Virus record (IMG/VR): IMGVR_UViG_3300035492_000416
Location: 1-43,080 of that record
Origin: a virus
Taxonomy: Duplodnaviria; Caudoviricetes
Length of the DNA: 43,080 nt
Strand: one strand, 5' to 3'
Position numbers and translations under genes: made by a program
Part shown: positions 1-43,080 of the stretch, in pieces
Layout of the letters: each line of letters begins with the position of its first letter
How positions within the stretch are numbered: the first letter of the stretch is position 1
Notes under the pieces: model-generated
Seen by the model: the letters and a program-made list of their open reading frames with translations, nothing else
What the model was told of the DNA's origin: nothing
The model's database searches: none

Positions 1-17
1 CGCCGATCACACTAAAC

Positions 18-42
18 GGCATTGGATGGCATGGAGTGGCGT
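18..42 (+). repeat. Three GGC(A/G)T motifs with 10-bp period in the left att arm (possible Xis/accessory-factor sites)
   Basis: GGCAT at 18 and 28, GGCGT at 38; function inferred from position next to the arm repeats. Confidence 0.4.
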
Positions 43-46
43 CCCG

Positions 47-66
47 TTTGCCCCATTTTTGCCCCA
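47..66 (+). repeat. Integrase arm-type binding repeats, left end (TGCCCCA x2, 11-bp period)
   Basis: TTTGCCCCATTTTTGCCCCA; same tandem motif and spacing at 40451-40470. Confidence 0.75.
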
Positions 67-204
67 TCCGTATTGCTATTTCGTTGCGAAAATAGCTAAC
101 TCCGGCAAAGCAAACGAACAGTCGGCTACTAACCCATGGTCGGAAATCCATTCCCGTGAGATCTGACTACAGGATAGCCACAGCATCTTATTGAGGATTA
201 CATA

Positions 205-1053
205 TTGGATATGTTCGACGCACCTTTATCCGATGCTGACCGCGATGCGCTATGCAGCGGCATATCTCTGCATAAATTTTATTCTTTTTCGGAAACCACT
301 ATCGAGGCACTGTCCGCTCCATACCTCTGGTTCTCACACATAGATGCGTTTAACGACCCCTTCGAGGGACAATTTCAGTACGTCTTCCATCCATCAATTG
401 ACCAAATAATTCACTACGAGATGGCTGACGAGGCACAGGAACTCAAACTACGACAAGAATATGAAATTGATCCTGAAGGACTAATCGAGCGCCTCAGACC
501 GTATTACATACAGCAATACGAAAACGCTGCCCGAAAGGATCGCTATGCGTACTGCTGCTTGTTTAGTGAACATACCGAATCATCCAGTATTCACGTGCGC
601 GCACTCGCCAGAATGTGGAGCCTTTATGGCAACGGCTTAAGGGGGCTTCGGGTGAATTACGACGCATCGACCTTAATGCAGTCTCTCGGCCTAGTTCGAG
701 CAGAACCGATTCAGTACGTCGAATCACCAGTTGCGCCAGATATACTAGGTTATCTAGAAGCGGAGCGCGTCGGCCATGGGCCACGCTGGACGCATTCTAC
801 TTATTTAGAAAATGCACAAAACAAGCACGTCGACTGGGCATACGAATCAGAATTTCGCATTCGCTCCAAAACAAGCGGTCCGATGTCATACTCAATAGAT
901 GCTATCAAGTCTGTCGACATTGGCGAAAGAATGCCCGCTGCCCAGCAGCGAGTCATCAGGCATATTCTGTTAGCTCAAAACCCTTCCATTACTTTCAACC
1001 AAGCTAGAGTCAAGAAGCACAGTTTCAACATTGAGATCACCCCTGAACAGTAA
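205..1053 (+). CDS. DUF2971-family protein (ADP-ribosyltransferase-like), AT-rich cargo gene
   Basis: Motifs LWFS..FNDPFEG, MWSLYG..G, KxxxWxYExEFR; GAGG SD 7-8 nt before TTG205 (alternative ATG 211). Confidence 0.75.
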   Translation: MDMFDAPLSDADRDALCSGISLHKFYSFSETTIEALSAPYLWFSHIDAFNDPFEGQFQYVFHPSIDQIIHYEMADEAQELKLRQEYEIDPEGLIERLRPYYIQQYENAARKDRYAYCCLFSEHTESSSIHVRALARMWSLYGNGLRGLRVNYDASTLMQSLGLVRAEPIQYVESPVAPDILGYLEAERVGHGPRWTHSTYLENAQNKHVDWAYESEFRIRSKTSGPMSYSIDAIKSVDIGERMPAAQQRVIRHILLAQNPSITFNQARVKKHSFNIEITPEQ

Positions 1054-1166
1054 ATAGCATTTACATCTTCATTGGATATCCAGCTCAGCTTGTTGGGCTT
1101 GCTTAGCGGCTAACGCTACTTACACGCAGTCCGGCCCAGCAATTCCAACTGTATTCCTTCTCCGGC

Positions 1167-2423
1167 CTACCGCACCAGCATCAACTCATCCCACCGCGTC
1201 GTATACCGCTGGCTCATCATCTCGCGCTTCATCGACCACTCCGCGGTGGCCGGTATTCGGCCGAGGCGGACGGTTCCCCTGCCCTCGCGCGCGTTGATCT
1301 GGTCGACCACGGCCATCAGCCGATCGGCGCCTGGCCGTGGGGCGGCGGCGAATAGGTCGCCGGTGAATTCGCCGCGCTGCCGCAGGTCCATCAGCAGCAC
1401 TTCCGCTTTGCTGTAGGCGTAGCCCTGCCGGTAGATGGCCTCAAGCCCGCGCACGGCCGCGGCAGCAAGCACGCGAGTATCGTCAGTCGGGTACGGCAGC
1501 GGGCAGCTGATGGCATTGGCGTAGCGCGGCTGGTTGGGGTTGTGCATGCCGGTGCGGATGGCCACTTGCAGCGCGCCGGCCAGGCTCTGCTGAGAGCGCA
1601 ACTTCTCGGCAGCCTTCGTGACGTAGGCCACAACCGCTTCGCGGATTGGAGCGATGTCCCGCAGACGGCTGCCGAACATCTTCGAGGAACAAATCATCTG
1701 CCGCGGCGGAACCGCCTCCTCGAGTTCGAGACAGGAGATCCCGCGCAGCTCACGGGCGGTCTTCTCCAGCACCACGCTGAACTGTCGGCGCAGCGACGCC
1801 GCGTCGTACTGCGCCAGGTCCCAGGCGGTTTGGATGCCCAGCGGCTGCAGCCGAGCCGTGAGCCGCCGGCCGACGCCCCAGACCTCGCTCACCTCTGTCA
1901 TCCGCAATAGCCGGTCACGCCGCTCCGGGTCGCGCAGGTCGATCACCCCGCCGGACTTGCGCCAGGTCTTGGCCGCCCAGTTGGCCAGCTTGGCCAAGGT
2001 CTTCGTCGGCCCTATTCCCACCCCCACCGGTATACCGGTCCAGCGCAGCACGCGCTCACGCGCCTCGTGCCCCAGCGGCACCAGGTCGCCCGTCATCCCC
2101 GTCAGGTCGGCGAACGCCTCGTCGATGCTGTACACCTCGATTCGCGGAAACATCCCCTCCAAGGTCGTCATCACCCGGGCGCTCATCTGCCCGTAGAGCT
2201 CGTAGTTACTGGAGAAACAGACCACACCCCACTCGCGCATCTGGTCGCGCCACTGGAAATACGGGGCGCCCATGGGGATGCCCAAGCGCTTGGCCTCGCG
2301 GGTGCGGGCGATCACACAGCCGTCGTTGTTGCTCAGCACTACCACCGGCACGCCGTCGAGCCATGGCCGGTAGACACGCTCGCAACTGCAGTAGAACGAG
2401 TTGCAGTCGATCAGCGCGAACAT
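1167..2423 (-). CDS. umuC: Y-family error-prone DNA polymerase V catalytic subunit (UmuC/RulB)
   Basis: [33 protein letters not shown]-terminal [14 protein letters not shown]; start set at ATG 2423. Confidence 0.95.
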
Positions 2424-2836
2424 AGCTGGTGCAGATTGTGAGTGGCCACGCCCCATACGTGCAGGGACTCAGTGACGCGGAACGATCGGTAATCCGGGTT
2501 TTCTGGCTGCAGCCACACCCCATCCGGCGACACCTGCAACCGTTTGACCGTCATGCCGCCGTCGACGTAGGCGACGACGATCTGCCCGGAGCGCGCCTCA
2601 AGCGCCCGGTTCACCACGAGCACATCGCCGTCGTAGATGCCGGCACCGACCATGCTGGGGCCCTCTACCCTTACCAGGTAGACGTGTGGCGTACGCAAGT
2701 CGACCAGCTCATCGATGGAGAGCGTGACCTCCTCGTAGTCCGCCGCTGGCGAAGGGAAGCCTGCCGGCACGCGGCTGTCGACGTACTGGAGGAACGTGGA
2801 AGACGGGCCGAGCTGGCCGAGGATGGTGGCGTGCAT
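2411..2836 (-). CDS. umuD: Pol V accessory subunit, S24 autoprotease (UmuD/RulA)
   Basis: [13 protein letters not shown] Ser motif, TVKRL Lys motif; overlaps umuC start; start at ATG 2836. Confidence 0.95.
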
Positions 2837-2852
2837 GATACTACCCTGCAAT

Positions 2853-2872
2853 TACTGTATATGCGTACAGTA
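2853..2872. promoter_or_regulatory. LexA (SOS) box between the divergent umuDC and SRAP genes
   Basis: TACTGTATATGCGTACAGTA = CTG-N10-CAG with canonical TA flanks. Confidence 0.92.
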
Positions 2873-2936
2873 AACCGCGAGCGCATCATGCGGTCAATGA
2901 AGAGAGGCAGCCATCCGATAGCAGGCTGGAGGGGAT

Positions 2937-3635
2937 ATGTGCGGTCGATTCACGCAGTACCGAACAGCGGTTGAGTACCTGGATGCGCTGCGCTACGACA
3001 AACCCATCGAGGGCGGCATCGATCCGGAGCCGATCAACCGCTACAACGTCGCACCGCGTTCGCGGGTGATGATCTTCTACGAGACAGACAAGGGCCTGCG
3101 CATGGCCAAGCTGCCTTGGGGCTATCAACCGTTCTGGGCTGTCGGCAAACGCCCGCCCGCGATCAATGCACGCGTCGAGACGGCAGCGACCAGCCGGTTT
3201 TTCCGGGACGTCTGGGCCACCGGCCGAACGCTGGTTGCTGCGGATGGCTGGTACGAATGGGTGAAAGATCCTGCGGACCCGAAAAAGAAGCAGCCCTATT
3301 ACATTCGCCGCAAGGATGGTGAGCCACTATGGTTCGCTGCGCTCGCCCAGCTGGACCGTACCGGCCTGACCGAGCGTGACGGCGATGGCTTCGTGATCAT
3401 CACCGCCACCAGCGACCAGGGCATGGTGGACATCCACGATCGTCGCCCCGTCGTGCTCGAAGCAGACTTGGCGCGTGAGTGGGTGGAACCGGATCTGCCG
3501 CTGGAGCGCGCCGAGGAGATCGTGCGCGACCTAGCGCTGCCGGTTGAGGCATTTGAGTGGTTTGCGGTCGACCAGGCAGTGGGGAATGTACGGAACGATA
3601 AACATCTGTTGATAGAACCATTGGTCAAAGTTTGA
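2937..3635 (+). CDS. SOS response-associated peptidase (SRAP/YedK/HMCES abasic-site crosslinking protein)
   Basis: N-terminal MCGRF, RYNVAP, INARVET, GWYEW, IHDRRP, VGNVRN. Confidence 0.95.
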   Translation: MCGRFTQYRTAVEYLDALRYDKPIEGGIDPEPINRYNVAPRSRVMIFYETDKGLRMAKLPWGYQPFWAVGKRPPAINARVETAATSRFFRDVWATGRTLVAADGWYEWVKDPADPKKKQPYYIRRKDGEPLWFAALAQLDRTGLTERDGDGFVIITATSDQGMVDIHDRRPVVLEADLAREWVEPDLPLERAEEIVRDLALPVEAFEWFAVDQAVGNVRNDKHLLIEPLVKV

Positions 3636-3731
3636 AGTAAGGGCATTGCTAATGGTTCTTGGACCGCACGCCGCCGGTGAGCTATGAAAAATGTGTTACC
3701 CAACACCGGCATGCCCGGAAGGCGGTCTGCA

Positions 3732-4040
3732 ATGCGTAAGTCGTTTTTGCTGGTATTGTTTGGAGCCTGTCTGCTATCTATCAGCGGCGCCTCTTATAGC
3801 AATGAGCCAACCCAGCCGGCTCCTCGTGAAGCGTTTAACAAAGAAGTCCAAGACACTATTTTATCGGCTGTAACAACAGCTGGAGGTTCGTCTTGCTCCG
3901 TATACGGCGGGTCATGCCAAAGCTGCTCAATTTCATGTCGGGAAGGAAAATCTGCAGTGTGCACTCCAAAGAAGGAAACGTGCGGCGGCTACCCTTATAC
4001 TTGCCAATGCTACAAACAACCGTCCTGTAGCTGCCGATGA
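3732..4040 (+). CDS. Secreted cysteine-rich small protein (cargo)
   Basis: MRKS + hydrophobic signal peptide; 10 Cys in the last ~48 residues; hairpin AACCAAGC-AAAA-GCTTGGTT at 4049-4068 downstream. Confidence 0.75.
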   Translation: MRKSFLLVLFGACLLSISGASYSNEPTQPAPREAFNKEVQDTILSAVTTAGGSSCSVYGGSCQSCSISCREGKSAVCTPKKETCGGYPYTCQCYKQPSCSCR

Positions 4041-4107
4041 TCAAATCAAACCAAGCAAAAGCTTGGTTCTAAAGCCCTACATGGCTCATTCGCAGCATAG
4101 CCGATAC

Positions 4108-4185
4108 GATGACGCCTGCCGTCGCAACCCAGACCCGCGCTACATGCGCGGGCTCAGGGAGGCTATCGGCCTGACGCCATCGTAA
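4108..4185 (+). pseudogene. Fragment of a small phage HTH gene
   Basis: Translates DDACRRNPDPRYMRGLREAIGLTPS*, resembling the NPDPRYLRGL N-terminus I recall from small Pseudomonas phage HTH proteins; truncated, no proper start. Confidence 0.5.
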
Positions 4186-4276
4186 GCCATCAATCTAGCT
4201 GGCGAACCTGTCGTGCGCGCTCTTCCAAGTTTGGCAGTGACTTACATATTCCAGAACGTCAGTCAGCTGCTCCTCT

Positions 4277-4849
4277 TCATTCCATGCCGGATATAGTCCG
4301 CGCATACGCCTGACACGCTTTAAGCGCTATCAGTCCTTCGTCACCGTCGTTGGTTATTCCGATAATTCGTTGAGCATGCGCTGGGTCAAGTTCGCCTCGC
4401 GCGGTTCCATGAACCACGCCTCCGGCGCCGGCGGCGGCATACACTCCGCATGAGTTACCTGTAGATCCAACTGTCGAGTCGAGGAGGACTGACAAGCGGA
4501 GATCTGCAGTAGCGAGGCTATCGCGAAGGCGATCAGCAACGATTTTGGCATCAATCAGTTCCTTATGTTTGGACTTGGAAAGCTCGGCGAGGTCGCCTTC
4601 GAGCCTCAGCCGCTTGGCTTGCTCATCCCGAAGCTGCCCTGCGGCGGCACGGGATATCTCAGCCAGCGTGTCGGTATGCATCTGGTCCCGCCGAGCAATT
4701 TCGGCGTCTAGCCCCCTGCCCAGCTCGGCCAACTGCTTGCCGTAACTGTTCTCCTGCCACTGCCAAGCGCCAGCAGCCGCAACGGCCGTAAGCGCGAGCA
4801 CGGCGAGCGTAGATCCGATCAGCTTGTATTGCTTAAGCAGCGTTATCAT
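4277..4849 (-). CDS. Rz-like inner-membrane spanin
   Basis: N-terminal TM segment, coiled-coil, C-terminal ALKACQAY; follows endolysin; contains embedded lipoprotein gene. Confidence 0.9.
   Translation of the reverse strand: MITLLKQYKLIGSTLAVLALTAVAAAGAWQWQENSYGKQLAELGRGLDAEIARRDQMHTDTLAEISRAAAGQLRDEQAKRLRLEGDLAELSKSKHKELIDAKIVADRLRDSLATADLRLSVLLDSTVGSTGNSCGVYAAAGAGGVVHGTARGELDPAHAQRIIGITNDGDEGLIALKACQAYARTISGME
4354..4554 (-). CDS. Rz1-like outer-membrane spanin lipoprotein embedded in Rz
   Basis: Lipobox ISAC, Pro-rich CMPPPAPEAWFM, nested in another frame of Rz. Confidence 0.88.
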   Translation of the reverse strand: MMPKSLLIAFAIASLLQISACQSSSTRQLDLQVTHAECMPPPAPEAWFMEPREANLTQRMLNELSE

Positions 4850-5181
4850 TTGAGTCCACCGTGCTCAAGGCTGAAATGGTTACCGTCGTGAAAGCGACCA
4901 CCCCAAGCTCCGCCGAGTGATTCCCAGTATTCCCCAAGCGGTGCATAGTCCTCCGACCGGGTGAGGTAGTTGCCATCCTTGAACAGGTTGAAATCGACCG
5001 CCAAGCGTTCCTTGTGCAGTGAGCTCGCTGCGCTGTACGACTTCTTTTGTCCCACCGCACCATGGACCCGGGGATCCCGGTAAGCATCACCGAATGTCAG
5101 CTCGTATCCGTTCTGGTAGGCGTACTCGATTAATAGCCCTATCAGGCGTGTGAAGTGCCGCTGCTTATGTCCGAGGGTCAT
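4846..5181 (-). CDS. Endolysin, M15-family peptidase
   Basis: SLHKERLAVD (H..D zinc ligands), WGGRF..DGNHFS; start ATG 5181 with GGAG SD. Confidence 0.9.
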   Translation of the reverse strand: MTLGHKQRHFTRLIGLLIEYAYQNGYELTFGDAYRDPRVHGAVGQKKSYSAASSLHKERLAVDFNLFKDGNYLTRSEDYAPLGEYWESLGGAWGGRFHDGNHFSLEHGGLK

Positions 5182-5196
5182 GGTTTTCTCCAGGCG

Positions 5197-5221
5197 AAAA
5201 AAAGCCCGCTGGGGAGCGGGC
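5197..5221 (-). terminator. Intrinsic terminator-like hairpin upstream of endolysin
   Basis: GCCCGCT-CCCC-AGCGGGC followed by T7 on the minus strand. Confidence 0.7.
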
Positions 5222-5326
5222 CGGAAATCCACAACCGGGCGGAAGGATTTGCGCCGGTGGTGGCGTTATGATGTCACTCAATCGTGAAACATGGCACTAT
5301 TTGCGGCTGCATTAGAGGAGCAGAGC

Positions 5327-5659
5327 ATGAGCTACAACGGGAACGACCGTCGCTAATACCCTTCGCTACGAAAACACGTCGAGGCGTTGCTGAACGCCGG
5401 CGCGACGATAACGAAGCGGGAGCCCCTGCAGCTTCTGTTCAAGGGTCAGGAGATGGGCGTTCGCCACGGCATCCTGCTATGCGAGCCAACCCCTGAGGAG
5501 CTGGAAGAAGCCCTCGGCTTGCTGGCCAGTGGCGAGAGCGACAGGCAGTCGGAAGCTCTCAAGATTTGCCTCAGGCAACTGGAGGCCGCACTGGCGCCCT
5601 ACCCGCCATTTCACACAGCGCGCCTATCCAGGCGAGATAACACAGCAGCGATCGGTTGA
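5327..5659 (+). pseudogene. Small hypothetical gene with an in-frame TAA at codon 10
   Basis: GAGGAG SD + ATG5327, MSYNGNDRR*YPSLRKHVEALLNAG...; stop at 5354-5356 is in frame with ORF 5387-5659. Confidence 0.65.
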
Positions 5660-5825
5660 GAAAAAAAGCCCGCACGGGGCGGTCTCGGAACACCACGACT
5701 GCAGGCGGGGGCGTGCCGCAGGTAGTGGCGCCATGATGGCATCGCTTTAAGCAGTCCGCTGCGCTATCGCGGCTTTCATTGACCGTCGTCATTGGCGACT
5801 GAAATAGTCAGCCGACGAAGGCAAC

Positions 5826-6020
5826 TCATAGCGCCAAGTCAGTGCCGGTGTAGATCGCCGACTCATCTCCGGGATCAACGCAACCAGCTTCCAGGATCAA
5901 CGCAGGTAGATCCTCGACGATACGGTCATAGGCTTCGTTGAAGCCAAGATAGAAGCCCACAAGCACGCAGGCCAAGCCGAAGACCACTACTGCCGCCACC
6001 CGGCGGATCGAAGCACTCAT
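5826..6020 (-). CDS. Small single-TM hypothetical protein (cargo)
   Basis: AAGGA SD, hydrophobic N-terminal helix, acidic C-terminus. Confidence 0.65.
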   Translation of the reverse strand: MSASIRRVAAVVVFGLACVLVGFYLGFNEAYDRIVEDLPALILEAGCVDPGDESAIYTGTDLAL

Positions 6021-6089
6021 TGCAAATCCTTTTGCGAATGGTCGAGTAGCGATCCTGCAGCATTCGTGGCGGCAACCGGGCGGCGTACA

Positions 6090-6326
6090 TCACACATCCA
6101 CATCAAAGTGCGGCAGATTCGGAGCCGGACCGGTGATCAGGCCGTCAGCGATATAGGCCTTGCTGCTCTCCGGCACGTCGACGCCGCGAACGGTAACGCG
6201 GGTGCCGGTGCGCAGTTCGACCTCGCTGAGGCCAGCTGCGGAGTTGATGCTTCGTACCGTGGCAACGGTGCGCACGCCACCGGGCAGCAGACCGATGAAG
6301 CGCTTCCAGGGGTTAGTGGTGGCCAT
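6090..6326 (-). CDS. Small tail-tip protein
   Basis: TGATG coupling to upstream tail gene; beta-rich 78 aa; last gene of the tail module. Confidence 0.75.
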   Translation of the reverse strand: MATTNPWKRFIGLLPGGVRTVATVRSINSAAGLSEVELRTGTRVTVRGVDVPESSKAYIADGLITGPAPNLPHFDVDV

Positions 6327-8083
6327 CAGTGGTGACGCTCCAGTTTAATTACCTGCTTCACCCGCACTGCCCCAGTACCCTCAGCACTGATGTCCACCGC
6401 CAGACACAGGCCCACCCAGGCGCCGGTTGGCTCTGGCACTCGGCAGAGCTGTGCCGGCAGAACCAGGCCGACACCGTGGTCATCGCTTACGGGGAACAAC
6501 GGGATAGTGGTGCTGACGATCTCGATGTTGCCGCCCTTGCTCAGCTCGTGGATGCCGCGGGCCTGGTTGGCCGGCTGATCGGTCAGCCAGTCCTCGAAGA
6601 CGTCTGGCGTCGGGTTGTCGCCGGCGGTGCCCGCGCGACGGACAAGCATGCTGCACCCGTGCGAGGTACCCGAGGTGTAGCAGGCATTCCATGCCGGTTG
6701 CGGGGTCCACTCGCCACCCAGCTCGGTCATCATCGCCGGCGGGATGATGCGGCTGATAGGCGTGTCGACGTCTTCCCAGGCCCAAGGCGGCGCCGGGTAA
6801 CGTGGCACGACCTCCACCTGATCCGTATCACGAGCAGGGCGCACCACACCGCCGACCGTATCGGCGAGCCGAGCGATAACCTGCATGGCGGTCTGGCCCT
6901 GGTAGCTGAGCGCCCCGGCAGGGAATGTCCAGTCGGTCGCCTGCCAGTCGAGCGTGAAACCGGTGTTCAGCAGCTCGGCCTCGGCAGCCTGGGCAGCATT
7001 GATCGGAGCGCTGTTCAAGCTGGTGCGCAACGGTGCGTACGGCGCTGCCAGCAGCTGCGGCCGAGTGGCGCCGCTGATGCTGTAGGCCTCGGCCGGAAAT
7101 CGCAGCTGCCGACTGTAGCGCTCAACCAACAGCACCCACTTCCAGCCGTTGATGTCCAGCTCGACTGACTTCGCGCCGTCGGCGTCGGGGCGCACCAGGT
7201 CGAGGGCGGCCTGGGTGAAAATGTCAGCGGTGAACGACCAGCTGAATGAGTCGGCATCGAGGCTCACGCGAATGTTCTTCGCCTCGATCGGCGTACGGCT
7301 GGGCAGCACGACCAGGTTGACGGTGTTCGCGATCATGTAAGTATCCAGTATCTCGGGGTCGGGCGGCGGCTCTGGCAGCGGCTTCACCGGCCCTGGGTAG
7401 TCCATGTAGGGCATGTCGGTCAGCACGCCATCGACTTGCCGCGCCCTACCCCATGGCAGCCATGCGCGGCGGTTGAGGCGAGTTGCTGACTGCCAGCCCA
7501 CCCGAGCCGAGCACATGTCGGTCGGCTGGATGACTGGCGTCGCCGGCACGTAGCGGAAGTCGAAGAAAACCCGAGGCGAGGTGCTGGGAAAGTACGGCCG
7601 CCCGCCGAACTCAAACACCAGCGCACCGCTGCCTGGCACGTAAAGGCTATCCTCCAGTGCCGTTTGCGCGTTGTAGCGCGGGCCGAACTCGTTGACGCGG
7701 CGGTGGCCGGCCGCAACGCCGAGGTCCTTATGGGCGGGTTTCGGGTTGTAGATCAGCCGCAGACGCACATCCGCGACGCGAATGCTCCGGCCCCATCCTG
7801 ACGACAGGCCAGTATCGCGAACCGGCACCCATGCCCAAGGCGATGCATCCGCCGGAGGATCATGCGCAAGAGCGTTTCGCCAGGCCCCTGCCCCGCCGAA
7901 ATCTTGCGATGGCACACGCGCCCAAGGTGATGCCGCAGCCCGCCGATCGGCTCTCTCGGCGATTCGCCAGCAGGCCGCGCCTGTATGGTTCAACGGCTGC
8001 AGCACGTCCCAAGGCAGCGCCGATGCACGCCGATCCGCGGCTGCAGCGCGACGCCAGGCGCCACTGATGGAAACACTCAGCAT
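6326..8083 (-). CDS. Tail-tip/hub-like protein with N-terminal Trp-periodic repeats
   Basis: Coupled tail-operon position; Trp at residues 10, 25, 39, 54, 68, 83, 97; hub role is inferred. Confidence 0.75.
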   Translation of the reverse strand: MLSVSISGAWRRAAAADRRASALPWDVLQPLNHTGAACWRIAERADRRAAASPWARVPSQDFGGAGAWRNALAHDPPADASPWAWVPVRDTGLSSGWGRSIRVADVRLRLIYNPKPAHKDLGVAAGHRRVNEFGPRYNAQTALEDSLYVPGSGALVFEFGGRPYFPSTSPRVFFDFRYVPATPVIQPTDMCSARVGWQSATRLNRRAWLPWGRARQVDGVLTDMPYMDYPGPVKPLPEPPPDPEILDTYMIANTVNLVVLPSRTPIEAKNIRVSLDADSFSWSFTADIFTQAALDLVRPDADGAKSVELDINGWKWVLLVERYSRQLRFPAEAYSISGATRPQLLAAPYAPLRTSLNSAPINAAQAAEAELLNTGFTLDWQATDWTFPAGALSYQGQTAMQVIARLADTVGGVVRPARDTDQVEVVPRYPAPPWAWEDVDTPISRIIPPAMMTELGGEWTPQPAWNACYTSGTSHGCSMLVRRAGTAGDNPTPDVFEDWLTDQPANQARGIHELSKGGNIEIVSTTIPLFPVSDDHGVGLVLPAQLCRVPEPTGAWVGLCLAVDISAEGTGAVRVKQVIKLERHH

Positions 8084-8862
8084 CAGACCACCTCGACAGG
8101 AATGGGGCCATGTGCAATGGGCTGGAAGTAGCGCCGGGCAACGGCACGAGCGGTGCCCAGCGGCTGCGAGGGGTTGTCACCTTGGGCAGCCCACCAGGTG
8201 GGCTCGGCAGCAGGTAGCTGCCCCGCTTCGGTGATCTCGTACAGCCAGCCGGCATAGCGCGTCGGGCGGATACGCTGGCCGACCTGTACTGCCAGTTCGG
8301 GAACAAACGCGACACCGTAGTCGTCCACGCCGATGGCATACACCTCGCCACCTACCACGCGCACGTCGATGTCGCCGCTGCCACCCGGCGTCGGGCCGTA
8401 GCCCGCCAGCCGCCACTCACCGTCCGCAGGCCGCTCGACCAGCACAATCTCGCGACTCGCCGGCAACCGCTCGACGCGGACGAGACCTTCCACTCTACCG
8501 GGGTCGCCCTGCTGGCCACCGCCCTCGCCCGAGGTGATGTTGAAGGTGTAAACACCAGACTCCGAAAACGAGAGGTAAGCAGCACGGGTCCGACGTGGCG
8601 GCATGTCATCTACCCCGGCAATTAGCCACTCACCCTGATCGAGTAGCGTGGCCAACGCGAGGTTTCGAACGGCGGTGAACTCACCATCTGAAGTGTCAAA
8701 CACCTGACACAGTTGATGCACAGATACCCAATCGCGGTACATCAACAAGCGTTTATAGCCTGATGTCACCACCCCGTCTCGCAACAGCCTGAAGCCTATG
8801 CCTGCTCTAGGAGCGGACGGACGCGGAATGGGAACGGAGGTCGGAGGTAAGTACGTAGCCAT
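8083..8862 (-). CDS. Tail protein (AT-richer N-terminal half, GC-rich C-terminal half)
   Basis: TAATG coupling with upstream gene (start ATG 8862); tail-operon context. Confidence 0.75.
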   Translation of the reverse strand: MATYLPPTSVPIPRPSAPRAGIGFRLLRDGVVTSGYKRLLMYRDWVSVHQLCQVFDTSDGEFTAVRNLALATLLDQGEWLIAGVDDMPPRRTRAAYLSFSESGVYTFNITSGEGGGQQGDPGRVEGLVRVERLPASREIVLVERPADGEWRLAGYGPTPGGSGDIDVRVVGGEVYAIGVDDYGVAFVPELAVQVGQRIRPTRYAGWLYEITEAGQLPAAEPTWWAAQGDNPSQPLGTARAVARRYFQPIAHGPIPVEVV

Positions 8863-9869
8863 TACCAAAAGTCCGGGTTATCGGTGATCAAACGAGACCG
8901 TGAGTAAAACGACTGGAGCCCAGGCAAGTATTGGTACGCGTCACCGAAGCCAAGTGACTGATGCGCGTTGGATACTGTTACTCCCTCGGTGGAAGATCGC
9001 CCAAGCGCCTGCGCCAACTGTGCCGGGAAAAGATCGTAATCCTCTGGAATGACGCACACGCCCCGCAGATAGCCTGCCTGGATACCCGCCTCGAACCATG
9101 GCACCTTGCAAAGCTTTGCTTCAGTGAGGTCTGGTAGCGGCGAGGGAGTCTGACGATTCGGGGGGGCCTGAGAACGCATGGCACCTAGCGGCATCCACAC
9201 AACAGCGGCACCTGAGCCGACGAGCAATCCGGTAGAAGGGTACGTCAGAGTGCTAATTCCGCCGTGCCCGAAAGTCGCCTGCGCATGACTGCTATGTGCC
9301 GTACCCTGGACTGAGTTGTTCCCACCAACGGAGATGAAGTTCCCCTCCGAATCTTCTCCAGCATAAAGCGCTACACACGCCTGATCAGTTGCTGTTGAGC
9401 CGCTCTCAAACACAAAGTTATTGACGTAACATCCTTGGTTCAGGATGAACGTCTTGCTGTCTGCAATCACGGCCCAAGAATGGAAGTTTGCGTTGCGCGC
9501 AAAGAAGCTGGTCCCGATGCGCTGCGGCGTCGAATTATTCGCAGCGACTCCAGTTTTTAAGCCATCACCAGTAGGCAATCCACTGGCGTCTAAGCCCTGG
9601 AAATTAGCTGCGACATAAGCCGTCGCCAACTCAGATGTAGCGGCCCGGTGCAGAATAAAGACACCGGACGCCGTCGAAGGCTGCAGAACGATGTGATAGT
9701 CACCCTCATCGATCAGCCACCAACCAGCCGCCGCTTTGCTGCCGTATCCATCCACAAGACACGCTCTAAGCACGGCCTTCAGGGCGGTGAAATTCAGAAC
9801 AGAGTTACCAATAACGGTGAATGAGTAGGCGGGCGCCCCAGCGTCGTCATGCTTATAAACGATGGCCAT
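8862..9869 (-). CDS. Putative receptor-binding/tail fibre protein
   Basis: N-terminal DAGAP..LKAVLRACLVDGYGSKAAAGW virion-protein motif; atypical AT-richer codon usage. Confidence 0.65.
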   Translation of the reverse strand: MAIVYKHDDAGAPAYSFTVIGNSVLNFTALKAVLRACLVDGYGSKAAAGWWLIDEGDYHIVLQPSTASGVFILHRAATSELATAYVAANFQGLDASGLPTGDGLKTGVAANNSTPQRIGTSFFARNANFHSWAVIADSKTFILNQGCYVNNFVFESGSTATDQACVALYAGEDSEGNFISVGGNNSVQGTAHSSHAQATFGHGGISTLTYPSTGLLVGSGAAVVWMPLGAMRSQAPPNRQTPSPLPDLTEAKLCKVPWFEAGIQAGYLRGVCVIPEDYDLFPAQLAQALGRSSTEGVTVSNAHQSLGFGDAYQYLPGLQSFYSRSRLITDNPDFW

Positions 9870-12800
9870 TAGTCTGCGTCCCCCCTCACCTGCAGTTCGA
9901 ACTGGTCATCGTCCACCGTGCCCTGCCCGCTGATCACGGTGCGGATGCACCACATCGGGCCAAGGGCCGAGTCCGTGTTGAAGCGCACCGCATTGCCTGC
10001 AGCCCAGCCGCTACCCCAGCCTTCCCGACGGATCGTGAAGTAGGGTTGTCCGGTCAGCGCGTTGATCGGGGCGCAGTCGGTAGCGGTGTTGCCGGTGCTG
10101 ATCACGCCCAGCTGCTCTTCCACCACGTTGAAGGCCGTCGCACTGGTGAATACCAGCGCCCACTTGCCGGAGATCCCGCCGGCGTTGGTGATGATCGGCG
10201 GGTAGCTCAGGCTGTTGTATTGAGCCGTCGTCGTGTTGCCCACCGGCGCGTTGGTCCAGTTCGGCGCGCCCTGGCTCCAGGTCTGCTGGGTGAACCAGGT
10301 GTGAATCCGCGACTGCAGATCGCCCCACGCCACTGCGCTCGATACCTGCGCCTCGCCAGCAGGAAGATCCCAGGGCAGCGGCGAGCTGATCCCGAGCTCG
10401 CCGGTGATCTGCACTTCGGTCACCAACGCCATGTGCTCTACGCGATCGCGAACGATCAACGGCAAGCCAACCGGATTGCCCTCAGCGTCCTGCAGCACGA
10501 GCGGGTTGCTCCATGTCACCGTGCCGTTCTCCCGATCGGCAGAGAACGAAGCGGCGCGCAGCATGGTGCCAGCCCCATCAACTACCTCGATGCTTGCCTG
10601 TTGAGCCCGGGCAAGCTGAAGCGTGCCGCCAGCGGTAGGCGCGCTCACGACCGTCTCCGCCGTGTGATGGATCACCACCACATCGCCGTCGCGATAAATC
10701 GGCACCCGGCCGTCTGCAGGCAGGCGCACGGGATCTAGGCCGAGCAGGCCTGCATCCAGCGGCAACCGCGTCTGCACGACGGCGTTGTAGCGCAGCAGCA
10801 GCGGGATCACCGGCACGTCACTCGCCCCGCTCTCGTCGGCCGGGTTGGTGGTGAAGCGCAGCCGGGCGATACCGGTTGCCGTATCAACCGTGCCGTGAAC
10901 GATGCCGGTGGAGAACTCGCCATTGAGGTTCGCCGCGGCTGTGACGATCGCAGCCGTGTCCGTACGCACTACGGTGATCTGCATACTGCCAGCTCGCAGC
11001 GGAGCGCCCGGGGTGCGGAACGTCGCCCCGGTGACACTAAAGCCCGCCGATGCCGTCAGGCACGCCAGCAGCGACGCTGCCCCGCTCGCGTTGCCCGGGT
11101 AACTGTTCAGCGTGGCGATGCCGGATACATAGTCCACACTGCCGACCGCAGTGCCGCCGTTGGTGTTACTCGCCACATCCCGATAGAGGATGCCGCTGCG
11201 ATCGGTGTACAGCGCGCCATTCCAGCTGAACAGCAGCGACCCGGGCACGATGGGTTCGCCCACGCCGGGCAACAGCTCCACCGACAAAGGCGGCAACGCC
11301 TGGTTGCTGGTTTGAGGCTCGGTCGCGACGTTAGCCGGCTGCGCTGCGACAGAAAGCGTACCGCCGAACTGCTCGCGCACCTGCACGGGCGTCGTGATCA
11401 ACACCGGCTCAGTACCACGCCCGAACAGGCCCGGCTTGGCCTGGTTGCTGTAGGTGTACTCGACGTAGTCGTACAGCTGAGCGACCTGCAGCGTCACCTG
11501 GCCGGTGGTGTAGTTGATCGTCCCGACTCGCCCGCCCTGCCATCCACCGCTGCCATTGTCATTGGCGCTGTTGGCGAGATCTCGCTGGCCATCGTAGACC
11601 GGCAAGGCGTTACCGCTTTCGATAACCTGCCAGTTGATGGCCGGCGCCGCCTGGCGACGCGTCGTCATCCAGTCGACCCGGACCGAGCCAGGCTTGAGCG
11701 GCGCTCCCGGCACGGTGAACGTGGCCATGCCGCTGCCGTCGCTGCTCACGCTGAGCGGCACACTGCCCACCGCCCCCTGGCTGTAGGTGTAGCCGATCCC
11801 GCCTGACGGGGTTGCGGCAAGCTCCATCACGATCTCGCCGGAGGCGTACGCGATGGTGCCGGTCCCGCCCGAACCGCTGAGAACCCCCTGCCCGTTGTCG
11901 GTGAGCGTCCGCGCGGTACCAGCGGTGAACGTCACCGTAACAGAACCCGGTAGCACGCCGCCGCCCGGCAAGGTATGGCGCACCTTGAGCTTGGGCACCA
12001 CGGTGCCGCCGGCGCGCTGGGTCACCGCGTTGTCGGCCGAGCTGATGTAGCTGTAGATCAGCGAGCTGCCCACATCCGGCAGTGCGTTGAGGGTGATCGA
12101 GACCGAGCCCGTGGCCAAGCTGATCGTGCCCGCCCCTTCGCCGGTCAGCAGGCCGTCGCCGAAGTCGCGCAGTTCATACCATTTGCCCAGCGCCATGTAC
12201 GAAACCGACAGCGTCCCGGCGCGTGGCACCGCACCGGACAGGTTCAGCGTGTACACGTAGCCGCGGTTCCCAAGTGTAATCTCAAGCTCGCCGGTTACCG
12301 TGTCGCCCGTCGCCGCAGCGCCTGGGCGGTAGCTGCCCGTGGCAGCACCGGTCCAGCTCGTGCCGGTGCGTATCAGCGTGACCTCACCGGTCTGGTAGTC
12401 GATGCGACCAGAGCTGATCCAGTTGCTGCCGCTGACGAAGCGTAAACCGCCCTTGCTGTCGTCGGCGAACGTTCCACCATTGGCGGTGATGCTGAGGGTG
12501 CCCGGGGCGCAGCCGGTACCGAGGAAGGTTCGCGACTCGCCGGCAACCGCACCGGCTGCCACCGTCAGCGCCACGGAGCGCGCCGGGCCGGCCGGCAGGT
12601 ACATCTGCCGCTGATATCCGCCCAGCACGTCGGCCAGCGCGGCCTCTTTGGTAGTGCTCGGCACAAGTTGGCTGTATACGGACTGCACACGCAGGTTCAA
12701 CGCACCGGCGGACACGGCCTCTGCCAGCGGGCTGATGCCGTAGTAACGCGCAGCATCGGCCACCTGGGTGCTGAGAACCCGCGCCTTGGCCGCGCCGCTC

Positions 12801-13447
12801 AATGACGTGGCGGTCGTGCCGGCAGGGGTAACCTGCCCACCCGGGTATTCGGTCTGCAACGGCGCGCTGATCGAAAGGTCGAGACGGCGGCGTGTGAAGT
12901 TCACGAAGTTGCCATTGCCGTAATCGTAGGTGAACTGCTCCAGACGCGAGTCCACGCCAGTCAGCCGCACGTACTGTGAAGCGCCGGCGCTGACCAGCTG
13001 GAAAACGTCACCGACTTCGGGCACGCGCTGCTCTTCGCGCTGTACGCAGGCAATGGCGCGCTGCCCTGCCAGCTGGGTACCCAGCAGCTCGAACTGTGCC
13101 GTCGTCGCCGCAGCCACATAGCTTTCGATGGCGTTGCGCGCATCGCGGCGCTCATCAGTGTGGCTGCGGGTGTTGAACAGCAAGACGCTGACGCGCGGAT
13201 CTGCAGGCGCCTCGGTTACGATCGCATGCGCACCCAGATACGCATCGGCGTTCTGCGTCATAGGACCGCCGAACAGCTTGCGCAGATTGATGCGGCCGGT
13301 GGTTCGGTCCAGGCGGCTGATGTCGGGGAACATGTTGTTGACCTGGCCATCGACCACGGCATTACCGGTCGCACGGCCACCGCCATCGTCTTCATCCGTC
13401 AGGCGCTGGCTCTTGAGCAGCTTCACATCGGTGACGTTGATCGTCAT
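9869..13447 (-). CDS. Large virion tail-tip protein (~1192 aa) with repeated G-x-(I/V)-x-Y-x-(T/S)-G modules
   Basis: Start MTINVTDVKLLKSQRLTD with GGAG SD; repeats GRIDYQTGEV, GTIAYASGEI, GTINYTTGQV, GSVDYVSGIA, GTVDTATGIA. Confidence 0.85.
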   Translation of the reverse strand: MTINVTDVKLLKSQRLTDEDDGGGRATGNAVVDGQVNNMFPDISRLDRTTGRINLRKLFGGPMTQNADAYLGAHAIVTEAPADPRVSVLLFNTRSHTDERRDARNAIESYVAAATTAQFELLGTQLAGQRAIACVQREEQRVPEVGDVFQLVSAGASQYVRLTGVDSRLEQFTYDYGNGNFVNFTRRRLDLSISAPLQTEYPGGQVTPAGTTATSLSGAAKARVLSTQVADAARYYGISPLAEAVSAGALNLRVQSVYSQLVPSTTKEAALADVLGGYQRQMYLPAGPARSVALTVAAGAVAGESRTFLGTGCAPGTLSITANGGTFADDSKGGLRFVSGSNWISSGRIDYQTGEVTLIRTGTSWTGAATGSYRPGAAATGDTVTGELEITLGNRGYVYTLNLSGAVPRAGTLSVSYMALGKWYELRDFGDGLLTGEGAGTISLATGSVSITLNALPDVGSSLIYSYISSADNAVTQRAGGTVVPKLKVRHTLPGGGVLPGSVTVTFTAGTARTLTDNGQGVLSGSGGTGTIAYASGEIVMELAATPSGGIGYTYSQGAVGSVPLSVSSDGSGMATFTVPGAPLKPGSVRVDWMTTRRQAAPAINWQVIESGNALPVYDGQRDLANSANDNGSGGWQGGRVGTINYTTGQVTLQVAQLYDYVEYTYSNQAKPGLFGRGTEPVLITTPVQVREQFGGTLSVAAQPANVATEPQTSNQALPPLSVELLPGVGEPIVPGSLLFSWNGALYTDRSGILYRDVASNTNGGTAVGSVDYVSGIATLNSYPGNASGAASLLACLTASAGFSVTGATFRTPGAPLRAGSMQITVVRTDTAAIVTAAANLNGEFSTGIVHGTVDTATGIARLRFTTNPADESGASDVPVIPLLLRYNAVVQTRLPLDAGLLGLDPVRLPADGRVPIYRDGDVVVIHHTAETVVSAPTAGGTLQLARAQQASIEVVDGAGTMLRAASFSADRENGTVTWSNPLVLQDAEGNPVGLPLIVRDRVEHMALVTEVQITGELGISSPLPWDLPAGEAQVSSAVAWGDLQSRIHTWFTQQTWSQGAPNWTNAPVGNTTTAQYNSLSYPPIITNAGGISGKWALVFTSATAFNVVEEQLGVISTGNTATDCAPINALTGQPYFTIRREGWGSGWAAGNAVRFNTDSALGPMWCIRTVISGQGTVDDDQFELQVRGDAD

Positions 13448-13492
13448 GCCATCAATCTCCAGGCAACAAAAAGCCCGCATTTGGCGGGCCGG

Positions 13493-13936
13493 TCAGGGTT
13501 CAAGGTTGGTTTCCGGTATAGGTGGTGGCGCCACCGTGATCAGGCGCAAGGTCAACTCGTAGAGCCAGTTCGGACCAGGGTTGACGGCGCGATGAATCGG
13601 GCGGGCCTGCACTGCCGGCCCGGCAGCGCGATTCCAGGTGACGTAGTGCTGTGCACCGGTTGGCAATGTCAGCAAGTGCACTGCTGCAGGCGTAGCGGCA
13701 GCGGCTTCGAGTTCGCGGACCTTCGCGAGCGTGAACCATGCGCCGCCGTTGCTGCTGAGTGTGATCGGCCGGCCGTAGAGCTTGAGCCCTTCCTGAATGA
13801 TCAAGGCACCACTCAGGCTGCGCTCTTGCTCCTGCTCGACGGCATTCCAGTCCCACTCGTCGACCCACTCCATTTGCTCGCCGCCCAGGTCGGGGTTATC
13901 CGCCAGGTCGATGTCGTCCAGGGTCAGTTGCATCAA
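13493..13936 (-). CDS. Distal tail (Dit-like) protein
   Basis: Immediately after tape measure gene; WVDEWDW..SLSGALII..GRPITL motif; typical size. Confidence 0.7.
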   Translation of the reverse strand: MMQLTLDDIDLADNPDLGGEQMEWVDEWDWNAVEQEQERSLSGALIIQEGLKLYGRPITLSSNGGAWFTLAKVRELEAAAATPAAVHLLTLPTGAQHYVTWNRAAGPAVQARPIHRAVNPGPNWLYELTLRLITVAPPPIPETNLEP

Positions 13937-16900
13937 AGAGCCCTCAAGCCGGCCTGCTCCAGAATCCCGAGCAGGTTGGTTTCGTCGGTATCACTACTCA
14001 CCGCCACATCGACAGGCTGCCGGCCAGGCACCTCCAGGCGGATGACCTTGCTCGGCGCCTGCGGTTGCTCCGATCCAGCTGGCTTCTCGGCCTGATGCGC
14101 CTCGATGCGCTTCTGCTGCTCTTCACGTTGGCGCTGCTGCGCTGATTCGGCCTCGATCTGCCGAAGCATCCCGAGCGCGCGCGAGGCGTTGGCCACTGCC
14201 TGGCTGTCACCTTGGGCATTGGCCTCGGCCAGCTGCGCCTCCAGTTCACGCCGCCGACTGGCGAAGCGACGCCGCTCGATGTCCTCGGTGCGCCCTTGGA
14301 GGTTGTCCAGCTCATCCTGCAGAGAGTCGAGGGTGCTGCGAGTGGATTCACCCATCTGCTGCATGCGCTGCTCAGCCGCAGCAATCGCTGACTCGAGGCT
14401 CGAAAGGTCCGAATCGTCGAGCAGGCTCAGCGCACGGCGCATCGAATTGGCCGAGCGGACAAACTCACGGGCAGTGAGATTGCCCCGCTCGTAGTCGCCC
14501 ATCAGCGATTGCAGCGCGGATTTCTGGCCGAGGAATGCCTGCTGGGCCTGCAGGCTGGCCTGCTGGGTTTCCAGCGCCCAGCGCCCGATGCTGCTCATCA
14601 TCGGATTGGCCGCGGCGCGTTGGAGCTCGGCCAGTTGTGCTGTCACTTGGGCCAGCGACTGGCGGGTTGCGTCCAGGCTGCTGGTATCGATCGACACGTT
14701 GACGCTGTTGATGCCCCGCAGGCGGTCGTAGAACTCCAGCGCCGCTGCGCTCATCGCAGCAAGCGGCTCCCGCGCACGGCTGACCACACCGGAGAAGAAC
14801 CCCTCCATGGCGGACATGTCGCGCTTAGCGTCGCTGGATTCCTTACGGCGACGTTGCATGGCTTCGTCACCGGCCCGCCGCTCCGCCTCCATGCGCTTGC
14901 CACTCTCGCGGCGCAGCTGTTCGCTGGTGACGATCGCGTCCTTGTCCGACTTGTTCTTGTCGTCTTGGGCTTTCTTGCCGCCCTCCAGGGCCTGCTTGAG
15001 TTCCTTCTGGCGTGCGGAGAGCTTGGCCAGTTCAGCGTTGTACTCGGAAGCGCCGACCTGCCCATCGTCATATAGGCGCCGCAGGGCTGCGCTGATGGCA
15101 GTGATATCGCGATCGGTCTTGGCGTCGCTGATCGCTCGCTGAACAGCAGCGAGATCTTTCAGACTATCGGCTGCAATGCCAACAGCCGACGCCATGCCGG
15201 CTGCAGAACCACCAATTTCGCGGAGCTTCGCCTGGACCATTGCGGTGCCGCTGGCGAACTCCCGCTGGCTCAGGTCGCCGCGCTGATAGGCGCTGTAAAG
15301 CTCATCGCCCAGCTGTCTGAACTGCGCCGCCCCCGTTGCCGCGTCGATCTGCGCGAGTGCGTTGTTCATGTCGGTGACGCGCTGCACGACGTGCTCGAAC
15401 TGATCGTCAGCGGCCTGTTTCACGACTTGCGTCTGTTCGGCGGCGCTCTGCTCCACCTTTTCGGTGAGGAAATCCCAGGCGCCGGCTACCTGGCCAAAGT
15501 CGGTTTTCGCCTGCTCAGCGTATGCTGCGCTGAGATCGCCAAGAAGCTCGTATAGCCCACTCGCCTTCGCTCGAAATTCCGAGCCGCCAAAGACGTCAGC
15601 CACTTCGCCGACAACGAGCGCCAAACGACCGACCGTCTGTTGTACCACCAATGTCAGCTGCGCTGCTGCACTGCTGACTACGCCCGCGAATGTGTTCCAG
15701 ACGGTCGTTAGGGTAGCGGTCGCATAACGCCCTGCAGTGACGGTCTGCTCTATCGCCGGCCCAATCTGTGCCGCCATGCTTGCAGCACGCGCGGCAAGCC
15801 CCTCGAAGTCGACCGTAGCCAGCTTCTCAACGTACTTCGAAACAGCCTCAGCGCCGTTGACGAACGCATCGGACAGGCTCTGAGCCAAGCGATCAAGGCG
15901 GCCATCATTCGCCATTTCGTCGAGGTGGTCCGCCAGCTGCTGCAGCTTGCCGCGCACATACTCAAACGCCCCGCTATCAGCCACACGGCCGGCGAAGTCG
16001 CCGAACTGGTCGCCTACCGTCTTCAACAGGCCGGCGAAGGTGTTCATCCGAGCCGCTGCTGCCGCGCCACCGTAGGCCTCGGTCAGCATGTCCATGATGA
16101 TGGCTTGCGCTTCAGCCTTGCGGCCGGTGGCCTCAAGCTGCTTAAGCAGGCGCTTCTGGCCGTCTTCCAGTTTGAAGCCCTGCCGGCCCAGCGTGGCGAT
16201 CGCATCCGACGGCGATTGCAGCGCGCGCCCGACGATCTCCGCCGACTGCTCGACGCTGATGCCGAGGCGCTGCTGCTGATCGATGACGATCTGCATCGCT
16301 GCCGGGAACTCGCTGGCTACGATATCGGTGTAGGAAAGCAGACGGGTTTGCCCAGCCAGGATCTGCTCGGTCGTCAACATGGACGAGCGCTTGAAACCCG
16401 CCGCCATGTCCAGCAATTGCTGCGCGGTGAGCCCAGCTGCATTACCCGTTGAGGCCAGAGCCGCTTCGAGCTGAGCCAGCGCCTGCTCGTTGTCGCTGCC
16501 GTCGGCGATCACGGCGCGGATGCCGTCGCGCACCAGGTTGAGACCGCCACGCACCAGGTTGAAGGCAGCGTTAAGGGATATATAAGCGGCGGCGAAGGCC
16601 AGCACCCGTTTCGCGCCATCGCTTAGAGCCGAGCGGGCCGCCTCAACACGGTCGGTGTGTTCTTTGGTCGCATCCGCCGCCCTCTTTTCCTCGACTCGCT
16701 TCTGCTTGATCGCCTCGCGGTTGTCGGCCAAAGCCTTCTTGCCGGTCTCCAGCTCCGCTGTCAGCCGCTCTTCTTCGGCAGTGACGTTGTCGGTATCGAC
16801 GCCAAGCTTTTTCAGTTCGCTCGTGGTGTTCTTGATGGCCTGCTGATTGCGCTTGTAGGCACGCTCGGCTTCGTCCAGCGTGCGGCGCGCCTCGCGCAGG

Positions 16901-17190
16901 GCGATACGCTGGCCAGCAGTGGCCTGTTCCTGATGGCCGATCTCGCGCGTCAGGTCGTCAAGTGTCGCCGCGGCATCACGCTGCGCACGCTCCAAGCCTT
17001 CGGTTGCCTGCTGGTTGTCGCGCAGAGTGCGGGCCAATCCGCGTGCACGTCCTGCCTCTTCCAGCGATTGTTTGAGACGCCGACCGTCTTCGGCCAGCTC
17101 TTTCATCGAGTCGCTGGCCGGCTCAACGTCCTTGCTCAGGAAGTTGCGCGCACGCAGGGTGAGCTGAATAAGCCGGTCGAAGGCCATCAC
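13933..17190 (-). CDS. Tail tape measure protein
   Basis: 1085 aa Ala/Gln/Glu-rich helical protein after the tail tube gene; GRALQSP..LGRQG tape-measure-type segment. Confidence 0.92.
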   Translation of the reverse strand: MMAFDRLIQLTLRARNFLSKDVEPASDSMKELAEDGRRLKQSLEEAGRARGLARTLRDNQQATEGLERAQRDAAATLDDLTREIGHQEQATAGQRIALREARRTLDEAERAYKRNQQAIKNTTSELKKLGVDTDNVTAEEERLTAELETGKKALADNREAIKQKRVEEKRAADATKEHTDRVEAARSALSDGAKRVLAFAAAYISLNAAFNLVRGGLNLVRDGIRAVIADGSDNEQALAQLEAALASTGNAAGLTAQQLLDMAAGFKRSSMLTTEQILAGQTRLLSYTDIVASEFPAAMQIVIDQQQRLGISVEQSAEIVGRALQSPSDAIATLGRQGFKLEDGQKRLLKQLEATGRKAEAQAIIMDMLTEAYGGAAAAARMNTFAGLLKTVGDQFGDFAGRVADSGAFEYVRGKLQQLADHLDEMANDGRLDRLAQSLSDAFVNGAEAVSKYVEKLATVDFEGLAARAASMAAQIGPAIEQTVTAGRYATATLTTVWNTFAGVVSSAAAQLTLVVQQTVGRLALVVGEVADVFGGSEFRAKASGLYELLGDLSAAYAEQAKTDFGQVAGAWDFLTEKVEQSAAEQTQVVKQAADDQFEHVVQRVTDMNNALAQIDAATGAAQFRQLGDELYSAYQRGDLSQREFASGTAMVQAKLREIGGSAAGMASAVGIAADSLKDLAAVQRAISDAKTDRDITAISAALRRLYDDGQVGASEYNAELAKLSARQKELKQALEGGKKAQDDKNKSDKDAIVTSEQLRRESGKRMEAERRAGDEAMQRRRKESSDAKRDMSAMEGFFSGVVSRAREPLAAMSAAALEFYDRLRGINSVNVSIDTSSLDATRQSLAQVTAQLAELQRAAANPMMSSIGRWALETQQASLQAQQAFLGQKSALQSLMGDYERGNLTAREFVRSANSMRRALSLLDDSDLSSLESAIAAAEQRMQQMGESTRSTLDSLQDELDNLQGRTEDIERRRFASRRRELEAQLAEANAQGDSQAVANASRALGMLRQIEAESAQQRQREEQQKRIEAHQAEKPAGSEQPQAPSKVIRLEVPGRQPVDVAVSSDTDETNLLGILEQAGLRAL

Positions 17191-17205
17191 TTTTCTCCAA
17201 GCAAT

Positions 17206-17228
17206 AAAAAACCCGCCACGGCGGGTTT
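17206..17228. terminator. Terminator hairpin downstream of the tail-region moron
   Basis: AAAAAA-CCCGCC-AC-GGCGGG-TTT. Confidence 0.7.
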
Positions 17229-17300
17229 AAAGAAGAGGTCGAGTCAGCAGCCAATATAAAGCCCCGCCAACGCAGAGCTTTAGTGGTTCATGGTCAAATG

Positions 17301-17768
17301 TTACGCAGTTGCCACCTCACTAGGTGCGGCCATGCCATCGAGTGCGTTGCGCGCCTTGAAGAACCCGGCACTGCCGAAATAAGGCAGTCCGATAATCACG
17401 GCGGCGTAAGCACCAACTGATAGCGAGATGGATCTAGTAAGCATATAGGTGAAGAAACCGACAAAGGCGCCCAGGAACACGCCGCAGAGGAACCCTATGA
17501 AGGTCTTCTGAATGATCGGCTGAAGATCCGCCTTCGTGATTTCACCATTGCTTTCTTGGACCGCAAACACGATAAGGCGGCCGGCGCTTTTTGCGCAGGC
17601 CAGCCGGACGACAGCGCCAACCTTGACGAAACTATCGAGGTAGAGGTCGGTGATAACCCGGCGCACACGCTTGCCGCCTATGTTAACGAACACGTACTCA
17701 GTCAACCCGTTCATCACAGCGCCGTTGCCCAACTCAGAGATCTTTCCTTCCAATACTACGATTCCCAT
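17301..17768 (-). CDS. Membrane protein moron (two C-terminal TM helices)
   Basis: AT-richer codons, own ~220-bp upstream region with AAGGA SD, downstream terminator; between tail tube and tape measure genes. Confidence 0.8.
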   Translation of the reverse strand: MGIVVLEGKISELGNGAVMNGLTEYVFVNIGGKRVRRVITDLYLDSFVKVGAVVRLACAKSAGRLIVFAVQESNGEITKADLQPIIQKTFIGFLCGVFLGAFVGFFTYMLTRSISLSVGAYAAVIIGLPYFGSAGFFKARNALDGMAAPSEVATA

Positions 17769-17992
17769 TTTCCGTTCCTTAACTAGCGAGTAGGGTTCCA
17801 GAGCGATGCACTCCGGTGCAGTCGCATTTTGCCATCAACTCACAGAGATCCAAGCTCGGATTACAAGTTCTTAAGGCACTCTTGGTAGAGTTCCTTGGAT
17901 TCGGTTACGGATTAACGCGACCGATAGGCCGACGCGTGCCACCACCTCCACTAGCACCAGCGCCTTAGAGAGCCATCCCTGGCCCTGCCACA

Positions 17993-18745
17993 TCAAGCCG
18001 CCGCCTTCATCCCCAGCGAGTAGAACTGCGACATGCCAGCCGCCGTCACCAGCGGATCTGCCAGCAGCTCACCTGTGACCTGGTAGGCCGCATAGGCGGT
18101 GCCGCTGAGCTGGATCTCCTGCACCAGACCAACCTTGAAGCGACGCAGCCGCGCCGGCGTCGGAGCACCGCCCTGCGCCGCGTTCAGGCCCGCGAAGTAG
18201 CATTCCAGCTCGACCTGCGAGCGGGTCAGCATTTCCACGACATCGGCTTTCAGCTTGGTATAGCTGGCCTTGATGCCGGCGTTGGTGATGCTGGTACCGC
18301 TGGTGATCTGGATGCCGTAAGGCGTCAGCAGGTAGTCGGTGCCAGGCTCAAGCGGGCCGTCCGCAGCAGTCACGATGGTGACCGGCGCCGACAGGTCAGG
18401 CAGGTTATCGAACGGGATCAGTTCGCCCGGCAGGGCCTCGCAGACATGCGCCTCAGCGGCAACGGTGCCGGCGGCGACGCCATGAATAGTGCCGCGACCC
18501 ACCAGGGCGAGGTTGCGAGCGTTCACGTCGTACAGGGTGAAACTGGCGGTCACGCCGGTCACGCGGGAAGTCACGTTGCGGTTGCCCGCGCCGGTGATGT
18601 AGTTGGGCAGCGTTTGCTGGTCCTCGGTGTGCGCGATCTTCAGCTCGCTGGTGTTGCCCCAGGGCAGCAGGGCCTTTTGCGTTTGATAGGCGCGCGAAAA
18701 CAACTCGCCGTAGCCGATAAGGCTGGCGTCTTCGACAGTGATCAT
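17993..18745 (-). CDS. Major tail tube protein
   Basis: 250 aa, WGNTSELKI motif, position after tail-completion genes, strong GAGG SD. Confidence 0.85.
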   Translation of the reverse strand: MITVEDASLIGYGELFSRAYQTQKALLPWGNTSELKIAHTEDQQTLPNYITGAGNRNVTSRVTGVTASFTLYDVNARNLALVGRGTIHGVAAGTVAAEAHVCEALPGELIPFDNLPDLSAPVTIVTAADGPLEPGTDYLLTPYGIQITSGTSITNAGIKASYTKLKADVVEMLTRSQVELECYFAGLNAAQGGAPTPARLRRFKVGLVQEIQLSGTAYAAYQVTGELLADPLVTAAGMSQFYSLGMKAAA

Positions 18746-18803
18746 TGGATTTCCTCGATGTCAGAGAGCGGCGCGGGGCCAGGTGCAGCGGGGATGGGTG
18801 AGG

Positions 18804-18977
18804 TTACTTGGCCTCGGCTGCAGTCTTGGGCTTGGCCGGCGCGGGCTTCGGCGTGAAGCCGTTGGCCTGAGCATGAGCCATAGCAGCAGCAGTCAGCTCC
18901 TGCTCACCCTTTTCGTACAGCTTGACCTTGCCGCCTTCACGAAAGGTGAACGGCTTTTCTACAGTGGCTTTGGGCAT
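18804..18977 (-). CDS. Small Lys/Ala-rich hypothetical virion-module protein (57 aa)
   Basis: GGAGG SD before ATG 18977; MPKATVEKPFTFREGGK... Confidence 0.75.
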   Translation of the reverse strand: MPKATVEKPFTFREGGKVKLYEKGEQELTAAAMAHAQANGFTPKPAPAKPKTAAEAK

Positions 18978-18985
18978 ATGCCCTC

Positions 18986-19456
18986 CTATGGTTGCGGGTA
19001 TTGCTCGACGAAAGTGGCGGCGAGTTGGGCCTGCACGATCGCTATCGAATGGCCCGGGGCCGGGTAGTTGAACTCCACATCGCCCAGCACGACGCCTTGC
19101 AGCATTCCGCGCAGCTGTGGCGGAGGCGGGTCGCGTAGCACCCTGGCGATGCTCCACTCGACCAGATCGAGTAGCGCGTGCCGGGCCTTACCGGCGTGCT
19201 GATCGAAGTCGATGACAACTTCCACCTGGTAGGCGCGAGCGCGACGACCAGAGAGCGTGACCCCCTGAGGCGTCACCGCATCGCCGGCGGATGCCGCCAC
19301 CAGCGTTGCAACCGGCAGCGCCGCGCCCTGGGCGAGGTCTTCGTAGAACTGGCCCACCTCGACGGCGGCCAGCGTCAGCGGGTAGCCATTGGCTTCGGTA
19401 ATCTGACGCAGGCGATTGGCAATGTGATCGGTGATCTCCGTGGCGATCGGCGTCAT
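18986..19456 (-). CDS. Tail terminator/completion protein (gpU-like)
   Basis: LRQITEANGY motif, size and position before tail tube gene. Confidence 0.7.
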   Translation of the reverse strand: MTPIATEITDHIANRLRQITEANGYPLTLAAVEVGQFYEDLAQGAALPVATLVAASAGDAVTPQGVTLSGRRARAYQVEVVIDFDQHAGKARHALLDLVEWSIARVLRDPPPPQLRGMLQGVVLGDVEFNYPAPGHSIAIVQAQLAATFVEQYPQP

Positions 19457-20058
19457 CAGAACAGTTCCTTATCCAGATCCCGGTTGAACTCGAAGCCAAG
19501 CCGGTCGGCAGCCCGTTCGCGCACGCTGTCATCCACCGCCACGCGGAACAAGGCAGCGGCCGAGGGGCCGTGTGCGTCTTCTGGCACCGCGTAGTTGTAG
19601 CGGTACTCCTTGATGTGCTGACGCTTGCTGCGCGCCGTCAGCTTGCGCTCACGCACGCTACGGGTAGCGAGCGGCAGCTTGCGGGCGCTGGCCGGGTTGA
19701 TGAACCCTGCCGCGACCTTCTCGCCGCGCCACCATTGCACCAGGATGCGCGCGCGGATCTTCGACCCATCGACCGTATCGGCACGATGCCGGTAGCAGCG
19801 CGCGGGGATGCTCGCTGACGACGGCACGATGCTCGCCTCGGGCTTGTTGCTGTTGGCCAGGTTCAGCCGGATACGATCGTTGAAGATGACCCGCCGCACG
19901 CCGGTTGCCTTGGCAAACGGCTCGACAAGCAGCACACGCTTCGCCCACCGCGCCGTGCGGTTGGTTGAGTTGATCTGGATGCGCTCGAATCGCTTCTCGT
20001 CGATGCCGAACGCGGCGGCGCCGTCTTCGAAGGGCGGCAGACTGACTTCCATGCTCAT
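19456..20058 (-). CDS. Minor tail/tail-completion protein (gpZ-like)
   Basis: Basic, NRTARWA and GPSAAALF motifs; ATGA coupling at 20058. Confidence 0.65.
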   Translation of the reverse strand: MSMEVSLPPFEDGAAAFGIDEKRFERIQINSTNRTARWAKRVLLVEPFAKATGVRRVIFNDRIRLNLANSNKPEASIVPSSASIPARCYRHRADTVDGSKIRARILVQWWRGEKVAAGFINPASARKLPLATRSVRERKLTARSKRQHIKEYRYNYAVPEDAHGPSAAALFRVAVDDSVRERAADRLGFEFNRDLDKELF

Positions 20059-20603
20059 AGGCGCTTGACCCACATACGCCGCACGATGCGGTCATCTTCC
20101 GATTCGACCAGGCCCGCGACGCGCCACTGCACACCGTCGACCTTGAATACCGCGCCAGGCTGCGGGCGCCCCACTTCCACCACAGCTGCCTCCAGCTGAG
20201 TCGCAAACTCGACCATGCCGCCGAACTGGCCGGGACGGGCCACCTCGTGAACCAGAAAGACACGGCAGGCTGACGCCACCGCACCCGCCTGGGCAACGAA
20301 ACTGGCCGGCGTTCCGACCAGCTCTTCTGCCGAGATCACCAGCTCAGCGCCATTCCCGCGCGGATCGCGCACGCTGGCCAGGTGAAACAGCCGACCGCCG
20401 TGCCGCAGATAGCGGCCCGGGCGAAACATGTCCGAATGGCGAGCGCGGATCTCAACCAGCGAACGCTGCCGCAACCCGGCAGGGGCCGGACTCTCGCCTT
20501 CCTTGGTGCGGATATCGACCCAGCGCTTGCCCAGCTCCACGGCTTGCAGCTGATCGCTCAGGTCGACCAGCTGCGCGCGGTAACGCAATCGTCCTGCTCT
20601 CAT
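20055..20603 (-). CDS. Head-closure (stopper) protein with an extra C-terminal domain
   Basis: MRAGRLRYR start typical of SPP1 gp16/HK97 gp7-like proteins; about 85 aa longer than usual. Confidence 0.75.
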   Translation of the reverse strand: MRAGRLRYRAQLVDLSDQLQAVELGKRWVDIRTKEGESPAPAGLRQRSLVEIRARHSDMFRPGRYLRHGGRLFHLASVRDPRGNGAELVISAEELVGTPASFVAQAGAVASACRVFLVHEVARPGQFGGMVEFATQLEAAVVEVGRPQPGAVFKVDGVQWRVAGLVESEDDRIVRRMWVKRL

Positions 20604-20604
20604 G

Positions 20605-21165
20605 TCAGAACCTCGGCGGCACTTCGATCTCGGCTAGCAGCGAGTCGGTGAAGTGGCTTGGCAGCTCGGCAAGGATGGTGCCGACCACCATCGTCTCCCG
20701 GAACTCGTGAGCCGTAGCGGCCTGCATCAGCAGCCACTGCCTCACGCCGGGATACGCGGCAAGGTCGGCGCCGGCGTGATAGCGGATGACTAGCCGGCCA
20801 GCCGGGCGCCCCTGCGGAAAATGCAGAAAGCTCTCGCGCTGGCCGCGCTCCAGCCGCAGCGGTGGCAGCGGCTGCAGCTCGGTCATGTTGCCATCAGGCT
20901 CGACGCGCTTGATTGCCAGCACCGTGTCCGCCTGGCCGACGTCGAGCGCATGTCCCGAGCCGTATGACTCGGGCCATTCCTCTTCGTAAACGGCAGGGCG
21001 AATCGCGGCGCCCGTCTTGGCCTCGGCCTGGGCGGTAACGCCAGGAATGATGACCTGCTCGACCAGATCGGCCTGCAGGTCATCAGCCTCGACGCGGCAC
21101 TGCGCAGCCACATCCTCGACGGTCAGCACCTGGGCTGCGCTGTCATACTGGATGCGGCGAGCCAT
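20605..21165 (-). CDS. Head-tail connector/adaptor (HK97 gp6-like, long form)
   Basis: LTVEDVAAQCRVE N-terminus, VRQWLLM..HEFRE C-terminal motif. Confidence 0.85.
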   Translation of the reverse strand: MARRIQYDSAAQVLTVEDVAAQCRVEADDLQADLVEQVIIPGVTAQAEAKTGAAIRPAVYEEEWPESYGSGHALDVGQADTVLAIKRVEPDGNMTELQPLPPLRLERGQRESFLHFPQGRPAGRLVIRYHAGADLAAYPGVRQWLLMQAATAHEFRETMVVGTILAELPSHFTDSLLAEIEVPPRF

Positions 21166-21485
21166 TAGGGTTTCGGCTCGTCGTCATCGTCACCCGGCTG
21201 CGTGTTGCCGCCGGCTTCAGGCTCGACAACTTCAGGCGCTGGCGGCGGCGCCTCCGGCTCAGCTGGCTTGTTATCGACAGCGGGCTTGGCCGGCTTGCCG
21301 GTACCGCCGCTTGCCTTGCCCGCGCCACCCTTGCCCGCTGCCGTAACAGGGCCTGCCTTGGCCATCTCAGCCACCTTGCCATCGACCAGCGCCTTGGCCT
21401 GCGCGGCTTCGAAGCCGGCGCGCTCGCCCTTGGAATAGCCGCGCCAGGACTGGATGAACTTCACCACTACACGATCATTGCTCAT
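21165..21485 (-). CDS. Hypothetical head-associated protein with Pro/Ala/Gly-rich tail
   Basis: AAGG SD; VKFIQSWRGYSKGERAGF..AKALVD small domain following the capsid gene. Confidence 0.75.
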   Translation of the reverse strand: MSNDRVVVKFIQSWRGYSKGERAGFEAAQAKALVDGKVAEMAKAGPVTAAGKGGAGKASGGTGKPAKPAVDNKPAEPEAPPPAPEVVEPEAGGNTQPGDDDDEPKP

Positions 21486-21542
21486 GTCATCACCTTATGA
21501 ATGGGGAACAGCAAGCGCCCCGCCCGAAGGCGGGGCAGCGGG

Positions 21543-22859
21543 TTACATGCCGGCGCCCCACTTGACGCCGACGCCGACGGTGATGCACTCGAGGTGACGT
21601 GGGCCGAAGTCGTGCTTGGCGATGACGCGCACCAGCGTCTGGTCGCGCTGGAAGGCGCTGACCATGTTGCCGCCGGCGTCCTTGTAGGCAGCCTCTTTGC
21701 TGAAGTCGATGACTAGGTCCATGTCCTCGCCGATCATCATGTCGGCGAAGTTCACGAAGTAGATTTCCGACTCGTCGCCGGCATCGCCCAGGTTGACCGG
21801 GATCTGGTTGCTCAGCCCGACCGGGTAGCCCTTGAGCTGCCCTTGGTCGATCTCCGGGTAGGCCTTGTTGCCGTTGCCATCGCGCAACGATTGCAGCCAG
21901 CGCAAAGTGCGCGGGTGCATCAGCCAGCCGCACGAGGTCATCATTACGTTGGCCGTTTCGATGCGGAGCATCAGGCCGCCCAGGAACAGATCGATCTGCT
22001 GCAGGTTTGGCGTAGCGGGCGCCGGCAGCACGTGCTGCGCGATCGCCCAGTGACGCAGGCCCTTGGGCAGCACACCCGAGCCGTCGGCACGGATGAAGTG
22101 CAGATCCTCGGACAGCCCCATGCTGACGGTCAGGTCGTTGGCAACCAGGCTGTCAACGCGTGGATTCACACCGGACATGCGCAGCAGGTCATTGGAAACC
22201 GGAACCAGTGCTGCAGCCTTCTTGGCCGAGAGCTTGGTGTCGCCGAACGTCATGCCGGTCAGCGGGATGTCCTGCTCGGTGCCGATGTAGGTGACCACGG
22301 TGTTGCCGGTGATGCGTGGCATGGTCAGGTTGCCGTTGTTCAGCGGCAGACTGGTCACGCCCATCTTGCGCAGCACCGAAGTCGGGCGCAGCGCCTCGAT
22401 CACATCGGATGCGAAGTTGGTCGGCACCAGGACACCACCAGCGCCCGGCGTTACAGTCGACAGCGCCATCTGCACGTCCGAGCCGAAGTTACCGTCCTTC
22501 GCCATCTGAGCGGCAGCCTGTTGATTGCCCTGCGCCGCTGCCAGCAGGCGCACCATCTGAGCCATCTTGGCGCCCGGAATGTGCTCTTTTCCGTCGCCAC
22601 CATGCATGCGGCTAGAAGGCGGGCCTTGCACGCCCTGGGCGCCCTCGTCCACCGGCACCGCCGACAGTGCGGCGGACTTTTCAGCCGCCTCCGCACGGGA
22701 GATCTTGGCGCTGAGGTCAGCGATCTGAGCCTCCAGGCTGGTGAACTCTTGCAGCTGCTCCGCGCTGAGGTTGGTGCCGTCGGCTTCAAGTTTGGCGAGC
22801 GCCTGCAGCTTGGTGTTCAGCTCGGCGCGTTCGCTACGCAGTTGTAGAACTTTGGACAT
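21543..22859 (-). CDS. Major capsid protein, HK97 fold with N-terminal delta (scaffold) domain
   Basis: Coiled-coil N-terminus, GGVLVP, LRDGNG, AFQRDQTLVR; GGAGG SD before ATG 22859. Confidence 0.95.
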   Translation of the reverse strand: MSKVLQLRSERAELNTKLQALAKLEADGTNLSAEQLQEFTSLEAQIADLSAKISRAEAAEKSAALSAVPVDEGAQGVQGPPSSRMHGGDGKEHIPGAKMAQMVRLLAAAQGNQQAAAQMAKDGNFGSDVQMALSTVTPGAGGVLVPTNFASDVIEALRPTSVLRKMGVTSLPLNNGNLTMPRITGNTVVTYIGTEQDIPLTGMTFGDTKLSAKKAAALVPVSNDLLRMSGVNPRVDSLVANDLTVSMGLSEDLHFIRADGSGVLPKGLRHWAIAQHVLPAPATPNLQQIDLFLGGLMLRIETANVMMTSCGWLMHPRTLRWLQSLRDGNGNKAYPEIDQGQLKGYPVGLSNQIPVNLGDAGDESEIYFVNFADMMIGEDMDLVIDFSKEAAYKDAGGNMVSAFQRDQTLVRVIAKHDFGPRHLECITVGVGVKWGAGM

Positions 22860-22875
22860 GGTGCCTCCTGGGCAT

Positions 22876-22898
22876 AAAAAAGCCCGCACTAGGCGGGC
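22876..22898 (-). terminator. Terminator-like hairpin between protease and capsid genes
   Basis: GCCCGC-CTAGT-GCGGGC followed by T6; similar hairpins precede the large tail gene (~13468-13489), tape measure and endolysin. Confidence 0.6.
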
Positions 22899-22922
22899 CG
22901 GGTGACGCTGCCGCGAACGCGG

Positions 22923-23885
22923 TCAGAGTTGGGATTGGATCGCTGCGGCGCGCGCGCGCACCGACAGTCCGCCGTTGCCACGTGCCGCGCGGCTTTCAGC
23001 CACAGCACGAGACAGGTGATCGACTGCGTCCTGCGGACTTTGCAGGCGATCGGCCAAGCCAGCGCTGATGCCGGCCTGGCCACTGAACAGCCCGGCCTGG
23101 GTGGCGATCACCTTCTCGACGGAAAGGCCGCGATACTCGGCCACCGCACCGACAAACATTTGGTAGCTCTCCTGCACGATCTCCTGCAGTACCTGCATGG
23201 ACTGATCAGTCAGCGGCTCGTGAGGGCTGAGGTCGTTTTTGTGGTCACCGGCGAACACCGTGGTGACTTTCACTCCGGCGTTCTCCAGCATCTTGGAGCG
23301 ATCTAGGTGCTTGGCGATTACGCCGATGGAACCGATACCGCTGGTCTGGCTCACTACGATCTCGCTACAGGCGGCGGCGAGCAGGTAACCACCGCTGTAG
23401 GCCGAGAAGTTCACCAGGCCGGTGATGGGCTTCTGCTGCGCCATGGCGCGAATATCGGCTGCCAGCTCGAACGCCCCCACTGCGGCGCCGCCAGGGCTGT
23501 CGATGTCGAGCACGATGCGCTCGACCATCGGATCGGCCACGGCGGTGCGCAACTGGCGACGCAGCTCCTCGTAACTGGTCATCACCTCGCACATCTGCAG
23601 GTGAGCTGCCCGGCTGACCAGAATGCCGCTAACGGGAATCACCTCGACACCAGTCCGGCCAATGGCATGGCGGCGGTTATGTTCTTCCCGCTCCATGCGA
23701 GCGGAATAGTCGTCATCGTCGTGCCAGAGCTTGGCGCCTTCTGGCCCCTGCGCCTGGGCACCGATGTTGACGATATTCAAGTGCATGGCCTGGTTGGCCC
23801 AGGCAACACCGAGGTCGAGCATTTCCGGCGTGACCAGCAGCGGCTGGTTGAACAGCATGCTGGCCGCTCTCAGGTGGCGTTTCAT
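22923..23885 (-). CDS. Prohead protease, S49 (ClpP/SppA-like) family
   Basis: LDIDSPGG, AYSGGY, GSIGVI, GLADR motifs. Confidence 0.93.
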   Translation of the reverse strand: MKRHLRAASMLFNQPLLVTPEMLDLGVAWANQAMHLNIVNIGAQAQGPEGAKLWHDDDDYSARMEREEHNRRHAIGRTGVEVIPVSGILVSRAAHLQMCEVMTSYEELRRQLRTAVADPMVERIVLDIDSPGGAAVGAFELAADIRAMAQQKPITGLVNFSAYSGGYLLAAACSEIVVSQTSGIGSIGVIAKHLDRSKMLENAGVKVTTVFAGDHKNDLSPHEPLTDQSMQVLQEIVQESYQMFVGAVAEYRGLSVEKVIATQAGLFSGQAGISAGLADRLQSPQDAVDHLSRAVAESRAARGNGGLSVRARAAAIQSQL

Positions 23886-25156
23886 TGTTGGAGAATCCTC
23901 TCGATCTCGGCCTGCGGCAGCTCCAGCTGCGCACGCACATTCGGGTTGGTCAGGTCTGCACCCTTACCCACGTCCACCATGTTCAGCGGCTGCAGGTACA
24001 GGTCGCCGCCCTTGACGGGTGGCATGTTCTCCAGCCGTCGAATGTCGTTCACAGACAACCAGCCCCACTGCCTGCCGATGGCATACGCCTCGTAGCGGCT
24101 CTTCTGGTCGCCGCGCATCAAGCCGGACAGGTTGAACTCGATGAAGTACTTGTGGCGATCCTTGGGCAGCAGGAAGTCGCGCATCATTGCCTGTTCGTGG
24201 CGCTTGGCCCATGGCAGCAGCCCGAACACCACAAACTGAATCAGCAACTGCTCGATGGTGTTGTAGTTGGCCTTCTCCAGGTCATTCACCATCGGCAGCG
24301 GGATCTTGTAGATCCGCGCGATGTTTGTGCCGGTGAGCTTCAGGATGTTCACCACGTCGGCGTCGACGTTGCTCATCGAGATCGGCTTGAAGGTCATGCC
24401 TTCCTGCAGCAGCGCCACCTTCTTCGCGTTGTCGATGCCGCTGTACTTCTCGCCCCATTGCTCGATGATGCGATCGACGCTCTTTTGATCCTTGAGGGCG
24501 GGCGCTTCGCGTGGCCGCTCGATCACACCCGATACCGTGGCGCCGTTTGCGAACGACTTGCCGGTGTAGCGCGTGATCGCCTGAGCCATCCCAACCGTTT
24601 CGGCGTGCACCTCGATGGGGGACAACCCCACGTAGTGGTTCGTCGCCGTCCAGCGCACGTGGTGCACCATGCGCATGGGCACCGGGTCAGCGGTGCCGAT
24701 GCGGTAATACGGCAGCAGGTCGGCGCCCTTGAGCACCTGCACCTTGTCGTTGTTCAGCGGCCAGAGCGCGGAGACGTTGCCGTCTTCGCGCCGATCGATC
24801 CAGGTGTAGCTGTTGCCGCGCAGACCGCACGCCATCTGCTCGCATTCCTTCAGCTCGAATGGCGTCTGGAATCCGTTCGGCTGGTAGCGCAGCACGTCGT
24901 ACAGTGGATGGTTGATGGCAGCGTCGCGCTGGCCGTTGTCCTTGCGTTCGTAGACGTCCAGCGGCAGCTGCGCCAGGCTCTCGGCCAGCAGCGTGACGCA
25001 GTTGTGCAGGATGGGAATGCCGAGCGCCGTCTCAGGCGTGATGGCGACCCCAGCGCTGTTTCCGCCGCCGGAGCCGAGCATGCCGCGCCAGAAGTCGCCG
25101 AAGCTCTCCAGCGTGCCCTGCCGTTGCCCTGCGCCTCGCAGGCTCGAAAAGAACAT
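23882..25156 (-). CDS. Portal protein, HK97 family
   Basis: PNGFQT, LRGNSY, GLSPI, IARIYKIP, WLSVNDIRRLENMPP. Confidence 0.95.
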   Translation of the reverse strand: MFFSSLRGAGQRQGTLESFGDFWRGMLGSGGGNSAGVAITPETALGIPILHNCVTLLAESLAQLPLDVYERKDNGQRDAAINHPLYDVLRYQPNGFQTPFELKECEQMACGLRGNSYTWIDRREDGNVSALWPLNNDKVQVLKGADLLPYYRIGTADPVPMRMVHHVRWTATNHYVGLSPIEVHAETVGMAQAITRYTGKSFANGATVSGVIERPREAPALKDQKSVDRIIEQWGEKYSGIDNAKKVALLQEGMTFKPISMSNVDADVVNILKLTGTNIARIYKIPLPMVNDLEKANYNTIEQLLIQFVVFGLLPWAKRHEQAMMRDFLLPKDRHKYFIEFNLSGLMRGDQKSRYEAYAIGRQWGWLSVNDIRRLENMPPVKGGDLYLQPLNMVDVGKGADLTNPNVRAQLELPQAEIERILQQ

Positions 25157-25158
25157 GC

Positions 25159-25338
25159 TCAGCCCCCCTTGGGTTTCATGGCCGCCGCAGCGCGATCAGC
25201 CAGTAGCGACCAGCCCAGCAGGCCGACCCCAGCCACGATGTACGCGGCGGGGACATTGAGTTGAGCCACACCGGCGACCAGCAGGGCGAAGCCCACCAGC
25301 CCGGCGAGCCAGGAAGCGATCTGCAGTACGGTGTTCAT
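25159..25338 (-). CDS. Small two-TM protein between terminase and portal (59 aa; absent from ORF track)
   Basis: MNTVLQIASWLAGLVGFALLVAGVAQLNVPAAYIVAGVGLLGWSLLADRAAAAMKPKGG; ATGA overlap with terminase stop. Confidence 0.8.
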   Translation of the reverse strand: MNTVLQIASWLAGLVGFALLVAGVAQLNVPAAYIVAGVGLLGWSLLADRAAAAMKPKGG

Positions 25339-27149
25339 ATGCCAACGCCTTCGTCGTAGATGGATTTGCCGCCACCAGGCGGAACGGAGCCGCTGACGCC
25401 CGTGGCGATAACCGACGCAACGATGCCGTCGATGCGGCCGTTGGATTTCGCTTTGTCGATCTTGCGGTTGTTAGCCGGGTCCGACGTGGTCACGGCGTTG
25501 GCCGCGCACATGGTCAGAACCGGGTTGCCGTCGTGCCGCAAGGTTTCCACCAGCTCGAGTTCGCTCGGGTCGACGTCGATGACGTTGCCCTCTTCGTCCA
25601 GCGCCTGGGGCGCCATGCCGAGCAAGCGCCGCTCAAATTCGTCTACGGCCGGCCCCATGCTTTGGTAGCCCTGGCCGAACGGAACGAGCTCGGGCAGCAC
25701 GATGTCATGCTCGATCATCAGCTCTTTCAGGTCTTCGATTCGCCAGCGGTCGTAGCCGATCTGGTGGACGTCGAAGTAGGCGCAGATCTTCTGCAGGCGC
25801 CGCAGGACGTGCAGCTTGCTGATGGCTCTGCCCGGGGTCGTCTCTAGATGGCCTTCCTTGATCCAGACCCGATATGGCGCACGGTCGCGCTTCTCACGTT
25901 CGTCCAGCTCGTGGTCGGGTATCCAGAAGTACGGCAGCAGCCGCCAGTGCGGGTCAGCCTCGGTCGGGTAGAACAGCAGCACGAATGACGTCAGGTCGGT
26001 GGTACTGGAGAGGTCCAGCCCGCCAACACACGGCCGATTGCGCAGCACCCGCATGGGCACCGGCTCTGCCGCGGGCAGCCACACGTCACCACTAATCCAC
26101 GGATTTTCCGCTGCGGTCCACTGGCAAAAATTGAGCCGGCGCACCACCGCTTCCTTGGCCGGCAAGCCGCGGGCAGCGAGCACCTGCTCGCGCAGGTAGC
26201 GCCGGCCGGGGATGCCATCGGTGCGGCCCTCCGGTATGTGATCGAGAGACGGGTTCACCTTCGGCCAGCACGCCTCGTCCTTGAACGGGTCGTCGCCTTC
26301 ATCCAGCGAGCAAACAAACGCGAAGAACGTATCGTCGACCGCCTCGCCGCGGCAGACCCGCACGCTCAGGTCATGGTACTGGCCGGCGACGCTGTTCTTG
26401 TCCGAGCCGCTGTTGGTGATCATCGCCACCAGCGCGCGGCGCCGGCTCTTGGTACCGGCGCGCATCATCTCGACTACGGCGGCGGTCTTGTGCTCGTGCA
26501 CCTCGTCCAGCAGGCCCATGTGTGGGCGCGGCCCGGACTGGCCTTCGTCCGAAGCGATCGCGCGGAAGAAGCTGTTGGTGTTCGGGTAGAACAGGTTCCA
26601 GATCTTCTCGTTGCGCCCCGACTGTTCGATCCTCGCGGCAAGCGACGGCGACATGTTCACCATCGACACGGCGTCGCGGAACAGGATCATGGCCTGGTCG
26701 CGCTTGGTCGCGGCGGCGTAGATCTCCGCGCGCTGCTCGCCATCGGCAACCAGGCCATACAGACCGATCCCACCGATCAGCGGCGACTTGCCCGAGCCTT
26801 TGCCCGTCTCGATGTACGCCAGGCGGAACCGGCGAAAGCCTTCCTCGGCGTACCAGCCGAACAGGCTGCCCACGACGAATGCTTGCCAGGGTGCAAGCAG
26901 GAACGGAGAGCCTTCGTAGTCGCCGCCGTTGAGGCGCAGCACGTCTTCGAAGAACCCTATCGCCCGATTGGCCTGTTCCTGTCGCCACTCCAGGCCGCGG
27001 GCCGGCCCCAGCGCCAGGTCGTTCAGGTGGCGCTGGCAAGCGTTGCGCACATCCGGGCCAGCGACAATCGAGCCGGCCAGCACCGCGTCCGCGAACGCCT
27101 TTACCCGGCAGTCAGCTGAAGTACTGGTCTGCAGCGTCTCTTGGTTCAT
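25335..27149 (-). CDS. terL: Terminase large subunit
   Basis: Walker A GKGSGKS, Walker B LLDEVHE, nuclease GGLDLSS, RIDGIVA. Confidence 0.96.
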   Translation of the reverse strand: MNQETLQTSTSADCRVKAFADAVLAGSIVAGPDVRNACQRHLNDLALGPARGLEWRQEQANRAIGFFEDVLRLNGGDYEGSPFLLAPWQAFVVGSLFGWYAEEGFRRFRLAYIETGKGSGKSPLIGGIGLYGLVADGEQRAEIYAAATKRDQAMILFRDAVSMVNMSPSLAARIEQSGRNEKIWNLFYPNTNSFFRAIASDEGQSGPRPHMGLLDEVHEHKTAAVVEMMRAGTKSRRRALVAMITNSGSDKNSVAGQYHDLSVRVCRGEAVDDTFFAFVCSLDEGDDPFKDEACWPKVNPSLDHIPEGRTDGIPGRRYLREQVLAARGLPAKEAVVRRLNFCQWTAAENPWISGDVWLPAAEPVPMRVLRNRPCVGGLDLSSTTDLTSFVLLFYPTEADPHWRLLPYFWIPDHELDEREKRDRAPYRVWIKEGHLETTPGRAISKLHVLRRLQKICAYFDVHQIGYDRWRIEDLKELMIEHDIVLPELVPFGQGYQSMGPAVDEFERRLLGMAPQALDEEGNVIDVDPSELELVETLRHDGNPVLTMCAANAVTTSDPANNRKIDKAKSNGRIDGIVASVIATGVSGSVPPGGGKSIYDEGVGI

Positions 27150-27636
27150 TGGGGAACAGCTCGCCTTGAGGCGCCAGCGCCTTCATGGCGCGGCGCGCGA
27201 CCGGGGAGAACCCGAACAGCGCGCCAGCCTGATTCGCGCGGCGCTCGGCATCGTTGGCCAGCTGCCGCCAGATGCTCAGTTGCTTGGCGCCGGTCTTGAA
27301 CGTCTGAACGTCGCCGCTGTGCTCCAGCTCGTCGTTCAGCTCGGTGATCTTGCGACGGAAGCGAACCCAGTCGCCCACCGCTTCGCAGTAGGTGGCCAGG
27401 GCCATCATGTCGAGCGTGCTGATCCAGCCCAGGGCGGTCAGCGCTTCCACTACGCGGTCCCATTCCTGAGCACCCTCAGCGCTCAGGAAATCAGGTTTGG
27501 GCGGAGCCTGTACCGGCACAGCGGGTGTGCGCGCAGCGGCTTGTAGCGCAGCCATGCCTTGCTTGCTGGGGTCACCGCGCAGGATGTGAACCGTAGCCGG
27601 CAGCGGAGGCCGCCCGGAATTGGCATTCCCAGCCAT
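27112..27636 (-). CDS. terS: Terminase small subunit, P27 family
   Basis: GRPPLP..LRGDPSK, FGFSPVAR; GAGG SD before ATG 27636. Confidence 0.92.
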   Translation of the reverse strand: MAGNANSGRPPLPATVHILRGDPSKQGMAALQAAARTPAVPVQAPPKPDFLSAEGAQEWDRVVEALTALGWISTLDMMALATYCEAVGDWVRFRRKITELNDELEHSGDVQTFKTGAKQLSIWRQLANDAERRANQAGALFGFSPVARRAMKALAPQGELFPNEPRDAADQYFS

Positions 27637-27659
27637 GTCTGACCCCTCCAGGTCGAAGC

Positions 27660-27750
27660 CCCCCACCCCCCATTTTTCCCGGCGTTGCGAACGGCGATCC
27701 ATAGGTCGTTCTAGGGTTTGGCGGTGTAGGGTTTTTAACCCCCCCTACCC
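27660..27750. other. Probable cos packaging region
   Basis: G/C homopolymer runs flanking ~60 bp between HNH and terS, the usual cos position in HNH/P27-terminase phages; cut site not determinable. Confidence 0.55.
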
Positions 27751-28121
27751 CTGGTGTTCACTCCCGGGGCGGGACGGTTCCAATGGTGGTTCGGATCGAT
27801 CGGCAGACCCGACTCGGAACAACCGAGCCGCCCGCCATTCTCCATCCGCTGCTTGGTCGAGTCGTGGCAGGTCTTGCACAGCGACTGCCAGTTGGCGCGA
27901 TCCCAGAACAGCTTCCAGGCCGCCGCAATTCGCTCGGGGTCGCCGCTCAGCTTGGCGTCACCCAGCCGAGGCGGCGTGATGTGGTCGACCACCGAGGCCG
28001 GGACCAGCCGCCCTGCTCGCTGGCAGAACACGCACAACGGATTGCGCCGCAGGTGATCGGCTCGCGCCTTCTGCCAGCGGTAGCCGTAGCCCTTGGCCGC
28101 AGCGGTCAGCGGCTTAGTCAC
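27735..28121 (-). CDS. Packaging-associated HNH endonuclease (HK97 gp74-like)
   Basis: PLCVFC, VVDHI, NWQSLCKTCHDS; adjacent to terS. Confidence 0.92.
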   Translation of the reverse strand: MTKPLTAAAKGYGYRWQKARADHLRRNPLCVFCQRAGRLVPASVVDHITPPRLGDAKLSGDPERIAAAWKLFWDRANWQSLCKTCHDSTKQRMENGGRLGCSESGLPIDPNHHWNRPAPGVNTRGRGG

Positions 28122-28491
28122 CCTTCACAACCCCGCGCACCTCGCGAATAAGGTCCAGCAGTGACCGGCCCTTGCTCGCTTCGGTGTAGGCGAACCATGC
28201 GCGTACCGACACCCAAGCCGGCAGGCCGCACACGAACACCACCGCACCCAGCCCAACAAGGCCGATGTCGTCGTTCGTCCAATGGCCGATCTCTAGCCAC
28301 CGAATCACAAACGCCCCGCCACCGAGGCTGGCGACAACCGTGCTGATCATCGCCACAACGAACTCCCGCGCCGTACGCGGCAAGGTCATGGCCATCACCA
28401 CAATCGCTACCAGCACTGTGGCGAACGCGCCGAGAACACCGAGCTTGTACAGCGCCAGCCCACCGGCCGCGGTCGTGGCAGGCTCTGTCAT
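28114..28491 (-). CDS. Putative holin (about 3 TM); alternative in-frame GTG start at 28506
   Basis: Three hydrophobic segments, charged C-terminus, first gene after the late promoter; no other holin candidate beside the endolysin. Confidence 0.65.
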   Translation of the reverse strand: MTEPATTAAGGLALYKLGVLGAFATVLVAIVVMAMTLPRTAREFVVAMISTVVASLGGGAFVIRWLEIGHWTNDDIGLVGLGAVVFVCGLPAWVSVRAWFAYTEASKGRSLLDLIREVRGVVKGD

Positions 28492-28523
28492 GGTCAAATT
28501 CCTCACGAGGCATACCCCGTCGG

Positions 28524-28590
28524 CAGAAACGAAAAGGCCCCGCCGAGTGGCGAGGCCAGAAACGAAAAACCCGGCGCGGTGGCCGGGCTT
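28524..28590 (-). terminator. Two tandem terminators (tR'-like) in the late leader
   Basis: Two GC stems, each followed by an identical TTTTCGTTTCTG tail on the minus strand. Confidence 0.75.
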
Positions 28591-28633
28591 GCTGTGAGGG
28601 TCGCTGCTCGCGTACCTCTCTGAACATGACGGA

Positions 28634-28662
28634 TTTATACCCCTCCAATCTCATGGCAGCAA
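28634..28662 (-). promoter_or_regulatory. Late promoter (pR'-like)
   Basis: TTGCTG-17 bp-TATAAA on minus strand upstream of the tandem terminators and holin. Confidence 0.65.
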
Positions 28663-28683
28663 CGGCGTTTCGCTGCCACTCCC

Positions 28684-28715
28684 GCAATCAACGGTAACGC
28701 ACCGGCAATCAACGG
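28684..28715. repeat. Direct repeat GCAATCAACGG x2 (21-bp period) upstream of the late promoter
   Basis: Exact copies at 28684-28694 and 28705-28715; degenerate copy GCAGCAACGG at 28656-28665. Confidence 0.75.
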
Positions 28716-28749
28716 ACATATCACACACTGGCTACCGCGCCGCAGGCGC

Positions 28750-29020
28750 CATTCCCTACCAGCCCCACCGACCATTGAGCAGGCAGGACGCAAAAAGCCC
28801 TTTAAAAACAAGGCGCTGTCCTACCTACCTACTTTTTCTATCCTTCCTCCCGTATAGAGAGAAAGTAATTAACGCTGCGCGTAATGCGCGCGCGTGCCTG
28901 TGCATCCGCGCCTTACGTGTGCACGCATTAGAAGGTAGGGAGGTGGGACGAACGCCCATTTGACGCGGCGCGCAGCAGGCCCACCAATCGAAAGGCAGGC
29001 GGGACCAGCAGGGACGCTCC
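28750..29020. other. Putative replication origin
   Basis: Inverted pair GTCCTACCTACCTAC (28818-28832) / GTAGGGAGGTGGGAC (28935-28949) around an AT-rich patch and alternating GC/GT runs; further GGGAC/AGGAC motifs. Confidence 0.5.
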
Positions 29021-29027
29021 CCGGAAG

Positions 29028-29390
29028 TCACGCTACGCGCTCCAGCAGCATACCAGCGATCGCGACATGCGCAGCACCCAAGCGCCGATAGAACTGCGCC
29101 CGACTGCACCCGCAATGCGCCCATTTCTGGTGGTCGAGGCTGTCCCGGGTCAGGTAATGCTCACGCACCACCTGCGCCAGCGGCCACTCCAGATGCTTGT
29201 TCACGATCACCTCGATGTCGGCCGACCACGGCAGCAGCATCCGAGATCCGCCCGGCGAACCGCGGATAAGCTCTCCCTTGCAGTCCATCAGCTGGCCCAG
29301 CATCGAACCTCCACCGCTGCCACCGGCTCCCAGGCCACCGTGCATGTCCAGCGCCCACAGCTTCAGCATCTCATCCATTTCGGCGATCAA
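29028..29390 (-). CDS. PA0613-like late-gene regulator (probable Q-type antiterminator)
   Basis: DEMLKLWA, SADIEVIVNKHL, VVREHY, CGCSRAQFYRRL..AH; TTGA coupling with primase stop; position before late promoter. Confidence 0.75.
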   Translation of the reverse strand: MIAEMDEMLKLWALDMHGGLGAGGSGGGSMLGQLMDCKGELIRGSPGGSRMLLPWSADIEVIVNKHLEWPLAQVVREHYLTRDSLDHQKWAHCGCSRAQFYRRLGAAHVAIAGMLLERVA

Positions 29391-31627
29391 AATGCTTTCC
29401 CCTTGCTGTTCTGCGGCAACAGCGGCGCCTGCTTGTCGGGGCGCCACGCATCCGGCTTCATGTACACATAACCCCGCGTCCCGCTGGGCGTACTGCCACG
29501 CCTGCGGCGGGGCCACTTCAGCCGGTGCATGATCTTGCCGACGCGCATCTGTGCCGGCTTGTCCCAATGGCTCGGGTCAATGTTCAGTGCCTTCTCCAGG
29601 ATATGAGCCCCGGTCACGCTGTCACCGATGTGCCGTTTCAGGTACTCGATGATCGGCTCCTCCCACATGTCGGCCAGGTAGCGTTGGTCCTGCTCAGCCG
29701 CGAACAGCTCGGCCTCGTCGCGCTCCACCCACCACACGTGGCCGGCCTTGTAGCAGGCAACCGCCTCGGCCCATAGCTGATCGCGGTCTGCCCGCAGCCC
29801 TTCGACGTCGACCTTGGTACACATCACCGGCCAGTAGCGCCGGTTGCCCGTGTCATCCTTCAGGTACTCGTCCTGGTTGGTCGTACCGACGAACACACAC
29901 TGACGCGGCACATCCAGCACCCGTCGCCCGTAGCTCTCGCGATAGGTATCAACCGAAGCCGAGAAGAACTGCTTGGCCCGCGTCGACTCGGCCTTATTGA
30001 ACGCATCCAGCTCGCCCAACTCGACGATCCACTTGCCCCGGATCGCTTGGTAGCCATCCTTGTCGCCAAGGTTGAATGGCGTATCCATGAACCACGCGCC
30101 TCCCAGCACTGACATCGAGGTCGATTTACCCGCCCCCTGAATCCCTTCGAGAATCAGCACCGAGTCAGCCTTGCAGCCCGGCTGGAACACCCGCGCAACA
30201 GCTGAGATCGGCCATCGCTTGGCCACCTTCCGGGTGTAGTCGCTATCGACGACACCGAGCCGGTCCTGCAGCCACTGCTCAAGGCGCGGCGTTCCGTCCC
30301 ATTCCAGTTGATTCAGGTACTCGCGGACCGGGTGATACGCGTTGTCATGCGCGACCGAGTTCACCGCCTCCAGCACCATGGCCGACTTCACCCGCAGGCC
30401 GTACACGTCCGCAAGCCATAGCGTCACCTTGATGTCGTCGAGGTCGCTCCAGTCGCCCGGCGCGCCACCATAGGGCGGCGTCCGCATCTTGCGAATCTTC
30501 GAGGCGAACTGGTCATAGGCGATCACTCCCTCCCAGCGCCGGTCGTTACCAAGGATCAGGGCCACGTTGTATGGGTGGCCGATCATCCCGCCCTTCTCCG
30601 AATACTGCAGCTTCTCCTGCCAGCTCTCGACCGTTGATGGGCGGACTACGGCCAGCACCTGGCGGCGCACCGCCTCCAGCCCTTCGGCTGCATGCAGGTC
30701 GTTGAAGTCCGTCCACTTGTCCTCGCGATCCGCATCGAAGATGGGCAGCACAACCTCCCCGCCAACGATCAGCGCCGCGTTCTCGGCCTTGATCTTGCCG
30801 ACATTGACCGGCTTGCCCTGAATCACCGTCTTCCAGTCATCGTCGGCACAGAACACCAGGCGCCGGCCCGGGTAACGCACCCGCAAGCCCTCGGCCACCG
30901 GCAACAGGTTGCCCGCATCGAAACAGCAGGCCACCGTCAGCGACGTAGCCATGTGCAGGCTTGCACCTGTCGCGTAGCCCTCGCACACCAGAATCACGTC
31001 ACCCGGTTCGGGATCGGGTCCGAACAGATGCACCGCTCCCTGCTTCTCCAACCCATAGGGCCAATAGGCCTTGTTCCCACCGAACTTCGGTTGCTCCTCA
31101 GGGAACAGAACCTGCAGCCCAACAATATCCCACGTCTTCACGTTGCGCATTGGCACTAGAGCGGTGCCGCTCTTGCGCTTGTAGCGCAACCCGAACCCGC
31201 CGACGCCCTTGCTCAGCAGGTACTGGCTCGAACCCTTCTCTTCCAGGTGCTTCCACATGCCGGCGGCGCGGCGCGCGGCGGTGCGATGCCTGCGCGCCTC
31301 GGCCTCGGCCGCCTTGCGCTGACCCTCCTCGGCGCGGGCCTTCATAACCGCCCGATCTTCCGCAGAAAGCTTGCCGCCCTTGGGCTTGATCTTGTGCCAG
31401 CTGCCCTTCTCACCGGAGCGCCAGTCCCCAAACGCGCCGCAGTAGAAGGTGTTGCCGTTACTGGTCAGGTGCTCATAGATCACGTACCAGCCAGTTTTCT
31501 CCGGGGCCTTGTCGCCCTCCACCTCGCAGCGGGTGCGCTGGCCGATCACCAGCGGCGTCACCGGCTTCAGGTCGCCGGCCTGCAGCTGGGCCAGCACATC
31601 GTCCAACAGTTCGTGACGATCAGCCAT
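29387..31627 (-). CDS. Primase-helicase (Toprim + VapE-like ATPase)
   Basis: CEGYATG, ADDD, TDFNDL, Walker A GIQGAGKST, GTTN..YLKDDTGNRRYWP; TGATG-coupled start at 31627. Confidence 0.93.
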   Translation of the reverse strand: MADRHELLDDVLAQLQAGDLKPVTPLVIGQRTRCEVEGDKAPEKTGWYVIYEHLTSNGNTFYCGAFGDWRSGEKGSWHKIKPKGGKLSAEDRAVMKARAEEGQRKAAEAEARRHRTAARRAAGMWKHLEEKGSSQYLLSKGVGGFGLRYKRKSGTALVPMRNVKTWDIVGLQVLFPEEQPKFGGNKAYWPYGLEKQGAVHLFGPDPEPGDVILVCEGYATGASLHMATSLTVACCFDAGNLLPVAEGLRVRYPGRRLVFCADDDWKTVIQGKPVNVGKIKAENAALIVGGEVVLPIFDADREDKWTDFNDLHAAEGLEAVRRQVLAVVRPSTVESWQEKLQYSEKGGMIGHPYNVALILGNDRRWEGVIAYDQFASKIRKMRTPPYGGAPGDWSDLDDIKVTLWLADVYGLRVKSAMVLEAVNSVAHDNAYHPVREYLNQLEWDGTPRLEQWLQDRLGVVDSDYTRKVAKRWPISAVARVFQPGCKADSVLILEGIQGAGKSTSMSVLGGAWFMDTPFNLGDKDGYQAIRGKWIVELGELDAFNKAESTRAKQFFSASVDTYRESYGRRVLDVPRQCVFVGTTNQDEYLKDDTGNRRYWPVMCTKVDVEGLRADRDQLWAEAVACYKAGHVWWVERDEAELFAAEQDQRYLADMWEEPIIEYLKRHIGDSVTGAHILEKALNIDPSHWDKPAQMRVGKIMHRLKWPRRRRGSTPSGTRGYVYMKPDAWRPDKQAPLLPQNSKGKAF

Positions 31628-31836
31628 CAGCCAGCCCTCCGCTCGTAGCGCGCTTGGCACGGCACGCACATCGTGCAGCCCCGGCCCTTCATCGCTTGCA
31701 AGCGCTCGGCAGGTATCGGCTCACCGCAACTTTCGCAGTCAGCAGTCACCCGCAGCGAGGCAGGCTTGCGCGCAGCCAGCGTCTGCTCCACCCGTTCCAG
31801 CACCAGGTCATTGGCGCGATCAGCAATGTCAGCCAT
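31627..31836 (-). CDS. TraR/DksA C4 zinc-finger protein (PtrB-like)
   Basis: MADIADRA, CESCGEPIPAERL..CTMCVPCQ. Confidence 0.9.
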   Translation of the reverse strand: MADIADRANDLVLERVEQTLAARKPASLRVTADCESCGEPIPAERLQAMKGRGCTMCVPCQARYERRAG

Positions 31837-32341
31837 AAACCACCCCCGCGCGATTTGCTTTGCGCACTGCCGCGCCCAGTCGGAACACCGCATGCACCAG
31901 GCGCTCGGCCAGCAGCTCGAACTCATCCAGCTCGTCGGCGGTAATCTCGCCATCATTCAAGCTCTTGCTCAGGTGCAGGGTCAGGCCGCTTTCGCGGGCC
32001 AGCATGTCGCCGATACCAGCCAATAGCGCGGCAGGCGTGTCCGTCTCGCGCAGGTCGGAAACGTCCACGCCCACCCAACCGATCGGGTGCAGAATCGCCT
32101 CAACGATGCGAGGGTCCCGTGTCAGATCCAGAATCAACTCCAGGTCGCGGATGTTCGGCGTGTGAGTGGTATTGGTCAGAGAGAGCTTGTGGTTCAGCGT
32201 GGTGGGATTGGTATCGCCGTCTACGGCAGCGATGGCGGTGGCTCCGCCTGGATAGTCGCGTACAGCGTGGTGGAGCGCTTGTGGCAATGTCAGCAGCGCC
32301 CGGCGGGCGCGCTCAGCGGAACAGAACCGGCTTCGGCTCAT
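31829..32341 (-). CDS. Phage regulatory protein, CII family
   Basis: YPGGATAIA..TTLNHKLS HTH and C-terminal DGEITADE motif; position after cro. Confidence 0.8.
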   Translation of the reverse strand: MSRSRFCSAERARRALLTLPQALHHAVRDYPGGATAIAAVDGDTNPTTLNHKLSLTNTTHTPNIRDLELILDLTRDPRIVEAILHPIGWVGVDVSDLRETDTPAALLAGIGDMLARESGLTLHLSKSLNDGEITADELDEFELLAERLVHAVFRLGAAVRKANRAGVVYG

Positions 32342-32365
32342 GGCAGTTTCCCCAAAAGTCTGCCA

Positions 32366-32394
32366 GTGACCGCGTGCGCGCCTGTTGCTACAGT
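32366..32394 (+). promoter_or_regulatory. Predicted sigma70 promoter antisense to the cro-cII transcript
   Basis: GTGACC-17 bp-TACAGT with extended -10 TG; predicted start ~32401. Confidence 0.55.
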
Positions 32395-32400
32395 TGCGCC

Positions 32401-32676
32401 GTGGTCACTTGCTGGTGGTCACTTGCAAGCGGTACGTCTGTGGTGGATTAGCCGCTTGCAACCCTGTGGCGAGGCCCATGCTCCGCATGAGCCCCGCCGC
32501 TACAGCCCGCCCTATCTGTGGTGGAGACGGCGGGCAACCCAGGGCATCCGTGCTCTGGTAGGTGCGGTAGATCGTTTGGTGTGCTGGCGTACTCCGACGA
32601 TCTACCGCATCACCCGACAGCACTGTGGTGGTGTGTCGGGAAAACCGGGCGGCTGGTAAGGCCGTTCGGCTTTTTA
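32401..32676 (+). ncRNA. Candidate structured multi-hairpin small RNA
   Basis: Eight consecutive hairpins, three with CTGTGGTGG loops; ends in a stem plus T-run; several stems need G-U pairs available only on the + strand. Confidence 0.6.
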
Positions 32677-32685
32677 TGGACTGGA

Positions 32686-33027
32686 TCAGGCCGCTTTGGA
32701 CCTACGTTCGCCCTCACGGCGATCGCCGTTGCGCCGCTCAGCAACACGACGGTCACCCTCGCGACGCTCAACATCGGGAAACTCGGCAGGCGCCGGAAAT
32801 AGCTCGGGCAGATCGGGGCGCAACTCATGGCGCCCAACCCCGGATAGTTTTTCGAGCGGGATCACCAGTTCAATCGGGCAAGCCCCTTTGACGCGGAGGT
32901 GATGCCAAAGGCGCTGCTGGGAAAAACGCAGGCCCATGGCCTTCAGCTTTCGGGACACCTCGGACTGTCCGCCAATCTTCGAAACGGCCTCTTCAAACGC
33001 CGCTCGCATAGACTCTGAATCATTCAT
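32686..33027 (-). CDS. Cro-like (YdaS-type) HTH regulator with C-terminal [D/E]RRxx repeats
   Basis: GGQSEVSR HTH, GVGRHELRPD motif, divergent from repressor; AAGGA SD. Confidence 0.88.
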   Translation of the reverse strand: MNDSESMRAAFEEAVSKIGGQSEVSRKLKAMGLRFSQQRLWHHLRVKGACPIELVIPLEKLSGVGRHELRPDLPELFPAPAEFPDVERREGDRRVAERRNGDRREGERRSKAA

Positions 33028-33056
33028 GGAAGAATCCTTTTATGTTGCCGCGACCA

Positions 33057-33127
33057 AATCTACAAACAAATCTGTCAACAAGCAACAGGCATTTTTGTTT
33101 CCCAAGCTACAAGCATGTTTGTAGCCT
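33057..33127. promoter_or_regulatory. OR-like region: three operators plus divergent pR/pRM-like promoters
   Basis: CTACAA-N6-CTGTCA (33060-33077), CAACAG-N6-TTGTTT (33083-33100), CTACAA-N6-TTGTAG (33107-33124); minus-strand TTGCTT-17-TAGATT; plus-strand TTCCCA-17-TAGCCT. Confidence 0.75.
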
Positions 33128-33134
33128 TCCTTCC

Positions 33135-33848
33135 ATGACTACTCCATCGCAACGCATGCAAGTGATCGCCGACCTGTTCAAGCGGCGCCGAACGGAACTG
33201 AACATGTCTCAAGAGGACGTGGCGGCGGCCGTCCGCGCGCTGCTAGGTGGCGAGGTGTTTAAGCAGCAATCCTATGCGGCAATTGAAAGCGGCAAGACCA
33301 AACACTCGAAGTACCTGGCACAGATTGCCCGCGTGCTTGGTATTCCCCCTCAAGCGGTCGATCCGTCAGCCCCACCACCAAGCCTGACAGCCAGCACTAC
33401 GATCGCTTATGGCGGTAATGCTCAGGTCATTGGCGAAACAACACGGAAGCTACCGGTTATAGGGTCTGTAGCAGCAGGCACCTGGTGCGAAGCTATTGAC
33501 ACCTTTCAGCCTGGCGATGCGGACGAATGGATCGACGCACCTGGGCCGGTGGGCCCGCACGCCTACGTGCTGAAGATCGACGGTGTCAGCATGTTCGACC
33601 CGGCCGGCCCCGTCAGTTTTGCGGACGGCGACAAAGTCGTCATAGACCCCGACAAGGAAGCGCAATCAGGCGATTTCGTGGTGGCCAAGCTCACGTCATC
33701 CAATCGCGTCACCTTCAAGCGTTTACGCAAAGAAGACGGAGAGTGGTACCTCGAAGCACTCAACCCCTCTTGGACTCCGAAGTACATACGCATCGACGAG
33801 GAGTGGCACATCTGCGGGCGGGGCATGTGGAAGGTGCAGCAACTTTAA
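33135..33848 (+). CDS. CI/PrtR-type repressor (HTH + S24 autoprotease), probably leaderless
   Basis: MSQEDVA HTH, VAAG cleavage site, GVSM and TFKRL catalytic motifs; no SD before ATG 33135. Confidence 0.93.
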   Translation: MTTPSQRMQVIADLFKRRRTELNMSQEDVAAAVRALLGGEVFKQQSYAAIESGKTKHSKYLAQIARVLGIPPQAVDPSAPPPSLTASTTIAYGGNAQVIGETTRKLPVIGSVAAGTWCEAIDTFQPGDADEWIDAPGPVGPHAYVLKIDGVSMFDPAGPVSFADGDKVVIDPDKEAQSGDFVVAKLTSSNRVTFKRLRKEDGEWYLEALNPSWTPKYIRIDEEWHICGRGMWKVQQL

Positions 33849-33866
33849 CAAGCAATAACACAACGA

Positions 33867-33911
33867 TTACAAAATTACCTGTTGACCATCCTACAATCTA
33901 AATTGTAGCTT
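33867..33911 (+). promoter_or_regulatory. OL/pL-like region: two operators over the early promoter
   Basis: TTACAA-N6-CTGTTG (33867-33884), CTACAA-N6-TTGTAG (33891-33908); TTGACC-18-TAGCTT. Confidence 0.75.
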
Positions 33912-33945
33912 TACCTCGTCTCCACCACAGACGAGGTATCGCCTC

Positions 33946-34122
33946 ATGGCAACCGCCACCCTGCACGTCCATCCAGCGTGCGCTTCCAATCGCAGCCTAA
34001 TTGAGCGCCTGCAAGCCGCAACAGGCATGCTGGTCGTGATCAGCAACGGTAAGCCCAAGCTCAAGGCCGGCGCGAACGTGCCCACCACCCCAATCAATCC
34101 ATGGGGAGGTGACGCCGCATGA
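33946..34122 (+). CDS. First gene of early operon, 58 aa hypothetical (absent from ORF track)
   Basis: GAGG SD, MATATLHVHPACASNRSLIERLQAATGMLVVISNGKPKL...GGDAA*, ATGA overlap with next gene. Confidence 0.8.
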   Translation: MATATLHVHPACASNRSLIERLQAATGMLVVISNGKPKLKAGANVPTTPINPWGGDAA

Positions 34123-34676
34123 ACCGCCTCCAACTTAACGCTACCGCGTTCATCCGCCTGCAGGCGCAGGTACGGCTCAATGGCACCTTTCAGCATCGCC
34201 TGATGGCCGAGAACCCGCGCCGCAGCGTGCTGACCAGCGTAGCCATCGAGCAGTGCGGCAAAGCCCTGCGAGTTGAAGTCACCCATAACGGCACGCGTAA
34301 CACCGTGACGCTCGACCGCCAGCGCCAGGACAACCCTGCCCGCCTGGCCCGCTTCCTTGAAGAAACGGTGAACGGGGATGAGCCAAGCAGCGTGTCCGAA
34401 ACAGGCGAAACGCTGCTGGTCGACAACATCGAAATCGTGCTGCGCCAGGCGCTTCGTGCCGGTCGGGGCGCCTTCCTGTTCGATGTGGATGAACTGCAGC
34501 CCGAGCTGGTGATTAGCCGGAACCCTCACGGCAGTTACATCGCGCAAATTCGCCTCGATGACGCCACCAGCATGATCGTGCTGCCGGCCGATCGTCAGCG
34601 CGCGTATACCCAGCTGTCCGACCACCTGGCGATGTTCCTGCACGGCTACCGCGACGCCCTCGCGGCCGCAGCTTGA
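34119..34676 (+). CDS. Hypothetical early protein
   Basis: GGAGG SD, coupled start, GC3-rich codons. Confidence 0.8.
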   Translation: MNRLQLNATAFIRLQAQVRLNGTFQHRLMAENPRRSVLTSVAIEQCGKALRVEVTHNGTRNTVTLDRQRQDNPARLARFLEETVNGDEPSSVSETGETLLVDNIEIVLRQALRAGRGAFLFDVDELQPELVISRNPHGSYIAQIRLDDATSMIVLPADRQRAYTQLSDHLAMFLHGYRDALAAAA

Positions 34677-34688
34677 GGAGGCGCACCT

Positions 34689-34979
34689 ATGAGCATGTCT
34701 CTCAAGTTCGCCGCCTCCCGGCTCGGGCTCGGGCACCGCACCCTGATGCAGCGCATGCGTGCCAAGGGCCTGCTGACCGAACATAACCTGCCGGCTCACC
34801 CTGATCGGGACAAGGCGTTTCTGGTCACGCGCGAAAACCGCTACCACCACCCGGACCACGGCCTGCAGTACCCGCGCACCACACGGGTGACACAGCAAGG
34901 TATCCCCTGGCTGGCCCAGCAGCTCGGCATCGAGCGCCCGCTACCGGAACCACAACAAGACCCGCGCGATGTCGCTTGA
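34689..34979 (+). CDS. Antirepressor KilA-C/ANT-domain protein
   Basis: AASRLGLG..LMQRMR.KGLL, TTRVTQQGIPWLAQQL; GAGGAGG SD. Confidence 0.8.
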   Translation: MSMSLKFAASRLGLGHRTLMQRMRAKGLLTEHNLPAHPDRDKAFLVTRENRYHHPDHGLQYPRTTRVTQQGIPWLAQQLGIERPLPEPQQDPRDVA

Positions 34980-35184
34980 ACCGTTCGCTATCTCGGGCGG
35001 CTCCGCTATGTGCGCCCGCTGGCCGCGCGAGTACGCCCGCCTAATCCTCGCGATGACAACCATCGAGGAGCGGCGGGCGGCATTGGCGGCTGTGCCGACG
35101 CACTTGCGCGAGCTGACCAGAACGCACGTAGAGATCGCCTGGAACCATCCAAAGGGGAACAACGATGGACAGCAAACTGATTGA
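34969..35184 (+). CDS. Hypothetical early protein
   Basis: Overlapping operon arrangement; WPREYAR..ERRAALAAVP. Confidence 0.65.
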   Translation: MSLEPFAISGGSAMCARWPREYARLILAMTTIEERRAALAAVPTHLRELTRTHVEIAWNHPKGNNDGQQTD

Positions 35185-35632
35185 CTCGCTGCTGATCGAG
35201 CTGCTGCAGCTACCCGAACAGCGCCGCACGCCGGAGAAGATCCTGGCCAACCTCACACTGGCGGCAACCGCTGCCGGCGTATCACTGACCACCAGCGCCG
35301 CGCCCCTGCAGATCGAGCACCTACAGCTGGCTGCAGCATTGGAGCGACTGGCCGAGCAGCTGGGCAGCCAGTACCGCGCTCGCGCCATGCTGCGCCTGGG
35401 CGGAGGGATTGATGGCGTCGAGCTGGGCGCAGTGGTCGAGCCACACGACAGCAGCTCGCCCCTACCCCGCTTCGTCGCATTCGGCGCCACGGCCCGCGCG
35501 GCACTGGCCGGCATCAACCGCGACATCCGCGCGAGCGCGGCGCCCAAGGCAGCGATGCCGAAGGCGCGACGGTCGGGGCGGCTTGGCCTGCACAAGCTGC
35601 AAGCCCAGCTCGATAGGGCTGCAACCGTATGA
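35165..35632 (+). CDS. Hypothetical early protein
   Basis: AAGGGG SD; ATGA coupling with next gene. Confidence 0.75.
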   Translation: MDSKLIDSLLIELLQLPEQRRTPEKILANLTLAATAAGVSLTTSAAPLQIEHLQLAAALERLAEQLGSQYRARAMLRLGGGIDGVELGAVVEPHDSSSPLPRFVAFGATARAALAGINRDIRASAAPKAAMPKARRSGRLGLHKLQAQLDRAATV

Positions 35633-35958
35633 GCCAGGCACAGCAAGAGCTGCGCCTGCGTCCGGCGCCACGCCCCGGCACCGTCGAGCTGCTGTATCGC
35701 ACCCTTGGCGACGTGCTCGTGCCCGTCGACCAGGTACGGGCCCGGTACTTCCGCAACCTCAACGAAGACAACTTCGCCCGAGCCCTCCACGCCGGCCGCG
35801 TTCCGCTGCCGGTCACCACCATCGACAGCAGCGCCAAGGCAATGCGGTTCATCGACATCCGCCATTTGGCCGTGCTGATCGACTCGGCCTCTGACGCCGC
35901 AGACGCGGCGCTGGACGAAGCGATAAATCCGGTAGTTCAACAAAAAGCTAGCAACTGA
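35629..35958 (+). CDS. Pyocin activator PrtN-family protein
   Basis: TVELLYRTLGDVLVP..VRARYFRNLN..GRVPLPVTTIDSS.KA, closely resembling PrtN. Confidence 0.85.
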   Translation: MSQAQQELRLRPAPRPGTVELLYRTLGDVLVPVDQVRARYFRNLNEDNFARALHAGRVPLPVTTIDSSAKAMRFIDIRHLAVLIDSASDAADAALDEAINPVVQQKASN

Positions 35959-36004
35959 CCACACCGCTGCCACCACCAGCGAACACCACCACCAGGAGTA
36001 CGCC

Positions 36005-36766
36005 ATGGAACTCGAAACCCACCAGCTCTACGCACTGTTCACCATGCTTGTCAGCATCGCCATACTGATCGGCCTTAGCTACTGCGCCGGTCTGCGCACA
36101 GGCCGAGCGGCCGGTATTCAGCAGGGCGGCAGATCGGCCAAGCGCTACGCGAAGTGTCTTCTGCAGGTCACCCAGGCAGAGCAAGCCGAGCTGCGCCAAA
36201 TGCTCGCCCGCGAGGAGCAACACACCGACAGCATCCGCGCCCAGCTCGATACGATGCGAACAGCACTCCACCAGGAGCAGGCCGAGCACAACATCATCGT
36301 CAAGGATCTGCTCGAAGAGCTGCAGCGCGAGCGCTCGAATGGCCTCACTCACGCGGACCATCAGATGCTGGTTCAGGTTGCTCGCGTGCTCGGACACGCC
36401 GCCGCCCAAGCCCGTAAAACCGGCACATCTAAAACCAACCAGTTCGCCGCAGCGCAAAGCCAAGTCACCGAACTCGCTATCCGCGCCCATGCCGCAGCGA
36501 CCGCGCCCAAGCTCAAGGCCGCGCTGGCCGAGAGCGACATCACAGACACAGACATGATTGAGTGGCTGGAGCGTGAGGCGACCGCCAACGGTGAGCACGA
36601 GCAGGTTGCGCTGTATTTCCCGGTTGCGCTGCCCGAAACGGGCCTGCCTACCCTTCGCGGCATCTTGCAGCTGGCTATCGAGCAGCACCGTGAGCGCGAG
36701 CAAGGGCTGGGTACTTGGGAGCGCGTCGACGCTGAAGTTCAGCCCGCCGCTGCCATGTGTGCGTGA
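36005..36766 (+). CDS. Membrane-anchored coiled-coil hypothetical protein
   Basis: AGGAG SD, N-terminal TM helix, long Q/E/A-rich helix. Confidence 0.8.
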   Translation: MELETHQLYALFTMLVSIAILIGLSYCAGLRTGRAAGIQQGGRSAKRYAKCLLQVTQAEQAELRQMLAREEQHTDSIRAQLDTMRTALHQEQAEHNIIVKDLLEELQRERSNGLTHADHQMLVQVARVLGHAAAQARKTGTSKTNQFAAAQSQVTELAIRAHAAATAPKLKAALAESDITDTDMIEWLEREATANGEHEQVALYFPVALPETGLPTLRGILQLAIEQHREREQGLGTWERVDAEVQPAAAMCA

Positions 36767-36776
36767 GGTGCGAGCT

Positions 36777-37001
36777 ATGAACCGTCGCACCTACCCACTG
36801 CGCCGCCTCTCCCCCGAGGCGGGCGGCAAAGCCCTTCACGACCTGAGCCGCGCCAAACGGCGCCTGGCTCAACTCGACGCCGAGCACAGCGCACTGCTGA
36901 ACGCAATCCGGAGCGAATTCGGCACTGAAACCCTATGGCGCCTGCAGGCCAATGCCCGCAAGGCCATCGCCCTGCAGCAGTTGCAGGAGGAATACGCATG
37001 A
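36777..37001 (+). CDS. Hypothetical early protein (74 aa)
   Basis: GAGG SD before ATG 36777; MNRRTYPLRRLSPEAGG...EEYA*. Confidence 0.75.
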   Translation: MNRRTYPLRRLSPEAGGKALHDLSRAKRRLAQLDAEHSALLNAIRSEFGTETLWRLQANARKAIALQQLQEEYA

Positions 37002-38287
37002 GCCCACAAGCTTTATCTGACAAGAATGTGGTCAGATTACGCGACACAACGCGAAATCTGATCAATACAGTAGCAACCGACTCTCTAAACGTCGGTGCCG
37101 CTAATGCTCTCGAAACTCCCCCGCCTGTCCCGGCTCGCTCTGCTGTTGCTTCTGCTCTTCTGGAGCGGCAAGGCTTCCTCGCCACCGCTGCACTCGGAGC
37201 CCCGGCCGTGCGAAAGCACGGCGGCGGCCAGGCACTGCGCGCACTCCTAACTGAGCAGACGGAAGGCCGCCATGCGCGCTTAACCGGTGGCGAGATAAAA
37301 AGTCTCTGCTGCGTAGCAGCAGGCATTATCGCTCTTGCTTCCCGCCCATGCGGAGCCCACGCACACCCCCTGACAGGCGTGCGCCGGGCCGCGCACCCTG
37401 CTGCCCCGCTTCGCTCATCGCCCCGCCCGCACGCGCAGCATGTTTTGAAGGTTCCACAAAGAACGTTGAGCCGGAAACGAAGAAACGCGGCGCATCGCAT
37501 AGACCTAAGGCGGTTCGAAGCACACTCGTTGGGCTGGCTAGCCATAAGGATGGAGATCAACAAACGTGCAGATCGACTTAGACATTTTGTCGTACTTGAA
37601 CTTCAAGTCTTCATCCCAAGCAGCAACCTCGCTGAGCCTGAACTTACGCGTACCCTTAAGGACATCAACGAGCGCGCCGTCAATCAGATAAACGCCGCGT
37701 TTTATAGCCAGCCAGGCGTCAGCCACGGCTTTGTCTTCGATCGATGCAAAAGCGATCGTCTCCATGTCGGCTGCGCTACTTCGGATCATATTCTGGAGAT
37801 GCTGGTACTCGGCGAGGGTGATAGAGCTAGCGTCTCGGACCTTATCCATAAGATGCCCAACGCTTGCAACTGCATAGCTAGCAGCTTGCAGAGCTTTTTC
37901 CATGTATTGGTGTGCATCGCGGTATCGGGCCGATTCTTCTCTTGCGCGGGCTCTAGCCGACTCCTTACGGGCGACATCTTGTTGCCAGTAAGCGACCGCG
38001 AAACCAGCCAGTATCGCACCGATGGATCCGACGGCTTGAACCCAGCCGCTGATATCACCCGGCTTCATATCGGCAATGAGGCGCAGGCAAAGTACCAAAA
38101 CAGCCAGCAACCAGACTGGAATTACTACCAAGCTCAGCACGCACGTCAGCCTGTAAAGAAACGTCCAGCTCCAGATTCTCATAGCAGCTCTCTAAGCCTT
38201 CCTGCGTTGGTGATGGAAAGCTTGCTGAGTTTCGGAGCGGCCGTCCACAACCGCTTTGTGACGGCAAGGATGGAGGACGCGGCATGA
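36998..38287 (+). CDS. Long ORF (429 aa) coupled at both ends and spanning an antisense gene; may not encode a folded protein
   Basis: GGAGG SD + ATGA overlap at 36998; ATGA overlap with xis at 38284-38287; no recognisable domain. Confidence 0.45.
   Translation: MSPQALSDKNVVRLRDTTRNLINTVATDSLNVGAANALETPPPVPARSAVASALLERQGFLATAALGAPAVRKHGGGQALRALLTEQTEGRHARLTGGEIKSLCCVAAGIIALASRPCGAHAHPLTGVRRAAHPAAPLRSSPRPHAQHVLKVPQRTLSRKRRNAAHRIDLRRFEAHSLGWLAIRMEINKRADRLRHFVVLELQVFIPSSNLAEPELTRTLKDINERAVNQINAAFYSQPGVSHGFVFDRCKSDRLHVGCATSDHILEMLVLGEGDRASVSDLIHKMPNACNCIASSLQSFFHVLVCIAVSGRFFSCAGSSRLLTGDILLPVSDRETSQYRTDGSDGLNPAADITRLHIGNEAQAKYQNSQQPDWNYYQAQHARQPVKKRPAPDSHSSSLSLPALVMESLLSFGAAVHNRFVTARMEDAA
37538..38182 (-). 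CDS. Membrane protein moron (two N-terminal TM helices)
   Basis: WVQAVGSIGAILAGFAVAYWQ motif common in phage cargo membrane proteins, then helical domain; AT-richer. Confidence 0.8.
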   Translation of the reverse strand: MRIWSWTFLYRLTCVLSLVVIPVWLLAVLVLCLRLIADMKPGDISGWVQAVGSIGAILAGFAVAYWQQDVARKESARARAREESARYRDAHQYMEKALQAASYAVASVGHLMDKVRDASSITLAEYQHLQNMIRSSAADMETIAFASIEDKAVADAWLAIKRGVYLIDGALVDVLKGTRKFRLSEVAAWDEDLKFKYDKMSKSICTFVDLHPYG

Positions 38288-38481
38288 GCTCGCCCCGCTG
38301 GGTACTCATACCCAAAGCCGCCGAGCTGTACGGCTACAGCAAGACGGCCATCGAACACAAGGTCAAGAACGGCACTTGGGCGCAGGGGCGGATCTGGCGG
38401 AAGGCCCGGGACGGGCGGATCTTCATCAACATAGAGGAGGTGGACAAGTGGGTCGAGCAGTCTCCGCAGGAAGCGGCATAG
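38284..38481 (+). CDS. xis: Excisionase
   Basis: Small winged-HTH (KAAELYGYS..IEHKVKNGTW..WRKARDGRIFIN) overlapping integrase start. Confidence 0.85.
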   Translation: MSSPRWVLIPKAAELYGYSKTAIEHKVKNGTWAQGRIWRKARDGRIFINIEEVDKWVEQSPQEAA

Positions 38482-39695
38482 AGGCCGAACTGGCGAAACA
38501 CACCGGCATCGAGATCCACGGCAGCAGCATACGCATCGTGTTCATGTGGCGTAAGCGCCGCTGCCGAGAGACGCTAGGCCTTCCCGTAACAAAAGCCAAC
38601 ATCAAGCACGCCGCCCAGCTCCGGGCGGCAGTGCTTCATGACATCAAAATGGGGAAGTTCGACTACGCCCACCACTTCCCCGAGTCCCGCCAGGCTGGCA
38701 ACTACAGCAGCAGCCGGGACGAACGCCTGGCGGCACTGCTGGAGCGTTACAAACCGCTGAAGGCAGTAGACATCACTGAGGAAACGGAGCGGCGCTATAA
38801 CTTGGCTCTCGATATCTGTGTCGAGATGCTGGGCAAGGATCGCCTCGGCAGCGTACTGCTGCCGGAAGACATTCAGAAGCTACGCGTAGAGCTGATCGAG
38901 ACGCGAGCCACATCCACAGCCAACCATTATCTAGCAACTCTTGCCGGCTTCCTCGGTTGGTGTGAAGCCAACGGTTATTGCCGGCTGGGGCTGGCCAACG
39001 CCTGCACGCGCTTCGAGATGACGGACCGCGACCCAGATCCGCTGACGAAATCAGAGGTTGAGGATTTGCTGCAGAAGGGCTGCCTGCATCCCATGGATCG
39101 AGCCGCCGTGACGCTCGCGGTCTACACCGGCCTTCGGCCGGGCGAACTGTGCGCGCTGGCCCATGAGGACGTCGACTTGGTGAGAGGCGTGATCCACGTT
39201 AACCGAGCGATTACGAGTGCCGGCGCATTCAAGCTGCCCAAGACTGGAAAGAAGCGAACCGTACTGCTTTTTCCGCCGGCACTGGAAGCCTGCCGCGAGT
39301 TGCTGGCGTTCAAGCACAACATCGATCCTCAGACCATTACCGTTCAGCTCACCCGCCACGAGTCGGTTCCGGAAACCGTCACGCCGTTGATCTCGCCACG
39401 CGTCCAGGCGCGCAAGAAGCACGTCAACACATGGTTCATCCCGTCCTCATGGAATTCGAAGTGGGCGAACATCCAACGCCGCGCACAGATTCGCCCGCGA
39501 CGCCCGTACCAGACCAGGCACACCTACGCCTGCTGGTGCCTAGTAGCGCGTGGTAACCTTGCGTTCATTGCCAAACAGATGGGGCACAAGGACTTCACGA
39601 TGCTTGTCCAGGTCTACGCCAAATGGATGGACGACGAGTCCCCGAACGAGCTACTCCACATTTGGAGTAGGCTTGAGCAAAAAAAAGGCCCCTGA
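38448..39695 (+). CDS. int: Tyrosine integrase with N-terminal arm-binding domain
   Basis: SIRIVFMW..RCRETL arm domain; TGLRPGEL, KTGK, YQTRHT, MGH, VYAKW; GAGGAGG SD before GTG 38448. Confidence 0.95.
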   Translation: MGRAVSAGSGIEAELAKHTGIEIHGSSIRIVFMWRKRRCRETLGLPVTKANIKHAAQLRAAVLHDIKMGKFDYAHHFPESRQAGNYSSSRDERLAALLERYKPLKAVDITEETERRYNLALDICVEMLGKDRLGSVLLPEDIQKLRVELIETRATSTANHYLATLAGFLGWCEANGYCRLGLANACTRFEMTDRDPDPLTKSEVEDLLQKGCLHPMDRAAVTLAVYTGLRPGELCALAHEDVDLVRGVIHVNRAITSAGAFKLPKTGKKRTVLLFPPALEACRELLAFKHNIDPQTITVQLTRHESVPETVTPLISPRVQARKKHVNTWFIPSSWNSKWANIQRRAQIRPRRPYQTRHTYACWCLVARGNLAFIAKQMGHKDFTMLVQVYAKWMDDESPNELLHIWSRLEQKKGP

Positions 39696-39707
39696 CGGGG
39701 CCTTTTT
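39679..39707. terminator. Bidirectional terminator between int and the convergent cargo operon
   Basis: A8-GGCCCC-TGAC-GGGGCC-T5. Confidence 0.85.
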
Positions 39708-39723
39708 ACAACATAGGAAGCTT

Positions 39724-39855
39724 TTAAGCTGCTTTCTCAGCCACATGTTGCTTGTGGGCTTGTTCGACACGCTCGAGCTTCAACTCAATCGAGCGCAGCA
39801 GCGCCTTGGCTTCTTTTGCAAGTGCCATAAATTGAATGTCATTAAGCTTCATCAT
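39724..39855 (-). CDS. 43-aa helical peptide (absent from ORF track)
   Basis: MMKLNDIQFMALAKEAKALLRSIELKLERVEQAHKQHVAEKAA*; GAGG SD and ATGA overlap with upstream gene. Confidence 0.7.
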   Translation of the reverse strand: MMKLNDIQFMALAKEAKALLRSIELKLERVEQAHKQHVAEKAA

Positions 39856-40178
39856 ACGAACGGCCTCTTTTCTAGCGTGGTCACGCAATTATTGAGCAGA
39901 TCTGCGTCATCATCGTCAATGGCTCGGGCTATGCCTTCCATCAACTCAAGATACTCACGCGCCTTACCTGCTACCAATGGATCCTGAATATCGTCTGCCA
40001 GCAAATCGATAATCGAGCAGACTTTATGGAATTGCTTAGCAATTTCTGCATACGTAGGGTTTTCTAACCGTAGCACAGAAATCGAGTAATTCTTCGCGCT
40101 ATGAAGGAAACGGTTGGCTACGTGCAGCAGATCTTCGTAAAGACCCTGAACAATCCTTGTTTTTTCGTCCTGCGTCAT
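39852..40178 (-). CDS. Acidic all-helical hypothetical cargo protein (108 aa)
   Basis: AT-rich ORF between int and att, GGTGG SD-like sequence. Confidence 0.8.
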   Translation of the reverse strand: MTQDEKTRIVQGLYEDLLHVANRFLHSAKNYSISVLRLENPTYAEIAKQFHKVCSIIDLLADDIQDPLVAGKAREYLELMEGIARAIDDDDADLLNNCVTTLEKRPFV

Positions 40179-40450
40179 GTTTCCACCCGCTCAAATGACG
40201 CGCGATTCTACACTCGCGCCCTCATTTGTCAAGCTGCACCTATCTGTTCCGCAGCGAGTGAAAACATCCTTAGTGAATTACTCTGTCTTTACTGACACTA
40301 TCATTGCCGCAAGAGTTCCACCACTACGGAACTGTGACATTTGTCGCTTCCGCAGACTAGAGCGACGCATGGTACGCTTATCCGCATAGCTCGCTAGCCC
40401 CAGCTTTCTCGGTTTCTACGCCCACTGCAGCAGAAGCAGCATGTGGCCAT

Positions 40451-40470
40451 GATGCCCCAAATTTGCCCCA
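40451..40470 (+). repeat. Integrase arm-type binding repeats, right end (TGCCCCA x2, 11-bp period)
   Basis: GATGCCCCAAATTTGCCCCA, matches 47-66. Confidence 0.75.
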
Positions 40471-40500
40471 CTGATTCGCCAACCCCTCGCTAACCTCCTG

Positions 40501-43080
40501 ATGAATAAAGCAATTCCTGATCTGTCACAGCATACCCCCATGATGCAGCAATATTGGAAGCTCAAGCGCGAGCACCCAGACCAGCTGATGTTCTACCGCA
40601 TGGGCGATTTCTACGAGCTGTTCTACGACGATGCCAAGAAGGCCGCCGCGCTGCTCGACATTACCCTGACTGCGCGCGGGCAGTCGGCGGGCACGGCGAT
40701 CCCTATGGCGGGTATTCCTTTTCATTCCGCCGAGGGCTACCTGGCGCGACTGGTCAAGCTTGGCGAATCGGTGGTGATCTGCGAGCAGATCGGCGACCCG
40801 GCGACCAGCAAAGGGCCGGTGGAGCGCCAGGTGGTACGTATCATCACCCCTGGCACGGTGAGCGACGAGGCGCTGCTCGACGAGCGCCGCGACAACCTGC
40901 TGGCGGCGGTAGTCGGTGACGAGAAGCTGTTCGGCCTGTCGGTGCTGGACATCGCCAGCGGCCGTTTCAGCGTGCAGGAACTCAAGGGCTGGGAGACCCT
41001 GCTCGCCGAACTGGAGCGCCTGAGCCCGGCAGAATTGCTGATCCCCGACGACTGGCCGCAGGGCCTGCCGCTGGAGAAACGCCGCGGCGTGCGCCGTCGC
41101 GCGCCCTGGGATTTCGATCGCGACTCGGCGTTCAAGAGCCTCTGCCAGCAGTTCTCCACCCAGGACCTAAAGGGCTTCGGCTGCGAGAACCTGACCCTGG
41201 CGATTGGTGCCGCCGGCTGCCTGCTGGCCTACGCCAAGGAAACCCAGCGCACCGCCCTGCCCCACCTGCGCAGCCTGCGTCATGAGCGCCTCGACGACAC
41301 GGTGATCCTCGACGGTGCCAGCCGGCGCAATCTGGAGCTGGACGTCAACCTGGCCGGCGGCCGCGAGAACACACTGCAATCGGTCATGGACCGCTGCCAG
41401 ACCGCCATGGGCTCGCGCCTGCTGACCCGCTGGCTGAATCGCCCGCTGCGCAACCGCGAGATCCTCGAAGCACGCCAGGACTCGATCACCTGCCTGCTCG
41501 AGCACTACCGCTTCGAACAGCTGCAGCCGCAGCTCAAGGACATCGGTGACCTGGAACGCATCCTCGCTCGTATCGGCCTGCGCAACGCCCGTCCGCGCGA
41601 TCTGGCGCGCCTGCGCGACGCACTCGCTGCGCTACCGCAGCTGCAGGCCGGCATGCGGGACCTGGTGGCACCGCATCTGCTGGAACTGGCGAAAAGCATC
41701 AGCACCTACCCGGAACTGGCCGACCTGCTGGCGCGCGCCATCATCGACAATCCGCCCGCGGTGATCCGCGACGGCGGTGTGCTCAAGACCGGCTACGACG
41801 CCGAGCTGGACGAGCTGCAGTCGCTCTCCGAGAACGCCGGCCAGTACCTGATGGATCTGGAGACCCGCGAGAAAGCGCGCACCGGGCTGGCCAACCTCAA
41901 GGTCGGCTACAACCGCGTGCACGGCTACTTCATCGAGCTGCCGAGCAAACAGGCCGAATCGGCGCCGGCCGACTACATCCGCCGGCAGACGCTCAAGGGC
42001 GCCGAGCGCTTCATCACCCCTGAGCTGAAAGAGTTCGAAGACAAGGCGCTGTCGGCCAAGAGCCGCGCCCTTGCCCGTGAAAAGCTGCTCTATGACGAGC
42101 TGCTGGAACTGCTCATCGGCCACCTGGCACCGCTACAGGAAAGTGCCGCCGCACTGGCCGAGCTGGACGTGCTGAGCAATCTCGCCGAGCGGGCGCTCAA
42201 TCTCGACCTGAATCGCCCGCGCTTCGTCGAGCAGCCGTGCATGCGTATCGAGCAGGGTCGCCACCCGGTGGTCGAGCAGGTATTGGAGACGCCTTTCGTC
42301 GCCAACGACCTGGACCTCGACGATGCCACCCGCATGCTGGTCATCACCGGGCCGAACATGGGCGGTAAATCGACCTACATGCGCCAGACCGCGCTGATCG
42401 TGCTGCTGGCACAGATCGGCAGCTTCGTCCCCGCCGCAGCTTGCGAGCTGTCGCTGGTGGACCGCATCTTCACCCGCATCGGCTCTTCGGACGACCTCGC
42501 TGGCGGGCGCTCCACCTTCATGGTGGAAATGAGCGAGACCGCCAACATCCTGCACAACGCCAGTGATCGCAGCCTGGTCCTGATGGACGAGGTCGGCCGC
42601 GGCACCAGCACCTTCGACGGCCTGTCGCTGGCCTGGGCAGCAGCCGAGCACCTCGCCAAGCTGCGCGCGTTCACGCTGTTCGCCACTCACTACTTCGAAC
42701 TGACCGTGCTGCCGGAAAGCGAGCCGGTGGTAGCCAACGTGCACCTCTCGGCCACCGAGCACAACGAGCGCATCGTGTTTCTGCACCATGTACTGCCTGG
42801 CCCGGCGAGCCAGAGCTATGGCCTGGCGGTGGCGCAGCTAGCCGGTGTGCCGGGCGAAGTCATCCAGCGTGCACGCGACCATCTGTCGCGCCTGGAAACC
42901 ACCAGCCTGCCCCACGAAGCGCCGAGAATGGCACCCGGCCAGCCGGCACCGCCGATGCAGAGCGACCTGTTCGCCAGCCTGCCGCATCCGGTGCTCGAGG
43001 AATTGGGCCGGATCAATCCCGATGATGTGACGCCGCGCCAGGCGCTGGACCTGCTATACAGCTTGAAATCACGCATTTGA
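40501..43080 (+). CDS. mutS: DNA mismatch repair protein MutS (full length)
   Basis: [15 protein letters not shown], Walker [33 protein letters not shown]. Confidence 0.99.
40531..40551 (+). other. Probable att core within mutS codons H-T-P-M-M-Q-Q
   Basis: CATACCCCCATGATGCAGCAA, 60 bp from the arm repeats; this motif is a known integration target in proteobacterial mutS; second copy not in window. Confidence 0.55.

Follow-up and report, generated by a model that had tools for sequence, protein, structure and literature searches.

A conserved structured RNA gene in the cro-cII gap of temperate Pseudomonas phages and its predicted antisense role toward the other early operon

In a siphovirus-type temperate Pseudomonas phage, the stretch between cro and cII contains a conserved + strand gene that specifies a structured RNA of ~275 nt; this RNA probably acts in trans as a multi-armed antisense repressor of the other early operon. 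The window, meaning the whole stretch of DNA that was analysed, is a provirus record of 43,080 bp. Loop sequences of the RNA and the sequences of two distant start regions, referred to below as targets 1 and 2, co-vary between prophages. A preliminary description of this DNA had interpreted the gap as encoding, on the + strand, a multivalent antisense RNA of no recognised type by which an antirepressor or early operon is silenced, and that proposal is supported by the strand evidence, by the lack of a match in Rfam, by the co-varying complementarity between loops and start regions and by the presence in the operon of a gene for an ANT (KilAC domain) protein.

As pictured here, the RNA would bind the two start regions through loop-loop or loop-single-strand contacts and so block the entry of ribosomes. 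It would be a second lock, keeping the operon silent when transcripts escape the repressor at the promoter operator, and the products withheld would be a 58-aa ORF coupled to a 185-aa protein, the ANT KilAC protein, a PrtN-like protein and a 253-aa membrane protein. That the pairing covers or abuts Shine-Dalgarno and AUG sites argues for repression. Because the RNA gene is antisense inside the rightward lytic operon, one may speculate that transcription from the cro promoter collides with it and makes its perfect complement, so that the RNA would be removed on induction.

The RNA gene and its surroundings

On the - strand of the window the gene order is Cro/YdaS-like (32686-33027), cII (31829-32341; CP76 family, Pfam Phage_CP76), a DksA/TraR zinc-finger gene and a primase-helicase gene, and then HNH, terminase, portal, head and tail genes. 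The first two of these flank the RNA gene, which lies on the opposite strand within the 344-bp cro-cII gap at 32342-32685. The + strand carries the gene for a CI-type repressor (HTH plus S24 peptidase; 33042-33848), the true start of which is probably the ATG at 33137, and beyond it a further operon, the target operon. Genes for a UmuC-like polymerase and a UmuD-like protein (1167-2851), located at one end of the provirus, are likely cargo. An inverted repeat, GGCAG...CTGCC at 32342-32364, encloses the Shine-Dalgarno region of cII on the - strand and directly adjoins the -35 of the RNA promoter. Both subfamilies of the element retain this repeat, which is visible in predicted folds and could be a translational hairpin of cII or a protein site.

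The putative promoter of the RNA (32366-32394, + strand) consists of GTGACC at 32366-32371, a 17-nt spacer, a TG at 32386-32387 and TACAGT at 32389-32394, from which transcription is predicted to start near 32400. Its hexamers and spacing are as the preliminary description gave them, though a promoter scan with a threshold of 9/12 matches lists no site in 31800-33400; the promoter-like site scores 8/12 plus the TG, one match below that threshold. The extended -10 motif TGnTAnAnT is present in 101/101 loci examined, at 44-45 nt from the cII start in 93 and at 260-360 nt in the other 8, where a partial extra unit is inserted. Between loci the promoter hexamers are kept while the sequence of the spacer is variable. 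At the other end, where a + strand terminator had been proposed, a terminator scan lists an intrinsic one (32645-32677): a 10-pair stem at 32645-32669 is followed by a T run to about 32675-32677, and the three G.U pairs of the stem, also part of the earlier claim, come from direct reading of the + strand sequence. Both the stem and the T run are conserved across the 86-sequence alignment described below.

Between these two signals the predicted + strand fold gives seven hairpins plus the terminator, which agrees to within a few bases with the tiling of the gap that had been described. Its minimum energy is -162.2 kcal/mol, against -124.85 +/- 5.52 for shuffled sequences (z -6.77), and 0 of 200 shuffles fold as well; the - strand fold is weaker (-133.7 kcal/mol, z -5.54). 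H1 (32401-32422) has a 3′ half, 32411-32419, that is complementary to 35972-35980. H2 (32423-32461) has a CUGUGGUGGA loop, with 32435-32447 complementary over 13 nt to 33921-33933, and its stem shows compensatory changes and a two-sided deletion among related loci. The most conserved arm is H4 (32505-32535), with the loop AUCUGUGGUGGA, in which 32515-32529 are complementary over 15 nt to 33917-33931. It is flanked by H3 (32466-32500), which has a UCCG-type apex and both-sided changes at 7 of its 14 pairs, and by H5 (32539-32558), which has a UCCG tetraloop and both-sided changes at 7 of its 8 pairs. In the long hairpin H6 (32561-32611) it is the apex, 32585-32595, that has an 11-nt complement, at 35995-36005, and in H7 (32613-32640), the loop of which is CUGUGGUGGUG, 32625-32634 are complementary over 10 nt to 35983-35992.

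The three CTGTGGTGG loops reported earlier are all there, at 32438, 32516 and 32623 on the + strand and each at a hairpin apex. With two further copies elsewhere in the window there are five, where 0.49 would be expected, and 0 of 100 shuffles reach that number. Five of the arms have G/U-rich apical sequences and the remaining two end in UCCG-type loops. Those of H2 (in the window subtype), H4, H6 and H7 are G/U-rich loops around GUGGU that are closed by U.G, and H1 in the major subfamily ends in GAAA. The UCCG-type loops of H3 and H5 and the GAAA of H1 belong to the stable UNCG and GNRA tetraloop classes, and are probably structural. So, while the TCCG apices to which the preliminary description drew attention are present on two arms, they appear to be structural tetraloops and not recognition loops.

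Conservation, covariation and strand

Relatives of CII were collected from 22 viral loci and from 80 loci in Pseudomonas genomes; a scan of genome contigs with the single CII protein gave no relative and a scan with a CII alignment gave 109. An nhmmer profile of the gap matches the gap upstream of cII in 101 of the 102 related loci, always on the strand opposite cII, and the sole miss, L066, has only 79 bases upstream of cII. Identity with the window's CII is only 33-67% across the 80 genome loci, which means that conservation of the non-coding gap is no poorer than that of its neighbours. In a genus sample with one genome per species, BLAST finds the element in 65 of 401 species genomes, and in a family sample 10 of the 151 genomes have it according to a covariance model built on the H3-H5 core.

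The alignment takes in 86 distinct full-length elements, one from the window and the others from 85 loci; 2 duplicates and L066 were set aside, as were 14 loci that have an inserted unit or are without a T run where it was sought (L016-L021, L024, L026, L028-L032 and L038). Because of register shifts, RNAalifold found only a poor consensus for the full MAFFT alignment, and the local fold of one member was mapped on instead. A long-range helix predicted for L063 showed no covariation and was replaced by local hairpins. Across the 86 sequences 93.0% of cells are paired, as against 42.6-46.4% when the partners are slid, a figure that is favoured by taking the structure from one member, so that the both-sided changes are the stronger evidence. 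These amount to strong compensatory covariation among the related cro-cII gaps: 53 of the 91 pairs are changed on both sides (21-28 with partners slid), as are 444 cells (48-148 with partners slid). No shuffle of 500 reaches any of these pairing and covariation measures, keeping in mind that the loci share descent and that shuffle and permutation controls overstate their independence.

The alignment also bears on the strand. There are 1031 G.U cells as against 200 A.C cells, and G.U is the commonest pair at 11 of the 91 positions, A.C at 0. Read on the - strand, the G.U positions of the + strand are conserved mismatches. This excess of G.U over A.C, plus the conserved promoter-like site and terminator, fixes the + strand, to which the G.U pairs had been said to point.

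Eight of the omitted loci (L016, L017, L019-L021, L031, L032 and L038) have part of a second unit inserted between cII and the promoter, together with a remnant of the cII start region. The length of the terminated RNA, determined for L016, L017, L019-L021 and L038, is only ~140 nt in four of these, with a single GUGGUGGAGAG loop, 165 nt in L020 and 226 nt in L038. The loop of L019-L021, L031 and L032 is still complementary to the target hairpin of its own locus. Judged from sequence comparison, the arms evolve as modules.

Public transcript data touch the gene in two places. Long contigs of a ~93% identical relative, from the RNA-seq study of one organism, span cII and the RNA gene, and one metatranscriptome has a 218-nt contig inside the RNA gene, from 32408 on; these runs are assembled contigs, which carry no strand, ends or level and in which uncovered parts are uninformative.

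Two start regions as predicted targets

The promoter of the target operon (33882-33911, + strand) has TTGACC at 33882-33887, an operator CTACAAT-CTAA-ATTGTAG at 33891-33908 and TAGCTT at 33906-33911, the last being its likely -10 by sequence. In related loci TTGACn, the 17-nt spacing and the -10 are conserved while the flanking inverted repeats differ by locus. The 18-bp palindromic operator recurs exactly at 33107-33124, at the divergent promoters of cro and cI, and in related loci the repeats at both of these places vary from locus to locus. Such locus-specific inverted repeats behave as immunity-specific operators would.

The first gene of the operon is a 58-codon ORF (33946-34122), the stop codon of which overlaps the start of the next gene (ATGA). 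No family was matched by the ORF; its length of 58 aa and the overlap are the same in the window and in 5/5 loci examined, where the next protein is of 185-196 aa. In the window that coupled protein (34119-34676, + strand; phrog_15582) is of 185 aa, and a protein atlas and a homology search return hypothetical proteins only. Its predicted fold (pLDDT 81.3) has two repeats, each of four strands plus a helix, and the best PDB matches found by Foldseek are PUR-repeat proteins (Pur-alpha 3k44, E 5.6e-4, TM 0.19-0.27), a weak lead from modelling to a possible nucleic-acid-binding fold. Further along on the + strand are the ANT (KilAC domain) antirepressor-like protein (34689-34979; PF03374, 38.6 bits with a cut-off of 25.3), a PrtN-like protein of the pyocin-activator family (35629-35958; PF11112, 91.6 bits), for which the PHROGs label is excisionase, and a 253-aa protein with a hydrophobic N-terminus (36005-36766; phrog_28364).

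Target 1 emerged from a search of the strand that encodes the RNA for sequences complementary to its loops. It is a predicted, conserved hairpin at 33913-33938, directly behind cI, with the loop CCACCACA; its loop and 5′ arm would pair with H4/H2 and its 3′ arm contains the Shine-Dalgarno GAGG at 33933-33936. The loop and 5′ arm that are complementary to H4/H2 lie 2 nt before the Shine-Dalgarno site belonging to ORF 33946. In a scan of the whole window for exact complements, 33917-33931 (15 nt, H4) comes first and 33921-33933 (13 nt, H2) second, the next best being of 11 nt, where exact complements of 10-11 nt alone are at chance level in a window of 43 kb. Among 37 start regions, each taken from -40 to +15, several matches or one of >10 nt occur only at ORF 33946, with 15+13 nt, and at ORF 36005, with 11+10+9 nt.

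Between loci the partners change together. When the RNA of a locus is compared with target 1 of the same locus, the longest exact complement measures 7-16 nt in 45 loci, and over 51 loci its mean is 11.96 nt; 0 of 2000 partner permutations reach the observed sum, a result that relatedness inflates. Beside the shared core the loop/target dinucleotide is GG/CC in 32 of 51 loci and AA/UU in 9, and two loci pair AG...CU via H2; the others show a wobble or a mismatch or have a different arm that fits, the mismatch beside the core being found in L046, L058 and L087. In the major subfamily the apex of H6 is also complementary, over 9-13 nt, to the start codon and codons 2-4 of the 58-aa ORF in 16 of 45 loci, and this complementarity is absent in the window (6 nt). 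The target-1 stem of the major subfamily contains a mismatch, A.C, when it is read on the + strand; read on the - strand, the two bases would form G.U.

The flank contains the target motif in the window and in 58 of 101 loci. Beyond the flank it was found in 5/5 genomes, once per genome, 2.4-3.1 kb from cII and on the RNA's strand, with 0 for a reversed-pattern control. In the genus sample it occurs in 51 of 401 genomes, against 2 of 401 for the control. A hand tally of the 401 gives 50 with both RNA and motif, 1 with the motif only, 16 with the RNA only and 334 with neither, where G047 is counted as RNA-positive from its covariance-model match and the motif pattern cannot match two of the target classes. 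RNAduplex energies with long partners are not discriminating (-60.3 observed, against a shuffle minimum of -59.8). The NPTT codons of cII (32207-32215) read CCCACCACG, a 7-nt complement of the GUGGUGG loops, with CCACCAC in 100 of 101 loci; this complement was set aside, the loci having been collected with that peptide.

Target 2 (35972-36005, + strand) is made up of three adjacent sites, 35972-35980, 35983-35992 and 35995-36005, which cover the Shine-Dalgarno site of ORF 36005-36766 together with its start. They would pair with H1 over 9 nt, with the H7 loop over 10 nt and with the H6 apex over 11 nt, and the complement of the last spans the Shine-Dalgarno site and the A of the ATG. The 13-mer at the start of ORF 36005 is found in 0/5 relatives; these have two extra bases before the ATG, and the 11-nt match at the Shine-Dalgarno site is kept in 4/5. 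In one relative a change in the H7 loop is compensated in its target 2 site. Two other complements in the window are at chance level: one of 10 nt between the palindromic H2 stem and the primase start region (31693-31702), and one of 11 nt between H1 and the inside of ORF 35165-35632 (at 35286-35296).

Known phage RNAs and alternative readings

Control of antirepressor operons by RNA is a textbook feature of P1, P4, N15 and P22. The C4 RNA is a short one, of ~77 nt, that is cut from the 5′ leader of the operon it controls. The present element has no match to the C4 covariance model (RF01695), is ~275 nt long with seven hairpins, and has a promoter-like site and terminator of its own instead of being excised from the leader of its target. 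It lies 1.3 kb upstream of target 1 with cro, on the opposite strand, and cI between, is antisense inside the rightward operon, and has five arms aimed at two start regions. The likeness is in the manner of working, since in the C4 systems (P1/P7, with CI of P4 and CA of N15), as outlined in a review of phage small RNAs (PMC12197685), loops pair around the ribosome-binding site of the first gene of an antirepressor operon. That gene is likewise a small ORF coupled to the next, and the operon is likewise also under a protein repressor, according to the same outline (PMC12197685). Most likely, to go by this sequence comparison, the RNA works like the C4 RNA of P1/P7, yet is not a member of the C4 family.

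There are partial parallels with other phage RNAs. Sar of P22, an RNA of 68-69 nt, is cis-encoded opposite the ant leader, to which it is fully complementary. In contrast the element is trans-encoded on the same strand as both of its targets, at a distance of 1.3-3.6 kb, and has 9-15 nt of complementarity per arm. What it shares with Sar, on that review's account, is that a small RNA blocks translation of an antirepressor mRNA and adds to the action of protein repressors (PMC12197685). As a terminated antisense transcript that is convergent with the rightward operon near cII, it also resembles the lambda OOP and anti-Q RNAs as they are presented there (PMC12197685). The element (~32400-32677) differs from OOP, however, in lying upstream of the cII start at 32341, in overlapping no accepted ORF and in having conserved trans targets. 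OOP for its part overlaps the 3′ end of cII on the opposite strand and acts in cis. From a nut or put antitermination RNA the element is set apart by the G.U and A.C counts, according to which the structure is not in the - strand transcript.

Searches of databases and literature bear on the novelty. At the gathering score Rfam 15 gives 0 matches in the window and in 5 related loci, so that, as had been supposed, no described family matches the element in these six; with E up to 10 the stretch 32000-33100 has 8 weak matches that are noise (e.g. miRNA and CRISPR-DR29), none of them to C4. A tRNA/tmRNA scan found none, and neither the window element nor a major-subfamily element has a blastn match among GenBank phages. 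A full-text literature search returned no title or abstract on this RNA family, and nothing among the titles, abstracts and passages that it returned describes RNA control of antirepressor operons for Pseudomonas temperate phages. In passages of the 2025 review of phage small RNAs, just the antisense RNAs of phage PAK_P4 are given for Pseudomonas (PMC12197685). What is new is the trans targets of the element, and the family itself is unannotated and absent from Rfam 15.

Other functions can be envisaged for the RNA. Its gene is convergent with the - strand operon and fully complementary to the cro-cII spacer of that operon, and its terminator is placed right after the cro stop, as might be expected if it were only cis-antisense to the rightward cro-cII transcript, lowering cII and the replication genes in the manner of OOP, with the distant matches incidental. 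We think this unlikely, for such an RNA has no need of conserved loops, yet the loops are near-invariant while CII is 33-67% identical; they co-vary with sites 1.3-3.6 kb distant, and the RNA is without overlap to the Shine-Dalgarno or coding sequence of cII. A cis-antisense function could, however, coexist with the trans function. Improbable too is that the RNA activates target 1, its pairing with the loop and 5′ arm of 33913-33938 freeing the Shine-Dalgarno in the 3′ arm. It is true that the GAGG is part of the hairpin's 3′ arm and that the 5′ arm and loop are covered by the 15-nt match, but the conserved promoter of the target operon puts the likely start of the transcript inside the 5′ arm, in which case the full hairpin would not form, and the pairing at target 2, like that at the major subfamily's start codon site, is over the Shine-Dalgarno or the AUG itself.

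Binding of a protein by the repeated GUGGU loops, with the RNA as a scaffold or sponge and the distant hairpin as an extra site on the - strand, we consider very unlikely. It would account for the three to four near-identical apical loops closed by U.G and for the same loop being shown by the distal hairpin on the - strand, where G.U replaces the A.C of the major subfamily. It would not call for complementarity that reaches past the shared core into co-varying flanks, up to 15-16 nt, for distal sites that are exactly at the Shine-Dalgarno and start regions of + strand genes, or for the match of H6 and H1 to target 2 by sequences outside the repeated loop. It is hard to credit that there is no + strand RNA and that the gap instead holds a nut- or put-like antitermination structure in the - transcript, or a DNA element such as iterons or an origin for the primase-helicase. 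Against such a reading are the 1031 G.U as against 200 A.C cells and the 11 pairs that are commonest as G.U, all conserved mismatches on the - strand, the compensatory stem changes, which are not needed by a duplex DNA site, and the promoter-like site and terminator on the + strand; these are to be set beside the position between cro and cII, which is the place of nutR in lambdoid phages, the better folding of the - strand, too, than of its shuffles (z -5.54), and the repeated 9-mer at 0.7 kb from the primase-helicase gene.

The reading preferred here, a + strand RNA that represses the other early operon in trans, can be extended in a direction that we offer tentatively and as rather doubtful. 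The RNA may be a five-armed 'multi-guide' hub of a widespread undescribed class, each arm of which would address a different site within two start regions of the leftward early operon. Firing of the cro promoter would destroy or titrate the RNA, and, with the protein repressor, the two early operons would make up a toggle coupled through RNA, by which spontaneous induction and immunity would be set in prophages of Pseudomonas.

The family is common, being in 65 of the 401 sampled species genomes, though it is unannotated, and it offers a compact natural example of one RNA with several independent antisense arms. If the preferred reading is true, there is an RNA layer to the lysis-lysogeny switch, and models of prophage stability, spontaneous induction and heteroimmunity in soil- and plant-associated Pseudomonas would gain a post-transcriptional layer.

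Follow-up and report, generated by a model that had tools for sequence, protein, structure and literature searches.

Positions 33912–33938 of the window, by which we mean the whole 43,080-nt stretch of DNA that was analyzed (IMGVR_UViG_3300035492_000416, positions 1 to 43,080; Duplodnaviria; Caudoviricetes), appear to be the 5′ leader, conserved among relatives, of the first early-left gene. A predicted antisense RNA of ~276 nt probably pairs with this leader and represses translation. The earlier note on this DNA had proposed that loop pairing controls the early operon. What the comparison of relatives backs in that proposal is a trans-acting antisense RNA that pairs with the leader, through co-conservation, co-varying loops, a promoter and terminator on the plus strand, and a second SD-AUG site.

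Read from the sequence, the switch region of the window is of the lambdoid type and belongs to a Pseudomonas prophage (Table 1). On the minus strand, cro is followed in pR-type order by a non-coding spacer of 345 nt, the CII-like gene, and then the genes for a DksA-like protein and a P4-type primase/helicase. After cI, the early-left order is promoter/operator, hairpin, a 58-aa ORF, a 185-aa ORF, the ANT/KilAC gene, the PrtN-family gene and a 253-aa protein. The earlier note had assigned an antirepressor, a PrtN-like activator, xis and int to this operon. The ANT/KilAC and PF11112/excisionase genes are indeed present, while the membership of int is doubtful: a minus-strand ORF (37538–38182) sits between the early-left genes and the integrase, which may therefore lie outside the operon. 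As a full-length host mutS comes after the integrase (38376–43080 region), the right end of the window is bacterial chromosome beside the attachment site. An AF2 model of the 58-aa first-gene protein is beta-alpha-beta with a pLDDT of 66.5, too weak for a fold search, and this protein is a candidate RNA-binding partner. The Cro-like protein carries an arginine-rich C-terminal tail (ERREGDRRVAERRNGDRREGERR; window 32686–32780, minus strand), which resembles arginine-rich RNA-binding motifs yet does not track the hairpins; the phage Haddon Cro homologue, ~84 aa by its annotated length, is too short for such a tail.

Table 1. Features around the switch region of the window, in order of position
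Feature	Position	Strand	Basis or remark
CII-like activator gene	31829–32341	−	PF06892; RNA gene is on the strand complementary to its 5′ untranslated region
RNA promoter	32366–32394	+	predicted; −35 GTGACC 32366–32371, 17-nt spacer, extended −10 TG(C)TACAGT 32386–32394
Predicted antisense RNA, ~276 nt	32401–32676	+	convergent with pR; promoter, terminator, fold (eight predicted hairpins)
5′ hairpin	32401–32422	+	predicted fold
H1	32423–32461	+	predicted fold
H1 loop segment CGTCTGTGGTGGA	32435–32447	+	complements leader 33921–33933
HX	32468–32498	+	predicted fold
H2	32505–32535	+	predicted fold
H2 loop and upper stem TCTGTGGTGGAGACG	32515–32529	+	complements leader 33917–33931
Pa	32539–32558	+	predicted fold
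H3	32564–32608	+	predicted fold
H3 loop segment TGGCGTACTCC	32585–32595	+	complements SD-AUG of ORF 36005
H4	32613–32640	+	predicted fold
H4 loop CTGTGGTGGTGT	32623–32634	+	core copy 32623–32631; 32625–32634 complements 35983–35992
Intrinsic terminator of the RNA	32645–32676	+	10-bp stem, then CTTTTTA; abuts cro stop codon
cro-like gene, first of rightward-type operon	32686–33027	− (pR sense)	ORF list, PHROGs/Pfam scans
cI-type LexA-like repressor gene	33135–33848	+	same direction as early-left operon
Early-left promoter, putatively CI-controlled	33882–33911	+	−35 TTGACC 33882–33887; −10 about 33905–33911
Leader hairpin, 10-bp stem, 7-nt loop	33912–33938	+	TACCTCGTCT-CCACCAC-AGACGAGGTA, read directly
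First early-left gene, 58 aa	33946–34122	+	PHROG 13491; no Pfam match
ANT/KilAC-domain gene	34689–34979	+	domain scan
PrtN family gene	35629–35958	+	PF11112; named excisionase by PHROGs
Second target region	35965–36007	+	hairpin CGCTG-CCACCAC-CAGCG 35965–35981, then ACACCACCAC 35983–35992 and GGAGTACGCCATG 35995–36007
ORF 36005, 253 aa, hydrophobic N-terminus	36005–36766	+	PHROG 28364; no Pfam
Integrase gene (Arm-DNA-bind_2 + Phage_integrase)	38376–39695		family match

The leader hairpin presents CCACCAC in its loop (33922–33928) and holds the SD GAGG (33933–33936) within its 3′ arm, followed by the ATG at 33946. The description in the earlier note of a hairpin that holds the GAGG of the first early gene at the predicted pL start is thus exact in sequence and coordinates. 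The fold has an energy of −18.8 kcal/mol (z = −5.15), and none of 200 shuffles is equally stable. The early-left promoter, which is σ70-like, ends exactly where the hairpin begins; a consensus promoter scanner gave no call for it, and the promoter was read by eye. It is overlapped by an operator, CTACAA-N6-TTGTAG (33891–33908), that has a second occurrence between cro and cI. In 75 of the 96 distinct related leaders the best −10 ends 11–14 nt ahead of the loop core, and with this placement transcription would start inside the 5′ arm, near G33918, where we predict the early-left start. An mRNA that starts near G33918 folds with −8.4 kcal/mol into the 4-bp top stem only, leaving the SD free. Transcripts from the early-left promoter would carry this 4-bp hairpin top and a free SD, and only read-through from cI would yield the full 10-bp stem, with the SD buried in it.

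Ninety related loci have a leader-type hairpin, in 71 distinct sequences; the pattern behind this count misses the clade of the window itself, where the hairpin was found separately. Among relatives the hairpin is fused at the identical junction to at least eight different promoter/operator types, and the half-site spacing of its palindrome differs by 4 bp. Pairing in the outer stem survives through compensatory changes (TACC/GGTA, TTGCC/GGCAA, CACC/GGTG) and through G·U pairs in the leader sense, from which we infer that the long form of the leader must matter. Distant cI relatives (L005–L010, 32–40% identity) have a different leader in which the motif is absent. In two loci, L143 (at about 2060–2095, rc) and L144, cI and the early-left promoter are separated by an intrinsic terminator. 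No intrinsic terminator is found at window 33849–33881, between cI and the early-left promoter, so read-through from cI into the leader is more likely here than in L143 and L144.

The earlier note had also pointed to two perfect complements of the leader within the cro–cII spacer, and both hold to the nucleotide: 32515–32529 is the exact reverse complement of 33917–33931 (15 nt) and 32435–32447 that of 33921–33933 (13 nt), neither extending any further. A third copy of the 9-mer core is located at 32623–32631. The core, CCACCACAG, has five copies in the window versus 0.42 expected, a count reached in 0 of 100 shuffles, and four of the five fall in the control region; the fifth, at 20177–20185 in the structural-gene region, is probably due to chance. 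Of 200 mononucleotide shuffles of the window, 3 produce a complement of at least 13 nt to 33905–33950. When ORF-start windows are ranked by their longest contiguous complement to the RNA, the leader is first of 238 and ORF 36005 is tied third with 11 nt. This measure replaced RNAduplex energies, which proved uninformative over 239 ORF-start windows, as long gapped GC-rich pairings dominate them. Cofolding of H2 with the leader from its predicted start gives a ddG of −10.7 kcal/mol, and with the full hairpin a modest −4.2; no complex is favored for H1 or H4 with the full hairpin, nor for H3 with the second target, in an MFE treatment that leaves loop–loop contacts out of its model. All three spacer copies read with the pR transcript, and the leader copy reads with the early-left transcript. 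Since the copies thus share their sense on two transcripts, the complementarity can have a role only if there is plus-strand transcription of the spacer as well.

The cro–cII spacer does appear to be a plus-strand gene. Its −35 element (GTGACC or GTGCCA) and extended −10 element (TGnTAnAGT) are kept across a variable spacer of 17–18 nt in 19 haplotypes from 35 hits. We counted such signals in 100 distinct 450-nt regions upstream of cII from related Pseudomonas prophages. The extended −10 TGnTAnAnT is present in 92 of these in the plus sense versus 0 in the opposite sense, an intrinsic terminator in 92 in the plus sense versus 6 in the pR sense, and both signals occur jointly in 85, for a median predicted RNA of 264 nt; an earlier subset had given 17/34 for the plus-strand signals versus 0/34 for the opposite sense. 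The terminators of these related RNA genes are 34 different hairpins, and the terminator stem in the window can form three G·U pairs on the plus strand only. The RNA gene therefore has an independent promoter and terminator, is separated from the leader operon as a transcription unit beyond cro and cI, and is fully antisense to the cro–cII spacer of the pR transcript. In the phage Haddon clade no clear terminator is seen, and the plus-strand transcript there may continue toward cI. Phage Haddon (L001) also has a deposited 46-aa hypothetical protein, CDS0011 (2463–2603), inside the structured spacer, which is probably non-coding given the 1–2-nt indels and the stem covariation in the family alignment.

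The loops of H1, H2 and H4 in the predicted fold carry CUGUGGUGG, and they match the CCACCAC loop of the leader and the second hairpin at 35965–35981. Across 23 sequences and 43 pairs, 97.2% of cells are paired versus 86.5% after shuffling, and 18 pairs show a change on both sides; neither value is attained in any of 500 shuffles. Slid controls are 34–40% paired. The contexts in which the core motif is displayed differ, from 7-nt loops to loops of 14–25 nt. As to which strand folds, wobble cells in the 23 close sequences (53 G·U versus 9 A·C) favor the pR sense, while 70 diverse sequences give 32 versus 17 cells (9 versus 10 columns); we dropped wobble counts as a test of the folding strand, since they are clear on the close set and not on the diverse one. 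Comparing MFE between the strands is biased toward the G/U-rich strand, and the energies lean against the pR sense for reasons of composition. In the clade of the window, hairpin HX pairs better in the pR sense. Folding of both strands would be expected of a cis-antisense pair. At the predicted 5′ end of the RNA (32401–32422), two copies of GTGGTCAC can pair, in the plus sense only, as an 8-bp helix that includes two G·U pairs, and the variants of this helix in L065, L087 and L127 still pair via wobble. Alternatively, these copies could be protein-binding repeats.

The RNA also matches a second initiation region, that of ORF 36005, where GGAGTACGCCATG (35995–36007) spans the SD to the start codon. 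The H3 loop (32585–32595) complements GGAGTACGCCA at 35995–36005, which comprises the SD and the first base of the start codon, and 32625–32634 in H4 complements 35983–35992. Together with the match to the hairpin, these lie in the collinear order that antiparallel pairing requires. The early-left flanks of 101 loci contain 383 SD+ATG sites, of which 21 have at least 10 nt of complement to the RNA within −20..+6 (control orientation, 4), and at 12 nt or more the counts are 16 versus 0. A gene with a hydrophobic N-terminus follows 18 of the 21 sites, and the target ORFs with such N-termini range from 40 to 253 aa, a point of comparison with type I toxin–antitoxin pairs, in which a small hydrophobic toxin is countered by an antisense RNA. 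The sequence shared by H3 and the SD-AUG region exists in five versions, GGAGTACGCCA, GAGCACACCACATG and GCAAACCAAATG among them. L179 and L190 differ in that the match of their H3 loop falls around the start codon of the first early-left ORF. Hairpin 2 was located in 22 loci; in 11 of them it reads UCACCAC, as does H4, while H2 reads UUACCAC, and the leader reads UUACCAC in eight of the nine of these loci where it was found. Base pairing would predict two partner pairs that diverge separately in this manner, and fits them better than one protein does. Homologues of ORF 36005 are 40 to about 150 aa in length and start MTAIQIF... or MMTPIQIG...; its product is possibly a membrane-acting early protein.

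Relatives were drawn from three sources: a scan of IMG/VR for the motif pair, with 27 family loci and 23 distinct spacers (from the 120 loci of the scan together with L001–L004 and the window), CII-based searches of IMG/VR (22 loci), and a search by CII among contigs that represent one genome per species (80 Pseudomonas loci). For the collection scan we relied on the CII alignment, that of the 58-aa first gene being too variable. The earlier note had staked the pairing on its co-conservation in related phages, and the core is present in the cro–cII spacer of 89 of the 90 leader-bearing loci. There are 140 same-sense matches of at least 11 nt that link spacer and early-left flank, spread over 88 of 101 loci, as compared with 28 in 18 of 101 in the control orientation. 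The 7-nt loop is nearly invariant across dozens of diverged prophages, and where it varies among CCACCAC, UUACCAC and CUACCAC, the leader and the RNA loops change together. A C before ACCAC in the leader is matched by a C in a spacer copy at 69 of 75 loci, and a T by a T at 14 of 14. The exceptions are 6 of the 75 C-type leaders that have no C-type spacer copy; in L155, L157, L158, L159 and L178 a C-type leader is combined with T in the spacer copies, which would give a C·A mismatch. L143 has TCCTACCACAGAG at both leader and spacer, and its clade has lost the motif from H2. The first differences beside the core are wobble-compatible in 33 versus 19 cases, a mild excess in counts that are not independent. 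The co-variation as a whole comes from few clades, and so from few independent events.

These data suggest how the antisense RNA might act. The RNA would be made in lysogens and early in infection, and its loops would first kiss the exposed CCACCAC loops. From there, pairing would spread to 13–15 bp, adjoining the SD in the leader or running across the SD-AUG of ORF 36005, and would block 30S binding, with possible knock-on polarity. When abundant, the pR transcript would titrate the RNA through its perfect complementarity.

A nut-like role for the hairpins had been offered in the earlier note as an alternative. In its general form this reading takes the CCACCAC hairpins on both transcripts as nut/put-like or other sites for one phage or host factor, acting in antitermination, stability or translation, with the complementarity as a by-product. 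We consider it unlikely, even though the motif has the same sense on the pR and early-left transcripts, as a shared factor needs, its 7-nt loop has hardly changed over diverged prophages, some wobble pairs favor folding in the pR sense, and the cro–cII position resembles that of lambda nutR. Matches to the boxA consensus, CGCTCTTA, number 18 in the window at up to one mismatch, and none of them falls within 32300–34000. No N-like family was found for 13 ORFs in PHROGs or for 8 in Pfam, and the 58-aa first early-left protein has no arginine-rich N-terminus. The motif stands in very different loop contexts. In the pR sense, the single terminator-like hairpin seen behind cro comes before the spacer hairpins. 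The H3/SD-AUG sequences differ completely between clades, which would be hard for one protein to track, nor do two loop/target pairs that diverged separately in one clade speak for it. Indeed, the nut-like alternative is disfavored by the lack of a boxA near the hairpins, the lack of an N-like match among the scanned ORFs and the pair-specific co-variation.

It is similarly improbable that the leader acts in cis only, burying the SD in cI read-through or stabilizing the 5′ end of the mRNA, with the likeness of the loops due to common descent or gene conversion. Such a role leaves unexplained a conserved loop that co-varies with loops 1.4 kb away in at least eight immunity modules, and equally the complementarity to the SD-AUG at the second target. 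Several observations do speak for a function in cis: the SD is located in the 3′ arm of an outer stem that is kept by compensatory changes and G·U pairs, the −10 abuts the hairpin in the 75 of 96 leaders mentioned above, so that stem length would depend on the promoter, and in the window cI is co-directional with no terminator before the early-left promoter. A cis role of the leader and the antisense pairing that we prefer can hold together.

The plus-strand promoter might instead be pRE-like and used in establishment, with a transcript that serves cI expression, interferes with both pR and cro and has no target in trans. We regard this as very unlikely, as a strong terminator stands ahead of cro in 92 of the 100 distinct regions, the promoter is of the extended −10 type with no activator-type repeat seen at its −35, and the co-variation of loops with targets would go unexplained; what it has in its favor is the Haddon clade, with no terminator before cro, and a position and direction that match those of lambda pRE. 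Iterons or operators at the DNA level, for the P4-alpha-like primase/helicase or another DNA-binding protein acting at an origin and a distant cis site, are least probable of all, because every copy of the 9–12-bp motif is in a hairpin loop whose stem changes by compensatory substitutions and paired insertions, the half-sites of the leader palindrome vary in spacing by 4 bp and the second motif contains an SD and start codon, despite three copies within 200 bp beside the P4-type primase gene and an inverted one 1.4 kb off. A further idea, an Rsm/CsrA sponge built on GGA in two plus-strand loops, was rejected because it leaves both the conserved CUGUGGUGG and the co-variation with targets unexplained.

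The antisense RNA that we favor has the general features of trans-acting antisense RNAs, namely an independent promoter and terminator and co-varying complementarity to initiation regions. In excerpts of PMC12197685, P1/P7 c4, P22 sar and lambda OOP (77 nt, antisense on cII mRNA) are given as phage antisense RNA regulators, and sar is, as we propose for the predicted RNA, a small phage RNA that blocks early-gene translation initiation in an antirepressor region. The c4 RNA of P1/P7 (immI) resembles the RNA proposed here in being a structured phage antisense RNA whose loops pair near a ribosome-binding site in an antirepressor operon, and there a few loop nucleotides set specificity and hence heteroimmunity. 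However, c4 measures about 77 nt and arises by processing of the transcript under its control, whereas the RNA here is a separate convergent gene of about 264–276 nt with ~8 hairpins and is, unlike c4, also fully antisense to the pR transcript. We found no covariance-model match to the C4 antisense family (P1/P7 c4, P4 CI type), and the RNA gene, with a promoter and terminator of its own, departs from the c4 mode of processing out of the leader of the controlled operon. The sar RNA of P22 is read from the strand opposite its own target site, while the leader and ORF 36005 sites are 1.2–3.6 kb from the RNA gene and share only short loop matches with it. The likeness to lambda OOP lies in a terminated antisense RNA that is convergent with the pR operon and adjoins cII. 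OOP overlaps the 3′ end of cII, and we know of no established trans targets for it; the RNA here, in contrast, covers the 5′ untranslated spacer of cII and has matches in the other early operon. In lambda nutL/nutR with N, and in HK022 put, the same hairpin motif occurs early in both divergent transcripts. The motif on both early transcripts and the cro–cII position are shared with these systems, but the lack of boxA and of an N-like match, the variable loop contexts and the pair-specific co-variation that includes an SD-AUG are not. The kissing-loop antisense systems ColE1 RNAI/RNAII and R1 CopA/CopT have several stem-loops with fully complementary 7-nt loops on antisense and target, and they control replication in cis only; here, unlike in these plasmids, additional targets in trans bear the same loops. 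The RNA would then be a further variant of the phage antisense-RNA regulators that differs in location, size, independent gene and cis/trans reach, with no match in Rfam.

Indeed, no Rfam family was found at E ≤ 1 in window 31500–35000 or in the spacers of L190, L171, L143 and L145, and Rfam includes a C4 model. In listings from literature searches there was no description of this Pseudomonas prophage RNA, excerpts of PMC7326022 name no such RNA, and none is named among the phage antisense RNAs in the excerpts of PMC12197685. With regard to transcripts, RNA-library contigs from a culture with an L020-like prophage cover the RNA gene and, being assembled, carry no strand, ends or level. A 218-nt metatranscriptome contig, likewise strand-less, lies wholly within the RNA gene, from 32408 to about 32625. 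All eight RNA runs consist of assembled contigs that possibly include DNA; from X3 and X8 no contig aligned. Contig depths in X4 and X5 are 360 and 177 for the spacer and 19 and 23 for the early-left contig, values that cannot rank expression.

Lambdoid switches are usually told through proteins (CI, Cro, CII, N), and here a conserved structured RNA gene stands at the center of the switch. The group that bears it is large, as the 88 of 101 loci with matches between spacer and early-left flank come from many Pseudomonas species. We tentatively raise the further possibility that the ~270-nt RNA constitutes a CI-independent immunity code at the RNA level. In a lysogen, it would act in trans to silence the first early-left gene and the membrane-protein gene, and in cis to silence the cII/replication arm, in any incoming relative with the same loops, whatever its repressor specificity; CCACCAC, UUACCAC and UCACCAC would then define immunity groups, and firing of pR would soak up the RNA, release the early-left targets and so couple both early operons. 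If pairing and repression take place as we propose, there would be an RNA layer on the lysis–lysogeny decision, and possibly on cross-immunity between heteroimmune phages, with a bearing on prophage induction, superinfection and the behavior of temperate Pseudomonas phages. The naturally co-varying pairs of loop and target also offer an unusually clean system for the specificity of kissing loops.

Finally, short matches to the RNA are seen inside coding regions as well. CTCCACCAC (32267–32275) lies in a small hairpin within cII, in the pR sense, and TGACCACCAGC (35286–35296, in ORF 35165–35632) is common to three loci, L131 included. Both may be chance matches or extra pairing sites.
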